A stretch of 64,000 nt of DNA, taken from NCBI GenBank assembly GCA_028279825.1, contig JANQNA010000007.1, forward strand, positions 89,409 to 153,408, in the 5' to 3' direction. How positions within the stretch are numbered: position 1 is the first letter of the stretch; each line of letters opens with the position of its first letter. The translations under genes and the position numbers were made by a program. The notes beneath the pieces are model-generated. The model did not search any database. It saw only the letters and a program-made list of their open reading frames with translations, and was not told the DNA's origin. Below are positions 1 through 64,000 of the stretch, in pieces. The stretch is from an archaeon. GTDB lineage: Archaea > Aenigmatarchaeota > Aenigmatarchaeia > GW2011-AR5.

Positions 1-12
1 GTTGCAAAGTAC

Positions 13-564
13 GTGCAGGACGTTAAAGGTAAACTTTTTGATTACAGGAAAAAGATGTATCTAATTGCTTCTTTTCTTGTAGTTTTTGCCCTTGCTGCCG
101 GATTTGGCCTGAATGACATGCTTCCATTTTATGAACCATGGATTGTCGGCATATTCTTCTTGCTTGCAGTTGTATTTGCTTTGCATCCAAAGAGGAAGCA
201 GCTTCTTCTTGGAGCTTCCATAGGATTGTCTATATTCTTCCTTATCGGGACGTCGTTTTTGGTAAACATAAACTCTTCTGTAGTTCAGCAAATGGTGGAT
301 GAAACAGAATCAAGAGGCTATCCATACAAAGAACTGTGGACTACAAGAGACATATCAATGTACCTATCTGAGGAAGGTGAGCTAATGTTTTTGCAGAGAG
401 CGGCCTTTGGCGAGGACTTTGTAGTAAATAATAACGTGGAGTATTTTGCTTTTTATTCAATATATAGAGAGAATGACATAATGGAGATGTCCAAACTCTG
501 TGAGGACGAGCCATTCTTTGCCAGAGTAAACGGCAGAAATGTTGGGCTGGTCTGTAAAATGTGA
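13..564 (+). CDS. hypothetical membrane protein
   Basis: 183-aa ORF with a GTG start. Hydrophobic helices LIASFLVVFALAAGFGL, IVGIFFLLAVVFAL and IGLSIFFLIGTSFLV. Its stop overlaps the next start (GTGA), so it heads the glycosylation operon. No catalytic motif recognised. Confidence 0.5.
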   Translation: MQDVKGKLFDYRKKMYLIASFLVVFALAAGFGLNDMLPFYEPWIVGIFFLLAVVFALHPKRKQLLLGASIGLSIFFLIGTSFLVNINSSVVQQMVDETESRGYPYKELWTTRDISMYLSEEGELMFLQRAAFGEDFVVNNNVEYFAFYSIYRENDIMEMSKLCEDEPFFARVNGRNVGLVCKM

Positions 565-1268
565 TTTTAATGGATTCAATTGTTGTACCTGCTTATAATG
601 AAGAAAAAAGAATTCTGAAGACTTTGCAGGCTTACACGAACCATTTCAAAAAACGAAAACATGAACTTGTTGTTGTTTGTGACGGCTGTACTGACAGGAC
701 TGTGGATATTGTAAAAGATTTTTCAAGGCGAAACAGGAACGTGAGACTTCTGGAAAAACCAAACAGGCTCGGAAAGGGAGGTGGCGTTTATTTTGGATTT
801 TCAAAATGCAATGGTGAAACAATCGGATTCACGGATGCCGACAATGCCATTGGCCCAAAAGAATATGAGAAACTTCTGGAAGAACTGAAAACTACGGATT
901 CTGTTATTGCTTCACGCAGAAGAAAGGGTTCGGTCACTATTGTCCCACAAACTAAAGCCTGGGTACTTGCAATGAGATTTTCGAGCAGGGTTTACAATGT
1001 TCTTGTTAATCTTATGTTCGGGATAAACGTAAGGGATACCCAGTGCGGCGCAAAGATAATGAAACGGAAGGTCTATAATGATATTAAAAAAGAATTAAGA
1101 CTTACGGGCTTTGAATTCGACGTGGAACTTATATGGAGAATAAAGAAGCATGGTTATGCTGTAAGAGAGGTCGGAATAAAATGGGTGCATAACCTTGATT
1201 CAAAATCAAGCCTGAAAAACTCTTACAGAATGTTCAGGTCTTTATTGAAAAGGCGGAGAGAAGGATGA
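561..1268 (+). CDS. family 2 glycosyltransferase (polyprenyl/dolichyl-phosphate hexosyltransferase-like)
   Basis: 235 aa. GT-A signatures VVPAYNEE, CDGCTDRT and DxD-like FTDADNA. Alternative ATG start at 570. Confidence 0.8.
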   Translation: MILMDSIVVPAYNEEKRILKTLQAYTNHFKKRKHELVVVCDGCTDRTVDIVKDFSRRNRNVRLLEKPNRLGKGGGVYFGFSKCNGETIGFTDADNAIGPKEYEKLLEELKTTDSVIASRRRKGSVTIVPQTKAWVLAMRFSSRVYNVLVNLMFGINVRDTQCGAKIMKRKVYNDIKKELRLTGFEFDVELIWRIKKHGYAVREVGIKWVHNLDSKSSLKNSYRMFRSLLKRRREG

Positions 1269-2071
1269 AATGCAATTTATGCGACGGAAACAAATTTGAC
1301 CAGGCTTTGGGCGTAAAGAGCCTTGTTTTGTGCAAACAGTGTGGTCTTATTTTCTTCAGGAAACAGCCTACGACCAGCCAGATAAAGAAATTTTACAATA
1401 CGGAGATATTTTCCCCTGCCGAATACTACAAGAGAATGGAGAAGGCTGACAAAAAGAATTTTTCTATAGTCCTGAAAAAAGTTTCTAAAATTAAAAAGAG
1501 AGGCAAGGTTCTTGACGTAGGCTGTTCAACGGGCAACCTTCTAGAGATGGCAAGGAAGTACGGCTGGTCTACCTTTGGGCTGGAGCTTAATGACAAGGCC
1601 GTCAAGGAATGCCAGAGGAAGAAGCTCAACGTAAAGAAGAAAGAACTTAACAACGGCACATTTCCTAATGATCATTTTGACTGGATTAACCTAGGCGATG
1701 TTATAGAGCACGTTAAAGATCCAAAGGGACTCCTCAGGATTTGTAATAGAAAATTAAAGAAAGGCGGTGTACTTACTCTTTCAACACCTGACATATCAAG
1801 ATGGCTTGCAAGGAAGTTCCAGATAAAACCAGACGAGCACATTTTCTACTTCAGCAGGGGCACAATCAAACTTATTCTGGAGAAGACGGGGTTCAGGATT
1901 GTGCAAATAAAGGGTTACACACCATACAGGAATCTTTCTGCACTTGCACACAGCTCGGCATTTAACCAGAGACCTACGAAAAAAGTTTTCAGCTTCCTGG
2001 GAAAATTCGGAAACCTGTCAATCAAAATGCCACTAAAGGATGAAGTGTATGTTGTTGCTGTAAAGAATTAG
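1265..2071 (+). CDS. class I SAM-dependent methyltransferase with N-terminal zinc ribbon
   Basis: 268 aa. CNLCDG...CKQCG zinc ribbon, then SAM motif VLDVGCSTG and LGDVIEHV. ATGA overlap with the upstream gene. Confidence 0.75.
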   Translation: MKCNLCDGNKFDQALGVKSLVLCKQCGLIFFRKQPTTSQIKKFYNTEIFSPAEYYKRMEKADKKNFSIVLKKVSKIKKRGKVLDVGCSTGNLLEMARKYGWSTFGLELNDKAVKECQRKKLNVKKKELNNGTFPNDHFDWINLGDVIEHVKDPKGLLRICNRKLKKGGVLTLSTPDISRWLARKFQIKPDEHIFYFSRGTIKLILEKTGFRIVQIKGYTPYRNLSALAHSSAFNQRPTKKVFSFLGKFGNLSIKMPLKDEVYVVAVKN

Positions 2072-3561
2072 CAACTGTAAATCTCTATAAGATCTATTCC
2101 ATTCTTTGTGACGGTCTCTTTTATCGTACAATCATGGTTCTCCAGATATTCAATTGCTTCGTCATTCTGCATGCCGTCATTTATTCCTTTCACTACACAG
2201 TCAGGCGAATCACTGAGCTCCAGGTCCAGATAATTCTTTATTGTAAACACGTAGAAACCACCCGCCATAAAAGATTCACATCCTTCAAGACCTTCAACCA
2301 TTCCTCTTACACCTTCACCAAATCTTCCTTCTGACTCAGGAAGCTGTAAAACATTGTTAAGACTGTTGTAGTGAAGCGCGTAGCTTGGTGCTGCCACAAA
2401 CGCCTGTGCAAACAGCAGGACGAACAGTACCAATGCGGCTATATATTGCAATGCATGTTTTTTCTTCAGCATGGGTTCGACGAGTCTTATTGAATTCGCG
2501 GCTATTACTGCAAGGAAGGGAATTATTATTGCTATGTATCGGTATGTAAATCTTACATCCTGTGCCCAGAACAGGGCGAAGAACAAAAATGTTATTATGA
2601 ATATGTATGTATCCGGCTTTCTGACCTTTCTCATCGCATATAAACCGGCTAAGAACAGCACTATAAAGAGAAGACTTTCTTTTGCAAGGAAAAAGAAGAA
2701 ATGACCTATTATTGGTATTGATAGAAGCAGGCTGTCCGTTGAAGCCAGGCTTATTTCGGTTGCCCTGTAACCGAAAACTAACAGAATAGTCGGAATTTCT
2801 GTACTGATATGATTTACCCTACCTTCGACGTCAACGGTAATTTCCGTTGAAAGCGGAAACAGTGCCAAAGGCCATATAATGAAAAACGCTGCTATAGAAA
2901 CAATAACAGCTTTGATAAATTTGTTGTTTATAGAAATTGTAAAGTTTGGCCTTATTTTTATGATTATTATTTTGTATATCAATGCAAGTATTATGAGTGT
3001 TACTACAGCATTAAGAAAGACAGTCTTGGCTAGTATGCCTAAAGCCATTGTGATTCCTAAAAGAACAGCGTTCTTGTTTGTCTGTTTTTGTAAAAACTCC
3101 CAGAACAGGTAAAACAACAGGACATAAAAGAATGCGATGGCGGCTTCAAATTGGACGTACCGGCTCATTTGAACGTGTATAAGGGAAAATGCTGTGAACA
3201 TGGCGGCTAAAAGAGCCACCCTGTTGTTGTATAGTTTTCTGGCGAAAACAAATATCATGAGTATTGTTAATGACCCAAAAATAGCTGATAACAGTCTTAA
3301 TGCCAATTCGGCAGGACTGAAGATGAATGCAAACACCGTTGAAAGGTATTTCATCAGCGGGGTTTCTGCAAATATGAAGAAATTCTTCGTCAGGTCTCCC
3401 GTCTGGAACTCCTGCACGGCCTGGTAGACCTCTACTTCCCCGAAACCGAAGTTTTCCCATGTAAGGTTCTGGAATCTGAGGAAAATACCTGCTGCCAGGA
3501 TAATTAGCAACAATACAACTGCTTTGTTGTATTTCATAATAAGCCCTACTCCAGAAACCAT
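2068..3561 (-). CDS. polytopic GT-C-type glycosyltransferase (ArnT/PMT_2-like)
   Basis: 497 aa with at least 10 hydrophobic helices. The N-terminal third resembles the ArnT/PMT_2 family (…FARKLYNNRVALLAAMFTAF…). Soluble Cys-containing C-terminal domain. Alternative start at 3537. Confidence 0.6.
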   Translation of the reverse strand: MVSGVGLIMKYNKAVVLLLIILAAGIFLRFQNLTWENFGFGEVEVYQAVQEFQTGDLTKNFFIFAETPLMKYLSTVFAFIFSPAELALRLLSAIFGSLTILMIFVFARKLYNNRVALLAAMFTAFSLIHVQMSRYVQFEAAIAFFYVLLFYLFWEFLQKQTNKNAVLLGITMALGILAKTVFLNAVVTLIILALIYKIIIIKIRPNFTISINNKFIKAVIVSIAAFFIIWPLALFPLSTEITVDVEGRVNHISTEIPTILLVFGYRATEISLASTDSLLLSIPIIGHFFFFLAKESLLFIVLFLAGLYAMRKVRKPDTYIFIITFLFFALFWAQDVRFTYRYIAIIIPFLAVIAANSIRLVEPMLKKKHALQYIAALVLFVLLFAQAFVAAPSYALHYNSLNNVLQLPESEGRFGEGVRGMVEGLEGCESFMAGGFYVFTIKNYLDLELSDSPDCVVKGINDGMQNDEAIEYLENHDCTIKETVTKNGIDLIEIYSC

Positions 3562-3597
3562 TAAAACCTTTTAAATTTTAATAGAACCTGTGATTCT

Positions 3598-4947
3598 ATG
3601 AAGGTTCTGATCATATTCCCACCACAAAGCCTCGAGGAGAGGTATTCGCATAGCATATCTGATGTAGGTGGTTTTCTGCCACCGTTAGGTCTCTGCTACA
3701 TGGCTGCAGTGCTTGAAAAGGATGGCCATGAAGTTCGTATTATGGACTGCCCTGTCAACAATTATGGTTCAAAGGACATAATTGAGGAAGTAAAGAATTT
3801 CCACCCTGAACTTGTAGGGATAGCTGCTATAACTTCTCTTGCAGCCGTTACAAAGGAATTGTGCGATCTGATAAAGACAAATTCGCCTGAAACAACAGTT
3901 CTTCTTGGCGGTCCGCACGCGACAATAATGCCGGATGAACTTGCAAAGACCACAAAAGCAGACATAATAGTCAAACAGGAAGCAGATAACATAATAACTG
4001 ATATTGTAAAGGACCTTGACAAGTATAAACAGGAAAAAATAGTTGACGCAGGCAAGGTAAAGGACCTGGATTCATTGCCTTTTCCTGCCAGACATCTTCT
4101 GGACATGAAAAAATACTCTTCCCTGCCTAATAATTACAAGAAAGACCCGCGTACTTTTCAGATGGTTACATCCCGCGGGTGTCCATTTACATGTACTTTT
4201 TGTTTTGATGCCAAGGGTCTTTTCAGACAGAGAAGTGTTGAAAATGTCATGCAGGAAATAAGATCCCTGAAGGAAAAATACAACATAAAGGAGATTGCTT
4301 TCTGGGACGATATATTCACTCTTAACAAAGAATGGGTCCATGAATTCTGCAAGGAAATGGAGAAGGAAAAAATAATCTGGTCTTGTTATACCAGGCTGGA
4401 TGTTGTTGACGAGCCAATGCTCAGGGCAATGAAAAAGTCAGGCTGCTGGAACATATTCTTTGGTATTGAATCCGGCGCGCAGGAGCTTCTTGACAACATA
4501 ACAAAGAGAATGACCGTTGAACAGATGAAAGAAAAGGTTAGAATCGTCAAGAAGGTTGGTATAGAGATAAGAGGATCTTTCATGATTGGTCTGCCCGGAG
4601 AAACGCCGGAACTTGCAAGGAAGACGATACAGCTTGCAATTGATATGGATCCTGATTATGCCCAGTTTTCTATAACTACACCGTATCCCGGCACCCAGTT
4701 ATGGGACAATTACGAGAAATACGGCACACTTAACAAAAACTTTACTGATTATAACGGATGGATGCCTGTTTTCGTGCCTTTTGGCTACAAGAGCAGGGAA
4801 GAGCTTCAGGAGATGCACAAGGAAGCTTTCAGGAGATTCTACAAACGCCCGAAATATATCCTGAAAAGAATCTCAAAGACAAGATCTTTTTCTGACATAA
4901 AGAGAAACATCAAGGGAATGAAGGTTGTTACCGGCATGTCAAGCTAG
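3598..4947 (+). CDS. B12-binding (class B) radical SAM enzyme
   Basis: 449 aa. N-terminal cobalamin-binding-like Rossmann domain (MKVLIIFPP…GIAAITS). Radical SAM cluster motif SRGCPFTCTFC (CxxxCxxC). Confidence 0.85.
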   Translation: MKVLIIFPPQSLEERYSHSISDVGGFLPPLGLCYMAAVLEKDGHEVRIMDCPVNNYGSKDIIEEVKNFHPELVGIAAITSLAAVTKELCDLIKTNSPETTVLLGGPHATIMPDELAKTTKADIIVKQEADNIITDIVKDLDKYKQEKIVDAGKVKDLDSLPFPARHLLDMKKYSSLPNNYKKDPRTFQMVTSRGCPFTCTFCFDAKGLFRQRSVENVMQEIRSLKEKYNIKEIAFWDDIFTLNKEWVHEFCKEMEKEKIIWSCYTRLDVVDEPMLRAMKKSGCWNIFFGIESGAQELLDNITKRMTVEQMKEKVRIVKKVGIEIRGSFMIGLPGETPELARKTIQLAIDMDPDYAQFSITTPYPGTQLWDNYEKYGTLNKNFTDYNGWMPVFVPFGYKSREELQEMHKEAFRRFYKRPKYILKRISKTRSFSDIKRNIKGMKVVTGMSS

Positions 4948-4978
4948 TTATTAATCCTTTTCTGTAAATCAACTTAAA

Positions 4979-5932
4979 ATGGCGAATGTACTGATAACCG
5001 GATGCGGTGGATTCATTGGTTCCCACCTTGCTGATTATCTGGTTAAGAGGGGAGACACTGTATACGGAACTACATTCAGTTTTGACGGGTCAAAGAATAT
5101 AGATCATCTTAAAGACAGGATAAATATAATCAAGTGCGATATGAAGAACAGGGAGGATGTGGAAAGGGCTGTCAAGGAGTCAAAACCTGATTTTGTTTTT
5201 CATATGGCTGCACAGAGCTTTGTTGTCCCTTCCTGGGAGGATCCTGAGAAGACTTTCCAGACGAACATATTTGGTACTCTTTATCTTTTTGAGGCGCTGG
5301 AAAAATACTCACCGGAAGCTGTTATAGGTGTTGCATGCAGTTCTGCTGAGTATGGTCATATAAAAGAAGATGAGGTTCCTGTTGGCGAGGACGGCAAGTT
5401 CAGACCGTCAAGTCCTTATGCCGTTAGCAAGATAGGGCAGGATATGCTTTCTTACCTTTACTGGAGAGCCCAGAACATGAAGATAATACGGATCAGGTTC
5501 TTTAACATAACCGGTCCAAGAAAGATTCTTGACATGTGTTCTGATTTTTCCAAAGGTATAGCTGAGGTTGAAGCCGGCAAAAAGGATAAACTGACGGTGG
5601 GTAATCTTGAAGGACTGAGAGATATAACTGATGTTCGCGACGCTGTAAAGGGGATTGTGCTTCTTTCACAGAAAGGAACACACGGAGATGTTTATAACGT
5701 ATGTTCCGGGAAAGCGATAAAGGTCGGCGATGTACTTGAAAAGCTTCTTTCTATGGCAAAAAAAGAGATAAAAGTGGAAAGTTCACCTGATCTGAGAAGA
5801 AAGATAGATGATCCGCTGTTTTTAGGGGACAATTCAAAACTGTTTAATCTGGGCTGGAAACTCGAAATTCCAATAGAAGATACACTTTCTGATATGCTCG
5901 AATACTGGCGTGACAGGGTGAACAATAGTTAG
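4979..5932 (+). CDS. NAD(P)-dependent NDP-sugar dehydratase/epimerase/reductase (extended SDR)
   Basis: 317 aa. GCGGFIGSHL glycine motif and catalytic YAVSK (YxxxK). Substrate not assignable by eye. Confidence 0.8.
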   Translation: MANVLITGCGGFIGSHLADYLVKRGDTVYGTTFSFDGSKNIDHLKDRINIIKCDMKNREDVERAVKESKPDFVFHMAAQSFVVPSWEDPEKTFQTNIFGTLYLFEALEKYSPEAVIGVACSSAEYGHIKEDEVPVGEDGKFRPSSPYAVSKIGQDMLSYLYWRAQNMKIIRIRFFNITGPRKILDMCSDFSKGIAEVEAGKKDKLTVGNLEGLRDITDVRDAVKGIVLLSQKGTHGDVYNVCSGKAIKVGDVLEKLLSMAKKEIKVESSPDLRRKIDDPLFLGDNSKLFNLGWKLEIPIEDTLSDMLEYWRDRVNNS

Positions 5933-5987
5933 ATAAGTGTACCAATACCAATTAAAAAGTTCTTAATATCTGAATGATAGTGATCTG

Positions 5988-6689
5988 ATGAAAGTCGTTA
6001 TTTTATGCGGTGGAAAGGGTGAACGAATGGGTCCTATAAGCTCTACTACCCCGAAACCGCTAATACAGATAGGCGAAAAACCTGTTTTGTGGCATATAAT
6101 GAAGACATTCGAATCTCACGGGTTCAAGGACTTTATTTTGTGTCTTGGTTACAAAGGTGACAAGATAAGAGAGCACTTTTCAAAGAATTATGACCACTGG
6201 AACATTGAATTCGTTGATACAGGACTGGAGTCCAAAAAATCAGAACGTCTGGCCATGGTGAAGGATTTAATAAAGGATGATAATTTCATGCTTTCTTACG
6301 GTGATGATCTTTCAGATGTGGACATAGAGAAGGTTGTGGAGACCCATAAGAAAATGGGCAGGATGGTGACATTAACTGCAGTGAAACTCACATCACCATT
6401 TGGCCTGGTTGATATACAGGAAGATTCAAGTGTCACGGGATTCAAAGAAAAACCTGTCATAGACAAATGGATTAACGGCGGCTATATGGTTCTCAACAGG
6501 AAAATCTTTGACCACCTTCATGAGGGTGAGCTTGAAGACGATGTATTTAAGAAACTTGTTGAGATGGGAGAGATATGTGCACACAAACATCCCGGCAGAT
6601 GGAAGAGTATGAGCACATTAAAGGATAATACTGAACTAAATAACATGTGGAATAACCAACAGGCTTATTGGAAAAAGTGGGATGATTGA
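5988..6689 (+). CDS. rfbF: glucose-1-phosphate cytidylyltransferase
   Basis: 233 aa. The N-terminus MKVVILCGGKGERMG…TPKPLIQIGEKPVLWHIMK matches the RfbF/DdhA signature. The CDP-glucose dehydratase-like gene follows directly. Confidence 0.8.
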   Translation: MKVVILCGGKGERMGPISSTTPKPLIQIGEKPVLWHIMKTFESHGFKDFILCLGYKGDKIREHFSKNYDHWNIEFVDTGLESKKSERLAMVKDLIKDDNFMLSYGDDLSDVDIEKVVETHKKMGRMVTLTAVKLTSPFGLVDIQEDSSVTGFKEKPVIDKWINGGYMVLNRKIFDHLHEGELEDDVFKKLVEMGEICAHKHPGRWKSMSTLKDNTELNNMWNNQQAYWKKWDD

Positions 6690-7674
6690 AATGTATTGGC
6701 AAGGCAAGCGCGTTTTTGTAACAGGGGCAACAGGATTTCTCGGATCCTGGATAGCCAAACAGCTCACGGAATCCGGTGCACATGTAACAGTTCTTATAAG
6801 GGATGTACCTGCTAATTCAAACTTCTTTCTTTCAGGACTGGACAAAAAAACAAACATGGTTAATGGTGATGTAAAGGATTTAGAGACCGTGTCGCGTACG
6901 CTGAATGAGTACGAGATTGATACTGTTATACATCTTGCAGCCCAGGCACTGGTAAAACCGGCTGTGAACAATCCTGTAGAGACGTTTGAGGTTAACGTAA
7001 GAGGTACATGGAATGTTCTGGAGGCTGCCAGAAGAAACAACGTGGAAAGACTTGTGATGGCTTCAAGCGACAAGGCATACGGTTCGCATGAAATTCTGCC
7101 TTATGATGAAGATGCTATGCTTAAGGGAAGGTTCCCTTATGACGTTTCAAAGTCCTGTGCAGACATGCTAGGCCAGGCGTACTTTGCAACATATGGGTTA
7201 CCTGTTGGTATCACACGTTGCGGCAATCTTTACGGTCCAGGTGATATGAATTTCAGCCGTATCGTTCCGGGTACGATGAGGTCCATTATAAAGAATGAAA
7301 ACCCTGTTATCAGGAGTGACGGGACTTTCAAGAGAGACTACTTTTTTATCAGGGACGCAGTTGACGGATACCTGACACTGGCAAAGGCACTTGACCAGCA
7401 GAACATACGTGGCCAGGCGTTTAACCTTGCACCACAAAGACCTCTGACAGTACTGGAGCTGTTCAAGAAAATGATAGAAGTTTCGGGAAAAACACACCTC
7501 GAGCCTGTAATTAAGAATGAAGCAAAGCAGGAAATAAAAGACCAATATTTGTCCAACAAGAAAGCAAAAACAGTGCTTAACTGGTCTCCAAAATTTGCTG
7601 TTGAGGAAGGATTGAAAGAAACTTTTGACTGGTATGTTAAATTCTTTGGCAGCGAATCTATAGATAGATACTAG
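6682..7674 (+). CDS. rfbG: CDP-glucose 4,6-dehydratase
   Basis: 330-aa extended SDR. N-terminus YWQGKRVFVTGATGFLGSW is typical of RfbG/DdhB. Catalytic YDVSK. 8-nt overlap with rfbF. Confidence 0.8.
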   Translation: MIEMYWQGKRVFVTGATGFLGSWIAKQLTESGAHVTVLIRDVPANSNFFLSGLDKKTNMVNGDVKDLETVSRTLNEYEIDTVIHLAAQALVKPAVNNPVETFEVNVRGTWNVLEAARRNNVERLVMASSDKAYGSHEILPYDEDAMLKGRFPYDVSKSCADMLGQAYFATYGLPVGITRCGNLYGPGDMNFSRIVPGTMRSIIKNENPVIRSDGTFKRDYFFIRDAVDGYLTLAKALDQQNIRGQAFNLAPQRPLTVLELFKKMIEVSGKTHLEPVIKNEAKQEIKDQYLSNKKAKTVLNWSPKFAVEEGLKETFDWYVKFFGSESIDRY

Positions 7675-8111
7675 TGATTCTTATGATAAGTGGAGTTGTT
7701 GTAAAACCTCTGAAGCAGTTTCCTGATGAAAGAGGAAAAGTAATGCACATGGTTAGGTCTACAGATGAGGTTTTTGAAAAATTCGGAGAGATTTATTTTT
7801 CTACATGCAATCCCAATGCTGTCAAGGCGTGGAAACTTCACAAGAAAAAAACTTCCATATACTGTGTTGTTGCCGGTGATGCAAAGATAGTTTTACATGA
7901 CATGAGAGAAGAATCCGAAAGCAGGGGTAAAACAACAGAAATCAAGGCAGGCGAGAGTAATTATATACTGGTGAAAATACCACCGGGCGTTGCTCATGGT
8001 TTTAAGTGTATAAGTAATAAAAGTGCTATGATAGCAAATTTGGCTTCTGAACCGTATGATTCAGCAGACAACTTTGATATAGAAGCGGAGAAAATAAATT
8101 ATACGTGGTAA
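7674..8111 (+). CDS. small cupin NDP-sugar epimerase / 3,4-ketoisomerase-like protein
   Basis: 145 aa. FPDERGK near the N-terminus and …GVAHGF… near the C-terminus, as in RmlC-type epimerases and FdtA/QdtA ketoisomerases. Shorter than classical RmlC. GTG start overlaps the upstream stop by 1 nt; an ATG alternative is at 7683. Confidence 0.6.
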   Translation: MILMISGVVVKPLKQFPDERGKVMHMVRSTDEVFEKFGEIYFSTCNPNAVKAWKLHKKKTSIYCVVAGDAKIVLHDMREESESRGKTTEIKAGESNYILVKIPPGVAHGFKCISNKSAMIANLASEPYDSADNFDIEAEKINYTW

Positions 8112-8112
8112 A

Positions 8113-9015
8113 ATGCACGTAACTATAACCGGCGGTTTTGGTTTTGTCGGCAGCCATTGCGCCGAATATTTCAAGGAAAAGGGACATGATGTTACTATTT
8201 TTGCTAGACATATCCCTCCTTTTATGGAGTCATGGGCCAAAAATTATGACGTTGTCATAGGAGATATCAAACAAGAAGAGCCTGACCTGAAAGGCGACAT
8301 GGTTATACACTGCGCTTCTGTTAATGAGACAAAAGGCAAGACACTTGCAGACTTTATAGAAACCAACTGTACCGGGACACGCAACGTTATACAATCCTGT
8401 ATTGCAAACAATGTTAAAAAATTCCTCAAGGTGTCAACTATTCATGCCTATGGCATAAGACCTGGCATAATAACTGAAGAGAGTTCCCATCATCCGGAAA
8501 CGCCATACGGTATAAGTCACATGCTATCTGATCAGATCTGCATGAGTTATGCAAACAAAATAGACACCACTGTTGTCAGAATGTCAAATACTTTCGGCCC
8601 GCCGGTTAATCCTCACATAGACCGATGGACTCTTGTTGTGAATAATTTCTGCCTGCAGGCAGTAAAGACAGCCAAAATCGTTCTGAACACCAAAGGACAC
8701 CAGAGAAGAGATTTTGTGGACATAAGGGAAGCTGTGAGAGCCTTTGACTTCATCCTGAAACATAACAAATATTCAGGCAGTATTTTTAACGTGGGAGGAG
8801 AGTGTATACTTCCTATACAGGAAGTGGCTTTGAGGGTTGCGGCCCAGCATAAAAAAAGATACGACAAGGATGTAAGCATCATACTTGGTGACAAAGAAGA
8901 GACTGTTACAGGTTTTATGTTTTCTATAGAAAAACTAAAGAAACTTGGATTCATTCCTAAAGAAAACATGAACGCTGTTATAAACAGTTTATTTGACGTG
9001 TGTGAGAAGATATGA
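8113..9015 (+). CDS. extended SDR NDP-sugar epimerase/reductase with atypical YxxxH active-site motif
   Basis: 300 aa. TGGFGFVGSH glycine motif. The catalytic region reads PYGISH rather than YxxxK. Confidence 0.7.
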   Translation: MHVTITGGFGFVGSHCAEYFKEKGHDVTIFARHIPPFMESWAKNYDVVIGDIKQEEPDLKGDMVIHCASVNETKGKTLADFIETNCTGTRNVIQSCIANNVKKFLKVSTIHAYGIRPGIITEESSHHPETPYGISHMLSDQICMSYANKIDTTVVRMSNTFGPPVNPHIDRWTLVVNNFCLQAVKTAKIVLNTKGHQRRDFVDIREAVRAFDFILKHNKYSGSIFNVGGECILPIQEVALRVAAQHKKRYDKDVSIILGDKEETVTGFMFSIEKLKKLGFIPKENMNAVINSLFDVCEKI

Positions 9016-9953
9016 AAGTTTCTGTAGTAATACCGTCTCATAATAGAAGAGAGAAAGTTAAACAGGCTGTAAAATCCCTCGTCAACCAGGATTTTCCCAA
9101 GAAAGACTACGAGATAATTGTTGTTTCTGACTCCTGGGACGGTACGGAACAAGCCATAGCAAAAATAAAAAAGAATTCTAAAGTCAGAATAAGCTTTTTC
9201 CGAAAAGAAAGTGACGGTCCATCACAAAAGAGGAATGTCGGCTGGAAAAACGCCAAGGGAAATATAGTTGCGTTTATAGATGATGACTGTGTAGCGGGCC
9301 GTGAGTGGCTGAAAAACATTCATGATGCTTTTCAAGGCAAAGTTGGTGCAGTTGAGGGAAAAACACTGACGGATGACGGCATAGGTCCTTTCACACATTA
9401 TATTCTTAATGAAAGAGGCGGCCAGTATATGACATGTAACATGGCCTATAAGAGAGAACTTCTCAAGAAAATGGGCGGATTTGACGAAAATTTCACAACT
9501 CCGGTTACGATAAACAGAGAAGATTCGGACCTTGCCTTTTCTATCATGGAAAAGGGGTACAGGATTGCGTTTGCAAGAAATGCTATTGTGAGGCATCCTG
9601 TTGTGAAGACAGGACTTGTTAACAGACTCAAGAAAAAGAAAGAGTTTTTTGTTGATCCACTGCTTTATAAGAAACACCCGGAGCTTTACAAGTCCAGAAT
9701 AAAGTTCCCTTTCGAAATGTTTACGCCATTTTACATACTTTTCACGGCTCTGTCTCTGTTATTTTGGCAGTCAATACTGTTGATATTTTTGATAGGACTT
9801 TATGAGTTAATGCACAGAAAATGGTCAGTTTCTTTCACAGAATTCTTCAAGTTTCTTGTGCTGCAGGTAGTAGGATCGTTCATAGTTGTTATTTTCTACC
9901 TTTACGGTTGTGTTCATTTCAGGGTTAACCCGCTCCGGCCATTGTTAATTTAG
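9012..9953 (+). CDS. family 2 glycosyltransferase with C-terminal membrane anchor
   Basis: 313 aa. VVIPSHNR and FIDDDC (DxD). The last ~90 aa form hydrophobic helices. ATGA overlap with the upstream gene. Confidence 0.75.
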   Translation: MKVSVVIPSHNRREKVKQAVKSLVNQDFPKKDYEIIVVSDSWDGTEQAIAKIKKNSKVRISFFRKESDGPSQKRNVGWKNAKGNIVAFIDDDCVAGREWLKNIHDAFQGKVGAVEGKTLTDDGIGPFTHYILNERGGQYMTCNMAYKRELLKKMGGFDENFTTPVTINREDSDLAFSIMEKGYRIAFARNAIVRHPVVKTGLVNRLKKKKEFFVDPLLYKKHPELYKSRIKFPFEMFTPFYILFTALSLLFWQSILLIFLIGLYELMHRKWSVSFTEFFKFLVLQVVGSFIVVIFYLYGCVHFRVNPLRPLLI

Positions 9954-10015
9954 TTTTGTACCAATACTAATAAAAACCCAAAATGGCTTAAAACGTTTCT
10001 CTTGAAAGTGATATA

Positions 10016-11077
10016 ATGATAAAAATTTCTGATCCTTACATTGGTGAAGAGGAGATAAATGCTGTAAGAAGGGTTCTAACCAGCGGTACGCTTGCCAGAG
10101 GCCAGGAAACAAAGAGTTTTGAGAAACACTTTGCTGCCTATGTAGGCACTAAAGACGCTGTTGCAACAAGCAGCGGTACGACTGCGCTGCACACGGCATT
10201 GATTGCGAACGGCATAGGCAAAGGCGACGAAGTCATTACGTCAGGATTTTCCTTTATCGCAAGTGCAAACACCATATTGCATACAGGTGCAAAGCCCGTA
10301 TTTGCCGATGTCAACTATGACGATTTTAACATCGATACAGAAGATGTAGAAAGGAAGATAACTGACAAGACGAAAGCTATTGTTGTCGTGCACCTATACG
10401 GACAGTCATGTGACATGAAGAGAATACGGGAAATTTGCGAAACACACAATTTGAAATTAATAGAAGATGCGTGCCAGGCTCATGGTGCCGAATATGAGGG
10501 GAAAAGGGTGGGGTCATTTGGCACGGGATGTTTTTCATTTTACGCGACAAAAAACATGGTAACAGGCGAAGGAGGGATAATAACTACTGATGATGATAAA
10601 GTTGCTGAATCTGCAAGGATGATAATCAGTCACGGTTCAAAAATTAATTATGAAAATGTTCAGATGGGTTACAATTTTAGAATGACTGAGATGCAGGCAG
10701 CAATAGGCAATGTGCAAATTAAGAGGGTAGATGAGTTGAATCAGAAGAGAATAGAAAACGCCGGATTGTTCAGCTCCCTGATAAAAAACCATGATATTTC
10801 TGTGCCAAAAGTAATGAACGGCAGGAAACATGTTTTTCATCTGTACACAATCAAAACACAAAACAGAGAAGAGATAATTGAGAAACTCCAGAAAAACAAC
10901 ATAGGGTATGGTATTTATTATCCAAAGCCGATACACAAACAGGAATTGTATCAGAAACTTGGCTATAAAGACTCTTTGCCCGTTTCAGAAAAACTTTCCG
11001 GAGAAGTTCTTAGCCTTCCGGTTCATCCAAAGGTTACAAAAGAAAATATAGAAAAAATAATTTCCTGTATAGAGTGA
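10016..11077 (+). CDS. DegT/DnrJ/EryC1/StrS-family PLP-dependent NDP-sugar aminotransferase
   Basis: 353 aa. GDEVITSGFSFIASAN, DACQAHGA, and the PLP-lysine context FSFYATKNM. Confidence 0.85.
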   Translation: MIKISDPYIGEEEINAVRRVLTSGTLARGQETKSFEKHFAAYVGTKDAVATSSGTTALHTALIANGIGKGDEVITSGFSFIASANTILHTGAKPVFADVNYDDFNIDTEDVERKITDKTKAIVVVHLYGQSCDMKRIREICETHNLKLIEDACQAHGAEYEGKRVGSFGTGCFSFYATKNMVTGEGGIITTDDDKVAESARMIISHGSKINYENVQMGYNFRMTEMQAAIGNVQIKRVDELNQKRIENAGLFSSLIKNHDISVPKVMNGRKHVFHLYTIKTQNREEIIEKLQKNNIGYGIYYPKPIHKQELYQKLGYKDSLPVSEKLSGEVLSLPVHPKVTKENIEKIISCIE

Positions 11078-11081
11078 TCAT

Positions 11082-11777
11082 ATGAGAATAGGCGTTTTTG
11101 CATACAACTTTGAGCATAAGAAAACACAGGAAGGTTTAATGTGGCTGTTCATGAACGGCTACAAAGTTGATTGTATCTTTGCTGCTGACCCTGTTGAACT
11201 AAAATTCTACCAGTCAAAGATAAGACTTTCACCAAAAAAACTTTCGTATATGCACCCAAAGGAAATAGCAAATACAATGGACGTGCCTTATCATGTTGTT
11301 GTTCACAACAGTAAAGATTGTGAAGAGCTGATAAGAAAGTACAATCTTGATGTTGGCATTGTTCTTGGCGCGAGAATATTGAAAGAAAATGTGATAAATG
11401 CTTTCAATGTTGGAGTGCTTAACATGCATCCAGGTCTACTACCGGAAAACCGCGGGCTTGATACAATAAAATGGGCAATTCTAAATGATCTGAAACAGGG
11501 TGTTTCGTGTCACCTTATCAGCAAGGAAATTGACAAAGGAAGTCTTATAATCAAGAAAGAGATAGAGGTTTTTGAGGATGATACCCTGCTGGATATTTTC
11601 CTCAGAATTCAGAACATGGAACAGGTTCTTATGATTGAATCTCTGAGGATACTGGAAAGTAAAAAGAATTTTGAAAAAGTTGAAGAAGGTACATACAACA
11701 AGTCCGTCCCTTCGGAACTGGAAGCAAAACTTTTTGAGAAGTTTGAAACCTACAAGAAGAATTATTCAAAATTGTGA
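11082..11777 (+). CDS. formyltransferase (sugar N-formyltransferase-like)
   Basis: 231 aa. Formyl_trans_N catalytic motif NMHPGLLPENRG (Asn/His) and a downstream Asp in IDKGSLI. Size and context (directly after the aminotransferase) fit the WbtJ/VioF/WlaRD-type enzymes. Confidence 0.75.
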   Translation: MRIGVFAYNFEHKKTQEGLMWLFMNGYKVDCIFAADPVELKFYQSKIRLSPKKLSYMHPKEIANTMDVPYHVVVHNSKDCEELIRKYNLDVGIVLGARILKENVINAFNVGVLNMHPGLLPENRGLDTIKWAILNDLKQGVSCHLISKEIDKGSLIIKKEIEVFEDDTLLDIFLRIQNMEQVLMIESLRILESKKNFEKVEEGTYNKSVPSELEAKLFEKFETYKKNYSKL

Positions 11778-12721
11778 TTGATATGAAGATATGCCACCTG
11801 CAAACACACAGTCCTGACGTAACAGGAGGAATAGAAACAGTCGTTACCCATCTTAGAAACGGTGATGACGTAAGGTATATTGGTACAGGAGGGTTTGGTT
11901 CTTTGATCAGAGGTTTCTTTTTGGCACTAAAACTCAGGTTTTCTGATTACGATGTTATTCACGCGCATGATAATGCAGGTTACTGGTGTACCTGGGTTGC
12001 AAAAAACAAAAACCTTGTTTTTACGGCGCAGGGACTGTGGGAAGACTACTTCAACATGAATCCTCCCAGAGGAATAAAGAAAAAACTTGAATCAAAAATT
12101 CTTTTGTCTATGCAGTCTCGGCTTATCAGAAAATCCAATGCTGTCGTTCCTATTACTTCGATAATTAAGACCAGGCTTCAAAAAAAGTATGGCATAACAC
12201 CTACTTCAGTTGTACACAACGGTGTCGACACGGGATTATTCAGACCCAGTAAGGGCAGAAAAGAGTTTGGTTACATATGGGTTGGTACCAATCCTGAAAG
12301 CAAAAGACTCAAGGAAACTATAGAACTTGCTGAGAAAAATTCCAAGAACCTTTTAGTTATCGGTACTTCCGGAAAAAACACGAAAGCCATAAGATACATG
12401 AGAAACGTTTCCAGAAAGAATATGCCTTCTGTTTACAACAGTGCAGGCACTTTTGTTTACTTTAATAAACAGAAGGATTATTCCCTTGCTCTTCTTGAAG
12501 CTATGGCCAGCGGGCTTGACATAATTACACTTGACTATATTCTTGAAGAATTAACAAAGGCCGGAAAAGCTTCCGGTACAATGGATCTTGACGGAAGGCG
12601 TGTGAAGAAGGTTACACTTACAGGTTCTATGGCCAGGAAAATTGCAGAAAGTGAACTTGACTGGAAAGTTACCAGATTGAAATATAAACGTATCTACAAT
12701 AATGTGATGTATAATGAATGA
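11774..12721 (+). CDS. GT-B fold glycosyltransferase (family 4-like)
   Basis: 315 aa. N-terminal GGIETVV and C-terminal LALLEAMASGLDII region. GTGA overlap with the upstream gene; alternative ATG at 11783. Confidence 0.65.
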   Translation: MIDMKICHLQTHSPDVTGGIETVVTHLRNGDDVRYIGTGGFGSLIRGFFLALKLRFSDYDVIHAHDNAGYWCTWVAKNKNLVFTAQGLWEDYFNMNPPRGIKKKLESKILLSMQSRLIRKSNAVVPITSIIKTRLQKKYGITPTSVVHNGVDTGLFRPSKGRKEFGYIWVGTNPESKRLKETIELAEKNSKNLLVIGTSGKNTKAIRYMRNVSRKNMPSVYNSAGTFVYFNKQKDYSLALLEAMASGLDIITLDYILEELTKAGKASGTMDLDGRRVKKVTLTGSMARKIAESELDWKVTRLKYKRIYNNVMYNE

Positions 12722-13679
12722 ACTGAAGAATAAGTCTTTGATGGTTGTTGGCGGTGCCGGTTTTATAGGGTCACATTTAGTAGAGGCTCTGATAGAAGAG
12801 AAACCAAAAAGTATTGTGGTTGTTGATAACTTTTTTCTGGGCGAGATGGGCAACCTTGAGACTGCAAAGACGAAGTTTGATGTTATAGTAGAAAATCAGG
12901 ACGCATGTGACTATGAAAAAATGAAGAAGATCGTTGAAACAAATAAAATTGATGTCGTTTTTAATTTGGCATGTGTTCCATTGCCAACTTCTTTGGTAAA
13001 ACCTATATGGACCTTTGATCAGAACATTGGTGTTGCCAAAACCTTATGCAGACTTATAAGAGAAGGTTCGTTCAAGACGCTGGTTCATTATTCGTCTTCA
13101 GAAGTTTACGGAACAGCCACAAAAGAAACCATGGATGAAGAACATTCTCTGTTTCCAAGGACACCTTATGCTGCGGCAAAAGCAGCCTGCGATCACCTTG
13201 TTAACGCCTATTATGAGACCTACGGAATAGACATGGTAATAATAAGACCGTTCAATAACTTTGGTCCAAGGCAGAATGACAAGTCATATGCAGGTGTAAT
13301 ACCGCTTACAGTCAAAAGAATACTTAACAATGAACAACCTGTTATTTTTGGCGACGGTACTCAAACAAGAGATTTTATTTTTGTGAAAGATACTGTAAAT
13401 GCTACTATAGATGCTTACAAATCTGATCAAACAAGAGGTAGGACGATTAACATTGCAAGCGGTAAGGAGACTTCTGTAAAAGATCTTATTGATTTGATAT
13501 CCCAGGAACTTTCTTATGATAAACCTGCAAGGCATGATGCACCCAGACCAGGTGATGTTATGAGACACATGGGTGACATAACTCTTGCAAAAAAACTTAT
13601 TGGTTTCCAGCCCACCACTGATCTAAGGAAAGGTATGAAAGAAACTATAGACTGGTATAAAAAAAGGCATGTGGTATAA
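12714..13679 (+). CDS. NAD-dependent NDP-sugar epimerase/dehydratase (UDP-glucuronate decarboxylase-like SDR)
   Basis: 321 aa. GGAGFIGSHL and catalytic YAAAKAA. Confidence 0.8.
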   Translation: MNELKNKSLMVVGGAGFIGSHLVEALIEEKPKSIVVVDNFFLGEMGNLETAKTKFDVIVENQDACDYEKMKKIVETNKIDVVFNLACVPLPTSLVKPIWTFDQNIGVAKTLCRLIREGSFKTLVHYSSSEVYGTATKETMDEEHSLFPRTPYAAAKAACDHLVNAYYETYGIDMVIIRPFNNFGPRQNDKSYAGVIPLTVKRILNNEQPVIFGDGTQTRDFIFVKDTVNATIDAYKSDQTRGRTINIASGKETSVKDLIDLISQELSYDKPARHDAPRPGDVMRHMGDITLAKKLIGFQPTTDLRKGMKETIDWYKKRHVV

Positions 13680-14509
13680 TGGAAACCGTTCTTGTCACGG
13701 GTGACATGGGATTTATAGGGAGACACCTGGTTTCTGAATTGAAAAAGAATTTTTCTATTATCGGCCTTGGCAGGAAGCACGAGGATACTGACTACGATAC
13801 AATAGATTTTGACATCACTTCAGGCGTACCGGATGTCAAGGCAGATCACATTGTTCATCTTGCAGCAGATGTTAGATGTGATGAAAGAGAAAAAGCCTTT
13901 GGTGTTAATGTTGTCGGTACTCACAATATGCTTGAACTTGCAAAAAGGAACAATGTTAAATCTTTTGTTTTTGCCTCAACAAGCAGTGTCTACGGATTTG
14001 GAGAAAAGACCTTTAAAGAGACCGACAAACCTTTACCACATGATATTTACTCACAAACAAAGTATGAAGGTGAACTTCTTTGCAAGAAATACTCAGAATT
14101 CTTTCCGGTTGCAGTTCTCAGGTATTTCTTTCCTTATGGTGCTTCGCAAAAGAAAGACAGGTTAATAAATAGGCTTATTGACAGGGTGAAAACGAACCAA
14201 ACTATAGAACTTAATGTAGACGGGAAACCTGTGATAAATCCTGTTGCCATGTCAGATGCTGTTGCTGCAACAATGAGTTCAATGAAGCTTGAAAGTAATT
14301 TTGAGATAATAAATGTCGGCGGTGTTGAGAACGTAAGTATACTGGAAATAGTAAAACTGATAGAAAAATATACCGGGAAGTCTGCAAGTATAAAGTATAC
14401 AAAAAAGGAAGTCAGCAATATGATTGGAGACATAACAAAGGCGAAAGAAATACTTGCATTCCAGCCTAAAGTTAAAATTGAAAAGGGTATTGAAGAACTA
14501 AGCCGTTAA
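13679..14509 (+). CDS. NAD-dependent NDP-sugar epimerase/reductase (SDR)
   Basis: 276 aa. TGDMGFIGRHL and YSQTKYE. TAATG overlap with the upstream gene. Confidence 0.75.
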   Translation: METVLVTGDMGFIGRHLVSELKKNFSIIGLGRKHEDTDYDTIDFDITSGVPDVKADHIVHLAADVRCDEREKAFGVNVVGTHNMLELAKRNNVKSFVFASTSSVYGFGEKTFKETDKPLPHDIYSQTKYEGELLCKKYSEFFPVAVLRYFFPYGASQKKDRLINRLIDRVKTNQTIELNVDGKPVINPVAMSDAVAATMSSMKLESNFEIINVGGVENVSILEIVKLIEKYTGKSASIKYTKKEVSNMIGDITKAKEILAFQPKVKIEKGIEELSR

Positions 14510-16027
14510 CCATATTTTTACTGTAGAGAAGAATGATCTTGGGTTTCTTCTTGCGAATCTGAACAATCTTGATGCTTTTTCTTTATCTTCTTTGAACTGT
14601 GATCGTATACCATCCCGTCTTATTCTTTTTACTATTTCTATCGGAGTGAGACCGATTATTAACGAAAGAAGATTTCCGTAATCACAGTAATCTTTGATCT
14701 CTTTTGGGGTAAGTTTGCACCATTTCGAAGTTAACTCTATTGATTCTCTATCATAATTTCCGTCATGATCGATCCCGTAAAACTTGTCCCAGTTCAATGT
14801 TTTCGGATCTATTATACCCATTTCTATTAGCTGGTTATACAGTTCTGTACCCGGTAAAGGTACGACGGGACAGAATGTTCCGTAATCGGGTTTAATTCTT
14901 TTTATCAAACGGAACGTGTTCCAGACGTTTTCTTTTGTTTCACCAATGTTACCGATTAAGAAGAATGCTCTTGCCCTGATGACTTTCTTTACAGGCGGGA
15001 AAGTCTGCTCAAAGGATGCCACGGTTGCATCTTTTTTCATGACCTTTAGTATGTCATTATCTCCTGACTCTATCCCAATGCTCATTCCGGTACAGCCAGC
15101 CTTTCTCATTAGCTTTAACAGTTTATTTGGAATGGTTGTTGCTCTTGTTACGACACTCCATTTTATGTTGTAGTTTTTCTCAATTAGTGCGGTACATAAT
15201 TCCTCTACGAACGCATGATTCTGCCCGAAAAGATCGTCAGAGAACCAGAAAGTTTTCTTTCCGAAGTTTTCTATCAGGTAGTCGATCTCTTTCAGTATGC
15301 TTTTTGCAGATCTAGACCTGTATTTTCTTTTGTATATGACACCCGATGCACAGTAGGTACATCTGTAAATACAACCTCTGGACGAATTTATGTTGTAAAG
15401 AGGATACTTACTCATGTCGAACAAACTGTAGTCCGGCAGAGGAAGCTCATCCAGATTTTTCACAAAATCAGACGGCAATGTTCTGAACGGACTATCATCC
15501 TTTATACACAACCCGTTTACCTGTGACAGATCTCCGTTATCTTTTATTGTGCTTAACAAGTGCGGCATTACAATCTCTGCTTCGCCAATAACAACAAAAT
15601 CTATTGCCGAGTCTTTCAGAATTGCTTCCGGAACCGCGGTCGCATGATTTCCACCTATCAATATCGGGACATTTTTGTAATTGTTTTTTATCATTTCAGC
15701 GATTTTTATTGAAGGGTTATGTAAAGTAGAAAAATTGCACGCAAGTCCTATTGCATCAGGCTTATAGTCCTTTACTATCTCCAGTATTTTTTCAAATCCT
15801 GTTTTGTGCACGCCTGCGTCTATTACCCTGACTTCGTAACCAAGATTTTTCAGATGTGCACCAATTGTTGCCACGTTTGTAGGTGATGATGCCACATAAT
15901 CAGCAAAATCCATCGTTGGAGGTATTATGAAAAGAACTTTCTTGACGTCTGTTATGTCAAAGTTTTTCCTGACTACACCTATCGAGTCTACCGTCCTAGT
16001 GGTTTCCAACATTCTGAGCTCTGACAT
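14498..16027 (-). CDS. B12-binding (class B) radical SAM enzyme
   Basis: 509 aa. N-terminal B12-binding-like domain (VLFIIPP…AIGLACN). Cluster motif SSRGCIYRCTYC. Confidence 0.85.
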   Translation of the reverse strand: MSELRMLETTRTVDSIGVVRKNFDITDVKKVLFIIPPTMDFADYVASSPTNVATIGAHLKNLGYEVRVIDAGVHKTGFEKILEIVKDYKPDAIGLACNFSTLHNPSIKIAEMIKNNYKNVPILIGGNHATAVPEAILKDSAIDFVVIGEAEIVMPHLLSTIKDNGDLSQVNGLCIKDDSPFRTLPSDFVKNLDELPLPDYSLFDMSKYPLYNINSSRGCIYRCTYCASGVIYKRKYRSRSAKSILKEIDYLIENFGKKTFWFSDDLFGQNHAFVEELCTALIEKNYNIKWSVVTRATTIPNKLLKLMRKAGCTGMSIGIESGDNDILKVMKKDATVASFEQTFPPVKKVIRARAFFLIGNIGETKENVWNTFRLIKRIKPDYGTFCPVVPLPGTELYNQLIEMGIIDPKTLNWDKFYGIDHDGNYDRESIELTSKWCKLTPKEIKDYCDYGNLLSLIIGLTPIEIVKRIRRDGIRSQFKEDKEKASRLFRFARRNPRSFFSTVKIWLTA

Positions 16028-16140
16028 TACTACCCTTAATTTTGAAGAGTTCTTAAGTCTTTTGGTGCGCCTTTGTAATTGTCAAATTCAAAGAACCTTT
16101 ATAATGCTTTTCAGCCACCTTGAGCTAGGGATGTTGATAA

Positions 16141-17142
16141 ATGACTCGTATAGGTGTGATAGGTGTTGGAACAATGGGTTCCAATCATGTAAGAATTTTG
16201 TCAGAAATGGAAGATGTTGAAGTTTCTGTGTCCGACTTGGATAAAGAAAAGTGTTTTGCAATAGCAGACAAGTTTAAAGTGAAGTCTTATTATTTTGATC
16301 ATAAGGAATTACTCAAGGAAAACCTTGACGGCGTTGTTATAGCAGTTCCCAGCAAATTCCACAAAGATGTTTTTCTTGACTGCGTAGAAAGTGGTGTTAA
16401 TGTTCTTGTTGAGAAGCCAATATCAGAAAATGTTGAAGATGCCGAGCTTATGATTGAGAAAGCCAAAGAGAAGGGTATTATTTTTACAGTCGGACATGTT
16501 GAACGATTCAATCCTGTTGTCACAAAGATGAAATCCCTTATGAAAGAAATTGGTGACGTTTATCTTGTTAATACAATAAGAGCCGGACCTTTTCCGAAAA
16601 GATTTTACGGATCACACGGCGGAGTTCTTCTTGATCTGGCAGTGCATGACATAGATGTGATATCGTTCTTGGTTGGAAAAATAAGCGATTTATACGCACA
16701 TGTGTTAAAGACCGGAAACCAGGAGATATATGCCAACGTGCTTTATGGAATAAGCGAAAAAACAAAAGGCTCAAGTGAATTCAGCTGGGTTTCCCCCAAA
16801 AGAGTGAGAAAAATAGAAGTTTTCGGCACAAATGGCATGTTAAGTGGTGATTATCATAATCAAACACTAAGTTTTTGGGAAAATCCCGAATCGGGAGAGG
16901 TTCCTCACAGCAGCAATCTTTTCGAAGAAATTCTTATGAAGGGCAACATAAGTGCCGGTAAAGCCAACGAACATGAAATTGAGAAAGAGGAGCCGTTAAA
17001 ACTGGAATTACAAAATTTTTTAGATTCGATAAACAAAGGAACCGAAGTTCTGGTAAAACCAGAAGAGGCATTGCACGCACTGAAGGTAGCAGTTTCTATT
17101 TTGAAGTCCGGAAAAGACAACAATGCCGTGAAAATAGAGTGA
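16141..17142 (+). CDS. Gfo/Idh/MocA-family NAD(P)-dependent sugar oxidoreductase
   Basis: 333 aa. Rossmann N-terminus IGVIGVGTMGSNH and family motif VLVEKP. Confidence 0.8.
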   Translation: MTRIGVIGVGTMGSNHVRILSEMEDVEVSVSDLDKEKCFAIADKFKVKSYYFDHKELLKENLDGVVIAVPSKFHKDVFLDCVESGVNVLVEKPISENVEDAELMIEKAKEKGIIFTVGHVERFNPVVTKMKSLMKEIGDVYLVNTIRAGPFPKRFYGSHGGVLLDLAVHDIDVISFLVGKISDLYAHVLKTGNQEIYANVLYGISEKTKGSSEFSWVSPKRVRKIEVFGTNGMLSGDYHNQTLSFWENPESGEVPHSSNLFEEILMKGNISAGKANEHEIEKEEPLKLELQNFLDSINKGTEVLVKPEEALHALKVAVSILKSGKDNNAVKIE

Positions 17143-17146
17143 TTAA

Positions 17147-18646
17147 ATGTCGCATACAAAAGCAGCATTAAAAAATAGTTATAAGGTTTTTGTTCTGACA
17201 GCTGTAGCTATACTTGTTGGATATCTTTTACGTATATATCTTTCCCGTGCTTTGTCTATAGAGGATTTCGGTTTGTTTTATGCTGTTACAGCATTTGTTG
17301 CATTGTTTGTTACTTTACAGGATTTCGGTGCCGGTATATCGCTTGCAAAGTTTATTTCAGAATTCGCTGTTAAAAAACTGTATACACAAATTAAATCTTC
17401 AATACTTATCGTTCTAGTCATTCAACTTGTCATTCTTTTGATTTGTAACGCTGCAGTTTTCATTTTTGCGGATGCCATATCACTTATGTTTTTCAAAACT
17501 ATTGAGGCATCAATTGTTCTGAAACTCCTTATGTTAAGTCTGTTATTCAGTTCAGTTTTTCGTATCTTCCAGTTTACTTTTCAGGGATTTCAGAGAATGA
17601 AATTATTCGCCATCGTTGAGCCAGTTAGAATATCATTGGCATTTGTTTTGTCAGTTCTTTTGATTTACATGGGTATAATCGGTGTAGCCTATGCGTACTT
17701 TCTGGCGGCAGTCATAACAACAGTTGTTTTCTTTCTGCCTTTCCTGAAAATGTTTGACGGGTTTTTTAAAATAGAAGCAAATATGACAAAAAAACTTACA
17801 AAGAAACTTATGCTATTTGCCACACCCGTCTTTATCGGAACGGTTGCAAGTTTTGCAATACTTTACATTGATACCATAATGATTTCATTTTTCATGACAC
17901 TAAGAGATGTTGGTCTGTATCAGGTTGCAATTCCAACATCACAGTTCCTGTGGGTTTTTGTTACGACCATATCTATGGTTCTTTTCCCGATGATAACCGA
18001 ACTTTATACTAAGAAAAAAACTGAACTGGTAGGCACAAACATATCCATATTTGCCAACATTTCGTTCTTCGTTACAATACCCTTCGCTGTTATACTTATG
18101 GCGTTTCCTGAAATCATTGTTTCTTTTCTGTTCGGACACGACTATATCGGCTCTGTAGCAGCACTGAGAATACTTGTCGTAGGATCTTTGTTCTATTCAA
18201 TATTCTACCTTTTCCAGAATTCACTGATGGCAATAGGAAAGCCAACCATAAGTACAAGAATAATAATTGAAATAGCAGTTTTCAACTTTATCCTTAACCT
18301 TCTTTTCATACCTATGTTCGGAATAATTGGTGCTGCTGTGACATCTACGTTGTCTTATTTTCTGGCTTCGTTGATTTCCTACAGATACCTGAAAAAATTT
18401 GTTACATTTAAGATATCATTCGGAAGACTTGCCAGAATACTTTTATCAGCTATAATAACTGTTCTTGTTCTGCTTTTCGTAAAGGGACTTCTTGTTATGG
18501 ATAACCAAATACTTGAAGCTGTGCTGTCTTTAGTGCCTAGTTTTGCCGTGTATATAGTATTAATATTTGCAACGAAATCTGTTACAAGAAGAGATCTGGA
18601 ATATTTCAGGAAATTGGGGTTGCGTTTGCCCAGGTGGTTGGGATGA
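17147..18646 (+). CDS. wzx: oligosaccharide flippase (Wzx / MOP superfamily)
   Basis: 499 aa. About 12-14 hydrophobic helices throughout, the typical polysaccharide-biosynthesis-protein layout. Sits inside the glycan island. Confidence 0.7.
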   Translation: MSHTKAALKNSYKVFVLTAVAILVGYLLRIYLSRALSIEDFGLFYAVTAFVALFVTLQDFGAGISLAKFISEFAVKKLYTQIKSSILIVLVIQLVILLICNAAVFIFADAISLMFFKTIEASIVLKLLMLSLLFSSVFRIFQFTFQGFQRMKLFAIVEPVRISLAFVLSVLLIYMGIIGVAYAYFLAAVITTVVFFLPFLKMFDGFFKIEANMTKKLTKKLMLFATPVFIGTVASFAILYIDTIMISFFMTLRDVGLYQVAIPTSQFLWVFVTTISMVLFPMITELYTKKKTELVGTNISIFANISFFVTIPFAVILMAFPEIIVSFLFGHDYIGSVAALRILVVGSLFYSIFYLFQNSLMAIGKPTISTRIIIEIAVFNFILNLLFIPMFGIIGAAVTSTLSYFLASLISYRYLKKFVTFKISFGRLARILLSAIITVLVLLFVKGLLVMDNQILEAVLSLVPSFAVYIVLIFATKSVTRRDLEYFRKLGLRLPRWLG

Positions 18647-20127
18647 GTGAGATAGATTTTAACAAGGTAGCTGCGGTTCTGATAATTTTCAATATAGCCC
18701 TTGTTTTGGCCCCTGCCTTTATGTTTAATCTTCCTGTTGTCCAGACAGACGGGGCAACACACTATGTTTACGCGAAAACTTTCATGGAAGCAGGAACTCT
18801 GGATGTTGAAAATCCACCGTACAACCAGATTGGATCCATAGAAAATAGCCTTTCGGAATATCCACCATTTTCGATTTACGTATTTTCTGCCCTGCTGAGC
18901 TTGTTTGGAAATGATGTATTTCTCATAAACGGGGGTCTTGGTGTTATATTCTTTATAATAGCGTCAACTTTTGTTTATCTGATACTAAAAGAATTAACAG
19001 GTGATGACAGGATTGCCACAATAGGCCTGGTACTTTCTATACTAAACCTGAGAGCCTACTTCACTTTGTTCACCGGCGTCTATCCGGCTTTCATTGCCTT
19101 TGCACTAACCCTGCCGGCACTTTATTTTGCATTGAAATTCTTCAAGGACAGCAGAATCTTTACCATTAATCTGGCACTTGTGCTTGTTTTTACCGTTTTA
19201 ACTGTGCTTACCTATACCGTACAGGGTCTATTCCTAATATTCCTGGAAATCATGTTATGGATCGGTGTTAAATTTGATGAGAAGGTCAAGATAAAGTTCC
19301 ATACGAGATTTATACTAAGGAAATTTGGAATGAAGGAACTGAAAAAACTTCTGCTTCTTTTGATACCGTTGATTGCAATTTTCCTGGTTGTAATGTCTAG
19401 TGTGGTTATAACAGACGGTACATCTGAAAGAATAACCTGGATAGATGACTGGTTTTCAAGCTTGATGTCTTCCTGCGCTTCTTACCCATGCGTTTGGACC
19501 AACTTTTTGATAACTGACGGGCCTATCTTCATGCTTTTAGCTACATTGGGTTTCATTTACCTTATACTCAAGAACAAATGGACCGAATTGTCTTTGGTTG
19601 GAGGCGGTTTGCTGATTGTTTTGTCAGGCAGCATGTTTGTTGACAGCACGGGCATTCTTGTTTTCATATACAGATTCTACACAACATTTTTTGTGTTGAT
19701 GTCAATACCTGTGTCAATATTTGTTTATAGGGTTGCCATGAACAGAAAGTTCAGGCAGGTTGGTGTAATACTGATTGTTTTGCTGTTCCTGATTCAGTTT
19801 GTAAAACTTGGATACTTTTACAGCCAGATTACTCCTGCTATAACACAGGACGAATTTGATGCTGCTGCAAGACTTTCGGAGTATAATGCATCGAGCATCC
19901 TATTTGTTAGCAATGAGAATGAGATAAATACATTCAAGTCATTCAAATGGGTAGTTGTATACACAACGGCACAGGACTATACTGTTCAGACAGGCCTTTA
20001 CGATTTTGATGGTTATGATTACATTTACGTGCAGAATACAGAAAGTCTCAGCAGAGAAGAGCTTGTTTCTATGGACGGAAAGGAAGTAATCTTTGATCAG
20101 GGTCTTGCTAGGATCTATAAGTTATAA
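18643..20127 (+). CDS. polytopic membrane protein, GT-C-like transferase or glycan polymerase candidate
   Basis: About 494 aa from ATG 18643 (ATGA overlap with wzx); the ORF track begins at GTG 18634. Many TM helices. The …SEYPPFSIYVFSALLSLFG… segment resembles ArnT/PMT_2 loops. Soluble C-terminal ~110 aa. Confidence 0.5.
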   Translation: MSEIDFNKVAAVLIIFNIALVLAPAFMFNLPVVQTDGATHYVYAKTFMEAGTLDVENPPYNQIGSIENSLSEYPPFSIYVFSALLSLFGNDVFLINGGLGVIFFIIASTFVYLILKELTGDDRIATIGLVLSILNLRAYFTLFTGVYPAFIAFALTLPALYFALKFFKDSRIFTINLALVLVFTVLTVLTYTVQGLFLIFLEIMLWIGVKFDEKVKIKFHTRFILRKFGMKELKKLLLLLIPLIAIFLVVMSSVVITDGTSERITWIDDWFSSLMSSCASYPCVWTNFLITDGPIFMLLATLGFIYLILKNKWTELSLVGGGLLIVLSGSMFVDSTGILVFIYRFYTTFFVLMSIPVSIFVYRVAMNRKFRQVGVILIVLLFLIQFVKLGYFYSQITPAITQDEFDAAARLSEYNASSILFVSNENEINTFKSFKWVVVYTTAQDYTVQTGLYDFDGYDYIYVQNTESLSREELVSMDGKEVIFDQGLARIYKL

Positions 20128-20129
20128 TC

Positions 20130-21191
20130 ATGAAAATTGCTATATTCCACGATTACTTTGATAAGCGCGGCGGCGGTGAACGTCTGGTAATAAATCTGGC
20201 TAGACGCCTTAAGGCCGACATTTATACCGGTTTTATTGATAAATCAAAAACATTTGATACGAAGGGAATAAAGATACACAACTTCGCTGTTAGGAAAGGT
20301 CCACAGTTATACAGGAATATTAAAATTTCTAAAAAATTTGCCAAAATACGTCTGACAGGATATGATGCTTACATCTTTTCCGGTGTTTGGTGCATATCTG
20401 CTGCGGAGAACCACAAACCCAATTTTCTCTACCTGCATACTCCAATGCGGGTTTTGTATGATTTGAAAGACAAGTTTCTCCGGGAATCAAATCTTGTCAC
20501 GAGAGTTGCACTGAAAAGTTTCATAAAACAATGGACGCCAAAAGACCAAAGATACATGAGAGAATTTGATATCATCGGAACTAATTCAGAAGGCGTCAGG
20601 AACCGCGTAAGGAAGTACTATGGAAAAACACTCTACAACAAGTCGACAGCTGTTTATACCGGTATTGATACGAAGAAATACAAGTACAAGAAATCCGGTG
20701 ATTTTTATCTTTCTGCCTCGCGGCTTGATCCTCTAAAGAGAATAGATATGCTGATAAGGGTCTTCAAGAAGAACGGAAGGAAGCTGGTTATAATAGGCAC
20801 AGGACCTGATGAGAAGAGGCTTAAAGAACTTGCCAGAGGCTGCAGTAACATTAAGTTTCTTGGAAAAGTTAGTGACAAACGGCTAAGGGATCTTTACTCT
20901 ACATGCAGGGCTACACTTGCTGCCAGCCTGGAAGAAGATCTGGGAATTGTCGGTATCGAAGGCAATGCCAGCGGAAAACCTGTTGTTGCAATACAGGAAG
21001 GCGGTTTTTTGGAAACAGTGAAAGAAGGGAAGAACGGTGTATTTTTCAAAAATGAGAACGACCTTCAGAGGGCTTTGGATAAACTGGAAAGAACAAAATG
21101 GAAATACAAGTACATAAGAAAAACAGCAAAACAATTTGATATTGATGTGTTTGCCAAAAAGATAGAGAAGCATCTTACTGCTTTGCTATAG
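20130..21191 (+). CDS. GT-B fold glycosyltransferase (family 4)
   Basis: 353 aa. EX7E-type region EEDLGIVGIEGNASGKPVV. Confidence 0.8.
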   Translation: MKIAIFHDYFDKRGGGERLVINLARRLKADIYTGFIDKSKTFDTKGIKIHNFAVRKGPQLYRNIKISKKFAKIRLTGYDAYIFSGVWCISAAENHKPNFLYLHTPMRVLYDLKDKFLRESNLVTRVALKSFIKQWTPKDQRYMREFDIIGTNSEGVRNRVRKYYGKTLYNKSTAVYTGIDTKKYKYKKSGDFYLSASRLDPLKRIDMLIRVFKKNGRKLVIIGTGPDEKRLKELARGCSNIKFLGKVSDKRLRDLYSTCRATLAASLEEDLGIVGIEGNASGKPVVAIQEGGFLETVKEGKNGVFFKNENDLQRALDKLERTKWKYKYIRKTAKQFDIDVFAKKIEKHLTALL

Positions 21192-22098
21192 TTTCTTTTA
21201 ATCCTTCTTCCAATGTGTATCTTGGTTCATAACCAACCGTTTCTTTTAGTTTTGATACGTCACCTAACTGTGTATTTATGTAATTCTTTATTGGGTTTGG
21301 TACGTACTTTGGTTTTATTTTTGTACCCAGTATTTTGTTTAGGATAACAACAAGTTCATTTAAGGAAGTTTCCTTTCCAGTTCCTATGTTGAAAATCTGG
21401 CCGGAAAGATCTTTCTTTGAGTTCATGACAAGTATACTTGCATTTACTACATCTGCTACAAATGTAAAGTCCCTAGTTTGTGTACCGTCACCATAGAGTA
21501 TTGGCTGTTTTCCCTGTTTCATTTCCCACAAGAACTGAGAAGCCATGTTTGCGTATACTGTCTTGAAACTTTCGTGAGGTCCGTAAATACTCATGTAACG
21601 GAAACCTATTGTTTCAAGCTCGTGCTCTTTAGAGAATATGATTGCTAAGTGCTCATTTAGAAGTTTAGTTGAAGCGTAAAAGTTAACAGGGACTATTTTC
21701 ACATCTTCGCGCAATGGTGGTGTGCTGTTACCATATAAACTGCTTGTTGAAGCGTAGATGAGTTTCTTTACACCATTTGCTTTACACGCATTCAGTACGT
21801 TTATGAAACCGTCAACATTTACAGCTACAGCATCTCTTAGATTTTCCAGAAACATTGGTGATGAGGATGCAGCTGCCTGATTAAATACAATATCCATTCC
21901 TTTTGTTGCCTTGTCTACAGCATCGTAGTTTCTTATGTCACCATTTATTACTTCTACTTTATCTTTTATGGACTCTATATTTTTCATGTTACCTAGATAA
22001 AAATTGTCCAGTATTCTAACTTCATGACCTTCCTCTACTAATTTACCGCATAAATTACTTCCTATGAATCCTGTACCGCCTATTACTAGTACTTTCAC
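21175..22098 (-). CDS. NAD-dependent NDP-sugar epimerase (UDP-glucose/GlcNAc 4-epimerase-like SDR)
   Basis: 307 aa. IGGTGFIGSNL and catalytic YASTKLL. Last gene of the minus-strand heptose operon. Confidence 0.8.
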   Translation of the reverse strand: MKVLVIGGTGFIGSNLCGKLVEEGHEVRILDNFYLGNMKNIESIKDKVEVINGDIRNYDAVDKATKGMDIVFNQAAASSSPMFLENLRDAVAVNVDGFINVLNACKANGVKKLIYASTSSLYGNSTPPLREDVKIVPVNFYASTKLLNEHLAIIFSKEHELETIGFRYMSIYGPHESFKTVYANMASQFLWEMKQGKQPILYGDGTQTRDFTFVADVVNASILVMNSKKDLSGQIFNIGTGKETSLNELVVILNKILGTKIKPKYVPNPIKNYINTQLGDVSKLKETVGYEPRYTLEEGLKETIAKQ

Positions 22099-23360
22099 TG
22101 AAATCTCCTCCTTACGCTTTCCAGTCTTTCAGGTGTTCCAAAATCTTTGATGAAGTCTTTTGAAAGATAGCCGTATATACGCTCATTTTCTATAAGTTTA
22201 AATACAACATCCTTTTCAATATTTGAGGATCCTTCGGGTATATGATCAAGTATCTTGCGGTTAAATATCATTATACCTGTATTTCCTATGTCTTTTTCCA
22301 CCTGTCCGCGTCCAATGAACTTCGTGATCCTGTTGTTTTCTATTTCAACAACATCACTGTCTTTTGGGTGATCGCTGTGACGTACTACCATTGTGGCTAA
22401 AGCATTATTTTTCAGATGAAAATCCATAAGGGATGTTATGTCTATGTTTGTCATTACGTCACCGTTCAGAACCACAAAATGATCTGCGTCTATGTACCTG
22501 GATGCATTCTTTATTGCACCGCCACTTCCCAGGGGTTGTGGTTCTGCAGGATAGCTTATTTTCAGGCCTATGAAGTCAGAACCAAAATGTTTTTCGATCT
22601 TGTCAGCCATGTGACTGATGCACATGACAACGTCTGACAGATTGTGATGCTTTATCAGTTCCATGTGATGTTCCAGTGCGGGCTTACCGCCAATGTCAAT
22701 CATTGGTTTTGGTATATCTTTTGTGAGCGGCATTAACCTGGTTCCCTTACCACCTGCGAGTACAAGTGCCATTATTTTTGGTTTTTGTCCTGTAATGACT
22801 TTTGCCGCTTCCAGAAGGTTCTGAACTTCGTAGTCTGCCTTAACATCATACTTCCCATCCTTTCCGGCTGCACCTGTCTTAACCAATATTGTCTTGCAGC
22901 CGGCTTTCTTCCCGGATGCTACATCTACAGTCCTGTCTCCTATTTTGAAGGAACTTGACAGATCTATGGAAAGATCTTTTGCCGCTTGTTTTATCATACC
23001 AGCCTCAGGTTTTCTGCAATCACAGGTTATCCTGTACTTTAGTGCGTAATCTGGTACATCATCGTGCATCTCCGGATGGTGCGGGCAAAAATATACAGCA
23101 TCAATATTGATACCTATTTTTTTCAGATCCTGAACCATTTTATCGTTGATCTTTGCCACATCTTCTTCGCTTACCCACCCACGCGCTATCTGGGGCTGGT
23201 TTGTAATTACTACAAGCTTGAAGCCCTGATTCTGCAAAAGCCTCAAACCTTCGGCTGCATAATCCTCAATTTCTAGTTCATTGGCCTTGGTGACGAGTTT
23301 TGTGGCTTTTGTTATAGTCCCGTCTCTATCAAGGAAAACAGCTTTATTCATAATAATCAC
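22095..23360 (-). CDS. gmhB-hddC: fused D-glycero-D-manno-heptose-1,7-bisphosphate phosphatase / heptose-1-phosphate nucleotidyltransferase
   Basis: 421 aa. N-terminal HAD domain with AVFLDRDGT and the GmhB Zn signature FCPHHP…CDCRKP. C-terminal NTP-transferase domain with LVLAGGKGTRLMPLT…KPM. Confidence 0.8.
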   Translation of the reverse strand: MIIMNKAVFLDRDGTITKATKLVTKANELEIEDYAAEGLRLLQNQGFKLVVITNQPQIARGWVSEEDVAKINDKMVQDLKKIGINIDAVYFCPHHPEMHDDVPDYALKYRITCDCRKPEAGMIKQAAKDLSIDLSSSFKIGDRTVDVASGKKAGCKTILVKTGAAGKDGKYDVKADYEVQNLLEAAKVITGQKPKIMALVLAGGKGTRLMPLTKDIPKPMIDIGGKPALEHHMELIKHHNLSDVVMCISHMADKIEKHFGSDFIGLKISYPAEPQPLGSGGAIKNASRYIDADHFVVLNGDVMTNIDITSLMDFHLKNNALATMVVRHSDHPKDSDVVEIENNRITKFIGRGQVEKDIGNTGIMIFNRKILDHIPEGSSNIEKDVVFKLIENERIYGYLSKDFIKDFGTPERLESVRRRFQ

Positions 23361-23932
23361 ATGGCGTCGTATCCAAACAATTCATTAACAACAAGGGCAA
23401 CAATTCTGTGATAACACATTATGTGACCCTCCTGTATTATTGACACGTTCTTAACAGGAACGTTTAACAACACGTCAACGGTGTCTTTTAACTGTCCACC
23501 ATCATTCCCCGTCATACCAACAGTTGTTGCGCCTAATTTTTTAGCGGCTTTTATTGCTGAAAGAACATTTTTTGAGTTTCCACTGGTACTTATGCCTATT
23601 ACAACATCCCCGGGTCTCGCGTTTGCTGAAACAAATCTCTCAAAACTAGTATCATAGTCGTAATCGTTGCTTATTGCCGTTAATGCCGATATGTTGAAAG
23701 GTGTTAGTGCGCTGAGAGGTTTTCTACCCTTGTCTCTTGAGGACAACTGGCCCTCAAATTCTGCGGCAAGGTGCATTGAGTCCGCCGCAGAGCCTCCATT
23801 ACCGAATATGAGTAATTTACCGTCATTCTTGTAGCATTTTGTTATGACATCTGCCACATTCTGGATTTCAGAAAGATCCAGTTTTTCCACCATGTCTTTA
23901 TGAAGCTGTATTTTTTCCTCTAAATATTTCAT
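23357..23932 (-). CDS. gmhA: phosphoheptose isomerase (SIS domain)
   Basis: 191 aa. Signature GNGGSAADSMHLAAEF. Confidence 0.85.
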   Translation of the reverse strand: MKYLEEKIQLHKDMVEKLDLSEIQNVADVITKCYKNDGKLLIFGNGGSAADSMHLAAEFEGQLSSRDKGRKPLSALTPFNISALTAISNDYDYDTSFERFVSANARPGDVVIGISTSGNSKNVLSAIKAAKKLGATTVGMTGNDGGQLKDTVDVLLNVPVKNVSIIQEGHIMCYHRIVALVVNELFGYDAM

Positions 23933-24924
23933 TCAGAAACACCTCTCTCAAATTGATACCTTATTGGCTTGGCCCCCAGTTTTTCCAGTGCCTTTGTTAC
24001 ATATTTTTGTTTTCCGGGGCAGAAGAATATGGCTGACCCACCAGCCCCTGCACCTATGAAACGTCCCCCTAATGCACCAGCTGTAATAGCAGCGTTGTAT
24101 ATTTCGTTGATTCTTTCATTTGTTATATCCGGGGCTGTTAGCTTCTTTATCTTCCAGTCAAGCTGCATTACGTTTCCCATTGTGTTAAAGTTTCTTGATT
24201 CAAGCGTGTTTTTCATACTAAGTATATTTTCACGCTTCATGTGCAACATTGCTACACTTTCTTTGGCCTTTTCTCTTTGTGCAGCATGCAGTGCTGTGCC
24301 GGTTTTTACCCTTGGAACATAAAACAGAAGCAGACTTTTTTCCAGTTTTTCCATCTCCATTTCGGTGAGTTTTATGGGATTTAATTCTACTCCTTCTTTC
24401 GTAAATCTCATGTAGTTAATGCCTCCGTGGGATGCTGCCCATTGATCCTGGTAACCACCTTCTATTTTCAATATTTCTCTTTCAATACGATAGGCAAGCT
24501 TTGCCACTTCTTCCTTTGGCATTTCCTTTTTGTTTAGCTGGTTGAACGCATTTATGATTGAAACAGCATGGGCTGCACTTCCCCCCAGACCGCTTTCCAG
24601 CGGGGCATCTGTATGCGTTATTACTTCTATACCCATATTTCCATAGTGTTTTGCGACGGCCTTCATGACGTTTAAGGCCCTTTCACCGATGTTTATTTCT
24701 TCTATCGAGTTGAATTCTTCCGTGTGACCTGTTTCTAATGAACGTAGAATTATCTTATTTTCTTCGATTTTGTGTATTTCGCAGTAAGAGTAAAGGTTTA
24801 TGGTTGCATTTACCCCGTTTCCCCACCCCAGGAATTTCATATAGTAGTCACTATCACCACAGGTTCCGAATGAAATTCTTACCGGAGCTTTTGCTTTTGC
24901 TAGTGCATGATTTGCCTTTTCCAC
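23929..24924 (-). CDS. hddA: GHMP-family sugar kinase, D-glycero-D-manno-heptose 7-phosphate kinase-like
   Basis: 331 aa. GHMP motif PLESGLGGSAAHAVS. First gene of the gmhA / gmhB-hddC operon. Confidence 0.75.
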   Translation of the reverse strand: MEKANHALAKAKAPVRISFGTCGDSDYYMKFLGWGNGVNATINLYSYCEIHKIEENKIILRSLETGHTEEFNSIEEINIGERALNVMKAVAKHYGNMGIEVITHTDAPLESGLGGSAAHAVSIINAFNQLNKKEMPKEEVAKLAYRIEREILKIEGGYQDQWAASHGGINYMRFTKEGVELNPIKLTEMEMEKLEKSLLLFYVPRVKTGTALHAAQREKAKESVAMLHMKRENILSMKNTLESRNFNTMGNVMQLDWKIKKLTAPDITNERINEIYNAAITAGALGGRFIGAGAGGSAIFFCPGKQKYVTKALEKLGAKPIRYQFERGVSE

Positions 24925-25069
24925 TTAATCACCTAGAATAACAAATTTAGATTGTTTGAACTGTTTAAATAGGTTGGTATTTGTGCTTTTCAAAACGTAG
25001 TTAAAAAGCTGATTGGGTCAAAAATGGAAATGTACATGCCTATAAGAAAATTAATGATGTATTTATTCT

Positions 25070-25726
25070 ATGAAAGTTTGCAAGGGCATAGAACTTGTTG
25101 GTGGAATTGACCCTGAATGTAATATATACGTGGTTGACGGCGAATTCATTGTGGACGCCGGCACAGGCCTTCATTTTGGAACCATTAAGAAGGAAATAGA
25201 GGCTGTTGCAGAACCTGATATACTCAAACTTCTTATTAATACTCATTGTCATTTTGACCATACCGGGGCTAATAAAAAATTCAGAGACTGGCTGAAAGTT
25301 TCTATTGGCGTGCATCCTGCTGATAAAGATGCAGTGGAAACAGGCAAGGGGTCTCTTGCGGAAATGTTTGGTCATACACCAAGGATAATGACAGTTGACA
25401 GAGTGTTACGCGGAGGTACACTGATAAACACAAAGAATTTCTCTTTTGAGGTTATACCTACACCAGGACATACGCCCGGTTCGATATGCCTATACGATAA
25501 AGACAAGAAAATACTCATATCAGGCGATACTGTTTTTGAGAACTCCGTTGGAAGAACTGATTATCCGGGCGGAAGCAAGAGTGAACTTGTTATGTCATTA
25601 AAGAAACTTTCAGAACTTAATGTTGAGTACCTTCTTCCGGGTCATGGGTCGCCAAAGATGGGCGGAATAAGCTTCTTCATAAAACAGATGGTGAATTTTC
25701 TGACAGAGGATAAGAAATATATTTGA
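25070..25726 (+). CDS. MBL-fold metallo-hydrolase
   Basis: 218 aa. HCHFDHTG (HxHxDH), PGHTPGS, SGDTVF and LPGHG. Confidence 0.8.
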   Translation: MKVCKGIELVGGIDPECNIYVVDGEFIVDAGTGLHFGTIKKEIEAVAEPDILKLLINTHCHFDHTGANKKFRDWLKVSIGVHPADKDAVETGKGSLAEMFGHTPRIMTVDRVLRGGTLINTKNFSFEVIPTPGHTPGSICLYDKDKKILISGDTVFENSVGRTDYPGGSKSELVMSLKKLSELNVEYLLPGHGSPKMGGISFFIKQMVNFLTEDKKYI

Positions 25727-26519
25727 TTTCACATCCCACAAGCCTGTGAGCATTGACAGAAAACAATTCCGGACCGTTTTTCAGGATAATTATATTTCCT
25801 TTGGCTGCTACTACCTTACCCTTTAGATCAAGACCGTCTTTCACTTCCAGTTGCTTTGGCTTTTCTTTCACTTCCTTTATTCTGTAGATACTCTGCAGGT
25901 TGTATATTTCCGGACTTTTCAGTAAAAAATCATTTCCACGGAGTTTTGTGAAAGCCCCGAATATGTTGATAGCCGCAGCATTTATGTTTCCAAACAGCAT
26001 GTTCTGTTTCTGAACACCGCTGATACGGTCATGTATTTTAAGCTCTTTTCTTATTTTTTGTTCTACAAGCCTTGCTTCTTTACCATCCTGTATAAATCCT
26101 ATCTTTGCTCCCATGTCAGCTCCCTGTTCAATTAGTCTCTCTAGTACGCGATGCTCATAGGATATTCCGACCTTGAGCATTGTGTTGAATGCAGCGAGGT
26201 ATATGTAGTATTTGTTTTTTTCACATGATTTTCTCTGCGGCTCGTTGCCGCAGTCAGAACCGTCACATTTCATGCAAAGAAAGAAGTCATCATTTATCCC
26301 GCACTCTCTGCACATCTTTTCCGTGTCTACCGTTCTTTTGTTTGGACATTCGAAATGCTTTCCGTTTTTTGTATACCCAACACAATATCTTTTTCCGAAT
26401 GTCAAACTTAGTTCTTTGTCAAATAGTTCCATTTTTGTTATTTCTTTTCCTTCTCTGGCAAAGAGAAAGGGTTCACCAGACAGTCCTTGTGTTCCCCATT
26501 TGTACTTGAAAATCTGCAT
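25677..26519 (-). CDS. zinc-ribbon protein with GIY-YIG/T5orf172-like segment (DUF2797-like?)
   Basis: 280 aa. Cys cluster CPNK…CRECG…CMKCDGSDCG, followed by YYIYLAAFNTMLKVGISYEHRVLERL, which resembles T5orf172/GIY-YIG-type cores. The family assignment is from memory only. Confidence 0.45.
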   Translation of the reverse strand: MQIFKYKWGTQGLSGEPFLFAREGKEITKMELFDKELSLTFGKRYCVGYTKNGKHFECPNKRTVDTEKMCRECGINDDFFLCMKCDGSDCGNEPQRKSCEKNKYYIYLAAFNTMLKVGISYEHRVLERLIEQGADMGAKIGFIQDGKEARLVEQKIRKELKIHDRISGVQKQNMLFGNINAAAINIFGAFTKLRGNDFLLKSPEIYNLQSIYRIKEVKEKPKQLEVKDGLDLKGKVVAAKGNIIILKNGPELFSVNAHRLVGCEIKYISYPLSENSPSVL

Positions 26520-26527
26520 AAGAATTC

Positions 26528-27112
26528 CTACTTTGATATAGATCTGTATTCTTTGACTGCTTCTTTTGTGTTTTTCTCACTGAGGTTGAGCAGTATGTCA
26601 AAGAACCTGTGCGCTTCAGACCTCTTCTCTTTGAGAAGAGCAGCGGCAAGACTTTTCAGTATGCTTGAGTTGTAATCGTCGTAGTCATGAAATATTATCC
26701 ACGGAATATTGGCTTTTATGTAATCTGGTATACTGCCAGTATAAGGCGTCCTCATTAGATAATTATAGTACATATAGAAAAGATCGTCACCCATACCCCT
26801 CTTTATCATTTCTCTTCCTACAATAACATCTTCTATAGGCTTTGGCAGATTTAACTGAAGCATTAAGCGCATTAGTTCGTGGTTTACGACAGTCTTTATC
26901 CCTTTTATGTCTTTTTCCAGAACCAACGGGTTGTTATAGTCTATGCAAATAATTGCTTTATCATTCTCAACGACCGTTACGCTGTAGTCTCTTATGTGGA
27001 ATTCTAGTTCATTAAACGGCATTGGGTAAGTATTTTGTTTAATCATCATATCAAATACTTTTGATGCAGTAAGAGATGTTTCGTCCTGTTCGTATTTCTT
27101 CACTATTCTCAT
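26528..27112 (-). CDS. hypothetical protein
   Basis: 194-aa ORF 9 nt downstream of the previous gene on the same strand. No motif recognised. Confidence 0.55.
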   Translation of the reverse strand: MRIVKKYEQDETSLTASKVFDMMIKQNTYPMPFNELEFHIRDYSVTVVENDKAIICIDYNNPLVLEKDIKGIKTVVNHELMRLMLQLNLPKPIEDVIVGREMIKRGMGDDLFYMYYNYLMRTPYTGSIPDYIKANIPWIIFHDYDDYNSSILKSLAAALLKEKRSEAHRFFDILLNLSEKNTKEAVKEYRSISK

Positions 27113-27162
27113 GCCTATAATTTGTATAGAAAATATATAGGCTTTAAGGGGAAGATAAATAT

Positions 27163-28842
27163 ATGAGGAATCGCGAGGTAGCTAATGTTCTGACGGAAAT
27201 TGCAGATCTGATGGAGATAAAGGGTGAGCTTGTTTTCAAGGTGGTTGCCATGCGCAGGGCTGCGCAGACCATAGAGTTCATGGCCAAGGATATTGATGAA
27301 GTTTACAAAAGGGGCGAACTTGACGACATTCCGGGTGTTGGCGAGGCTATTTCAAAGAAGATCGCAGATTATCTGGAACACGGAGAGTCAAAGTACCTGA
27401 AAAAGCTGAAGAAGGGTTTGCCGCCGGGATTTGATAAATTGCTTGAACTTGAAGGTGTTGGACCCAAGAAAGTTAAATTGTTCTACGAGAAGCTTAAGGT
27501 TAAGAATGTGAAAGATCTGGAGAAAGCTGTCAAAACGGGAAAGTTGAGGAAACTTCCGGGGATGAGGGAGAAAACTGAAGATAACATTCTGAGAAGCATA
27601 GAGTCTGCCAAAAGAAGAACGGGTAGAATGCTTCTTGCTGATGCGTTAGATACTGCTGACGACGTTATTAAAGAACTCAGGAATGCTTCCGTGGGGAAGA
27701 TAGACGTTGCCGGCTCTACAAGACGTGGAAAAGAGACGGTTGGTGATATAGATATACTGGTTACGTCTTCCAATCCAAAAAAGGTTATTGACAAGTTTGT
27801 CAGAATGAAGGATGTTTCCCATGTTATCGGTAAGGGTTCTACAAAGGCTTCTGTCAATCTCAAAAGCGGGCTGCAAGTGGACCTGAGAGTGCTAAAGGAC
27901 AGTGAATACGGATCGGCTCTTATGTACTTTACCGGGTCCAAGGATCATAACGTTGAGTTAAGACGAATTGCAATATCCAGGGGAATGAAACTGAGTGAAT
28001 ACGGTCTGTTTAAGGGTAAACGATTTGTGGCAGGTAAGACCGAGAAAGAGGTTTACAGGAAACTTGGCGTGAGTTATATCCCTCCGGAGTTGCGTGAGAA
28101 TCGTGGTGAGCTGGATGTGACAATACCAAAACTTGTAGAACAAAAGGATATTCGCGGTGATCTTCATATGCACACAAAATGGACTGACGGGAACAACACG
28201 ATAAAGGAAATGGCGCTGGCTGCGAAACATCTTGGGTATGATTATATTTGTATATCTGACCATTACGGTACAATGCTTATTGCTAATCCTTTGGACAGGA
28301 AAAAATTTGAAGCTCAACAGAAGGAAGTAGAAAAAGTAAGAAAGAAAGTTGATATAACAATACTCCACGGGGCTGAAGTAGATATAATGGCTAATGGTAA
28401 ACTAAATGCGCCTGATTCGCTACTTAAGAAAATGGATTTTGTTACTGCTTCACTGCATACTGCACTGAGGAAAGAAAACACGGGACGCGTTATTAGTGCA
28501 ATGCAAAATAAGTATGTTCATTCTATTGGTCATTTAACTGGCAGGCTGATAAATGTCCGCCAGGGATCAGATCTCAATTTTGGTAAAATATTTGACAAAG
28601 CCAGGGAAACAGAAACTCTCCTGGAAATAAACTGCCAGCCCGGTAGACTCGATTTAACCGACACTAGCTCAAAAGCGGCTTTGCAAGCCGGCTGCAAGCT
28701 TGTTGTCAACACTGATGCACACAGCGTTGAACAACTTTCTAATATGAAACTTGGAATTTCCGTAGCACGTAGGGCCTGGGCCAGAAAGAAAGATATTGTG
28801 AATACCTACAATCTTGACAGGCTTAGGAAACTCTTGAAATGA
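27163..28842 (+). CDS. polX: family X DNA polymerase with C-terminal PHP domain
   Basis: 559 aa. HhH motifs (IPGVGEAISKKI, LEGVGPKK), catalytic GDIDILV, and PHP motif DLHMHTKWTDG…SDH. Confidence 0.9.
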   Translation: MRNREVANVLTEIADLMEIKGELVFKVVAMRRAAQTIEFMAKDIDEVYKRGELDDIPGVGEAISKKIADYLEHGESKYLKKLKKGLPPGFDKLLELEGVGPKKVKLFYEKLKVKNVKDLEKAVKTGKLRKLPGMREKTEDNILRSIESAKRRTGRMLLADALDTADDVIKELRNASVGKIDVAGSTRRGKETVGDIDILVTSSNPKKVIDKFVRMKDVSHVIGKGSTKASVNLKSGLQVDLRVLKDSEYGSALMYFTGSKDHNVELRRIAISRGMKLSEYGLFKGKRFVAGKTEKEVYRKLGVSYIPPELRENRGELDVTIPKLVEQKDIRGDLHMHTKWTDGNNTIKEMALAAKHLGYDYICISDHYGTMLIANPLDRKKFEAQQKEVEKVRKKVDITILHGAEVDIMANGKLNAPDSLLKKMDFVTASLHTALRKENTGRVISAMQNKYVHSIGHLTGRLINVRQGSDLNFGKIFDKARETETLLEINCQPGRLDLTDTSSKAALQAGCKLVVNTDAHSVEQLSNMKLGISVARRAWARKKDIVNTYNLDRLRKLLK

Positions 28843-29809
28843 TATTATCTTCTATTTTGAATTTAACAGGCAGGAACTGCTCTATTACCCATATGTTTGT
28901 CCGTACATGATTAGTTACTTCAGCTACTTTTACTATTCCGTCGGTAAATGCGAGATATGGCAGGATTTGGTCGGCCATGTGTTCGTCAAGACATGCTCCG
29001 GTTTCACATACTTTCTTCAGGTGCTCAGCGGATTCTTTTCCTACAGTTTCAGCCGGTTTACCTTTTTCACCAAGCGATGAAGCACCTAAACGACAATTCT
29101 CATAAGTTGCATAACAAGTTAAGCAAGAGCCTGGTGAACTACTTTCGGTTTGTGCGACTTCTTTTATTCCGAAATCCGTTATTTTTGAAGCAGCTTCAGC
29201 TTGTCGCTGTGCGACACCTTCAAGGTTCTTTGAGGATACGCTGATTAATCCGTGGTTGAGAAGTTTGTCCCTATGTTTCAGGTTTATTGGCTTCAACTCT
29301 GAAGGATTTATCTTAACTTCAACTACTCCCCCACCTTTTGGATAGAAGCCGTATCGCTTTGTTTCAATTTCTATGTCTACACCTAACTTTTCTAGAAAGT
29401 AGGTGAAGACGTGACGCATGTAGTCAATACTTGGACTCCAATTCACGTGTGTACCGCCGGTTATTTTGAGAGTTGTTGGATGCTTTGCGTGTATTGACGG
29501 TAGTGCAACTGCCTGGATAACAAGAGCAATGGAACCGGCTGTTCCTATGTCAATATCATAGTGACCCCCGCCCAAGCTTCCCGGATTGAAAACAAGTTTT
29601 GTGTCACCTACTTTTGCTTCTACATCTGTATTGCAAATCTGGGCAACGGCCTTGATTGCTGCCAGATGTTGGGCCTGAATACCCGGGTTTTTCCGGTTAG
29701 CTCTAATATTTTCTATTTTACATGCCTTGCCTGTAATAGCAGAAAGAGCCACGCTTGTGCGTATTATCTGTCCCCCACCTTCACCGTGGGAACCATCTAT
29801 ACTTATCAT
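28823..29809 (-). CDS. rtcA: RNA 3'-terminal phosphate cyclase
   Basis: 328 aa. N-terminus IDGSHGEGGGQIIRTSVALSAITGK is the RtcA signature. Converges on and overlaps polX by 20 nt. Confidence 0.9.
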   Translation of the reverse strand: MISIDGSHGEGGGQIIRTSVALSAITGKACKIENIRANRKNPGIQAQHLAAIKAVAQICNTDVEAKVGDTKLVFNPGSLGGGHYDIDIGTAGSIALVIQAVALPSIHAKHPTTLKITGGTHVNWSPSIDYMRHVFTYFLEKLGVDIEIETKRYGFYPKGGGVVEVKINPSELKPINLKHRDKLLNHGLISVSSKNLEGVAQRQAEAASKITDFGIKEVAQTESSSPGSCLTCYATYENCRLGASSLGEKGKPAETVGKESAEHLKKVCETGACLDEHMADQILPYLAFTDGIVKVAEVTNHVRTNIWVIEQFLPVKFKIEDNIISRVS

Positions 29810-31041
29810 ACCCTGATCACTTCATTGTTCTTGGGTACAAACGCCTGTATTTTGAACTCATCTTCTATTGATTTGGCGAAGTCTTTGCACTCTTCACCAT
29901 GTACACAGATAACCTGTTCAGGCTTTGTTCTTCTTATTATATCGAAAAGACCGCTCTTGTCCGCATGCGCACTTAACTCCAGGTGATGTATGCTTGACTT
30001 GACTTTGTATCGTTCTTCTTCATTGTCAAATATTTTTGTTTCTGTTAACATTTTCCCGGGGCTGTCCTCGGCCAGATAGCTCGTGAATATGACACTGCAA
30101 TGCTCACAGCTCTTTATCTCGCCGAGATACCTGACGGCCGGACCGCCACCAAGCATTCCGGCAGATGAAAGAATTATAGGGTATTTCTTGACAGCTTCTT
30201 TCCTGTCACGTTCACTATGCAGGAATTTTACTTTTTGCAGGAGTTCCCGGAACTCTTTTGGGCTCCTCAAGTAACTTCCATAATCAGCTATTATTTCTGA
30301 TGCCAGTTTTGACATCCCGTCCAAAGCTATCTTGTCTGCATACTCTTTCAGAATTAATAAAACTTCCTGGGAGCGTCCAACTGCCAGGACAGGTACAAGT
30401 GCAACACCGTTGTTTGATATCGTTTCTTCAACAATATCAACCAGTTTCTTTTCTTCCAACCTTCTGTTCTCCTGTGTTCTTGTGCCGTAAGTACTTTCAA
30501 TTATTAACGTGTCAACTTTCTCAGGCAACTTGCAGCCGTTTAACAGCTTGCTCTGGCGGGTTTGTATGTCTCCTGTGTACAAAACTTTTTTCCCATTATC
30601 TAGAAGTATAGAAGAACTTCCTGGTATGTGACCTGCGTCCCATAAGCTGCAGGAAAACTCGCCTATCTTAAACTGTTCCTTATATCTGACTATTTTTGTG
30701 TTTTTGACCAGTCTCTTTACGTCTTTTTCAGAGAAAGGTACGCCAAAGCCTTCTTTCCTGGCAACCTTCATGGAATCCTTTAACAACATTGTGCCTAATT
30801 CTAGGGTTACATCGTTCATGAAAACCGGTATCTTTTCCCGCTGGGCCAAAAGAGGGGTTGCTCCTATGTGATCTAAATGTGCGTGAGAGACAATTCCCGC
30901 ATCGAATTTTTCCCGAATTGGATAAGTTGGAGGTTCGGGCTGGATCCTAACACCATAGTCCATCACAATTCTTTTCTTGTCTTCAACAAGAATTGCACTT
31001 TTTCCTATTTCGTTCCCACTGCCCAGAATTTTTATTTTCAT
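29806..31041 (-). CDS. beta-CASP / MBL-fold ribonuclease (aCPSF2-like)
   Basis: 411 aa. HAHLDHIG and beta-CASP-type downstream motifs (…ESTYG…, …HGE…). 4-nt overlaps with both neighbours. Confidence 0.85.
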   Translation of the reverse strand: MKIKILGSGNEIGKSAILVEDKKRIVMDYGVRIQPEPPTYPIREKFDAGIVSHAHLDHIGATPLLAQREKIPVFMNDVTLELGTMLLKDSMKVARKEGFGVPFSEKDVKRLVKNTKIVRYKEQFKIGEFSCSLWDAGHIPGSSSILLDNGKKVLYTGDIQTRQSKLLNGCKLPEKVDTLIIESTYGTRTQENRRLEEKKLVDIVEETISNNGVALVPVLAVGRSQEVLLILKEYADKIALDGMSKLASEIIADYGSYLRSPKEFRELLQKVKFLHSERDRKEAVKKYPIILSSAGMLGGGPAVRYLGEIKSCEHCSVIFTSYLAEDSPGKMLTETKIFDNEEERYKVKSSIHHLELSAHADKSGLFDIIRRTKPEQVICVHGEECKDFAKSIEDEFKIQAFVPKNNEVIRV

Positions 31042-31790
31042 ATTTTTCCCCAGATTCTTGAAAGCCTGTCCTTGCTTGCCAACGCGTCAGTTTTATTGAA
31101 CACTTCGAGTGTTATGGTTCCATCATAGATAGACTTTATTGACTTTATGGTTTTCAACCAATTTATATTACCCTTACCTAAACCTGCGTGTAAATCCTCT
31201 TTTCCATTGTTGTCACATATATGCATGTGGACTATCCTTTTTGAGAATTTTTTCATCAGGAGAGTTGGCTGGGCAGGATTTCCTATATGTGCATGAGCTA
31301 CGTCTAAATGGAACAACAATTTTGGAACTTTTTTGAAAACCATTCCAAGTATTTTTGGATTGCTTCCCGTTCCGGGCGTGTTCTCTAACATTACCTTTAT
31401 CCCGTATTTTCTCCCTAGAGGTACAAGTTTCTTTAACGTCCATATGTTTGAGTCAAGTATATGCCTTTCTTTTATGAAAGGTAATGATGTATCAAAATGT
31501 ACATTTACATATTCTGTCCCTATTTTGCTGAAAAGCTTCAGGCATTTTTCAAATTCCCTTATGGCGTGCAGCCTCATTTCCGGAAAAGGAGATCCGATAG
31601 GCAGGTACCACCCTGTATGTCCCATAGTTTTTGCCTCACCTACAAGAGCTTTGAGATTTTTTGCGGCTATGTTATCAGGGTGAGCCCTTGGTGATTCAAG
31701 GGTCAAATCAATAAAATCGAAGTTGTTCTTTATCCACTTTACTTCGGAAAACAGATCTTTGTGGGGATTGTTCATGTATCCGATTATCAT
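31038..31790 (-). CDS. xylose-isomerase-like TIM barrel protein (AP endonuclease family 2 / sugar phosphate isomerase)
   Basis: 250 aa. Metal-ligand pattern VNVHFD, MLENTPG, HLDVAHAH and HMHICDNNGKEDLHAGLGKGNI. Confidence 0.7.
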   Translation of the reverse strand: MIIGYMNNPHKDLFSEVKWIKNNFDFIDLTLESPRAHPDNIAAKNLKALVGEAKTMGHTGWYLPIGSPFPEMRLHAIREFEKCLKLFSKIGTEYVNVHFDTSLPFIKERHILDSNIWTLKKLVPLGRKYGIKVMLENTPGTGSNPKILGMVFKKVPKLLFHLDVAHAHIGNPAQPTLLMKKFSKRIVHMHICDNNGKEDLHAGLGKGNINWLKTIKSIKSIYDGTITLEVFNKTDALASKDRLSRIWGKI

Positions 31791-31842
31791 AACTGACTTA
31801 TTGAGCTACTGATTTAAAAAGGCAGGGAGAAATAGTTAACTA

Positions 31843-32916
31843 ATGGACGTGGATATACGGTTGGATCTTATAACATCCGTTGGCGAGGAGATTGTAACCA
31901 GAGAAGATCTTAAATCTCTGTTGGAAACCAAAACAAAACCTGTTGCTTATGACGGGTTTGAGCCAAGCGGTCAACTTCATATAGCACAGGGTATAATGAG
32001 GGCAATCAACACAAACAAAATGCTAAAGGCCGGTGTTCATTTCAAGTTCTGGGTTGCTGACTGGTTTGCTTGGATGAACAACAAGATGAGCGGAGACCTG
32101 GAAAAGATAAAAAAAGTCGGTCAATATCAGGTGGAAGTCTGGAAGGCCTGCGGTATGAAAGTAAAGGATGTTGATTTTTTATGGGCCAGCGACGCGATGG
32201 ATGACAAGGAGTACTGGAAGAGGACGGTAAATATAGCGCGTAATAATACCGTCCAGAGAATTCTTCGCTGCTCACAGATAATGGGAAGAAGCGAGAAGGA
32301 GGCTATAAGCGCAGCACAGATATTTTATCCTTGTATGCAGGCCTCGGATATCTTTCATCTAAAAGCGGACATAACAAATCTTGGAATGGATCAGAGAAAG
32401 GTTAATGTACTTGCCAGGGAGATAGGACCCAAACTCGGTTACTGGAAGCCGGTTGTTGTCAGCTATCATATGCTTATGGGTCTGAAGAAACCTCCTGAAG
32501 GCGTGACAGATCCTGTGGAAAGGGCAATAGCGATGAAGATGAGCAAGAGTCTTCCGGAGACTGCTATCTTTATGATGGACAGTCCTGAGGACGTTAAAAG
32601 GAAGATCTCCAAGGCATACTGTCCGGAAAAGCATGTTGAAGAGAATCCTCTGATGGAATACATGAAATACATAATATTTGAAAGCTTTGACGAAGTGGAA
32701 ATAACCAGGCCGGAAAAGTTCGGCGGAACTGTTTCATATACTAGTTTTGATGAACTTGCAGAGGACTTCAGAGAAGGAAGATTACATCCAATGGATCTGA
32801 AAACTGCTACAGCTGAACATGTAAACAAACTTCTGGAGCCGGTGAGAAAACATTTCTCGAAAGGCAAAGCAAAAGAACTATCTGATTTTGTCAAGAAACA
32901 GGGCACAACTAGGTAA
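31843..32916 (+). CDS. tyrS: tyrosyl-tRNA synthetase (archaeal/eukaryal type)
   Basis: 357 aa. YDGFEPSGQLHIAQG (HIGH-like) and KMSKS. Confidence 0.9.
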   Translation: MDVDIRLDLITSVGEEIVTREDLKSLLETKTKPVAYDGFEPSGQLHIAQGIMRAINTNKMLKAGVHFKFWVADWFAWMNNKMSGDLEKIKKVGQYQVEVWKACGMKVKDVDFLWASDAMDDKEYWKRTVNIARNNTVQRILRCSQIMGRSEKEAISAAQIFYPCMQASDIFHLKADITNLGMDQRKVNVLAREIGPKLGYWKPVVVSYHMLMGLKKPPEGVTDPVERAIAMKMSKSLPETAIFMMDSPEDVKRKISKAYCPEKHVEENPLMEYMKYIIFESFDEVEITRPEKFGGTVSYTSFDELAEDFREGRLHPMDLKTATAEHVNKLLEPVRKHFSKGKAKELSDFVKKQGTTR

Positions 32917-33214
32917 ATTTGTGAATGAAAGAAGAATCAATTTTACCATTAATTATTTTTATACCATCCTTACAAAGCAATGTGGTTTTCTTTGCGATCT
33001 TTTTACCTTTTATACAACCATCGTAACCGCCTATTGTCCCGTCACTTCTGATGACTTTGTAGCATGGATATAGTTCTGGATGTGGATTGTGTCGCATGAC
33101 ACGGCCAATAGCTCTTGGACTAGACTTTGTAGCTCTGGCCAATTCTTTGTACGTGGTTACCTTTCCTTTTGGTATCTTTGCCAACAAAATTAGCGCTTTG
33201 TGCATGCACATCAC
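32909..33214 (-). CDS. MGMT-family protein (O6-alkylguanine transferase DNA-binding domain only)
   Basis: 101 aa. …TTYKELARATKSSPRAIGRVMRHNP…YPCYKVIRSDGTIGGY. The active-site region reads PCYK instead of PCHR. Confidence 0.65.
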   Translation of the reverse strand: MMCMHKALILLAKIPKGKVTTYKELARATKSSPRAIGRVMRHNPHPELYPCYKVIRSDGTIGGYDGCIKGKKIAKKTTLLCKDGIKIINGKIDSSFIHKFT

Positions 33215-33730
33215 CTATAACTCTTGATAGTTTAATCTATTTAGGTCTTCTTCTATGTCTCTGTAAGACTTCCCGCACAACATGCCGCCTGCCAAGAATT
33301 TCTCCTGTGTTACTTCTATATGACAGAATTCTGGTGGTACAAAATTATCTTTTTCTTCTTCCGAGGAAAATTCTATATCGGCAAGTACAAGGCCTTTGAG
33401 TCCGCCCTTGAACACGTCTATTTCTATAATCTTGTTATTGTACCTGTAATAGTACCGTACCTTTTCCGTGACTTTTCCATCCAAATTTTTCAAAGAATTA
33501 AATTCACCTTCATCAAGCTCTATCGTCTGCTCCATTTGTATGGATGCGTCACCTTCTTTAACAGGTGACTTTTTTGTTATTTCAAAAACATCCCCTTGTT
33601 TTCTTATTCTGAGTATTGGATGATCCCTGGATTTTGGTAAGTATATGTCTATTAGCTCTCTGGATTCACATTTTTCCAAGTCTTCAGGCAACTTCTTTAC
33701 TAAAAACGTTCTTTCCAGTTCTGTCGGCAT
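33215..33730 (-). CDS. CYTH-domain protein (triphosphate tunnel metalloenzyme)
   Basis: 171 aa. N-terminal ELERTFLV matches the ExExK-type CYTH signature. Confidence 0.7.
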   Translation of the reverse strand: MPTELERTFLVKKLPEDLEKCESRELIDIYLPKSRDHPILRIRKQGDVFEITKKSPVKEGDASIQMEQTIELDEGEFNSLKNLDGKVTEKVRYYYRYNNKIIEIDVFKGGLKGLVLADIEFSSEEEKDNFVPPEFCHIEVTQEKFLAGGMLCGKSYRDIEEDLNRLNYQEL

Positions 33731-33780
33731 CTTCTTCTAGTCTTCTATAAACTTTTAAAGAAAACAGGGAAATTGATACT

Positions 33781-35058
33781 ATGCTTGATATAAAATTGAT
33801 AAGAGAGAAACCGGAGCTTGTTCTGGATAATATCGCTAAAAGGAACGAGCCTGACAAAGTCCAGATGGTACATGATTTGATTGAACTGGATAAGGAGAAA
33901 AGAGAAGTAATACAGGAGACTGAACAGCTGAAGAAGAAGAGAAATACACTCACAAAGAAGATTTCTGAGCTGAAGAAAGATGGAAAAGATGCAAGTTCAA
34001 CGATGAGGGAAGTGAAGGAACTGCCCCAAAAGATAAAAGAAATGGATGATAATTTGGAGGCTCTGGAACATAAATGCAAGAACCTTCTTTATAGAATTCC
34101 TAATTTGCTTCATGATTCTGTGCCTGCTGGAAAGGATGATTCTGAGAACAAGGAAGTCAAAAAATGGGGAGAGAAAAACTTCACGTTTGAACCGAAAGAT
34201 CACCTGACTGTGGCCGAAGGTCTTGAAGTTATAGATATGGAACGCGCTGCTAAGGTGGCCGGTCACGGGTTTTACTATCTGAAAGGAAAACTGGCTATAC
34301 TGGAACAGGCAATAATCAAATTTGCACTGGATGCTTTAGTGAAGAAGGGCTTCACAGTTATTTATCCGCCGCTGATGCTTCGTAGGGAGGCTTATGAAGG
34401 CGTTGTTGATCTGAAGGATTTTGAAGACGTGATGTATAAGAATGAGGATGAAGAGCTGTACTTCATAGCAACAAGCGAGCATCCTATGGCTGCTATGTAT
34501 ATGAATGAGACTCTGCTAAAGGATCGTTTGCCGATAAAATTTGCAGGCATAAGCCCTTGTTTTCGTAAAGAGGTAGGTGCGCACGGTAAGTATACAAAAG
34601 GACTGTTCAGAGTCCACCACTTTAACAAGATAGAACAGTTTGTTTTCAGCGACCCTAAAGACAGCTGGAAGATACATGAGGAGCTGCAGCGTAACAGTGA
34701 GGAACTATACGAAGCATTGGGCATACCGTACAGAGTTGTTAATGTTTGTACCGGTGACATTGGTTTAATAGCAGCAAAGAAGTATGATACGGAATTTCTT
34801 ATGGCCGACGGTAACTACAGGGAGATTGGCTCAAATTCCAACTGTACAGACTATCAGGCAAGAAGACTGAATGTAAAGTACAGGGAAAAGGAAGGACAAT
34901 CTCCAGCAGGGTTTGTGCACACGCTGAATAATACTGCTTTACCAACGAGCCGTGCAATGGTGGCTATACTTGAGAACTACCAGCAGGAGGATGGTACAGT
35001 AAAGGTACCTAAAGTGCTTGTGCCTTATACGGGTTTTGAGATAATTGAGAGTGGATAA
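33781..35058 (+). CDS. serS: seryl-tRNA synthetase
   Basis: 425 aa. N-terminal coiled-coil arm and class II motifs (…FRKEVGAHG…, …GDIGLIAAKKYD…). Confidence 0.95.
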   Translation: MLDIKLIREKPELVLDNIAKRNEPDKVQMVHDLIELDKEKREVIQETEQLKKKRNTLTKKISELKKDGKDASSTMREVKELPQKIKEMDDNLEALEHKCKNLLYRIPNLLHDSVPAGKDDSENKEVKKWGEKNFTFEPKDHLTVAEGLEVIDMERAAKVAGHGFYYLKGKLAILEQAIIKFALDALVKKGFTVIYPPLMLRREAYEGVVDLKDFEDVMYKNEDEELYFIATSEHPMAAMYMNETLLKDRLPIKFAGISPCFRKEVGAHGKYTKGLFRVHHFNKIEQFVFSDPKDSWKIHEELQRNSEELYEALGIPYRVVNVCTGDIGLIAAKKYDTEFLMADGNYREIGSNSNCTDYQARRLNVKYREKEGQSPAGFVHTLNNTALPTSRAMVAILENYQQEDGTVKVPKVLVPYTGFEIIESG

Positions 35059-35119
35059 TCCTTTATAAACCTTTGTGCTATATTATATCAGAAATAGAGA
35101 AACGTTTTTTGGTGTGGTA

Positions 35120-37294
35120 ATGAGTTATACGCTAATTGTTACGGAGAAACCGACGGCTGCGAAGGCTGTGGCAGAGGCTTTGGCTGACAGTAAACCTACC
35201 AAGGTAGGTGAAAAGGCTGCCTGGTATGAATTTACCAAAGATAACAAGAAATTTATCACGGTTCCTGCTGTTGGCCATTTGTTTACGCTGAAACAGGCTG
35301 ACAAGGGCTGGTTCTATCCCGTTTTCAACGTTGAATGGGTTCCTTCTTTCAAGGCAAACAAGTTTGCCGCTTTTTCCGAACAGTATTACAGAAATATAGA
35401 AGAACTGGCTAAAGATGCCAAAGAAGTCATAATAGCAACTGACTATGACGATGAGGGAGAGGTCATAGGTTTTAATATCCTGAAATTCCTCCTTGGCAGA
35501 AAGGACGCGTCAAGAATGAAGTTCTCTACCATGACCAAGGAAGAGTTACATGACAGTTATGCTCATATGGCAAAGCTCAACAAAAATTTGATTGAATCGG
35601 GTCTTGCAAGACATTATCTGGATTTCTACTGGGGCATTTCGCTAACAAGGGCGTTGACTCTGGCGGTTAAAGCCTCAGCCAAGAGATTCAGGATTCTTTC
35701 CACAGGTAGAGTTCAGGGGCCGGTTCTGCACATGCTGGCCAAACATGAGAAGAAAATCAAGGCGTTCAAGCCTGACCCGTTCTGGGAACTGCAGTTACAT
35801 GTCCAGGTTGGAAAGAAAACGCTTATAGCGGAACACGGGAAAAAGCTCTGGAAGAAGAAGGAAGCGGAGACGGCGCATAAGAAATCAAAAGTAAAGAATG
35901 CTGCTGTTAAAAAGATAGACAAAAAAGTCATGACGCAGGCCCCGCCGAGACCGTACAATACGACATCCATGCTGGCTGATATTTACAGATACTTTGGTTA
36001 TTCTCCGAACCAGGGTCTTAGTATTGCGGAAGCATTGTATCAGGCGGGTTTGATTTCTTATCCAAGAACAAGTTCAGAGAAACTTCCAAAGGACATCAAC
36101 TTCAAGAAAATCATAACAAATCTTGGAAAACAGAAGAACTATGAGAAGGAATCGAAAGAACTGCTTGTCGGGGATCTAAAGCCGAATGAGGGAAGCAAAA
36201 CGGATGCTGCACACCCGTCTGTATATCCGACAGGTGTTTTCAAGAGAATGGGTGAAAAGCAGCAGAAAGTTTACGATTTAATCACACGAAGATTTCTGGC
36301 CGTGTTCGGTAAACCAGCCAAAAGAGAATCGCATAAGGTTACACTGGATGCAGGCGGTGTTGCTTTTACGTTAACAGGCAAGAAGACGGTGGAGCCTGGA
36401 TGGACTTCGCTTTACGGAAAATATGCCAAACGTGAGGAAGTTATCCTGCCAAACCTAAAACTGAAAGATACCCTGCCTGTGAAGAAGAATGATATGCTTT
36501 CTAAAGAGACGCAGCCTCCGGCCAGATTTTCACAAGGGTCTGTGCTAAAGGAAATGGAATCAAGGGGACTTGGTACAAAAGCAACAAGAGCACAAATATT
36601 GCAGATACTATACAGCCGTGGATATCTTATAGGAAAGAGTATCGAGGTAACTGAGCTAGGCAGCCAGCTTTCGGGTATACTTGAGAAAAACGTGCCGGAT
36701 GTTATATCCGAAAAGCTTACCAGACACTTTGAGGAAATGACAGATTCTATTCAGACCGGCAAAGCAAAAAGAGAAGATGTAATAAATGAAGTCAAGACAA
36801 AACTGGAGAAGATATGTAATGATTTTCGTAAAAAAGAAAAGAAAGTCGGGGATGAGTTAACAGAGGCGGTTATTGCCACACAGGACAAACAAAGTAAACT
36901 TGGTGAATGTTTGAAGTGTAAAGGTATGCTTAAGGTGCATAAGAACTGGCGGACCGGCAAAAGGTTTGTCGGCTGTTCCGGCTATCCAAAGGGTTGTCGT
37001 GTAGGATTTCCGCTGCCAAGGGAAGGTGTCATAATTTCTACAGACAAAAGATGTGACAAATGTAAACAGCCAATAATACAGGTCCAGAAAGCCGGCGCAA
37101 GACCGTTCAGGATGTGTCTGGATCCTACCTGTGAAACTAAAAAGGACTGGCTGGACAAGGCAAAGCTGAAGAAGGTCCAGGCAGAGAGTAGAAAGTCCAG
37201 TAAAGAAGCTGAGAAGTTAAGATGTAAGGAATGTAAGAAGCAATTCAAGACGGCAAGGTCACTGACGATACATGAAAAGACGCACAAGAAATAG
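35120..37294 (+). CDS. topA: type IA DNA topoisomerase with C-terminal zinc ribbons and a terminal C2H2 finger
   Basis: Toprim start MSYTLIVTEKP, DYDDEGE, active-site SYPRTSS. Two C4 ribbons (CLKCKG…CSGYPKGC; CDKCKQ…CLDPTC) and a terminal CKECKKQFKTARSLTIHEKTH. ATG 35120 is preferred over the track start at 35075. Confidence 0.9.
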   Translation: MSYTLIVTEKPTAAKAVAEALADSKPTKVGEKAAWYEFTKDNKKFITVPAVGHLFTLKQADKGWFYPVFNVEWVPSFKANKFAAFSEQYYRNIEELAKDAKEVIIATDYDDEGEVIGFNILKFLLGRKDASRMKFSTMTKEELHDSYAHMAKLNKNLIESGLARHYLDFYWGISLTRALTLAVKASAKRFRILSTGRVQGPVLHMLAKHEKKIKAFKPDPFWELQLHVQVGKKTLIAEHGKKLWKKKEAETAHKKSKVKNAAVKKIDKKVMTQAPPRPYNTTSMLADIYRYFGYSPNQGLSIAEALYQAGLISYPRTSSEKLPKDINFKKIITNLGKQKNYEKESKELLVGDLKPNEGSKTDAAHPSVYPTGVFKRMGEKQQKVYDLITRRFLAVFGKPAKRESHKVTLDAGGVAFTLTGKKTVEPGWTSLYGKYAKREEVILPNLKLKDTLPVKKNDMLSKETQPPARFSQGSVLKEMESRGLGTKATRAQILQILYSRGYLIGKSIEVTELGSQLSGILEKNVPDVISEKLTRHFEEMTDSIQTGKAKREDVINEVKTKLEKICNDFRKKEKKVGDELTEAVIATQDKQSKLGECLKCKGMLKVHKNWRTGKRFVGCSGYPKGCRVGFPLPREGVIISTDKRCDKCKQPIIQVQKAGARPFRMCLDPTCETKKDWLDKAKLKKVQAESRKSSKEAEKLRCKECKKQFKTARSLTIHEKTHKK

Positions 37295-37368
37295 TCTTTT
37301 TATTCTTTCATGTTCATAATGGTAGAGGGTTTACTTCTCTTCTCTCCTTAAAAAAATGGAGGGATTTC

Positions 37369-38352
37369 ATGAAAATGAACTTACTAAAGCAAACACATGA
37401 CAGACCATCTGTCCTAAATACAGAAGAACTGGCCGCAATAACAAAAATAGAATCGGAACTCCTCAGATCAGCGAGAAAATATTTTGAGGAGAACGGGTTC
37501 AAGGAAGTGGTTGTGCCGCATATAACAAGAGTAACGGGAGCCTGCGAAAACATAGATACACTGTTTGAACTGAACTATTTCGGTGAACAGGGATATCTGG
37601 TGCAAACAGGACAGCTATATCTGGAGGCATTGATTCCTAAATTGGGAAGTGTATTCTGCATAGGACCGAGTTTCAGGGCTGAACCTGATATAGATGAGAG
37701 ACACCTTACAGAGTTCACTCTGGTGGAAATAGAATTTCCCGGAGACTTTCGGGAACTGCTGGTGCACATAGAAAATATAATCTACGAAATGATACAGGGT
37801 GCGCTAAAATGCAGGAAAGAGCTGGAACTTTTGGGTGTAGATCCGGCAAGACTGGAAAAAATAACGAAACCTTTCCAACGAGTGACATACACAGAAGCCA
37901 TAAACATGCTGCAGAAAAAGGGACTGGACGTAAAATGGGGGGACGACCTGAAGAGCAAACATGAGAAACTTTTGGCTATAAACCCAACTTTCATAACACA
38001 CTATCCTGAAGCCATAAAGTTCTTCAACATGCGACGTAACGAAAATCCGGAAGTGGTGAACAGTTCTGACCTTGTACTTCCTTTTAGTGGGGAAGCAGTT
38101 GGAGCCGCTGAAAGAGAATTCGACCATGAACTTCTCGTAGAGAAGCTAGAAAAGTCGCCGATGTATGAACAACTCCTAAAACGAGGCAAGACTATAGAAG
38201 ATTTCAGATGGTATCTCGATATAGTCAAAAACCATTCTGTCCAGCACTCGGGCTGTGGCATAGGACTGAACAGAGTGATGCAATTCATCTTAGGAACAGA
38301 TGATATAAGGGCATCAACGGCATTTCCAATGAACAAAGAGTCGCTAATGTAG
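37369..38352 (+). CDS. class II aaRS catalytic-core paralog (AsnRS/AspRS-like, archaeal AsnA-type asparagine synthetase candidate)
   Basis: 327 aa. Motif 2 GPSFRAEP…ERHLTEF and motif 3 GCGIGLNRVMQF. No N-terminal OB-fold anticodon-binding domain. Confidence 0.75.
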   Translation: MKMNLLKQTHDRPSVLNTEELAAITKIESELLRSARKYFEENGFKEVVVPHITRVTGACENIDTLFELNYFGEQGYLVQTGQLYLEALIPKLGSVFCIGPSFRAEPDIDERHLTEFTLVEIEFPGDFRELLVHIENIIYEMIQGALKCRKELELLGVDPARLEKITKPFQRVTYTEAINMLQKKGLDVKWGDDLKSKHEKLLAINPTFITHYPEAIKFFNMRRNENPEVVNSSDLVLPFSGEAVGAAEREFDHELLVEKLEKSPMYEQLLKRGKTIEDFRWYLDIVKNHSVQHSGCGIGLNRVMQFILGTDDIRASTAFPMNKESLM

Positions 38353-38367
38353 CGGCCTTTTTTCTTT

Positions 38368-38943
38368 TTATAATTCCGCGCCTGACATTTCAATTAATTT
38401 GAATTTGCCATCGTATTCTATTTCGAAGAACGCGCAGTCGTCTATATTTTTGAATTCGCCTTTTTTCAATACTTCCCGAAAGAAGCAGCTTATTGGTCCT
38501 CCATGAGTTACAACTGCCACAAACCTCAAATCAGAAGCAGCTATATTGCTGAAGGCTTCTATTACTCTTTTTTTGAAAGACCCATAGTCTTCAGCGCCTT
38601 CTATTGTATTTTTGTAGGACTTTAGTTTTTTGATTTCGTCCGGATACTTTTTCTTTGCTGTGGACTTTTTCATACCTGTTAGTATTCCATAGAAGTTTCT
38701 TTCTCTCAGGTCGTTAACAACTTCTAATTCACGGTCCAGATCTTTAGAAAGTATTTCTGCCGTTTCCTTTGCCCGAAGACGGGGGCTGGAAAATATCTTT
38801 TGTATTCCTTTCCTGGAGAGTCTTATAACGAGTTTCTTTGTCTGTCTTCTGCCCCTGTCCGTTAGATGATCATCATAGTCTCCGCCGTACCTGCGTTCAA
38901 TGTCACCCGTACTTTCACCGTGACGAACAAGAAATATCTTCAT
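38368..38943 (-). CDS. histidine phosphatase family protein (phosphoglycerate mutase-like)
   Basis: 191 aa. N-terminal LVRHGES (RHG motif) and downstream THGG. Confidence 0.8.
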   Translation of the reverse strand: MKIFLVRHGESTGDIERRYGGDYDDHLTDRGRRQTKKLVIRLSRKGIQKIFSSPRLRAKETAEILSKDLDRELEVVNDLRERNFYGILTGMKKSTAKKKYPDEIKKLKSYKNTIEGAEDYGSFKKRVIEAFSNIAASDLRFVAVVTHGGPISCFFREVLKKGEFKNIDDCAFFEIEYDGKFKLIEMSGAEL

Positions 38944-38967
38944 TTTAAGAATTTATTTTCCTGGAAT

Positions 38968-39240
38968 TTAAAGCAAACTTGTCGCGCCTTTGAAGAGAAG
39001 TATGATTACAACGAACCATTCCACGAAAACAGGCAGATCAAAGATGAACAAAATAACAACGGCAGATATCAAATCTACAGCTCCATAGAGCTTTCCTACG
39101 ACATCAGCACCTATACTGATCACACCTTTTACAAAGTGGATCAAAAACAGAGGTACTGTCAGGAATAGAAGATTTACATTCATGTATATGGCAATGGCTG
39201 TTATGATATCAATAACACCTAAAACTTTCAGCATCAACAT
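38968..39240 (-). CDS. small membrane protein
   Basis: 90 aa with 3 hydrophobic helices. No known motif. Confidence 0.45.
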   Translation of the reverse strand: MLMLKVLGVIDIITAIAIYMNVNLLFLTVPLFLIHFVKGVISIGADVVGKLYGAVDLISAVVILFIFDLPVFVEWFVVIILLFKGATSLL

Positions 39241-39262
39241 AGCTATCAGCTGTCACAAACAC

Positions 39263-39937
39263 TTATAAAATGCTGAAACGACCCACCTGCTTCAGGCCGG
39301 TTTTTTCTATGAGAAATTCGATTTTCTGCCCTTCACCAATGTTTCTGTGTTTACGCAAGATGGCTAATCTCTGGTTTTCTTTTTCCGTGCGGCGTAGCTC
39401 TACTAACGTCTTAGACCAGTATTTGGCTATAGTTCTTGATGTTAGTTCTGTAGTTTCCCCTTTACTGTAAACCTGGTTGGTTACTATAATTGGGATACCT
39501 TTAGTACGGGCTATTCTTGACAGTATTGAATATTGTGTCGCGAGCTGTTTGTTTATCATGGTAAAGTTCTTTTCATCCAGTTCGAGCCTGTATAAAGCTA
39601 CCATCGAGTCTACGACAATAAGTCCAGATTTTTCCGTAAGAGATTTTTCCAGACTTTGAAATCCTCTGTGCTGTTCTGTCCACTCATGAGCCTGGATAAA
39701 TGTTATGTTCTCTAAATGCTTTTCCGTGCCGCCTAATTGCGCGAAGCGCTCGAAAGAAAAGGACCCTTCAGTGTCCATGTAAATTACCTTTTTGCCGGCT
39801 TCACACACACGTAAAGCGGCCGACAGAACTATGTTTGTCTTGCCGGATCCCGGCGGGCCGTATATGTTTGTGATTGCATCGCTTTCTAAACCGCCTTCGA
39901 GAAGCTTATCCAGCGGAGTCTTGGTCTCTAATCTCAT
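39263..39937 (-). CDS. radB: DNA repair and recombination protein RadB
   Basis: 224 aa. [24 protein letters not shown] (Walker A), VIYMDTEGSF. Size is typical of RadB rather than RadA. Confidence 0.85.
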   Translation of the reverse strand: MRLETKTPLDKLLEGGLESDAITNIYGPPGSGKTNIVLSAALRVCEAGKKVIYMDTEGSFSFERFAQLGGTEKHLENITFIQAHEWTEQHRGFQSLEKSLTEKSGLIVVDSMVALYRLELDEKNFTMINKQLATQYSILSRIARTKGIPIIVTNQVYSKGETTELTSRTIAKYWSKTLVELRRTEKENQRLAILRKHRNIGEGQKIEFLIEKTGLKQVGRFSIL

Positions 39938-39967
39938 GTTAGAACTATGAAAGAAGAAAATTTAAAC

Positions 39968-40222
39968 TCAAGGATAATCGACGCAACTATTGTGATTGTC
40001 GGGCTTGCATCTCCTGATCCTGTTAACAGTTTTTACACAACCTTTGATGAAACCATACTTTTTTGAAGCCATAATAAAATAATTGGAACAGGTTGGATAG
40101 AATCTGCACGTTATCCCTCTTTTGTTTAATCTTTCGGAGAGTCTGTCCTGGTGTACTTTTTGAACTAGGGTAATAGAAACTTTTGTTGGGACACTATCAT
40201 TTCTTTTCATAATAGATAACAC
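39968..40222 (-). CDS. yidD: YidD-like membrane protein insertion efficiency factor
   Basis: 84 aa. Signature CRFYPTCSNY…G…C.P. Overlaps the 3' end of the upstream zinc-ribbon ORF. Confidence 0.65.
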   Translation of the reverse strand: MLSIMKRNDSVPTKVSITLVQKVHQDRLSERLNKRGITCRFYPTCSNYFIMASKKYGFIKGCVKTVNRIRRCKPDNHNSCVDYP

Positions 40223-40502
40223 TCTTTTTGATGTTCATGGAATTGCATCCAGGGCATTTGTCGAACGATTTGGATTTCTGGCTCAGGTCTATTGACTTGC
40301 TTGATGACCATGCGCCCCACGGACTCCCGCATGTTCCACAACCGTACAATGCATGTGCCTGAGCCTGTCTTTTTACCACTTTCTTGTCAGAGTCTAAATA
40401 ATGCCATACCTTTCCACATTCGTTACATTTGCATTTATTTTCTTTGATATGTTTTTTTGGATTGAACTGCCCTGATCTTATATTCAGTTTTTTCGCTTTC
40501 AT
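40197..40502 (-). CDS. zinc-ribbon protein, function unknown
   Basis: 101 aa. CKCNECG…CGTCG…CPGCNS cysteine pairs. Confidence 0.5.
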   Translation of the reverse strand: MKAKKLNIRSGQFNPKKHIKENKCKCNECGKVWHYLDSDKKVVKRQAQAHALYGCGTCGSPWGAWSSSKSIDLSQKSKSFDKCPGCNSMNIKKSVIYYEKK

Positions 40503-40544
40503 ACTCCAATATTGGCTTCTTGTATATTAAATATGATATTATTT

Positions 40545-40600
40545 TTAGTGTGTGCGGTAACACTAACTTTAAATACTTTTAGTGTGTACGGTAATACTAA
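40545..40600. promoter_or_regulatory. two tandem 22-bp palindromic operator-like sites
   Basis: TTAGTGTGTGCGGTAACACTAA (40545-40566; arms TTAGTGT/ACACTAA) and TTAGTGTGTACGGTAATACTAA (40579-40600). The two differ at 2 positions and have a 34-bp centre spacing. They sit in the divergent intergenic region directly upstream of the 40618 ORF. Confidence 0.4.
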
Positions 40601-40617
40601 AAGTGGTAATGTGATTT

Positions 40618-40968
40618 GTGATGAAGATAGAAGTAAGAAAGGAGGGAAACGCTGTTATAATAACGTTCGACACCCGGCCTAAAAGATTCAAGTCTGACTA
40701 TGAGCGGAATAAATTCTTTCGTGAATTGCACGGCTGGAACCAGATTGTGCCGAAGGGTGAAAAACGTTATGAGTACAGGAGGAAGGGTCTGTTAGATGAA
40801 ATACCGCACATAAAGGTGGCTGATTCGGCTTTTATCGTGGCTCTTGAACACATGAAGAGGATGGAGAAGTTCTTTGACGAGTGGCATGATAAAGTACACT
40901 GTGAGATGATGAAAATAATGCTCCAGGACCAGGAAAGAATGAAAAAACTGATGGAACAAGAGGATTAA
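40618..40968 (+). CDS. hypothetical protein upstream of cdc48
   Basis: 116-aa charged ORF. No motif recognised. Confidence 0.5.
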   Translation: MMKIEVRKEGNAVIITFDTRPKRFKSDYERNKFFRELHGWNQIVPKGEKRYEYRRKGLLDEIPHIKVADSAFIVALEHMKRMEKFFDEWHDKVHCEMMKIMLQDQERMKKLMEQED

Positions 40969-40999
40969 TAATTGAAAATACAAATATGGAGTGATAGTG

Positions 41000-43261
41000 A
41001 TGGATGACATAAGACTGAAAGTGGGCGAATTGACTGAAAGAGGAGACTTTGGAAGAGGGATTGTCAGGATCTCTGCTAAAGACATGAAAAAAGTTGGAAT
41101 ATCGGAAGGTGACATTGTTGAGATAGAAGGTAAACGTAAAACGGCTGCCATTGCTGTTCGTGCTTATCCGGTTGACATTGGTTTGGATATTTTGAGAATG
41201 GACGGGCTTGAAAGACGTAACTGCGGCGCAGGTATAGGCGAAAGTGTCAAGGTGCGCAAAGCCCAGGTGGTAGAGGCTAAAAGCGTGACTATAGCGCCGG
41301 CCAGAAAGGGAATAATAATTCACATGGGCGGCAACCTAATAAAACAGAATATTCTTATGAGACCCCTTGTTACAGGGGATATTATAATACCGAATCCGAT
41401 AGTTCAAGACAGACGATCAAACAGCGTGTTTGAGCAGTTCTTTGGCATGGATTTCGGCGACTTTTTGTTTACTCCTTTTGGTGAAGAGAAGTTTGTTGTG
41501 GTAAATACAGAACCAAAAGGAATCGTACGTATTACACGTGCTACGGATGTCGAACTTCTTCCGCAGATGACAAAGCCTTTAGAAGAGGAACGTGTACCGG
41601 AAGTTACATACGAGGATCTTGGCGGACTGCACGAAGAAGTTAAGAAAGTAAGAGAAATGATTGAGCTGCCGCTGAAACATCCCGAATTGTTTGAACGTTT
41701 AGGTATAGAACCACCAAAAGGGATACTGCTCCATGGACCGCCCGGATCAGGAAAAACCCTGTTAGCTAAAGCTGTGGCTAACGAATCAGGTGCAAAGTTC
41801 TTTGTGATAAACGGACCGGAAGTCATGAGTAAGTTTTACGGTGAATCCGAGGAGAACCTTAGGAAGATATTTGAGCAGGCGGAGAAGAGCGCGCCTAGTA
41901 TTGTGTTTATAGATGAGATAGATTCGATAGCGCCAAAGCGTGAGGAAGTAAAGGGGGAAGTGGAAAAGCGTGTAGTCTCACAGTTACTGACTTTATTGGA
42001 TGGACTGAAGTCACGCGGAAAACTGATAATTATTGGTGCAACTAACATTCCGAATGCCATAGATCCAGCACTGAGAAGGCCGGGACGGTTTGACCGTGAG
42101 ATTGAATTGGGCGTACCTAACAAGGACGGACGTAAAGAAATCCTACAGATTCATACAAGAGGTATGCCACTTGACAAAGGCGTGGATCTGAACCGCGTAG
42201 CGGAGATAACACACGGTTATGTCGGCGCTGACCTGAATGCTCTTTGTAAGGAGGCAGCCATGTACGCACTTCGTCGTGTGCTGCCGGATCTTGGTACCAT
42301 AAAAGGTGACAGACCGATCCCTCAGGAAATACTGAAAAAACTAATTGTTACAAAGGATGACTTTGAATACGCAATGAAGATGGTTGAGCCTTCAGCAATG
42401 AGAGAAGTGCTAATAGAGATCCCGAAGATTAAGTGGGATGATATTGGCGGACTTGAGGATGTGAAGAAGTCGATGAGAGAGGTTATTGAATGGCCGCTTA
42501 AGTATCCAGACTCTTTCAAACGATTAGGCATAAAGGCTCCTACCGGGGTGATGCTATTTGGACCACCGGGCTGTGGCAAGACGCTGATGGCTAAGGCTGT
42601 AGCCAATGAAAGCGGTGCCAACTTTATCTCCGTAAAAGGACCTGAACTGCTTTCAATGTGGGTCGGTGAAAGTGAAAAGCATGTAAGAGATGTGTTTAGA
42701 AGGGCTAAACAGGTGGCACCTGCGATAATATTCTTTGATGAAATAGATGCACTGGTACCAAAGAGAGGAAGCCAGCAGGATAACAATGCATCGGAAAGAG
42801 TTGTTTCACAGCTTCTGTCGGAAATATCAGGACTGGAAGACATGCATGACATTGTTGTTATTGCTGCGACTAATAGACCGGATATAGTTGATCCTGCCCT
42901 GTTGAGACCGGGCAGATTTGAGCGACAAATTCTTGTACCAACACCAGATGAGAAGTCGAGACTGGCTATTCTTTCAGTCCACACAAAAGACATGCCAATT
43001 GACAAAGACGTTGATCTGAAAAGTATGGCCAGAGAAGTTAATGGATACTCAGGTGCCGACATAGAGGCGCTTGTGCGCGAGGCTGGTATGAGTGCAATAC
43101 GGAGGAGTCCTGATTCAAAGGTTGTTACGCGTAAAGACTTTGAGCATGCAATGAAACAGGTCAAGCCTTCGGTGACAGATGAAATGAACCAGTTCTATGA
43201 ATCAGTCATAAAGAAGAGAAAGGCCAACGTAATCGAGGAAGACGCCAATTATACGGGATGA
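41000..43261 (+). CDS. cdc48: Cdc48/VCP-type AAA+ ATPase
   Basis: N-domain (…[25 protein letters not shown]…) and two AAA modules with GPPGSGKT / GPPGCGKT Walker A and DEID / DEID Walker B. ATG 41000 preferred. Confidence 0.95.
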
Positions 43262-43392
43262 TAAAATGAAAAAGTGCATAGCATGTGATAGAGAAACAAA
43301 CTGGACTCATACAAAGCAGGGTATAGAGGCAGCTTTTTGCCACTATCATTATCCAATACCTGTCAGAAAAATAATTCTAGAAATTAGATGTA

Positions 43393-43926
43393 CTATTTAG
43401 CTTTGTGGTATTTTTCCCAGACTTCTACTGAATTGATAAAGTTCTGGATAATCTTCATTCCGTCTCCACCCAGCTCCGGGTTGAAGTGGACACCAAAATA
43501 AGGACGCTCCATTTCTGCTATGACTTCGAAAGGATATTTAGAAGATGCCATTACATCAAAGTTTTCAGGCAGATCGTCAAGACCATTGTCACAGTCCTTG
43601 ACCACGGTGAACATTCTTTTCATATCCAAAAGAACAGCACAAGGCCGCTCCATTTTCACACGTTCATTTTTCGGAAACTTACCCGGCACTATTTTTGCTC
43701 CGTATGCTGTACCCAGGAAAAGCGAAGCCATGCCAATGGCCAAAAGAGGCTTGTTGAAAGTCTTGATTATCTTTTCGTTGGCTTTTTGGTTCTTTGCATC
43801 CCCATCCGTCAGAATGATGGCAGATGCGTCTTTTGGAACCTTGTTAGGTTTTACAATTGTGCTGTGACCCCTTATCATCCTAGAAATCTGTTCGGCACCT
43901 TTGCCGTTATCAACTATTACTAACAT
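43393..43926 (-). CDS. class I glutamine amidotransferase-like protein lacking the catalytic Cys and His (GuaA subunit A-like)
   Basis: 177 aa. MLVIVDNG… start. KPLLAIGMASLFLGTAYG where GICLGHQ is expected. FGVHFNPE where QFHPE is expected. Confidence 0.7.
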   Translation of the reverse strand: MLVIVDNGKGAEQISRMIRGHSTIVKPNKVPKDASAIILTDGDAKNQKANEKIIKTFNKPLLAIGMASLFLGTAYGAKIVPGKFPKNERVKMERPCAVLLDMKRMFTVVKDCDNGLDDLPENFDVMASSKYPFEVIAEMERPYFGVHFNPELGGDGMKIIQNFINSVEVWEKYHKAK

Positions 43927-43976
43927 AAATTAACTTCTCCTAGAAACTTTAAAAAATCATGTTACAGCAAAAATAG

Positions 43977-44393
43977 CTAATTTTCTCGACAATGTCCGAA
44001 TGTTGTAACTAATTCGCCAAATTTGTGAACTGCTACTGATTCTTCTGAACGATCGCCACGTGCATAGGCTTCTCTGGCGTCATGCATTGCCTGTCTTGCT
44101 TCTTCTCTGCTCAAACCGCCAAAGACCCTGGTCATTCTTTTCCGGCTGCTGTTTCTGCCGCCAAAACCGGTGTCATCCAGAGTATCGTATCCGTTGTGTC
44201 TACTGTCAATATAAACGGATTCACGCCCTTGATCTACCACTGTGTAACTTACACTACCAGTTCTGTAAAGCTCCCTTGTCACACCACATCTTGTGTGACG
44301 CTCAGGTCCTAATAATTTTCCAAGACCTGCAATTACAAGAATGCCACCTAAAACTAATCCACCAGCCTTTAATCCGCTCATACGTTCAGGCAT
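43977..44393 (-). CDS. membrane-anchored hypothetical protein
   Basis: 138 aa with one N-terminal TM helix (GGLVLGGILVIAGLG). Noticeably more G+C-rich than its surroundings by hand count. Confidence 0.45.
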   Translation of the reverse strand: MPERMSGLKAGGLVLGGILVIAGLGKLLGPERHTRCGVTRELYRTGSVSYTVVDQGRESVYIDSRHNGYDTLDDTGFGGRNSSRKRMTRVFGGLSREEARQAMHDAREAYARGDRSEESVAVHKFGELVTTFGHCREN

Positions 44394-44425
44394 AACTTTG
44401 TTATGTCAGAAAAAAATATAAGTGT

Positions 44426-45334
44426 TTATCGTGTCGTGACGATTGGATCATCTTGGACTATAACAGTGTGTTCGGCCTGGGAGACTAACCCGCCTTTGGC
44501 GTCTCTTAGAGGCGGATATGTTGCAAGAATGTTGTTTTGCGTCAGCTCACGCAAAGCTAGCCTTATTTTGAACAAGGAGCTTGGCAGACCATAGTCTATG
44601 GCATCTTGAGATAACAGCCAGCGTTCTGCGAAAGGCAAACCATTGTATCGCTGTATGAAATTCAGTATCTTTTTAGCTTCGGGACTTCTTACAGGTTTTT
44701 CTTTTTCAAGAGAAAATATCAGTATATCCGGCGTATCGTTTACGTGCCCTGCACCAGTTGACGCAAAAGGCTCTATGGCAATAACCTGATTCTCTTCTAA
44801 AGTCTTGGAAGATGAAAACTTTATGTTTGGTATGCTTGGAGGAGCGTGAACTATGTATTGATCAAGACCATGACCTGTCAGATTTTCTACAGGCTTAAAT
44901 CCATGGGATGTTATTACCTCTTCGATTTTTTCAGAGATTGCCTGTATTTTGGCGCCGGGCCTGATCATGTCTATGGCAGCATTCAGGGCTTCGCGTGAGG
45001 CTTCTACAAGACGTTCGTTACCGCCAAATTGAATCGTCACGGCTGTATCGGCCACATAACCATCAACATGAACACCAATGTCTATTTTTAACACATCAGT
45101 ATCCTTGAGAACAGTCTCATCTTCATGTTTAGGTGTATAATGTGCAGCAAGATCGTTGAGAGACAAATTAATCGGGAATGCCATGTCCGCTCCTTTGTCC
45201 CTGATCATTTTTTCTATTTGCTCTCCAAGCTCAAGAAGCGATACACCTGGTTTTGCAGATTTTGCCGCTTCCTCGCGCGCTTCCTTTGCAATTTTTCCTG
45301 CCTGAATGTATTTTTCAAGAATTTCTGAATTCAT
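44426..45334 (-). CDS. map: type 2 methionine aminopeptidase
   Basis: About 302 aa from ATG 45334 (MNSEILEKYIQAGKIA…). Metal-ligand contexts …DIGVHVDGY… and …HGL…IAIEPF…. Confidence 0.9.
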   Translation of the reverse strand: MNSEILEKYIQAGKIAKEAREEAAKSAKPGVSLLELGEQIEKMIRDKGADMAFPINLSLNDLAAHYTPKHEDETVLKDTDVLKIDIGVHVDGYVADTAVTIQFGGNERLVEASREALNAAIDMIRPGAKIQAISEKIEEVITSHGFKPVENLTGHGLDQYIVHAPPSIPNIKFSSSKTLEENQVIAIEPFASTGAGHVNDTPDILIFSLEKEKPVRSPEAKKILNFIQRYNGLPFAERWLLSQDAIDYGLPSSLFKIRLALRELTQNNILATYPPLRDAKGGLVSQAEHTVIVQDDPIVTTR

Positions 45335-45435
45335 TAGATTACCTTCTTTAGTAAACTTAAATTGGTTTTTGCTTGTAATGCATAACAATTACGTGCGTGA
45401 TTCCAGTTCGTTTTTTATAGATCCCTGGAGAAGTA

Positions 45436-46437
45436 GTGCTAATGGTAAATTTTGCTGACAGTTTGCTACGTGAAATAGATGCAAAGCAAAGTCCCATATG
45501 CGTTGGACTTGATCCTGTTGTTCATAGAATACCGGAAGGGTTGCGACTTCAGGTTATGAGAGAATACTGGAGTCGTTTTGATACACAAGAATTGTCACCA
45601 GATGTTGCAATAAAGGCAACTGCCGAACTTTTTTTCAGATTCAACAAAGCTATTATCGATGCTACACATGAACTGGTTCCTGCTTTCAAACCCCAATCAG
45701 CACACTATGAGAAACTAGGTGCTGAAGGAGTGAGGGCACTTGCAGATACGATCAAATACGTAAAGGAAAAGGGCTGCATCGCTGTGCTGGATGCAAAGAG
45801 ACAGGATATCGGAAAAACGGCAAATGCTTATGCTGATGCGTATCTCGGCCATACAGAACTTATAGACTTTTCAAGAACGTCAATGTTTGATGCTGATGCG
45901 ATTACAATAGGACCTTATCTGGGTTCTGACAGTGTTTCGGAATTCGTAAATGCATGTGAAGGATTTGGGAAGGGTGCTTTTGTTCTTGTCAGGACTTCTA
46001 ACAAATCTGCTGGTGAACTACAAGGTGTGACTACAGACAGCGCTCGTCCTTTATATGCAGAGACAGCTGGATTGGTTCATGAATGGGGTGAATCATTAAG
46101 AGGTCATAGAGGATTTTCATCTTTAGGGGCTGTTGTTGGTGCTACTTATCCAGAAGATGCAGTTGTTTGCAGGGAATTGATGCCACACACGATCTTTCTT
46201 GTACCTGGATATGGTTCTCAGAACGCGAAAGGTGATGATGTTATGCCTAACTTCAAGAAAGGCGGATATGGTGCTGTTGTGAATAGTGCCAGTGATATTA
46301 CGTTTGCTTATCAAAGACAGCCTTACGAAGGAAGATTTAATGATTATACGGATGCAGCAAGAGCAGCCGTACAAGATATGAAAGAAGATATACTTTGTGC
46401 AATGGAAAGGTCCGGCAAGCTTCCTAAAGGATGGTAA
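45436..46437 (+). CDS. pyrF: orotidine 5'-phosphate decarboxylase (long, type 2)
   Basis: 333 aa. PICVGLDP and LDAKRQDIGKT motifs. The track start is GTG; alternative ATG at 45442. Confidence 0.85.
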   Translation: MLMVNFADSLLREIDAKQSPICVGLDPVVHRIPEGLRLQVMREYWSRFDTQELSPDVAIKATAELFFRFNKAIIDATHELVPAFKPQSAHYEKLGAEGVRALADTIKYVKEKGCIAVLDAKRQDIGKTANAYADAYLGHTELIDFSRTSMFDADAITIGPYLGSDSVSEFVNACEGFGKGAFVLVRTSNKSAGELQGVTTDSARPLYAETAGLVHEWGESLRGHRGFSSLGAVVGATYPEDAVVCRELMPHTIFLVPGYGSQNAKGDDVMPNFKKGGYGAVVNSASDITFAYQRQPYEGRFNDYTDAARAAVQDMKEDILCAMERSGKLPKGW

Positions 46438-47201
46438 CTATGGAATGGTCTGAAAGAAAAGAAGTAACAGCTAGTCAACTTTTGAATAGATTTTATGATT
46501 GTGGATTGGTAATGACTTGGTATGGTCATAAACCAGACGGGTGGACGCTTAGATCTGGTGTATGGAGTCCTTATTACATTAATTTACGACCATTGTCGAG
46601 TCATCCTAGCCTTCTAAGGGAGGTTGGTAATGCGGTGGCTGACATGATGATAAACGAAGCTGAATACTGTCAAAATTCCACCTATGGGCTTGTAGGTGTT
46701 GCCCAAGCAGGGGTGCCTATAGCAATCTCAGCGGGAATTGGTAGGGAAATACCTGCTTTATGGACAAGAAAAATAGACGCGAAGAGTCCTGAAGATGTTA
46801 TAGAAGGAATTAAAGCTTACGGACATCACACTATGGTTGAAGGTGTAATGCATGATGGCAGCCGCTTGGCTGTAGTTGATGATTTGGTTACAGACTTTGG
46901 CAGTAAGTTGGTTGCAGTTGAACAGGTAAAGGCTGAAGCAAGTGAAAGGGACTTGAATGTTACATGTGAGGATGTTGGTGTTGTTCTTGACAGGGAACAA
47001 GGTGCTGCTGAAGCCGCTCGTGAACATGGAATGAACTTGTATTCTTTGATACCTTTCAAGTCAAGAGGTATGGATTTACTGGGTGATAGACTTCATCCTG
47101 TAGAAAGGGAACATCTTATTGGCTATATGGATGATCCTGTGAGGTATCAAAACGATCCAGAATTGAGACGGCACTTAATAGAACTTGCCAAAAACAGGTA
47201 A
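46431..47201 (+). CDS. pyrE: orotate phosphoribosyltransferase-like protein
   Basis: 256 aa. …RSGVWSPYYINLRPL… and PRPP motif LAVVDDLVTDFGSK. Overlaps pyrF by 7 nt. Longer than a typical PyrE. Confidence 0.7.
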   Translation: MVTMEWSERKEVTASQLLNRFYDCGLVMTWYGHKPDGWTLRSGVWSPYYINLRPLSSHPSLLREVGNAVADMMINEAEYCQNSTYGLVGVAQAGVPIAISAGIGREIPALWTRKIDAKSPEDVIEGIKAYGHHTMVEGVMHDGSRLAVVDDLVTDFGSKLVAVEQVKAEASERDLNVTCEDVGVVLDREQGAAEAAREHGMNLYSLIPFKSRGMDLLGDRLHPVEREHLIGYMDDPVRYQNDPELRRHLIELAKNR

Positions 47202-49967
47202 CTACTTCCAGTATATCTTAGTGCGGGCGAATTGTTTTTCTGCTGCTAGAATGTCTTTGTAGAACTTGTCCTTGTTTGTGTGCATCATTGCCAAAACTCT
47301 TGCAGCTGTCTGCGGTCCGATACCATGGCCGGCTAATACCTCTGCGGCCTTGCGTCCATATACCATAACTAAATCTGCAGATCTTCTTACAGTCTGCAGC
47401 TTTTGCTGTTCTTCCTTTGTGAGAGGCTTTTTCTTTATTCTTTTTCTGACTACTTCGGCTGCAGCTATCTGGCGTTTATGTAATACTGCTATTAGTCTTG
47501 AAGTACACTTTGGACACTCAGGCTGCTCGTCAATTTCCTTTACCGTCTGTACTATGTTCCATTCACCGCAATTCGTACAAAGCAGTCTTACTCTTGTGTT
47601 CTTCAGACGCTTCTTGAAAGCCTGGAGGATTTCCTTTTCAGGCATCCTGGGTTTCATGACTTCCGAGAACTGATGCGTAAGACCAAGTTCACCTAAATAG
47701 CTGAGACCTTTCTGGGATTTTATTTTTATTTCGTTATTACGTATTTTTTCCAAACATGCTTTGGCGTTAACAATATCCATTTTTTCCAGGAATGTCTCCC
47801 TTAACGCTTCGTTGTATACAGGAGTTTTTTCATAACTGGTCACGATCTTGTTCAGGTTTATCTTGTCAAACTTGGCACCCTTCGATATTATCCCGAATCT
47901 TCTTGCCACATGCAGGAATCTCCACTTGAACATTGAGGAGCGTTCTATTGACTCTGTCAGAAGTTTTTCCATTTCATCTTCACGTTCCAGAATTTTCTGG
48001 ACTTGATCTGAAGAAGCCACAGTCTGGAGAATAATTCTGTAGGGGTCGTTTTTCATGTTGACTGCCACACCTGTCTCTGCCGTGAGCACGGAAGAAATGT
48101 ATCTTCCTACTGTATCGTTTACCAAAGAACCGAAACATGTGTGCAGTATTATGAAATCCTTATAGGTTTCTATGAGAATGTTCTTGTCATCTGGCACAGG
48201 AAATGGTTTATGTTTTTTTATTATGTCAACCAGTTCTCTTGCTGATTCAGCGTCAACATTATACTTTTCCTTTATCTTTTCCACGTCTTCTTTGGCTGCA
48301 AGACGGCGTAGCCGTCCAACTTCCTGGGCTACTTCATATGACACAGGAATCAATTCACCTTCCCAGGAAGGTATAGCAGATTCAATATCATCAACAGGCT
48401 CGACGATTACTTTCGGTCCGTCCACCTGGATGATCTTCCAGGCACGTCCTGCGCAGACAAATGTGTTTCCTGACTGGCCGTGCTCTGCTATGAAACCTTC
48501 ATCCAGCACGCCAATAGGCTCGTTTTCTATAACTGATATTACTCTGTACTTAACGGACGTTGGTATAGTTGAGAGATTTTCGAAATAAGTCGTCCAGGTT
48601 TTTCTGCGACGCTTGAGGATTTTGTTGTCTTCCGTCCAGAGAAGTCTTGTTTCAGCCATGAACTTTACAAGATTATCAATATCCTTTTTCCTGATGTCTC
48701 TATACATGTAGGATTTTTTTACAGTCTCGTAAACTTTTTCTATAGGCAGTTCATATTCATCCAGCAGCAAACCCATTATCTGCCCGGCCAATACGTCTAA
48801 AGCCATGTCATGCGTCTTTATTTCTTCCAACTGTTTTCTTGCTGCGCGTGCTGCGACAACAGCTGATTCAAACACATCCTCATCACCTGAAATTACAACA
48901 CCTTTGCTTGTCTGACCAACTTTATGACCTGCTCTTCCTACTCTCTGTATGAGACGCGTGGCCTGTCTTGGCGAAAGGTACTGGATAACCAGATCGATAG
49001 AACCTATGTCTATACCGAGCTCCAAGGAACTTGTTGCTATCAAAGATTTTAGCTCCTGCTGCTTGAAGGCAGATTCACTTTTTATCCGGCCTTCCTTAGA
49101 GAGAGATCCATGATGTACGGCATGCTTGAGTTCTTTGTCCAAGCGGGTTAATCTTGAAGATAGAACTTCTGCCGTTTCTCTTGTGTTTGTAAAAGCTATT
49201 ACACTTTTGTGTGACTGGATTAAATCGTAAAGACGTCTTAGTCTTGTGGTTGTGGAGACGCCTATAGCTAAGTCATCTGCTAAAAGATGGTCCTGCGTGT
49301 TTGGTTTTGGTGTTTCCACCTTGATGTTATATGTTTTTGCCGCTTCTGCACGTATTATTTTCACATCTTTGCCGAGAAAATCGGCAACTATTTGCGGTGA
49401 GCCGACAGTGGCTGAGAGGCCTATGCGCTGGAAGTCGCCTGCCAGGTGACGCAATCTTTCTAAGCCCAAGGACAGTTGTGCTCCACGTTTACTTTCTATC
49501 AACTCATGAATTTCGTCAACTATTACGTACTTTACATTTTTTAGATGCTCACGGAATATTTTTCCTGTTAAAATTGCCTGGAGTGTTTCAGGTGTTGTTA
49601 TCAGACATTCAGGCGGAACTTCTCTCTGTGCCGCACGTTCTTTCTGGGATGTGTCACCGTGACGGACGGCAACTTCCAGGTCAAGCTTGTCACCCCACCA
49701 GTATAGCCTGTCAAGCAGATCACGGTTCAAAGATTTTAGAGGTGTTATGTACAGAAGTGAGATTGGTTTTGCCTTTTCCAAGTGGATTTTATCAAATAAC
49801 GGCAGCATGGCTGTTTCTGTTTTTCCTATCCCGGTGGCTGCTATGACCAGGATGTCTTTACCGGCCAGTATTTCAGGAATGCCCATTTTCTGCGGCAGCG
49901 TCGGCTCAAGAAATCCCTTCTTTTCTATGATTTTCTGGAGTTTTTCCGAAAACGATTTGAATACCAT
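47202..49967 (-). CDS. lhr: Lhr-type large superfamily 2 helicase
   Basis: 921 aa. ATGIGKT (Walker A), VDEIHE (DExH), SATV, and a long C-terminal extension with Cys pairs (CTNCGE…CPKC). Confidence 0.9.
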   Translation of the reverse strand: MVFKSFSEKLQKIIEKKGFLEPTLPQKMGIPEILAGKDILVIAATGIGKTETAMLPLFDKIHLEKAKPISLLYITPLKSLNRDLLDRLYWWGDKLDLEVAVRHGDTSQKERAAQREVPPECLITTPETLQAILTGKIFREHLKNVKYVIVDEIHELIESKRGAQLSLGLERLRHLAGDFQRIGLSATVGSPQIVADFLGKDVKIIRAEAAKTYNIKVETPKPNTQDHLLADDLAIGVSTTTRLRRLYDLIQSHKSVIAFTNTRETAEVLSSRLTRLDKELKHAVHHGSLSKEGRIKSESAFKQQELKSLIATSSLELGIDIGSIDLVIQYLSPRQATRLIQRVGRAGHKVGQTSKGVVISGDEDVFESAVVAARAARKQLEEIKTHDMALDVLAGQIMGLLLDEYELPIEKVYETVKKSYMYRDIRKKDIDNLVKFMAETRLLWTEDNKILKRRRKTWTTYFENLSTIPTSVKYRVISVIENEPIGVLDEGFIAEHGQSGNTFVCAGRAWKIIQVDGPKVIVEPVDDIESAIPSWEGELIPVSYEVAQEVGRLRRLAAKEDVEKIKEKYNVDAESARELVDIIKKHKPFPVPDDKNILIETYKDFIILHTCFGSLVNDTVGRYISSVLTAETGVAVNMKNDPYRIILQTVASSDQVQKILEREDEMEKLLTESIERSSMFKWRFLHVARRFGIISKGAKFDKINLNKIVTSYEKTPVYNEALRETFLEKMDIVNAKACLEKIRNNEIKIKSQKGLSYLGELGLTHQFSEVMKPRMPEKEILQAFKKRLKNTRVRLLCTNCGEWNIVQTVKEIDEQPECPKCTSRLIAVLHKRQIAAAEVVRKRIKKKPLTKEEQQKLQTVRRSADLVMVYGRKAAEVLAGHGIGPQTAARVLAMMHTNKDKFYKDILAAEKQFARTKIYWK

Positions 49968-50642
49968 TTATACCAAATCCTTTGCACGGCCCAGGTCTGT
50001 GCCGTTTAATAAATACACTCTCGGGTTCTTTAGCTTTGAGGCTATGGGACCCTGGAATTTGCACTTGTTAACTTCATAATTACCTGACAGTTCGTTGAAT
50101 GCAGGCATTATGACTACGGTTTTTTCACCGGCCTTTCCGCGTACCCACACAGGTTCTTTGTAAATAGCTCCTACATCATCCTGAAAACGTACAACAAGAT
50201 GGTTGTGTCCGACGACAATTATTTTCTTTTTGGTGTTTACCCTTCTGTGGCCGTGTGTAAAGAGGTAATCTCCTACGGGCATTGACTTTCTTACGGAAGC
50301 ACCTTTAGCGAGTTTCTCTATGTTGCCGTCATGGTTGCCCTTGATGATGATTATTTTCTCGAACTTTAGAAGTTTCAGGAATTCCGGAATTTCACGCAAC
50401 TCCTGCTTGCTTATACCGGTTGTTTTATGTTTCAAATCACCGTTGATTATCAGGTATTTTGTTCTTGTTATACGCTTCAATTTGTTAAGCCTTTTGGCCA
50501 TTGTCTTTACCTGGCTGGGCAGAGAAAACCCGCTCTGCCAGAGGTCTTTCGTGATACCTATATGTACGTCTGCTACGATCAGATATTTGTCCACTTTCAT
50601 TGCAGCTTCGTTCTTGACGAACATAGAAGTAATATTTGTCAT
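49968..50642 (-). CDS. metallophosphoesterase (SbcD/Mre11-related, MPE-like)
   Basis: 224 aa. VADVHIG, INGDLKH, GNHDG, THGH and GHNH. Its stop codon abuts the lhr start codon. Confidence 0.8.
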   Translation of the reverse strand: MTNITSMFVKNEAAMKVDKYLIVADVHIGITKDLWQSGFSLPSQVKTMAKRLNKLKRITRTKYLIINGDLKHKTTGISKQELREIPEFLKLLKFEKIIIIKGNHDGNIEKLAKGASVRKSMPVGDYLFTHGHRRVNTKKKIIVVGHNHLVVRFQDDVGAIYKEPVWVRGKAGEKTVVIMPAFNELSGNYEVNKCKFQGPIASKLKNPRVYLLNGTDLGRAKDLV

Positions 50643-50658
50643 ATTACTTTCAAAAGCC

Positions 50659-52476
50659 TTAAAACAGATCTGTTAAAGACAAGATTTTCAGGAAGTTGAT
50701 GTACGGCCGGAGGTCCTGTTTTTTGACGGCAAAGCCTGTTATTGTTGTACCATCAGTATTTTCACTTTCCCCTACGCTTATCACTGTCTGCTCTACGGAC
50801 AAAACTTTGGAATCTTTCAGAAGAACCAGATAAAAGGTTCCAGATGAAACAAGGGTGTGCTGTTTTGTGCGCGTATTTGTGTCAGGTCCTAGGATGAGGA
50901 TTTCACAATCATCACAATTTGTCGATACTGTTCCCCCCTCAACGTTTATCTTTGGCTTGTCACCGGCGACATTTATTGTTCTTGTTATTTCATACTCCTT
51001 GTCGCCGTTTATTTTTACTCTTAGTGTATAATCACCCGCTTCAGTGCCCAGTTCAATCTTGTTTTTCAGAACAAGTTCCATCTTATTGTTGTTAATTACT
51101 ATTTCCTTCTTGTTTGCATTCCACGTTCCTTTCCAGGTTGAACCGTCAAAGCCAAGGGAAACGGGATTTACACCCTTGTATACGTAAGAATAAACTTCAA
51201 GATCCTTCTTATCGGGTGACGTTATCTCAACAACCACCTCAAATTCATCGTCAACGAAGACACTTTCCGGATATGACTTGATTTCGTATTTTTCAACTAG
51301 ATCACTCGTTGCCGGCGGAACGTATGTAGAACCACCTCCGCCTCCACTGGAGCCGGAAGATACAACCTGTACCTGGCAGTAGGTAGAAGACAGACCGCTG
51401 ACAGTTATACTGGCCGTGCTGTTCTTGTCAAGACCTTCGGCAAGTATTGTGTAAACACCGTTACCATGGGCGCCGTCACAGTTGGGTTTCAGCCTTACAG
51501 GTAGTGTGACTGTATGTGTTGAGTTTTTCGGGGTTGCATGGTAAGTTGTGGTGTCACTTATGCCCGGTATTGATACGTATACGGCATACTTGGCCGTTGC
51601 GTTTCTGTAAATATCAAGAGTAACGTCAAAATCATCGCCAAAAACTACGGACGACTTGTCTACGTTCGTTATTGTTATGTATGACTCTTCGCTTGGAAGT
51701 TCAATTTCTGATACATTGATATTGCCGCAGACTGCGTTATTTGTTGTGTTTGATTCATTTCTAAATAACTCACCGCATACTTCATATGAGCCGGTCTCAT
51801 TATGCGTCCAGTTGCCACCATAAGCCGTACAATTTGTTTCTACGGTGAACGTATTGGTTACGTTGAGAATTGTGTAATTTACTGTTATGTCTTCAGCAGT
51901 ACAGTTTTCTATGCTTATCTGGAAAAGGTTTGATACTGTTTCATTGACAGCGACCGAAAGATTGAACAGTGCCAGGGAAGCGTCTGTCGTGACTGTGTAC
52001 TGCCGGTTGACCTGGCCGGGTGTCGGTTCACATTCCGTCCAGTTGCCGAGTAAGCAGGCTGTTTTGCCTTCCGTTACATCCGGATACGTTATGTTGTCGA
52101 AAATTGTGTTGTTCTTGAGAATTACCGTTTCTTCTGAATTTGGAAGGACCATCCCGGAGACATTTATGACTGTTTCATTGTATCCCGGATAATCATTGAG
52201 AAACGTTATCGGATCCTGTGCTATTACTGCGTATGCTCCCGGAATCAGTATCATGCTGCTTTGACTTACATTTTCCAGGGATAAGCCATGATCAACACCC
52301 CCCGTGTTGAGTTTCCAGTCTGTGAGGTTGTAGGTTACGTTTTCATTGTTGTAAATTTCAACCCATTCGTGACCTGTGTCAGATCCCTGAAAATCAAACA
52401 TAATTTCACTGATTACTACAGCATGTGAAATAGAAGAAAGCAGTAATACCACTGCAAATACATACTCCAAACGCAT
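50659..52476 (-). CDS. secreted surface protein with N-terminal lamin-tail-domain-like segment, heavily sequon-rich
   Basis: 605 aa. Signal peptide MRLEYVFAVVLLLSSISHA. LTD-like ISEIMFDFQGSDTGHEWVEIYNN. About 22 N-x-S/T sequons in residues ~45-355. SSGSSGGGGGS linker, then a sequon-free C-terminal domain. Confidence 0.75.
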   Translation of the reverse strand: MRLEYVFAVVLLLSSISHAVVISEIMFDFQGSDTGHEWVEIYNNENVTYNLTDWKLNTGGVDHGLSLENVSQSSMILIPGAYAVIAQDPITFLNDYPGYNETVINVSGMVLPNSEETVILKNNTIFDNITYPDVTEGKTACLLGNWTECEPTPGQVNRQYTVTTDASLALFNLSVAVNETVSNLFQISIENCTAEDITVNYTILNVTNTFTVETNCTAYGGNWTHNETGSYEVCGELFRNESNTTNNAVCGNINVSEIELPSEESYITITNVDKSSVVFGDDFDVTLDIYRNATAKYAVYVSIPGISDTTTYHATPKNSTHTVTLPVRLKPNCDGAHGNGVYTILAEGLDKNSTASITVSGLSSTYCQVQVVSSGSSGGGGGSTYVPPATSDLVEKYEIKSYPESVFVDDEFEVVVEITSPDKKDLEVYSYVYKGVNPVSLGFDGSTWKGTWNANKKEIVINNNKMELVLKNKIELGTEAGDYTLRVKINGDKEYEITRTINVAGDKPKINVEGGTVSTNCDDCEILILGPDTNTRTKQHTLVSSGTFYLVLLKDSKVLSVEQTVISVGESENTDGTTITGFAVKKQDLRPYINFLKILSLTDLF

Positions 52477-52507
52477 TCTAGAATCTTAACTAAAAGAAAT
52501 AAAAGGG

Positions 52508-52939
52508 TTAGCAGTCCCTTGAATCCTTGTTTCCAGGGCCGCTTATCTGTATTTCTGAATCACCGCTACAGCCGATTGTCGTTGTGTTGCATGATTTTAC
52601 AACGCCGGGTGCCCATGATCCTGCCTGCGCGCCGCCTGCTCCCCACTCGCACGTAACGGGTGTATTGTTTACATAGACTGTCAGCACAGACGTGTCTGCT
52701 ACTACAGAACCGATATGGCGGATGTAGATAACTGCTTCTCCCTGCCCGCCTGATATAGGATCAATGTTGTCTATCGAGAATTTCTGTCTTTGCCTGTTCA
52801 TCTGTGTTTCAAGATCAGATTCAACACCACTTGTTGTTTCCTCAAGAGATCTCTGCAGGAATACAAAGGCGAAGCCTGCCATGGAGATTGTAATAAGTAA
52901 CAGTAATATTATAGCTATAACAGGAGTAATACCCTTCAT
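52508..52939 (-). CDS. archaeal type IV pilin-like protein (class III signal peptide)
   Basis: 143 aa from ATG 52939. MKGITPVIAIILLLLITISMAGFAFVFL is the KG/xxPVIA prepilin-type N-terminus. The longer track ORF (to 53023) runs through the promoter. Confidence 0.7.
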   Translation of the reverse strand: MKGITPVIAIILLLLITISMAGFAFVFLQRSLEETTSGVESDLETQMNRQRQKFSIDNIDPISGGQGEAVIYIRHIGSVVADTSVLTVYVNNTPVTCEWGAGGAQAGSWAPGVVKSCNTTTIGCSGDSEIQISGPGNKDSRDC

Positions 52940-52970
52940 ATAATCACTGTAAATCCTTTCGTTTATGGGG

Positions 52971-52978
52971 TATATAAA
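52971..52978 (-). promoter_or_regulatory. TATA box of the pilin gene
   Basis: The minus strand reads TTTATATA about 32-39 nt upstream of ATG 52939. Confidence 0.4.
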
Positions 52979-53090
52979 GAATGTGGTAATCTGGACTTTG
53001 CACAATAACTTCATATCTAACAAAAAGTACGATTCTTAAATATATATCTGATATCTTCTACGCCGATGTATATGAAGACGAAGTCATCAG

Positions 53091-53447
53091 TTAATCTATG
53101 TACTTGCCTGTCAAGAATACAATCACCAGAAACAATAACATATACCAGATGGCCCTTATTTTGATGGTATCATGATAAAACAGTGTTTCCTGTCTAGCAT
53201 ATTCTTCTAGTAATGCATTTGTCTTGCTGCTGTAATTGGCACAAACAACTTCTCCGCTATTCCAGTTAACATCGTACTTTATCGTTGTACCGTTATACAT
53301 GTTACAGAGTGCAAAGTGAGCACCCTCATGCCATTCTACAGCCAACATAGAATGTCCAAACATTAACAGTAACCACACTACAGGCACTATAATCAGAGCA
53401 AGAAATATCCTGTGTTTGTTTTTTGAAACCTTTGTACCTGACATCAT
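53091..53447 (-). CDS. small two-TM protein with HExxH motif
   Basis: 118 aa. TM helices at both ends. EWHEGAHF contains H-E-x-x-H. Lies inside the IS-bounded segment. Confidence 0.45.
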   Translation of the reverse strand: MMSGTKVSKNKHRIFLALIIVPVVWLLLMFGHSMLAVEWHEGAHFALCNMYNGTTIKYDVNWNSGEVVCANYSSKTNALLEEYARQETLFYHDTIKIRAIWYMLLFLVIVFLTGKYID

Positions 53448-53452
53448 CTAAC

Positions 53453-53469
53453 TACGTGTATTACACGTA
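53453..53469. promoter_or_regulatory. perfect 17-bp palindrome between divergent passenger genes
   Basis: TACGTGTA-T-TACACGTA. It lies 6 nt upstream of the 53447 start and 65 nt upstream of the AbrB-like ORF. Confidence 0.35.
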
Positions 53470-53534
53470 TTTATTGTTGATTTTAATTGTAAGCCAGCCG
53501 TAATTTATACGTGGAGTAAACGTAGTGGTGGAGA

Positions 53535-53708
53535 ATGAAAATAGACAAGTACGAGATCAGAAAGGTTGTCAAGTGGGGCCAGGGAAAAGTGGTCTTCCTT
53601 ACCAAGGAAATCACCGAATGTATGATGAAAGAACACGTTATAGTTACAGTTGAGAAAGAAAAAGGCGAAAAAGTAATCAAGATCAGGAACTTTCAGTTAA
53701 AGGGTTAG
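53535..53708 (+). CDS. AbrB/SpoVT-like small DNA-binding protein (not in ORF track, 57 aa)
   Basis: MKIDKYEIRKVVKWGQGKVVFLTKEITECMM… fits the swapped-hairpin pattern (r.v.k.G.g..v.l.ke). GGTGGAG lies just upstream of the ATG. The antisense track ORF 53483-53680 is low-complexity. Confidence 0.5.
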   Translation: MKIDKYEIRKVVKWGQGKVVFLTKEITECMMKEHVIVTVEKEKGEKVIKIRNFQLKG

Positions 53709-53717
53709 AGCTCAATC

Positions 53718-53945
53718 TTAGCTGTATACACCCTCTTCTATTTCCTTCTTTGATTCTGACAGTTTCTTGATACCCTGTATGCTTTTTTTCATCTCGTCTG
53801 TAGAAAGGAAATAGTCATTGCAGGTGGAACAAAATTTTGGATTCGTAGTTTTAACTATAGCTATGTCTGGGTTGCCTATTTGAGCACACAACTTTTTTGT
53901 TCCTTCCTTCGATTCCAAGGCCTTCGAGCAGTTCGGACATTTCAT
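53718..53945 (-). CDS. zinc-ribbon protein (MKCPxC…CxxC, YgiT/MqsA-like finger pattern)
   Basis: 75 aa from ATG 53945. MKCPNCSKAL…FCSTCNDYF. Confidence 0.45.
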   Translation of the reverse strand: MKCPNCSKALESKEGTKKLCAQIGNPDIAIVKTTNPKFCSTCNDYFLSTDEMKKSIQGIKKLSESKKEIEEGVYS

Positions 53946-53986
53946 GATAAACACATCTCATACGTAGTAATTAATCTATATATAGC

Positions 53987-54367
53987 TTAACTACTCTTTA
54001 AAGTTTTCTGCAGTTTTTTCTGTTCTTTGTGGGTTGCTATGTCCATACGACCCACGGATATCACCTGTTCCAGCAGATCCACACAAACAGCAATTTTCAA
54101 GGTGCTGTCGATTAGATCGGAGAAAAATATAACACTGTATGAATACTCATCCCCACCGAATTTGTTGATCTCCAAGTTCCATTTGATAACACAGTTATCT
54201 AGTTGCTTGATCTTTTCCTCACAGTCATCAAAGAAGTTGTCTATCTTTTCGTCAGTTTCACACTTTGCTATTATCTTTTCGGCTTGATTGATTATACCCT
54301 GGTTCCAGATGAAACTACATTTTGGAAGTATTTCCTTCAAAAGTTTGACGTCTCCAGTATCACTCAT
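53987..54367 (-). CDS. hypothetical protein
   Basis: 126-aa acidic ORF. No motif recognised. Confidence 0.5.
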   Translation of the reverse strand: MSDTGDVKLLKEILPKCSFIWNQGIINQAEKIIAKCETDEKIDNFFDDCEEKIKQLDNCVIKWNLEINKFGGDEYSYSVIFFSDLIDSTLKIAVCVDLLEQVISVGRMDIATHKEQKKLQKTLKSS

Positions 54368-54398
54368 TAAACCATAGACTTACTGAATTTATTTAATG

Positions 54399-54536
54399 TT
54401 ATTCTTTGAATATCCTGGTTAGTTTGTCGTATACTTCGTTCAAACTTGCGCCGTAAACGGTCAAACTCTTACTTTTGTTGTTCTCGCGGTCACGAATCGT
54501 AACAGTTATCCCCATAGGCCTGTTAATTGTTACCAT
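54399..54536 (-). CDS. small hypothetical protein
   Basis: 45 aa from ATG 54536. The longer track version overlaps the transposase 5' region. Confidence 0.3.
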   Translation of the reverse strand: MVTINRPMGITVTIRDRENNKSKSLTVYGASLNEVYDKLTRIFKE

Positions 54537-54588
54537 AATAATTACATTTAATGTTAACTTTAAATAGACTTTGTATAAGTTACACGCC

Positions 54589-55554
54589 ATGTTAACACAG
54601 ACTGTAACAAGAAACTGGAAGATGTACAATCACGCCCAAACGGAAGAAAAACTCCTTGCTATGAGACTAATCAGCCACGCTATAGATTACATGGAATTCC
54701 CTTACGAGTACAAGGGAACAGGCAGGCCTTCAATCTACGTGACAGACATGATAAAATGCTGTATATTCAAGGTGTTTAATAACTTCTCATCGAGGAGAAC
54801 AATTTGTGATATCAAGTTGGCTCACGCTTTAGGGTATATAGATCATGTTCCTCACTTCAACACGGTAAACAACTACATGTCAAAAGAGGTTATAACTCCC
54901 CTCCTCCACAGGGTTTACAAAATTCTAGCTCTCCCTTTTGGTGATGTAGAGACCACGTTTGCTATCGATGCTTCGGGATTTTCTAACCTGCGCAAAAACA
55001 ACTGGATAGATTACAGAACCCAGAAAAAACGTATAGCTGGTTGGAAGAAACTCCACATCGTAACTGGGGTTAACACTACCATCATAGCCTCAGCAACTGT
55101 TAGTGAAGGAAAAAGAAACGACACTCTGTACTTTGATTCTCTAATCAGACAAACTGCAAAAGAATTCAGAGTGTTGGAAGTGTTAGCTGACCCTGCCTAT
55201 CTATCCCGTAACAACTGCAACACAGTTGAGGATGTAGGAGGGCGGCCTTTTATTCTTCCAAAATCCAATATCAGGTTAAGGTCTCTTCAAGCTTACAGTA
55301 GAGCACGGGCATGGAAAAAGATGATAAAAGTCTGGCGTGATAACCAACAGTTCTTCCTGGAAAAATACCACAAAAGAAGCAATGTAGAGTCCGCTTTCAG
55401 TTCCATGAAAAGGAAATTTTTACCTTACACTCGCAGCAAAAACGACACAGCCCAAACAAACGAGATCCTCATGAAGGTCATCTGTCATAACGCATCCATT
55501 CTTTGTAACGCTTTTTTCGAGCTCGGGATTAAATTCGAGCTAAAAAAGGTCTAG
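54589..55554 (+). CDS. DDE transposase, IS4 family signature
   Basis: D (FAIDASGFS), D (VLADPAYLS), and an exact Y-x2-R-x3-E-x6-K in KYHKRSNVESAFSSMK. The track start is TTG 54571, with ATG options at 54589 and 54622. The stop codon lies within the right terminal repeat. Confidence 0.85.
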   Translation: MLTQTVTRNWKMYNHAQTEEKLLAMRLISHAIDYMEFPYEYKGTGRPSIYVTDMIKCCIFKVFNNFSSRRTICDIKLAHALGYIDHVPHFNTVNNYMSKEVITPLLHRVYKILALPFGDVETTFAIDASGFSNLRKNNWIDYRTQKKRIAGWKKLHIVTGVNTTIIASATVSEGKRNDTLYFDSLIRQTAKEFRVLEVLADPAYLSRNNCNTVEDVGGRPFILPKSNIRLRSLQAYSRARAWKKMIKVWRDNQQFFLEKYHKRSNVESAFSSMKRKFLPYTRSKNDTAQTNEILMKVICHNASILCNAFFELGIKFELKKV

Positions 55555-55605
55555 TTTTTGTGCAAAGCCGGTAATCTGGAGGAATTATAAAATCTTTTCC
55601 TATAT

Positions 55606-56388
55606 ATGGTTGCTATGCCTATGGCGACATTTGATAGTATAATGAGGGAGCTCTTGCCACCAGAGAGGTTTGTATTATACGGTAGCGTCCTTTCTGAAGA
55701 AGTAAGACATGGAGGAGATTACTATGTCAGAAGTCCAAAACATGGAGTATTCGTGAAGGTTAGTTCGTTGCCATACAGAACTGTCAGAGAACATAATGAT
55801 TACGGAATTTGGGACAGATTAGATGCGTTAAGAAATGCCCCGTTTTACAGAATGGCCATAACAGACGAAAGTCTTCCTGCTGGTATTGAGGAAGGGCAGC
55901 ATATGATGCTTGACGGGGACCCATTCTTCTGCAGGCAAATGATGATAGCTAGTTTAGGACGTATAGGTTACCATCCTGCCTGCCCGGATCTAAGGGAGGC
56001 TATGCTACATGACCTGGACCCGTATATACGAGGCTGGTCTGCAACAGCCCTTGGAAGAATAGGTGACAAAAGATACACGGGAGATCTAATAGAGGCTGCC
56101 CGTGGCGGCCAGGGAGAAGCAACTGATGCTTTAGGACTAATGAAAGATGAGGCAGCTGTTCCTGCACTCAGAGAAATGCTAGAGGACAGCCAACGGGATC
56201 ATTATCTGGCCAGGTTCACACGCGACTATAGACGCGCAACAATGGCACGAAACAGAATTATGGACATAACAGAAGCACTGAACCGGATAGGAGGCAGTGG
56301 AAAACTTGCTGTGTCAGAAGCCTTAAGCACCGAAGATCCATGGTTAAACTGGTCAGCAGCCAAAGGTGTAGAATATTCAAAGATCTAG
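55606..56388 (+). CDS. HEAT/PBS-lyase-repeat protein
   Basis: 260 aa. Repeats of the …DPYIRGWSATALGRIGD… / …ATDALGLMKDEAAVPALREML… type. About 52-55% G+C in hand-counted lines, higher than its neighbours. Confidence 0.7.
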   Translation: MVAMPMATFDSIMRELLPPERFVLYGSVLSEEVRHGGDYYVRSPKHGVFVKVSSLPYRTVREHNDYGIWDRLDALRNAPFYRMAITDESLPAGIEEGQHMMLDGDPFFCRQMMIASLGRIGYHPACPDLREAMLHDLDPYIRGWSATALGRIGDKRYTGDLIEAARGGQGEATDALGLMKDEAAVPALREMLEDSQRDHYLARFTRDYRRATMARNRIMDITEALNRIGGSGKLAVSEALSTEDPWLNWSAAKGVEYSKI

Positions 56389-57134
56389 AGAATCTTGCCA
56401 TCTGTAAGGCGTTTCCAGTTTCTGTTTGTCTTTTCCTGGACTTTTTCTATGTCTTCTTCCTTGATTGCAAATCTCTTCTGGACGTGGTTGAATATATCTA
56501 CAGGTTCTAATCTGTTAGGCCGCTTTGTAAGGTTGACTGTACCTCTCTCTATCTCGAACAGCGGCCAGAGTCCGGTTTCAACAGCCACACGCCCGACTTC
56601 TATCATGTTTGACGGTTCAAATTCCCAGAATTCAGGGGACGGGCACAAAAGATCTATGAACTTGAAACCCGGTGTTGCTGCCGCTTTTTTTAATTTCGCT
56701 ATATAATCATCAGGGTGTGAAACTGTAGCTGTTGCCAAATATGCAGAACCGGCTACCAGTTCTTTGGAGAAGCTCTTGCCCAGTTTTTCGTCCATGCAGC
56801 TGTATCCCTGGTCGTTTGCACAAACGTACAGGATGTTTTCTGTGGCGTTTATCAAAGAGTTCAAATGTTCGGATGTTGATCCGTCACCTGCAAATACAAC
56901 CACAGTTGTATCTACTTTTGGATCCAGAGATCTTGCTATCCCGCGCGCTACACTCACGGCATTTGTACCTGCGTGCACGAAAGGTATGTTAAGGCCCTTA
57001 AGATCAGAGGAACTGACCAGAATTACGTTGTCTAACGCCTGTAATAATAGCTTCAAACCGAGTGTGCTGCCGCTGTCACTTCCGCCTGAAAATTCGACCT
57101 CTTTAAGCTCGTCTAAATTCACATCCATGGACAT
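56385..57134 (-). CDS. porB: 2-oxoacid:ferredoxin oxidoreductase beta (TPP-binding) subunit, divergent
   Basis: 249 aa. TPP motif VVFAGDGST…ND. Only 3 Cys in the whole protein. The N-terminal CxxC region is replaced by FSGGSDSGST. Confidence 0.65.
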   Translation of the reverse strand: MSMDVNLDELKEVEFSGGSDSGSTLGLKLLLQALDNVILVSSSDLKGLNIPFVHAGTNAVSVARGIARSLDPKVDTTVVVFAGDGSTSEHLNSLINATENILYVCANDQGYSCMDEKLGKSFSKELVAGSAYLATATVSHPDDYIAKLKKAAATPGFKFIDLLCPSPEFWEFEPSNMIEVGRVAVETGLWPLFEIERGTVNLTKRPNRLEPVDIFNHVQKRFAIKEEDIEKVQEKTNRNWKRLTDGKIL

Positions 57135-57178
57135 GGCTATTCCTTAGATTAAATACTTTTTATAGTTATAACCCATTT

Positions 57179-57253
57179 GGTGGCGATGATAAAACCGTCC
57201 CAGTGTGACAAGATTATATCTTGGATGAGCATACGGGTAGCTTTTGAGCCACC
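57179..57253 (+). ncRNA. candidate box C/D-like sRNA
   Basis: Terminal stem GGTGGC/GCCACC. C-like GCGATGA (57183-57189), D'-like GTGA (57205-57208), C'-like GGATGA (57223-57228) and D-like TTGA (57244-57247). Two 15-nt spacers. All boxes are imperfect. Confidence 0.3.
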
Positions 57254-57260
57254 GTTAATA

Positions 57261-57599
57261 CTAAACGAAAACGTCTCTTTGTTTTGAGAGTTCTACACCT
57301 TTTGGTACAAGTGCATATTTTAGAAAGGCTTCTTCTGGCGTTCCTTCAAAAACAAAGAAAACACCGTCACGTTCTACAAACACGTCTTCTTCATATGCTG
57401 TTGCTGTTTTGTGGTCGTGCATGGGACCCATCATACGTGTTATTTCTACACGGTTAGGGCGTCTTGTTACATCTGCAATCCCAGATCTGAAGTATTCAAA
57501 TTTTATTCCGTGGACTGCTGTGCCATAAAAGACAACAGTACCTTCCGAAAAGTCCTGTCCTGCGAATTCTTCAAAAGTAGCGTCTCTTGCTTCTGACAT
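57261..57599 (-). CDS. hypothetical protein
   Basis: 112-aa ORF. No motif recognised. Confidence 0.5.
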   Translation of the reverse strand: MSEARDATFEEFAGQDFSEGTVVFYGTAVHGIKFEYFRSGIADVTRRPNRVEITRMMGPMHDHKTATAYEEDVFVERDGVFFVFEGTPEEAFLKYALVPKGVELSKQRDVFV

Positions 57600-57632
57600 G
57601 GACTAAATATATGAGAAAACTATATATAACGT

Positions 57633-58064
57633 ATGAGAAAAGGAAGACAGATATATGCTGGAAAATACGAAGCAGCGCTAAAGCTCTGGAAAGAGGGCAA
57701 ATCTGTCAAGGAAATAGCAGCGGAGCTGAATGTATCTTACTCGGCTGCATATCACTGGGTGAAGGGGTTGCGTAAGCCGGAGAAGGGCAATGTTAACGAG
57801 TTCTATGATTACATACGTAAAGACGGTCCGCTACCTACGGCCAAAGTGGAAGAGCGGTTTAAAAAACATAATGAATTGTTTCTTATGGCCAACAAACGAG
57901 GGCTTCGCATGAGTAGGCATGTACTGCAGCGCAAATATGGTCCTTATGCTACGTGGTACTATGTTGACGGACAGGAAAAGCTGCTAGAGAAGCGTTTAGA
58001 GCAGCTGCAGGAAACAATAACAAACGTGAAGGATAAGCTAAGATCTAGTATCCTGAATAAATAG
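57633..58064 (+). CDS. helix-turn-helix protein
   Basis: 143 aa. KSVKEIAAELNVSYSAAYHWVKG is an HTH of the type seen in transposase and regulator N-termini. Confidence 0.55.
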   Translation: MRKGRQIYAGKYEAALKLWKEGKSVKEIAAELNVSYSAAYHWVKGLRKPEKGNVNEFYDYIRKDGPLPTAKVEERFKKHNELFLMANKRGLRMSRHVLQRKYGPYATWYYVDGQEKLLEKRLEQLQETITNVKDKLRSSILNK

Positions 58065-58290
58065 AGAATCTGCCATAATTTCTGTAAGGTCTGACATACG
58101 GCTGATAATAGTTGTAACCACCATAATAGCTTCCATAATGATGGCCATAGTGGTGGTAATTACCATAATGATAATTAGAGCCATAATTGTGGTGATAATT
58201 AGAACCGTAATAACCGTAACTTGGATAGCTGGAAAAGAAGAAGAATCCTAACACAAGCAAAATCATGACAAGTTGTAATAAGTTTTTCAT
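58045..58290 (-). CDS. secreted Tyr/His/Gly/Asn-rich low-complexity peptide
   Basis: 81 aa from ATG 58290. Signal/TM MKNLLQLVMILLVLGFFFF, then SYPSYGYYGSNYHHNYGSNYHYGNYHHYGHHYGSYYGGYNYYQPY… Starts 25 nt downstream of the porA stop on the same strand. Confidence 0.5.
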   Translation of the reverse strand: MKNLLQLVMILLVLGFFFFSSYPSYGYYGSNYHHNYGSNYHYGNYHHYGHHYGSYYGGYNYYQPYVRPYRNYGRFSIYSGY

Positions 58291-58315
58291 AACGCCTAAG
58301 ATAAGAGAAATTCTT

Positions 58316-59371
58316 TTAAAGCCATAATACAACATCGTTTTCGGCTTTGTCTACCTTGTCTAAAATGTCATGGAAGTCTTTTTCTGAAGGATACTTTCCC
58401 AGGGAAATGACGGAAGAGCCCTTGATATGACTGCTCAGGACACCTTTTCGGCCTAAAGATACAGCCTGGTCAAAAACCACGACTTTTCTGCCTGTCAAGA
58501 CCTTTAACTCTTCCTCGGGCCAGGGTCTAAAGACCCTTATACGCAGCAAACCAACTTTTCTTCCCTCTTCACGCATTTTCTTCACGGCGGCTTTTGCCGT
58601 TGAGGAGTGGTATCCGGCTATAACAATTACCGTTTCCGCGTCTTCTGTCATAAAGTTCTCTACTAATCCATAAGATCTTCGGAATTTCTGCTTCCATTTT
58701 TCATCAGTTTTCTTTATGATTGTCAGCGCGTTTTCCATTGCCTTCTGCTGCTGAAGTTTTAATTCACTATACTCTTCGGAGAAAATATCATTTACAAGAG
58801 GCTTTTTCATGTCCAGTCTTTTCGGGTTGAATCTTGTCAGCAGGCCTTTTGTGGACTGTTCTGTTGACATCTGTACAACCTCTGTGTAACTTGACGGACC
58901 GTCTATGTTTACTATCACAGGTAACAAAACTTTGCTGTCCTCGGCAATCCTGTAAGCCTGGATTATTGTGTCATGGATTTCCTGGTTGGTTTCAGGGAAG
59001 AACATTAGATAACCTGCATCACGCAGAGCCATTACAGCAGAATGGTCACTCCTTAAACCATGCTGGGATCTTGAGACATTTGCCATTACAAAAGGAAGAC
59101 GCATAAAAGGTGCACTGAATGTCTCATATGCCAGAGGCGAGGAGACCGGAACAAACGTTCTTTTCCCCGCTGTTGCCGTTCCAACAGCGGAAGCCATGAC
59201 AGCACTTACTGATTCTGCCTGGAAAATATCACAGTTGTGAATTTCCCTCAATTTTTTTGTTATGTCAATAGAGAATGGAGCCGGAAAATTAGGAACAGCC
59301 TCTACAAAGGATAGCTTTGCGGCATGTGCAGCCGATTCTGTAGATGATAAAACATTACCTTTCATAATCAT
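58316..59371 (-). CDS. porA: 2-oxoacid:ferredoxin oxidoreductase alpha subunit, divergent
   Basis: 351 aa. POR_N-like layout (GNVLSSTESAAHAAKL…, …AESVSAVMASAVGTATAGKRTF…). Usual blocks are altered: YPITP becomes NFPAPF and ESEHSA becomes AESVSA. Confidence 0.7.
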   Translation of the reverse strand: MIMKGNVLSSTESAAHAAKLSFVEAVPNFPAPFSIDITKKLREIHNCDIFQAESVSAVMASAVGTATAGKRTFVPVSSPLAYETFSAPFMRLPFVMANVSRSQHGLRSDHSAVMALRDAGYLMFFPETNQEIHDTIIQAYRIAEDSKVLLPVIVNIDGPSSYTEVVQMSTEQSTKGLLTRFNPKRLDMKKPLVNDIFSEEYSELKLQQQKAMENALTIIKKTDEKWKQKFRRSYGLVENFMTEDAETVIVIAGYHSSTAKAAVKKMREEGRKVGLLRIRVFRPWPEEELKVLTGRKVVVFDQAVSLGRKGVLSSHIKGSSVISLGKYPSEKDFHDILDKVDKAENDVVLWL

Positions 59372-59649
59372 ACCCTTGGTTCATTTTTTTCCGATTCTTC
59401 TGATATTGCAAAAACAGGACATTCACGCAGGCATATCAGACAGCCTGTGCAACGGTTATAGTCAATAACAGGGAACCCATTTTTGTTCTTGTTTATTGCA
59501 TTGTGGGGGCAAAAAACTATGCAGTTGTAATTCTTTTCACACTTTTTTAAATCTATCTTTGGCTTGTGAACCCTTACAGGCCTGGCTGAAGGCTGCGGTT
59601 GTGATACAGGCAGCCTTTTGTCATCGTATTTTACTTCATTCAGATTCAT
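59368..59649 (-). CDS. porD: 2-oxoacid:ferredoxin oxidoreductase delta subunit (2x Fe-S ferredoxin)
   Basis: 93 aa. The first motif is CEKNYNCIVFCP (CxxNxxCxxxCP, second Cys replaced by Asn). The second motif CTGCLICLRECP is canonical. Confidence 0.8.
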   Translation of the reverse strand: MNLNEVKYDDKRLPVSQPQPSARPVRVHKPKIDLKKCEKNYNCIVFCPHNAINKNKNGFPVIDYNRCTGCLICLRECPVFAISEESEKNEPRV

Positions 59650-60080
59650 TATTTCACACTCTTGTAACCATCATCGAGCATTGTGAAGAAGCTCTTTTCA
59701 AGGCCTTCTGACTCCAAGGAATTCTTGATACTTTTCATGGTTATCTTGCCGAAAACCTTTGGAATCGTGCCAATGACAGGCATGGCAGGCTTATTCAGCT
59801 TAATATGGGTCATCGATATCCCCGTAGCATCAACAAAATAGGACTTTACCTTCTTTGCTTTCAGCTTCGGTGATACAACCTTTGCCGGTGAGTTGAATAC
59901 AGCTATGGAACCTTCACGGAACATCTTTGGATCTGCGATAGAAGGGTCAAATATCATGTAATAATCAGGATCTACATACTCTTTGGACAAAATAGGGGCT
60001 TTTTCAGCCTTTACAATACCCTTTCCGTCTAATACAAAGCTCTGCACGTAAAATCCAGACGCGAAACATGCCTTTGACAA
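59649..60080 (-). CDS. porG: 2-oxoacid:ferredoxin oxidoreductase gamma subunit with unresolved start
   Basis: The track ORF starts at TTG 60080. The in-frame upstream sequence to 60158 encodes …TVTFGLYGKHGQGVEIAVKIL, the conserved G-rich N-terminus of gamma subunits. It contains no ATG, GTG or TTG. Confidence 0.6.
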   Translation of the reverse strand: MSKACFASGFYVQSFVLDGKGIVKAEKAPILSKEYVDPDYYMIFDPSIADPKMFREGSIAVFNSPAKVVSPKLKAKKVKSYFVDATGISMTHIKLNKPAMPVIGTIPKVFGKITMKSIKNSLESEGLEKSFFTMLDDGYKSVK

Positions 60081-60171
60081 GATTTTTACTGCAATTTCAA
60101 CTCCCTGGCCGTGTTTTCCGTACAGTCCAAAAGTTACCGTATTTCCCCACCGAGTAAACTATTATGGTAAA

Positions 60172-60181
60172 TTAATATAAA
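60172..60181 (-). promoter_or_regulatory. TATA box upstream of the por gamma gene
   Basis: The minus strand reads TTTATATTAA, about 14 nt upstream of the open in-frame region that ends at 60158. Confidence 0.35.
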
Positions 60182-60280
60182 GGTATAGCGAAAAATGTGC
60201 GTTTTCAGCAGAAAACACTGCAATAAACTCTATTAACCTACATAAACCCGGAAAAAGAAGTTTTCTGAAAAGAAAAAAAT

Positions 60281-60574
60281 CTAATTTGAAGGCGTTTCTT
60301 CTTCTTCCTCTGTCTCTACGGAAGTTGGTGAGATGTGCTTTATGATGACTACGTCACCCACAGATTGTACCATTGTGAAAGGTACGATCACACCTCTCTT
60401 ATCGCCTACAAGCGATGCAAGAAAAGATCCACGCACTGCGTCTACAACAAGTGATTTTACGCGGAATTTTTCAAGGTCAAGACCTACATCAAGGATCTTA
60501 CCACAATAAGAACCCTTGTGCGTAAATACCTCTTTCCTTGTCATATCAGAAAAGCTCTTTGGTGTTACTGCCAT
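60281..60574 (-). CDS. PRC-barrel domain protein
   Basis: 97 aa. The pattern …GSYCGKILDVGLDLEKFRVKSLVVD…VIVPFTMVQSVGDVVII resembles PRC barrels. Confidence 0.55.
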   Translation of the reverse strand: MAVTPKSFSDMTRKEVFTHKGSYCGKILDVGLDLEKFRVKSLVVDAVRGSFLASLVGDKRGVIVPFTMVQSVGDVVIIKHISPTSVETEEEEETPSN

Positions 60575-60651
60575 TATAATTCCTCCTTTGTCTATTATTG
60601 CCTTCGGAACTTTTAAAGATTGCTTGACTTCCGTTGTAATTGGTGCGTAAT

Positions 60652-60897
60652 TCAGCGAACCATGTCATATGCGGCAAGTGCACTCTCACGTGTTACGTGG
60701 CCTACCATTCTTCCTGGTGTGCCCGCCAACAGGAAGTAATAGCTGGGTTGATTGTTTTGCTGAAGAAGTTCTAAATCCCTGTCAGCCTGTTCCATTGAGC
60801 TAACCAACCCTATACCAAATCCAAACATATTTGGTACGCTGAATGCAATCCCAAGAGACAATGCTATAGGTTTTACAAACCCTCTGTATCCTGGCAT
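60652..60897 (-). CDS. small hypothetical membrane-associated protein
   Basis: 81 aa from ATG 60897. The longer track ORF runs into the tRNA-Cys gene. Confidence 0.4.
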   Translation of the reverse strand: MPGYRGFVKPIALSLGIAFSVPNMFGFGIGLVSSMEQADRDLELLQQNNQPSYYFLLAGTPGRMVGHVTRESALAAYDMVR

Positions 60898-60928
60898 GTG
60901 AATATGATATAAGAAAAATATAAGAAAG

Positions 60929-61032
60929 TGGGTCAGGGCAGAATTGAACTGCCTATCTCCGCCTTGTAAGGGCGGCATTTAGTCGATAGACGGGCTGCAC
61001 CCGTCAGTCTCATACCGGTAGACCACTGACCC
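60929..61032 (-). tRNA. tRNA-Cys (GCA) with a ~30-nt insertion between anticodon arm and T arm
   Basis: Acceptor GGGTCAG/CTGACCC plus A. D arm GTCT…AGAC. Anticodon arm GACGG-GTGCAGC-CCGTC. T arm GGCAG-TTCAATT-CTGCC. 35 nt (TATCGACTAAATGCCGCCCTTACAAGGCGGAGATA) sit where a ~5-nt variable loop is expected. Confidence 0.75.
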
Positions 61033-61033
61033 T

Positions 61034-61348
61034 TTACTGAACAACAACTGCTGTGCCGTAAACCAGGACTTCTGATGCTGCCTGTGCTATCTGCGAGGTT
61101 GTTACTCTGACGCCGACTATTGCGTTTGCGCCTTTCTTCTTTGCCTCTTTTTCCATTCTTTTTATTGCTAACTCTCTTGCCTCTGTAAGCAGTTTTGTAT
61201 ATTCGTCAACTTCTCCGCCTACAATATTCCTGATTCCGGCTACAAGATCTCTTCCGATATTTTTCGCCTTTACTGTGTTACCCTTGACGAGTCCTATTGT
61301 CTTTTTTGTCTTCTTTCCTGCCACAGTTTCTGTGGTTACTATATACAT
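61034..61348 (-). CDS. YbjQ/UPF0145 family protein
   Basis: 104 aa from ATG 61348. MYIVTTETVAGKK…GANAIVGVRVTTSQIA…VLVYGTAVVV is typical for the family. The track extension to 61465 overlaps tRNA-Ser. Confidence 0.8.
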   Translation of the reverse strand: MYIVTTETVAGKKTKKTIGLVKGNTVKAKNIGRDLVAGIRNIVGGEVDEYTKLLTEARELAIKRMEKEAKKKGANAIVGVRVTTSQIAQAASEVLVYGTAVVVQ

Positions 61349-61362
61349 TCTATCACCCTGAG

Positions 61363-61494
61363 CGCTGGGAGAGGGAAATTCCCAGACGACGAATATCGTC
61401 AATCTGTTTTGAACCCACGCTTCCCCGGAGGGAAACAGGTTTAGCAAACCTGCGCCTTTAGCCATTTCCGCTATTCCGTCTCGGCCATCCCAGC
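61363..61494 (-). tRNA. tRNA-Ser (GCU) with insertions in the D loop (~15 nt) and T loop (~31 nt)
   Basis: Acceptor GCTGGGA/TCCCAGC plus G. D arm GCCGAGACGG[AATAGCGGAAATGGC]TAAAGGC. Anticodon arm CAGGT-TTGCTAA-ACCTG. Long variable arm TTTCCCTCCGGGGAAGC. T arm GTGGG-TTCAAA[…31 nt hairpin…]T-CCCTC, with one U-U mismatch. Confidence 0.7.
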
Positions 61495-61587
61495 TTGTGG
61501 TTTGATTGATTTTAGATTTGGATTACATGCTTAAAAACACAACGAAAAACTTATTTTAAAAGGTATACTATGTATTCTTAGCTGAAT

Positions 61588-61678
61588 GCTCCGTTCGTCT
61601 AGCCCGGTCAACTAATACAGACCGTAAGGATCTCGGCCTTTCAAGCCGGTGGCGCGGGTTCAAATCCCGCACGGAGCA
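61588..61678 (+). tRNA. tRNA-Glu (UUC) with a ~16-nt insertion in the D loop
   Basis: Acceptor GCTCCGT/ACGGAGC plus A. D region GTCTAGCCCGGTCAA[CTAATACAGACCGTAA]GGAT. Anticodon arm TCGGC-CTTTCAA-GCCGG. T arm GCGGG-TTCAAAT-CCCGC. Confidence 0.75.
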
Positions 61679-61775
61679 CTTTCGGATTTGAACCTTCGGG
61701 TTCACGTTCGATTGAGCGAAGCTCATCGACGGCTCGAAGAACACAGTTCTTCGCAGCAATCCCGCACGGAGCACT
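61663..61775 (+). repeat. 18-nt direct repeat of the tRNA-Glu 3' end flanking a 77-nt three-hairpin insert
   Basis: AATCCCGCACGGAGCACT occurs at 61663-61680 and 61758-61775. Hairpins between them: TGAACC-TTCG-GGTTCA (61689-61704), TCGATTGAGC-GAA-GCTCATCGA (61708-61729) and CGAAGAAC-ACA-GTTCTTCG (61735-61753). Confidence 0.85.
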
Positions 61776-61808
61776 CATAATTAAAAATAGATGGGAAAGA
61801 AAAAATTA

Positions 61809-62066
61809 CTAAATTAGTTTTTGCCCGTCTTTCAGGATGTGTATAACGTTTACAGGGCAGCTTTCTGCGGCTGTCTTGTTCTTTTCATAATCTTCGTCTT
61901 TGATGTCCAGCTCTTCTTTTATGATTTCACCGCCTTCTTCTGTACGTTTTCCACCCTTTATGTCGGATTTTCCGTCAGGGTCCATTTCCCAGAATTCCGG
62001 TGCTACTGCGGCACATGCTCCACATCCTATACAATTAGGTCTGTCGTGTTCTATCTTGTATGCCAT
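61809..62066 (-). CDS. single-cluster [4Fe-4S] ferredoxin
   Basis: 85 aa. CIGCGAC…CP gives four Cys ligands. Confidence 0.85.
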   Translation of the reverse strand: MAYKIEHDRPNCIGCGACAAVAPEFWEMDPDGKSDIKGGKRTEEGGEIIKEELDIKDEDYEKNKTAAESCPVNVIHILKDGQKLI

Positions 62067-62119
62067 ATCATCACCATCAATACCAAACTTTTAATGTCTT
62101 TGCAGAAAAAGGTTTTGGT

Positions 62120-62776
62120 ATGAACATGAAAGTTTTTCTTATAGTATCGGTTTTAATTGTTGTATTCGCGGCTGGCTGTATCGGCCTGGGACCTTCTGTG
62201 GAAATAGCCTCGCCGTCAAACGGCCAGATACTTGAGACAAACATAGTTACTGTTGATCTGAGTTCAGGCAACGTAAACATAGCCAATCCTACGGGTGTTG
62301 CTGTACAAGGTGAAGGATATTTTTCTGTGGCACTGGACGGTGCTGAACAAAGCGGTACGATGCCATCGTTTGCATTCGCGAATCTTGTTCCCGGAGAGCA
62401 TGTTATAGTAGCTGAACTGCTTAGAGGGGACGGTTCAAGCTTTGAGCCTCCGGTTGTTGATTCAGTTGTCATTACGACTATTGCTGCCGGGACAGACGTG
62501 GTAAAGGAGTTTGATTTAAAGGCTGAATCAGGGATTTTTGAGCCCAGCGAGATAACGGTTGATGTTGGTGATACAGTTATTATCAGAATAGAAGCCGTTG
62601 ATGACAAATACGGGTTCTCTCTTGGTACGTATGACATTGTTGAAGGAATGGAAAAAGGCGAGACAAAGACAATCAGCTTTGTCGCCAGGGAAGTCGGCGA
62701 ATTTAATTTCTTCTGCGGCGGATTCTGTGATGCTTCTTACTGGGATATGCGCGGCAAACTTATTGTCAATCCGTAG
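62120..62776 (+). CDS. secreted/lipoprotein cupredoxin-fold protein lacking the usual His ligands
   Basis: Start MNMKVFLIVSVLIVVFAAGC has a lipobox-like AAGC. The C-terminal segment FEPSEITVDVGDTVIIRIEAVDDKYGFS…FFCGGFCDASYWDMRGKLIV resembles cupredoxin_1/CuA-like domains. Tyr occupies both expected His positions. Confidence 0.6.
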   Translation: MNMKVFLIVSVLIVVFAAGCIGLGPSVEIASPSNGQILETNIVTVDLSSGNVNIANPTGVAVQGEGYFSVALDGAEQSGTMPSFAFANLVPGEHVIVAELLRGDGSSFEPPVVDSVVITTIAAGTDVVKEFDLKAESGIFEPSEITVDVGDTVIIRIEAVDDKYGFSLGTYDIVEGMEKGETKTISFVAREVGEFNFFCGGFCDASYWDMRGKLIVNP

Positions 62777-62883
62777 GAGTTACTTCTAAGTTATAAACTT
62801 TGGAAGAAAAAACGCTTAAATAATTCAACGACTTAATAGTATAAGTTTTATTGTTTTATAAAACTTGTAAAAGATGTGATTGA

Positions 62884-64000
62884 ATGGGAAATGTTTATTC
62901 GCAGGCTATTATGCATGAAAAAAGTCAGGTGGATGCCGTTCCGGTTTCTCCGTATATCAAGAAATTTGATTCCAGCAAGAAAAGAGAGCTTATTGCCCTG
63001 CTTCCTGAGGATGCAAAGGTGCTCAAGTTTAACCAGTCCCTTTGTCCGGGCTGTGTTGACGAGGAAAAATGGACAACAATGAAGCTTGATTCCGTTGTTT
63101 ATGTTTCTAACAACAAGGTGTGGATGTCAAAGGTATGCACGGAACACGGGACATTTACGGAAGTTTACTGGTCTGACTATGACATGTACAAAAAAGCTGA
63201 AAGATTCCAGGATAAGGGAATAAAGATACTGAATCCTGATATTGACAAAAGTGAGTTTGAAATTGACTGTCCATCTGATTGCGGACTGTGTGTTGAACAT
63301 GAATCACACACGGGTCTTGGCAACGTAGTTCTTACAAACAGGTGTGACCTTACATGCTGGTACTGTTTCTTCTATGCAAAAGAGGGAGAGCCTATATACG
63401 AGCCTACAATGGACCAGATAAAGATGATGCTGAAAAGGATGAAAGATGAAAAACCTGTCGGTGCAAATGCCGTGCAGCTGACCGGCGGAGAGCCTACGCT
63501 CAGGGAAGATATTATAGAAATAATAAAGGCCGGCAGGGATATCGGTTACGATCATGTTCAGTTGAATACAAACGGAGTAAACCTTTCAAAGAGCCTGGAG
63601 CTCTGCCACAAAGTGAAAGAGGCCGGTTCGCATGTCCTGTATATGAGTTTTGACGGAATGACCCCGCAGACAAACCCAAAGAACTACTGGGAAGCCACAA
63701 AGGCCATAGATAACTGCAGGCAGGCAAAAATCGGTATTGTTTTGGTACCTACGGTAATAGGCGGCATTAATGATCATGAACTTGGTGATATTCTAAGATT
63801 CGGATTTGGCAACATAGACACTATAAGATCCGTGAATTACCAGCCGGTGTCTTTGGTGGGTAGAATGCCTGACAAGCTTAGAAGGAAGCAAAGGATAACA
63901 ATACCAAGCGCAATCAAGAAGATAGAAGAGCAGACTGATGGTGAAGTAGGTAAGGAGCACTGGTTCCCTGTGCCTTGTGCAAAGCAGGTTACAGACTTTG
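62884..64000 (+). CDS. radical SAM enzyme with Cys-rich N-terminal ribbons (COG1964 / MJ0619-Tes-like?), 3' partial
   Basis: Not in the ORF track because it runs off the window. MGNVYSQ…CPGCVDEE…KVCTEHG…CPSDCGLCVEHESH…LTNRCDLTCWYCFF (CxxxCxxC)…VQLTGGEPTLR. Reading frame is open to 64000. Confidence 0.8.
   Translation, partial: MGNVYSQAIMHEKSQVDAVPVSPYIKKFDSSKKRELIALLPEDAKVLKFNQSLCPGCVDEEKWTTMKLDSVVYVSNNKVWMSKVCTEHGTFTEVYWSDYDMYKKAERFQDKGIKILNPDIDKSEFEIDCPSDCGLCVEHESHTGLGNVVLTNRCDLTCWYCFFYAKEGEPIYEPTMDQIKMMLKRMKDEKPVGANAVQLTGGEPTLREDIIEIIKAGRDIGYDHVQLNTNGVNLSKSLELCHKVKEAGSHVLYMSFDGMTPQTNPKNYWEATKAIDNCRQAKIGIVLVPTVIGGINDHELGDILRFGFGNIDTIRSVNYQPVSLVGRMPDKLRRKQRITIPSAIKKIEEQTDGEVGKEHWFPVPCAKQVTDF

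Follow-up and report, generated by a model that had tools for sequence, protein, structure and literature searches.

The tRNA-Glu locus described here is real, conserved and unusual: the T arm and 3′ end of the tRNA are duplicated around a small conserved hairpin element. In the reading to which we give about an even chance, the proximal, contiguous copy is the gene, and the insert is a MITE- or REP-like hairpin element lying within a duplication of the T arm and 3′ end in direct-inverted-direct order.

The window, by which we mean the whole 64-kb stretch analysed, is ordinary chromosomal DNA of an Aenigmatarchaeota-type DPANN archaeon. Its larger open reading frames (ORFs) encode glycosylation enzymes, aminoacyl-tRNA synthetases, a topoisomerase, Cdc48, Lhr, RtcA and similar housekeeping proteins, and the alpha subunit of its pyruvate:ferredoxin oxidoreductase shares 64% identity with the Aenigmatarchaeota UBA10154 protein and 58% with that of archaeon GW2011_AR5 (AR5). 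Ferredoxin and YbjQ proteins are encoded as well, neither of which had an exact counterpart in the assembly index. A scan of ORFs of at least 280 aa, plus those near the tRNA, found a single DDE transposase (54571-55554), and no match among these ORFs to an integrase, Y1 transposase, TnpB, Cas1 or PolB. Good-quality hairpins number 32 in the window and about 21 in shuffles, and there is no general enrichment.

Architecture of the tRNA-Glu locus

The earlier note placed a contiguous tRNA gene at 61588-61678. A complete tRNA is indeed encoded there, but the note missed a 16-nt mini-intron in the D loop, and it is because of this intron that the gene spans 91 nt. ARAGORN called no tRNA in the raw window, and Rfam gave only a partial tRNA match (61613-61670); after removal of the mini-intron, ARAGORN called a canonical 75-nt tRNA-Glu(UUC) from the proximal copy alone. 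Worked out by hand, the BHB motif of the mini-intron has a central helix CGGU (61605-08)/ACCG (61621-24), bulges CAA and UAA, and outer pairs CC/GG. Without the intron the D loop is as in AR5, and a relative (L023) has a 12-nt intron at the same D-loop place. The first 24 nt of the tRNA are the same in the window, AR5 and UBA10154. The element CTTATTTTAAAAGG probably acts as the promoter, and a TATA/BRE-like motif also lies 22-24 nt before G1 in four relatives (L016, L022, L031, L036). The divergent tRNA-Ser contains a T-loop intron (61377-61407, position 59/60), 200 nt away, with a clean hBHBh′ motif.

Table 1. Features of the tRNA-Glu locus (window coordinates)
Feature	Position	Strand	Remarks
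tRNA-Ser(GCU), divergent neighbour	61363..61494	-	31-nt T-loop intron and D-loop insert
TATA/BRE-like promoter element CTTATTTTAAAAGG (predicted)	61550..61563	+	24 nt upstream of tRNA-Glu G1; read from sequence
tRNA-Glu(UUC) exon 1, positions 1 to about 20b	61588..61610	+	ARAGORN, joined to 61627-61678
16-nt D-loop mini-intron ACTAATACAGACCGTA, minimal BHB	61611..61626	+	worked out by hand
tRNA-Glu exon 2 through discriminator A73	61627..61678	+	CCA not encoded
Proximal 18-nt direct repeat copy, T-loop A58 to discriminator plus CT	61663..61680	+	
Anti-T GGATTTGAACC	61684..61694	+	perfect reverse complement of T arm GGTTCAAATCC (61657-61667)
hp1 TGAACC-UUCG-GGUUCA	61689..61704	+	3′ arm and last two loop bases are the second CGGGTTCA
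hp2, 11 bp	61705..61731	+	two bulged U, GAA triloop (apex GCGAAGC)
hp3, 3+8 bp	61732..61757	+	one bulged C, ACA triloop
Distal 18-nt direct repeat copy	61758..61775	+	first 5 nt close four-way junction

The sequence elements that the earlier note had read at the 3′ end of this gene were all recovered (Table 1): the exact recurrence of the last 18 nt 95 nt downstream, three hairpins in the intervening 77 nt, one of them with a TTCG loop, an exact reverse complement of the T arm, and a second copy of its 5′ side (CGGGTTCA, at 61655-61662 and again at 61697-61704). The 18-mer AATCCCGCACGGAGCACT occurs exactly twice, no third copy was found in the window even with 3 mismatches allowed, and a chance repeat appeared in 0 of 100 shuffles. 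The direct repeats consist of the 3′ part of a tRNA with the intact gene at one end, the layout of a tRNA-integrated element.

The insert has no coding capacity. Its 79-nt fold has a free energy of -31.5 kcal/mol (z = -4.2 against shuffles). The 5′ half of anti-T (61684-88) can pair with distal AAUCC (61758-62), while its 3′ half forms hp1, and the region fits a model consisting of the T arm followed by a perfect four-way junction (61684-61762, 79 nt) with hp1, hp2 and hp3 as arms. The junction is closed by the helix of GGAUU with AAUCC and has no unpaired junction nucleotides. In the minimum-free-energy fold, the 5′ acceptor strand pairs with the distal copy. We also considered anti-T as the T arm of an antisense tRNA and rejected this by hand analysis, since the T stem does not form. 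The insert matched no Rfam family even at E = 10, and a search of 61400-61900 at that threshold turned up neither a ribozyme nor a C/D-box RNA or riboswitch. The window sequence contains no oligo-T run or terminator between tRNA-Glu and the insert, the first oligo-T lying at about 61822.

Conservation and proposed uses of the distal copy

The same architecture follows the tRNA-Glu gene of AR5, and the AR5-type locus is identical in three further assemblies from other samples. When the window and AR5 are aligned, all 38 of the model's 38 pairs form in both sequences, with compensatory changes in seven pairs (six in hp3 and one in the T stem); with the partners slid by 1-3 columns as a control, only 30-47% of the pairs form and none is compensatory. 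In hp3, 6 of the 11 pairs are altered on both sides in AR5, and the hp2 stem is the same. Conservation of anti-T and of the distal 18-mer equals that of the tRNA: anti-T differs by one C-to-U change that preserves pairing, and the T-stem pair is G49-C65 in the window and A49-U65 in AR5, with both repeat copies carrying the matching C or T. The AR5 distal copy lies 3 nt before the ATG preceding a SET-domain gene, an arrangement that mirrors the tRNA-to-ORF junction in relatives.

A third lineage, L062, assembly GCA_964432525.1, has a ferredoxin 82% identical to that of the window and shares its cupredoxin-ferredoxin synteny. The L062 contig breaks off within the module (...TCGCAGC followed by AATCCCGCACGGAACACT), so that only the distal end is visible; the junction of hp3 with the distal repeat is kept, with one G-to-A change in the repeat (G71 to A). 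Comparison of related genomes, which the earlier note had named as a check, thus revealed a repeat that is conserved in AR5 together with seven compensatory pairs, and in L062 as far as its distal end, yet is patchily distributed. Because all 38 pairs are kept and seven have changed in a compensatory manner, the hairpins are under selection, and a neutral, decaying scar is excluded on this comparative evidence.

The module occurs in the window, L062 and AR5, and the tRNA-Glu loci of seven relatives (L016, L017, L018, L022, L023, L031, L042) have nothing like the insert. L023 lacks it though sharing the window's T stem and D-loop intron. It is also absent from contigs whose DUF5654 neighbour gene is 93-94% identical to that of AR5, a comparison blurred by a recombination breakpoint shortly before the tRNA, to the left of which identity is 95% and to the right 72%. 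The earlier note suggested a search for other copies of the 77-nt module; the 64-kb window contains no other copy of the insert. A search of GTDB genomes with the insert found AR5 only, a scan of JGI metagenomes for the repeat pattern, not for the insert sequence, yielded AR5-type sequence only, and collections of viral contigs, plasmids and phages contained neither the insert nor the tRNA end.

Similar layouts with other contents occur elsewhere. A locus labelled Methanosarcinales (L012) has the same layout at tRNA-Glu with an unrelated insert, its equivalent of anti-T matching its own T loop, and no integrase was evident by eye among the neighbouring ORFs. In a Woesearchaeota locus (L013), a tandem 99-nt array accompanies a duplication of the tRNA-Glu 3′ end and looks array-like, and UBA10154 shows the mirror image, a 12-nt 5′ duplication with 45 nt inserted. 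Judged from their sequences, loci that share the layout and differ in filler suggest a recurrent mechanism at the ends of tRNA-Glu genes.

The earlier note considered a large T-loop intron, in which the mature tRNA would end in the distal 3′ copy after 95 nt (or 42 + 53 nt) had been spliced out, perhaps as a circle. It was correct that either copy would give the same mature tRNA, as the product of splicing to the distal copy is identical to the proximal 75-nt tRNA-Glu. Because the organism splices T-loop introns, as in tRNA-Ser, the idea can be tested by comparison, and the tRNA-Ser T-loop intron served as the positive control for BHB geometry. There are 27 product-compatible junctions: 17 at the 95-nt offset of the two 18-mers, nine at the 42-nt offset of the two CGGGTTCA copies, and one that removes the 53-nt hp2-hp3. 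In none of them do 3-nt bulges flank a 4-bp helix (the closest reaches H = 3/4 and lacks an inner helix), and no usable junction has the relaxed hBH or HBh′ geometry, whereas the tRNA-Ser intron passes the same test (H 3/4, h 3, h′ 5), as does the D-loop mini-intron by hand analysis. We therefore reject the intron reading.

Other observations bear on the same question. Strict and relaxed BHB searches of the precursors from the window, AR5, L012, L013 and L001 produced no correct tRNA-Glu from the distal copy. A weak BHB-like motif common to the window and AR5 (AAYC/GAUU) was discarded, since it gives a nonsense product and competes with hp1 and hp2. An intron would be expected where the product is unobtainable from the unspliced gene, but here the proximal copy already provides the full tRNA; and in L062, assuming a tRNA with the usual 5′ end, C2 would not pair with the distal copy. 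That splicing to the distal copy occurs is thus very unlikely, despite several points in its favour: the lineage splices the introns of both tRNA-Ser and tRNA-Glu (61611-61626), the distal copy co-varies with the T stem, the minimum-free-energy fold joins the 5′ acceptor strand to that copy, and increased disruption of tRNA genes has been reported to go with DPANN splicing endonucleases (PMC5829648).

The earlier note further proposed a duplicated 3′ half of the kind found in split or permuted tRNAs. The distal 3′ piece with its structured leader would then supply a 3′ half in trans to a separately encoded 5′ half, by analogy with tRNA-Glu of Nanoarchaeum. In N. equitans, one tRNA-Glu 3′ half serves two 5′ halves, and structured RNA does precede the distal piece here; apart from these parallels, however, the observations point the other way. 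The piece would be just 16 nt long, no complementary 5′-half trailer was seen in the window, neither separate parts nor a complementary leader-trailer BHB was found, and the leader-trailer extension is not conserved in AR5. The proximal gene, as called by ARAGORN after removal of the mini-intron, is complete and colinear, with nothing permuted. We consider a split or permuted gene extremely unlikely.

A different role for the distal copy is that of a functional trailer RNA. Here the 79-nt four-way junction and a 13-nt tail identical to the tRNA 3′ end would form a stable small RNA, released by RNase Z and acting through its tail, for example by competing for the tRNA 5′ strand, as a second processing site, or as a guide-like sequence. 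Such an RNA would account for a junction without unpaired nucleotides that is 100% paired in both lineages and has seven compensatory pairs, and for a tail and anti-T that are as conserved as the tRNA and co-vary with it; the absence of a terminator between tRNA and insert, and the placement of the AR5 distal copy 3 nt before an ATG in the manner of relatives' tRNA-to-ORF junctions, are likewise consistent with it. Against it, the insert matches no Rfam family even at E = 10, the module is absent in most relatives, the L062 distal copy carries the G71-to-A change, and the hairpin core resembles a dispersed repeat. We judge a functional trailer RNA to be quite unlikely.

Integration at tRNA-Glu and a family of dispersed hairpins

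The 3′ end of tRNA-Glu is, on sequence evidence, a real attB in this lineage. Strains of one species diverge exactly after ...ACGGAGCA, and tyrosine integrase genes begin about 110-130 nt downstream of tRNA-Glu in L034, L023 and L047/L055, those of L034 and L023 matching Pfam Phage_integrase. In L055 there is a complete 9.5-kb element with attL (...CCCGG ACGGAGCA, then CTCATAG...) and attR (...CTCCGT ACGGAGCA, then TTTTTATT...), and L042 has the corresponding empty site. The element encodes an integrase, a restriction-modification system and resolvase-like proteins. It duplicates 8 nt only (ACGGAGCA), not 18, and its flanks are unrelated to the insert.

These elements bear on another explanation from the earlier note, that the repeats are attL/attR scars around a decayed element. 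In its specific form, a tyrosine integrase crossing over in the T loop (class II) would have placed an element here, the 18-mers would be attL and attR, the 77 nt would be a leftover or domesticated remnant, and the corresponding attP would carry AATCCCGYACGGAGCA next to hp1-hp3-like sequence. The part of this proposal that stands is the site, which integrative elements use in related genomes (L055, L034, L023, L047) and at the end of which strains of one species diverge. Moreover, the repeat extends from the T loop to 2 nt beyond the tRNA, the classical arrangement for integrases that target the T loop, according to a passage of PMC1762012 that cites Williams 2002. What does not stand is the decay: the 77 nt are colinear in the window and AR5 and have compensatory changes. 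In addition, the element actually observed duplicates just 8 nt and its attL flank is unlike the insert, 77 nt rather than an integrase and kilobases of DNA separate the repeats, 95 bp is far too small for a recombining circle, no integrase was found among the window ORFs scanned, and the viral, plasmid and phage collections lack both the insert and the tRNA end. An integration scar is thus, in our estimation, unlikely.

Hairpins resembling those of the insert also occur at dispersed sites. A covariance model built solely from the window and AR5 scores 35-38 bits (E about 1e-5) on double hairpins in intergenic DNA of another Aenigmatarchaeota species; one example reads ATGCTCAGAAAGC-GAA-GCTTTCTGGCAT and then directly GCCGAAGAAC-TTT-GTTCTTCGAGC. 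These copies share with hp2-hp3 the same two abutting hairpins; the apex AGCGAAGCU is common to the L052 and L053 copies, and the hp3 inner stem CGAAGAAC/GUUCUUCG is the same as in the L052 copy. An nhmmer census of 484 kb of DNA found three to four loci in that species (about 36 kb) and the tRNA-Glu copies of the window and AR5; the rest of the window had no match. A reciprocal HMM made without the window and AR5 gave 61732-61753 and 61715-61754 as its two best window matches (E = 0.006 and 0.05); at these values, homology of hp2-hp3 to the dispersed family is probable, not certain.

The dispersed double hairpins of that species are themselves mobile, as comparison of strains indicates. A 52-nt double hairpin present in L052 (1015-1066) is absent from strain L056, and a 216-nt composite present in L052 (14918-15133) is absent from L053; both insertions have no target duplication, or one of at most 1-2 nt, and no target duplications were found around the dispersed copies. 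This polymorphism with sharp boundaries was seen for the L052 copies, within one species. The 52-nt unit of L052 lies between two longer hairpins with arms TGAACCAAGT/ACTTGGTTCAC; in model orientation it directly follows ...GGTTCACT, and hp2-hp3 of the window directly follow CGGGTTCA. In its sequence (TGAACC/GGTTCA), hp1 resembles the flanking hairpins of L052, which suggests that hp1 and they belong to one repeat system. An IS200-type Y1 transposase (Y1_Tnp) insertion in L055 is polymorphic in the same species, and the ends of this IS200-like element have no similarity to hp2 or hp3.

We therefore hold, with moderate confidence and from these sequence comparisons, that hp2-hp3 (53 nt) probably belongs to a dispersed, mobile double-hairpin family of Aenigmatarchaeota (MITE/REP/PATE-like). 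In the preferred reading, hp2-hp3 would have arrived as a mobile hairpin unit immediately after GGTTCA, in a duplication ordered as proximal copy, anti-T, second CGGGTTCA and distal 18-mer. Because the tRNA end is duplicated, such an insertion leaves one intact gene copy, and the working gene would be 61588-61678 minus the 16-nt D-loop mini-intron, encoding tRNA-Glu(UUC). As no oligo-T run occurs before 61822, the block would be transcribed as a 3′ trailer of the pre-tRNA, to be cut off by RNase Z after A73. The hairpins may be retained for the element's own propagation or stability, not for tRNA maturation. The 16-18-nt duplication may stem from an insertion with staggered cuts, from a template switch at the palindromic T arm, or from an old site-specific integration.

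Several observations weigh against this preferred reading. The C/T change of the proximal copy recurs in the distal one, in step with the T-stem pair. Such co-variation is not predicted by an inert trailer, and requires gene conversion, independent recent insertions, or a function such as an RNA-level role of the junction and tail. The 18-nt repeat is also not explained by the mechanism of the L052 insertions, which lack target duplication. Finally, there is a single copy in the 64-kb window, and the family homology rests on short sequences.

A stronger version of the insertion idea is a doubtful possibility. The DPANN double hairpin of about 52 nt would be a mobile unit that enters beside GGTTCA at the foot of a hairpin and duplicates no target sequence, the tRNA T arm would be such a site, and the loci of the window, L062 and AR5 would represent a rescued T-loop invasion. 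The distal half, CGGGTTCA-[hp2-hp3]-AATCCCG..., would then be the invaded copy, and the proximal half its duplicated intact replacement. More speculative is the idea that the hairpin scaffold and its 16-18-nt tRNA-matching tail form a transposon-derived guide RNA directed against the uninterrupted TTCA-AATCCC... site.

Relation to known systems and significance

The closest parallels are REP/BIME, REPIN and MITE/PATE sequences, non-coding hairpin repeats that are mobilised in trans, e.g., by IS200/IS605-type Y1 transposases or RAYTs. As in REP, REPIN, MITE and PATE families, the units are short, non-coding and form stable hairpins, with several intergenic copies in the genome of a relative. 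The L052 copies resemble REP and MITE elements in their strain-level presence or absence and their insertion without target duplication at the foot of another hairpin; stems that evolve by compensatory change, and a Y1 transposase in the lineage (L055), are further likenesses. In contrast, REP and MITE elements do not make 18-nt direct repeats of a tRNA end such as those around the window copy, and there is only one copy in the 64-kb window. Our literature searches, aimed at tRNA introns, casposons and integrases rather than at hairpin repeats, brought up no such family in DPANN archaea.

The locus also recalls class II T-loop att sites, e.g., that of mycobacteriophage Ms6 (PMC1762012). As in these sites, the repeat is the tRNA 3′ part from the T loop, the intact gene lies on one side, and the tRNA-Glu genes of relatives are targeted; it differs in having only 77 nt between the repeats, a conserved structured insert and no integrase, and the 8-nt core used by the local integrase is at the very end of the 3′ side. 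Archaeal non-canonical BHB introns occur at tRNA positions 56/57, 59/60 and others (PMC4090602). The insert resembles them in lying in or next to the T loop and in being complementary to the exon, and the neighbouring tRNA-Ser has such an intron. However, the BHB, hBH and HBh′ geometries are missing, and the supposed intron would hold a full copy of the 3′ exon. We know of no BHB intron that contains one.

Casposon or Cas1-type integration at tRNA 3′ ends generates a 15-bp target duplication, with the T arm as 'leader' (PMC5137440), and there are likenesses in the similar length of the duplication beside the T-arm palindrome and in the array-like L013. The duplication of the A. boonei casposon overlaps the tRNA by 5 bp (PMC5137440), whereas the duplication here is 16-18 nt, against 14-15 bp for casposons, and lies almost wholly inside the tRNA. 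We rejected a casposon-type duplication, as no terminal inverted repeats were seen by eye and no Cas1 or PolB was found in the window ORFs scanned. In Caldiarchaeum subterraneum, mobile elements disrupt tRNA genes (Sugahara et al. 2012, PMC3293823). There too a tRNA fragment is duplicated next to the insertion and related genomes are heterogeneous, but the fragment is a 5′ one beside a 1.8-kb recombinase-bearing element, and here it is a 3′ fragment with a 77-nt hairpin module.

Standard tRNA finders overlook both tRNAs at this locus, and assemblies break inside the repeat. The lineage combines T-loop and D-loop introns with integration at the same tRNA end. Archaeal tRNA genes are fragmented by non-canonical introns, by splitting and by permutation, and the origin of this fragmentation is an old open question, for which the insertion of mobile DNA is a favoured but poorly documented idea. 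A rescued T-loop invasion, if true, would be a living intermediate in the birth of fragmented tRNA genes and of non-canonical introns. Should the insertion model be right, the locus would provide a sequence-level intermediate, and the double hairpin a candidate agent, for the disruption of tRNA genes in DPANN archaea.

Hairpins and duplicated tRNA ends at other tRNA-Glu loci

Layouts resembling the 77-nt three-hairpin insert and distal 3′ copy occur at tRNA-Glu genes elsewhere. Behind the tRNA-Glu gene of L012, from a MAG labelled Methanosarcinales, lie in turn a T-run, a reverse complement of the T arm (anti-T), CGGGTTCGA for a second time, one hairpin and 20 nt that repeat the end of the tRNA; the anti-T complements the TTCGAAT loop of L012's own tRNA-Glu. 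The arrangement matches the window's, with filler of unrelated sequence. In L013, a Woesearchaeota MAG, 2.5 tandem 99-nt units follow tRNA-Glu(CUC), each consisting of the tRNA's last 16 nt and an 83-nt spacer of three hairpins.

The 5′ side is also affected. In UBA10154, the 5′ end of tRNA-Glu (GCTCCGTTCGTC) is duplicated over 12 nt, mirroring the window's 3′ duplication, and is accompanied by a 45-nt insert that includes a TTTAAAAG motif; relatives L016 and L022 have neither duplication nor insert. In archaeon GW2011_AR5 (AR5), four stable hairpins with GAA and UUCG loops, spanning about 150 nt, separate the conserved promoter from tRNA-Glu. The block is missing from contigs whose upstream DNA is 95% identical, and its hairpins look like further members of the hairpin repeat.

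Locations of features at and around tRNA loci
Feature	Location	Strand	Length
tRNA-Glu D-loop mini-intron	window 61611-61626		16 nt
tRNA-Ser(GCU)	window 61363-61494	-	
tRNA-Ser(GCU) T-loop intron	window 61377-61407		31 nt
RtcA and beta-CASP RNase genes	window 28823-31041	-	
DDE_Tnp_1 transposase	window 54571-55554	+	
AR5 promoter-to-tRNA-Glu hairpins	L003 about 5087-5240 = L038 1863-2013	- in L003	
UBA10154 5′-end duplication and insert	L001 3604-3660 (= L018)	-	
Tandem array behind tRNA-Glu(CUC)	L013 4548-4770	-	
L012 tRNA-Glu 3′ duplication	L012 5200-5372	+	
Integrative element	L055 3636-13150		9.5 kb
IS200-type insertion	L055 2172-2918		747 nt

Introns and mobile elements

The D-loop mini-intron of tRNA-Glu has only a 4-bp helix, with two 3-nt bulges, 2 outer pairs and no inner helix; a 12-nt equivalent lies at the identical position in L023, a relative's tRNA-Glu locus. 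The neighbouring tRNA-Ser(GCU), which ARAGORN did not call in the window, has a T-loop intron at position 59/60 with a clean hBHBh′ motif, an 11-15-nt insert in the D loop and a U50-U64 mismatch in the T stem. Elsewhere in the window, RtcA (RNA 3′-phosphate cyclase) adjoins a beta-CASP RNase gene.

The integrative element of L055 lies at tRNA-Glu and has an 8-nt att repeat. Besides an integrase and a P4 cII-like gene, it has a methyltransferase with a CfrBI-type endonuclease and two Holliday-junction-resolvase-like genes; a second species (L034) has an element of the same family. The IS200-type insertion in L055 encodes Y1_Tnp only and is polymorphic among strains of one species. The window's transposase gene is 6 kb away from the tRNA-Glu locus.

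Promoter and possible transcripts of tRNA-Glu

Upstream of tRNA-Glu, both in the window (61550-61587) and in L016, L022, L031, L036 and L042, there is a TATA element of the TTTAAAAG type. Its distance from the first tRNA nucleotide is constant, at 22-24 nt, in all relatives. This suggests that tRNA transcripts are leaderless here, as they are in Nanoarchaeum, which lacks RNase P.

The promoter coincides with a sharp recombination breakpoint between AR5 contig L038 and contig L027, which are 95% identical upstream but 72% identical downstream and differ in their tRNA-Glu allele. Downstream ORFs, for an aldehyde dehydrogenase in L027 (about 2528-2534) and a SET-domain gene in AR5 (L038, about 2182-2195), begin 2-10 nt past the tRNA 3′ end or distal copy. 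This close spacing suggests tRNA-mRNA co-transcripts, from which RNase Z would leave a near-leaderless mRNA.
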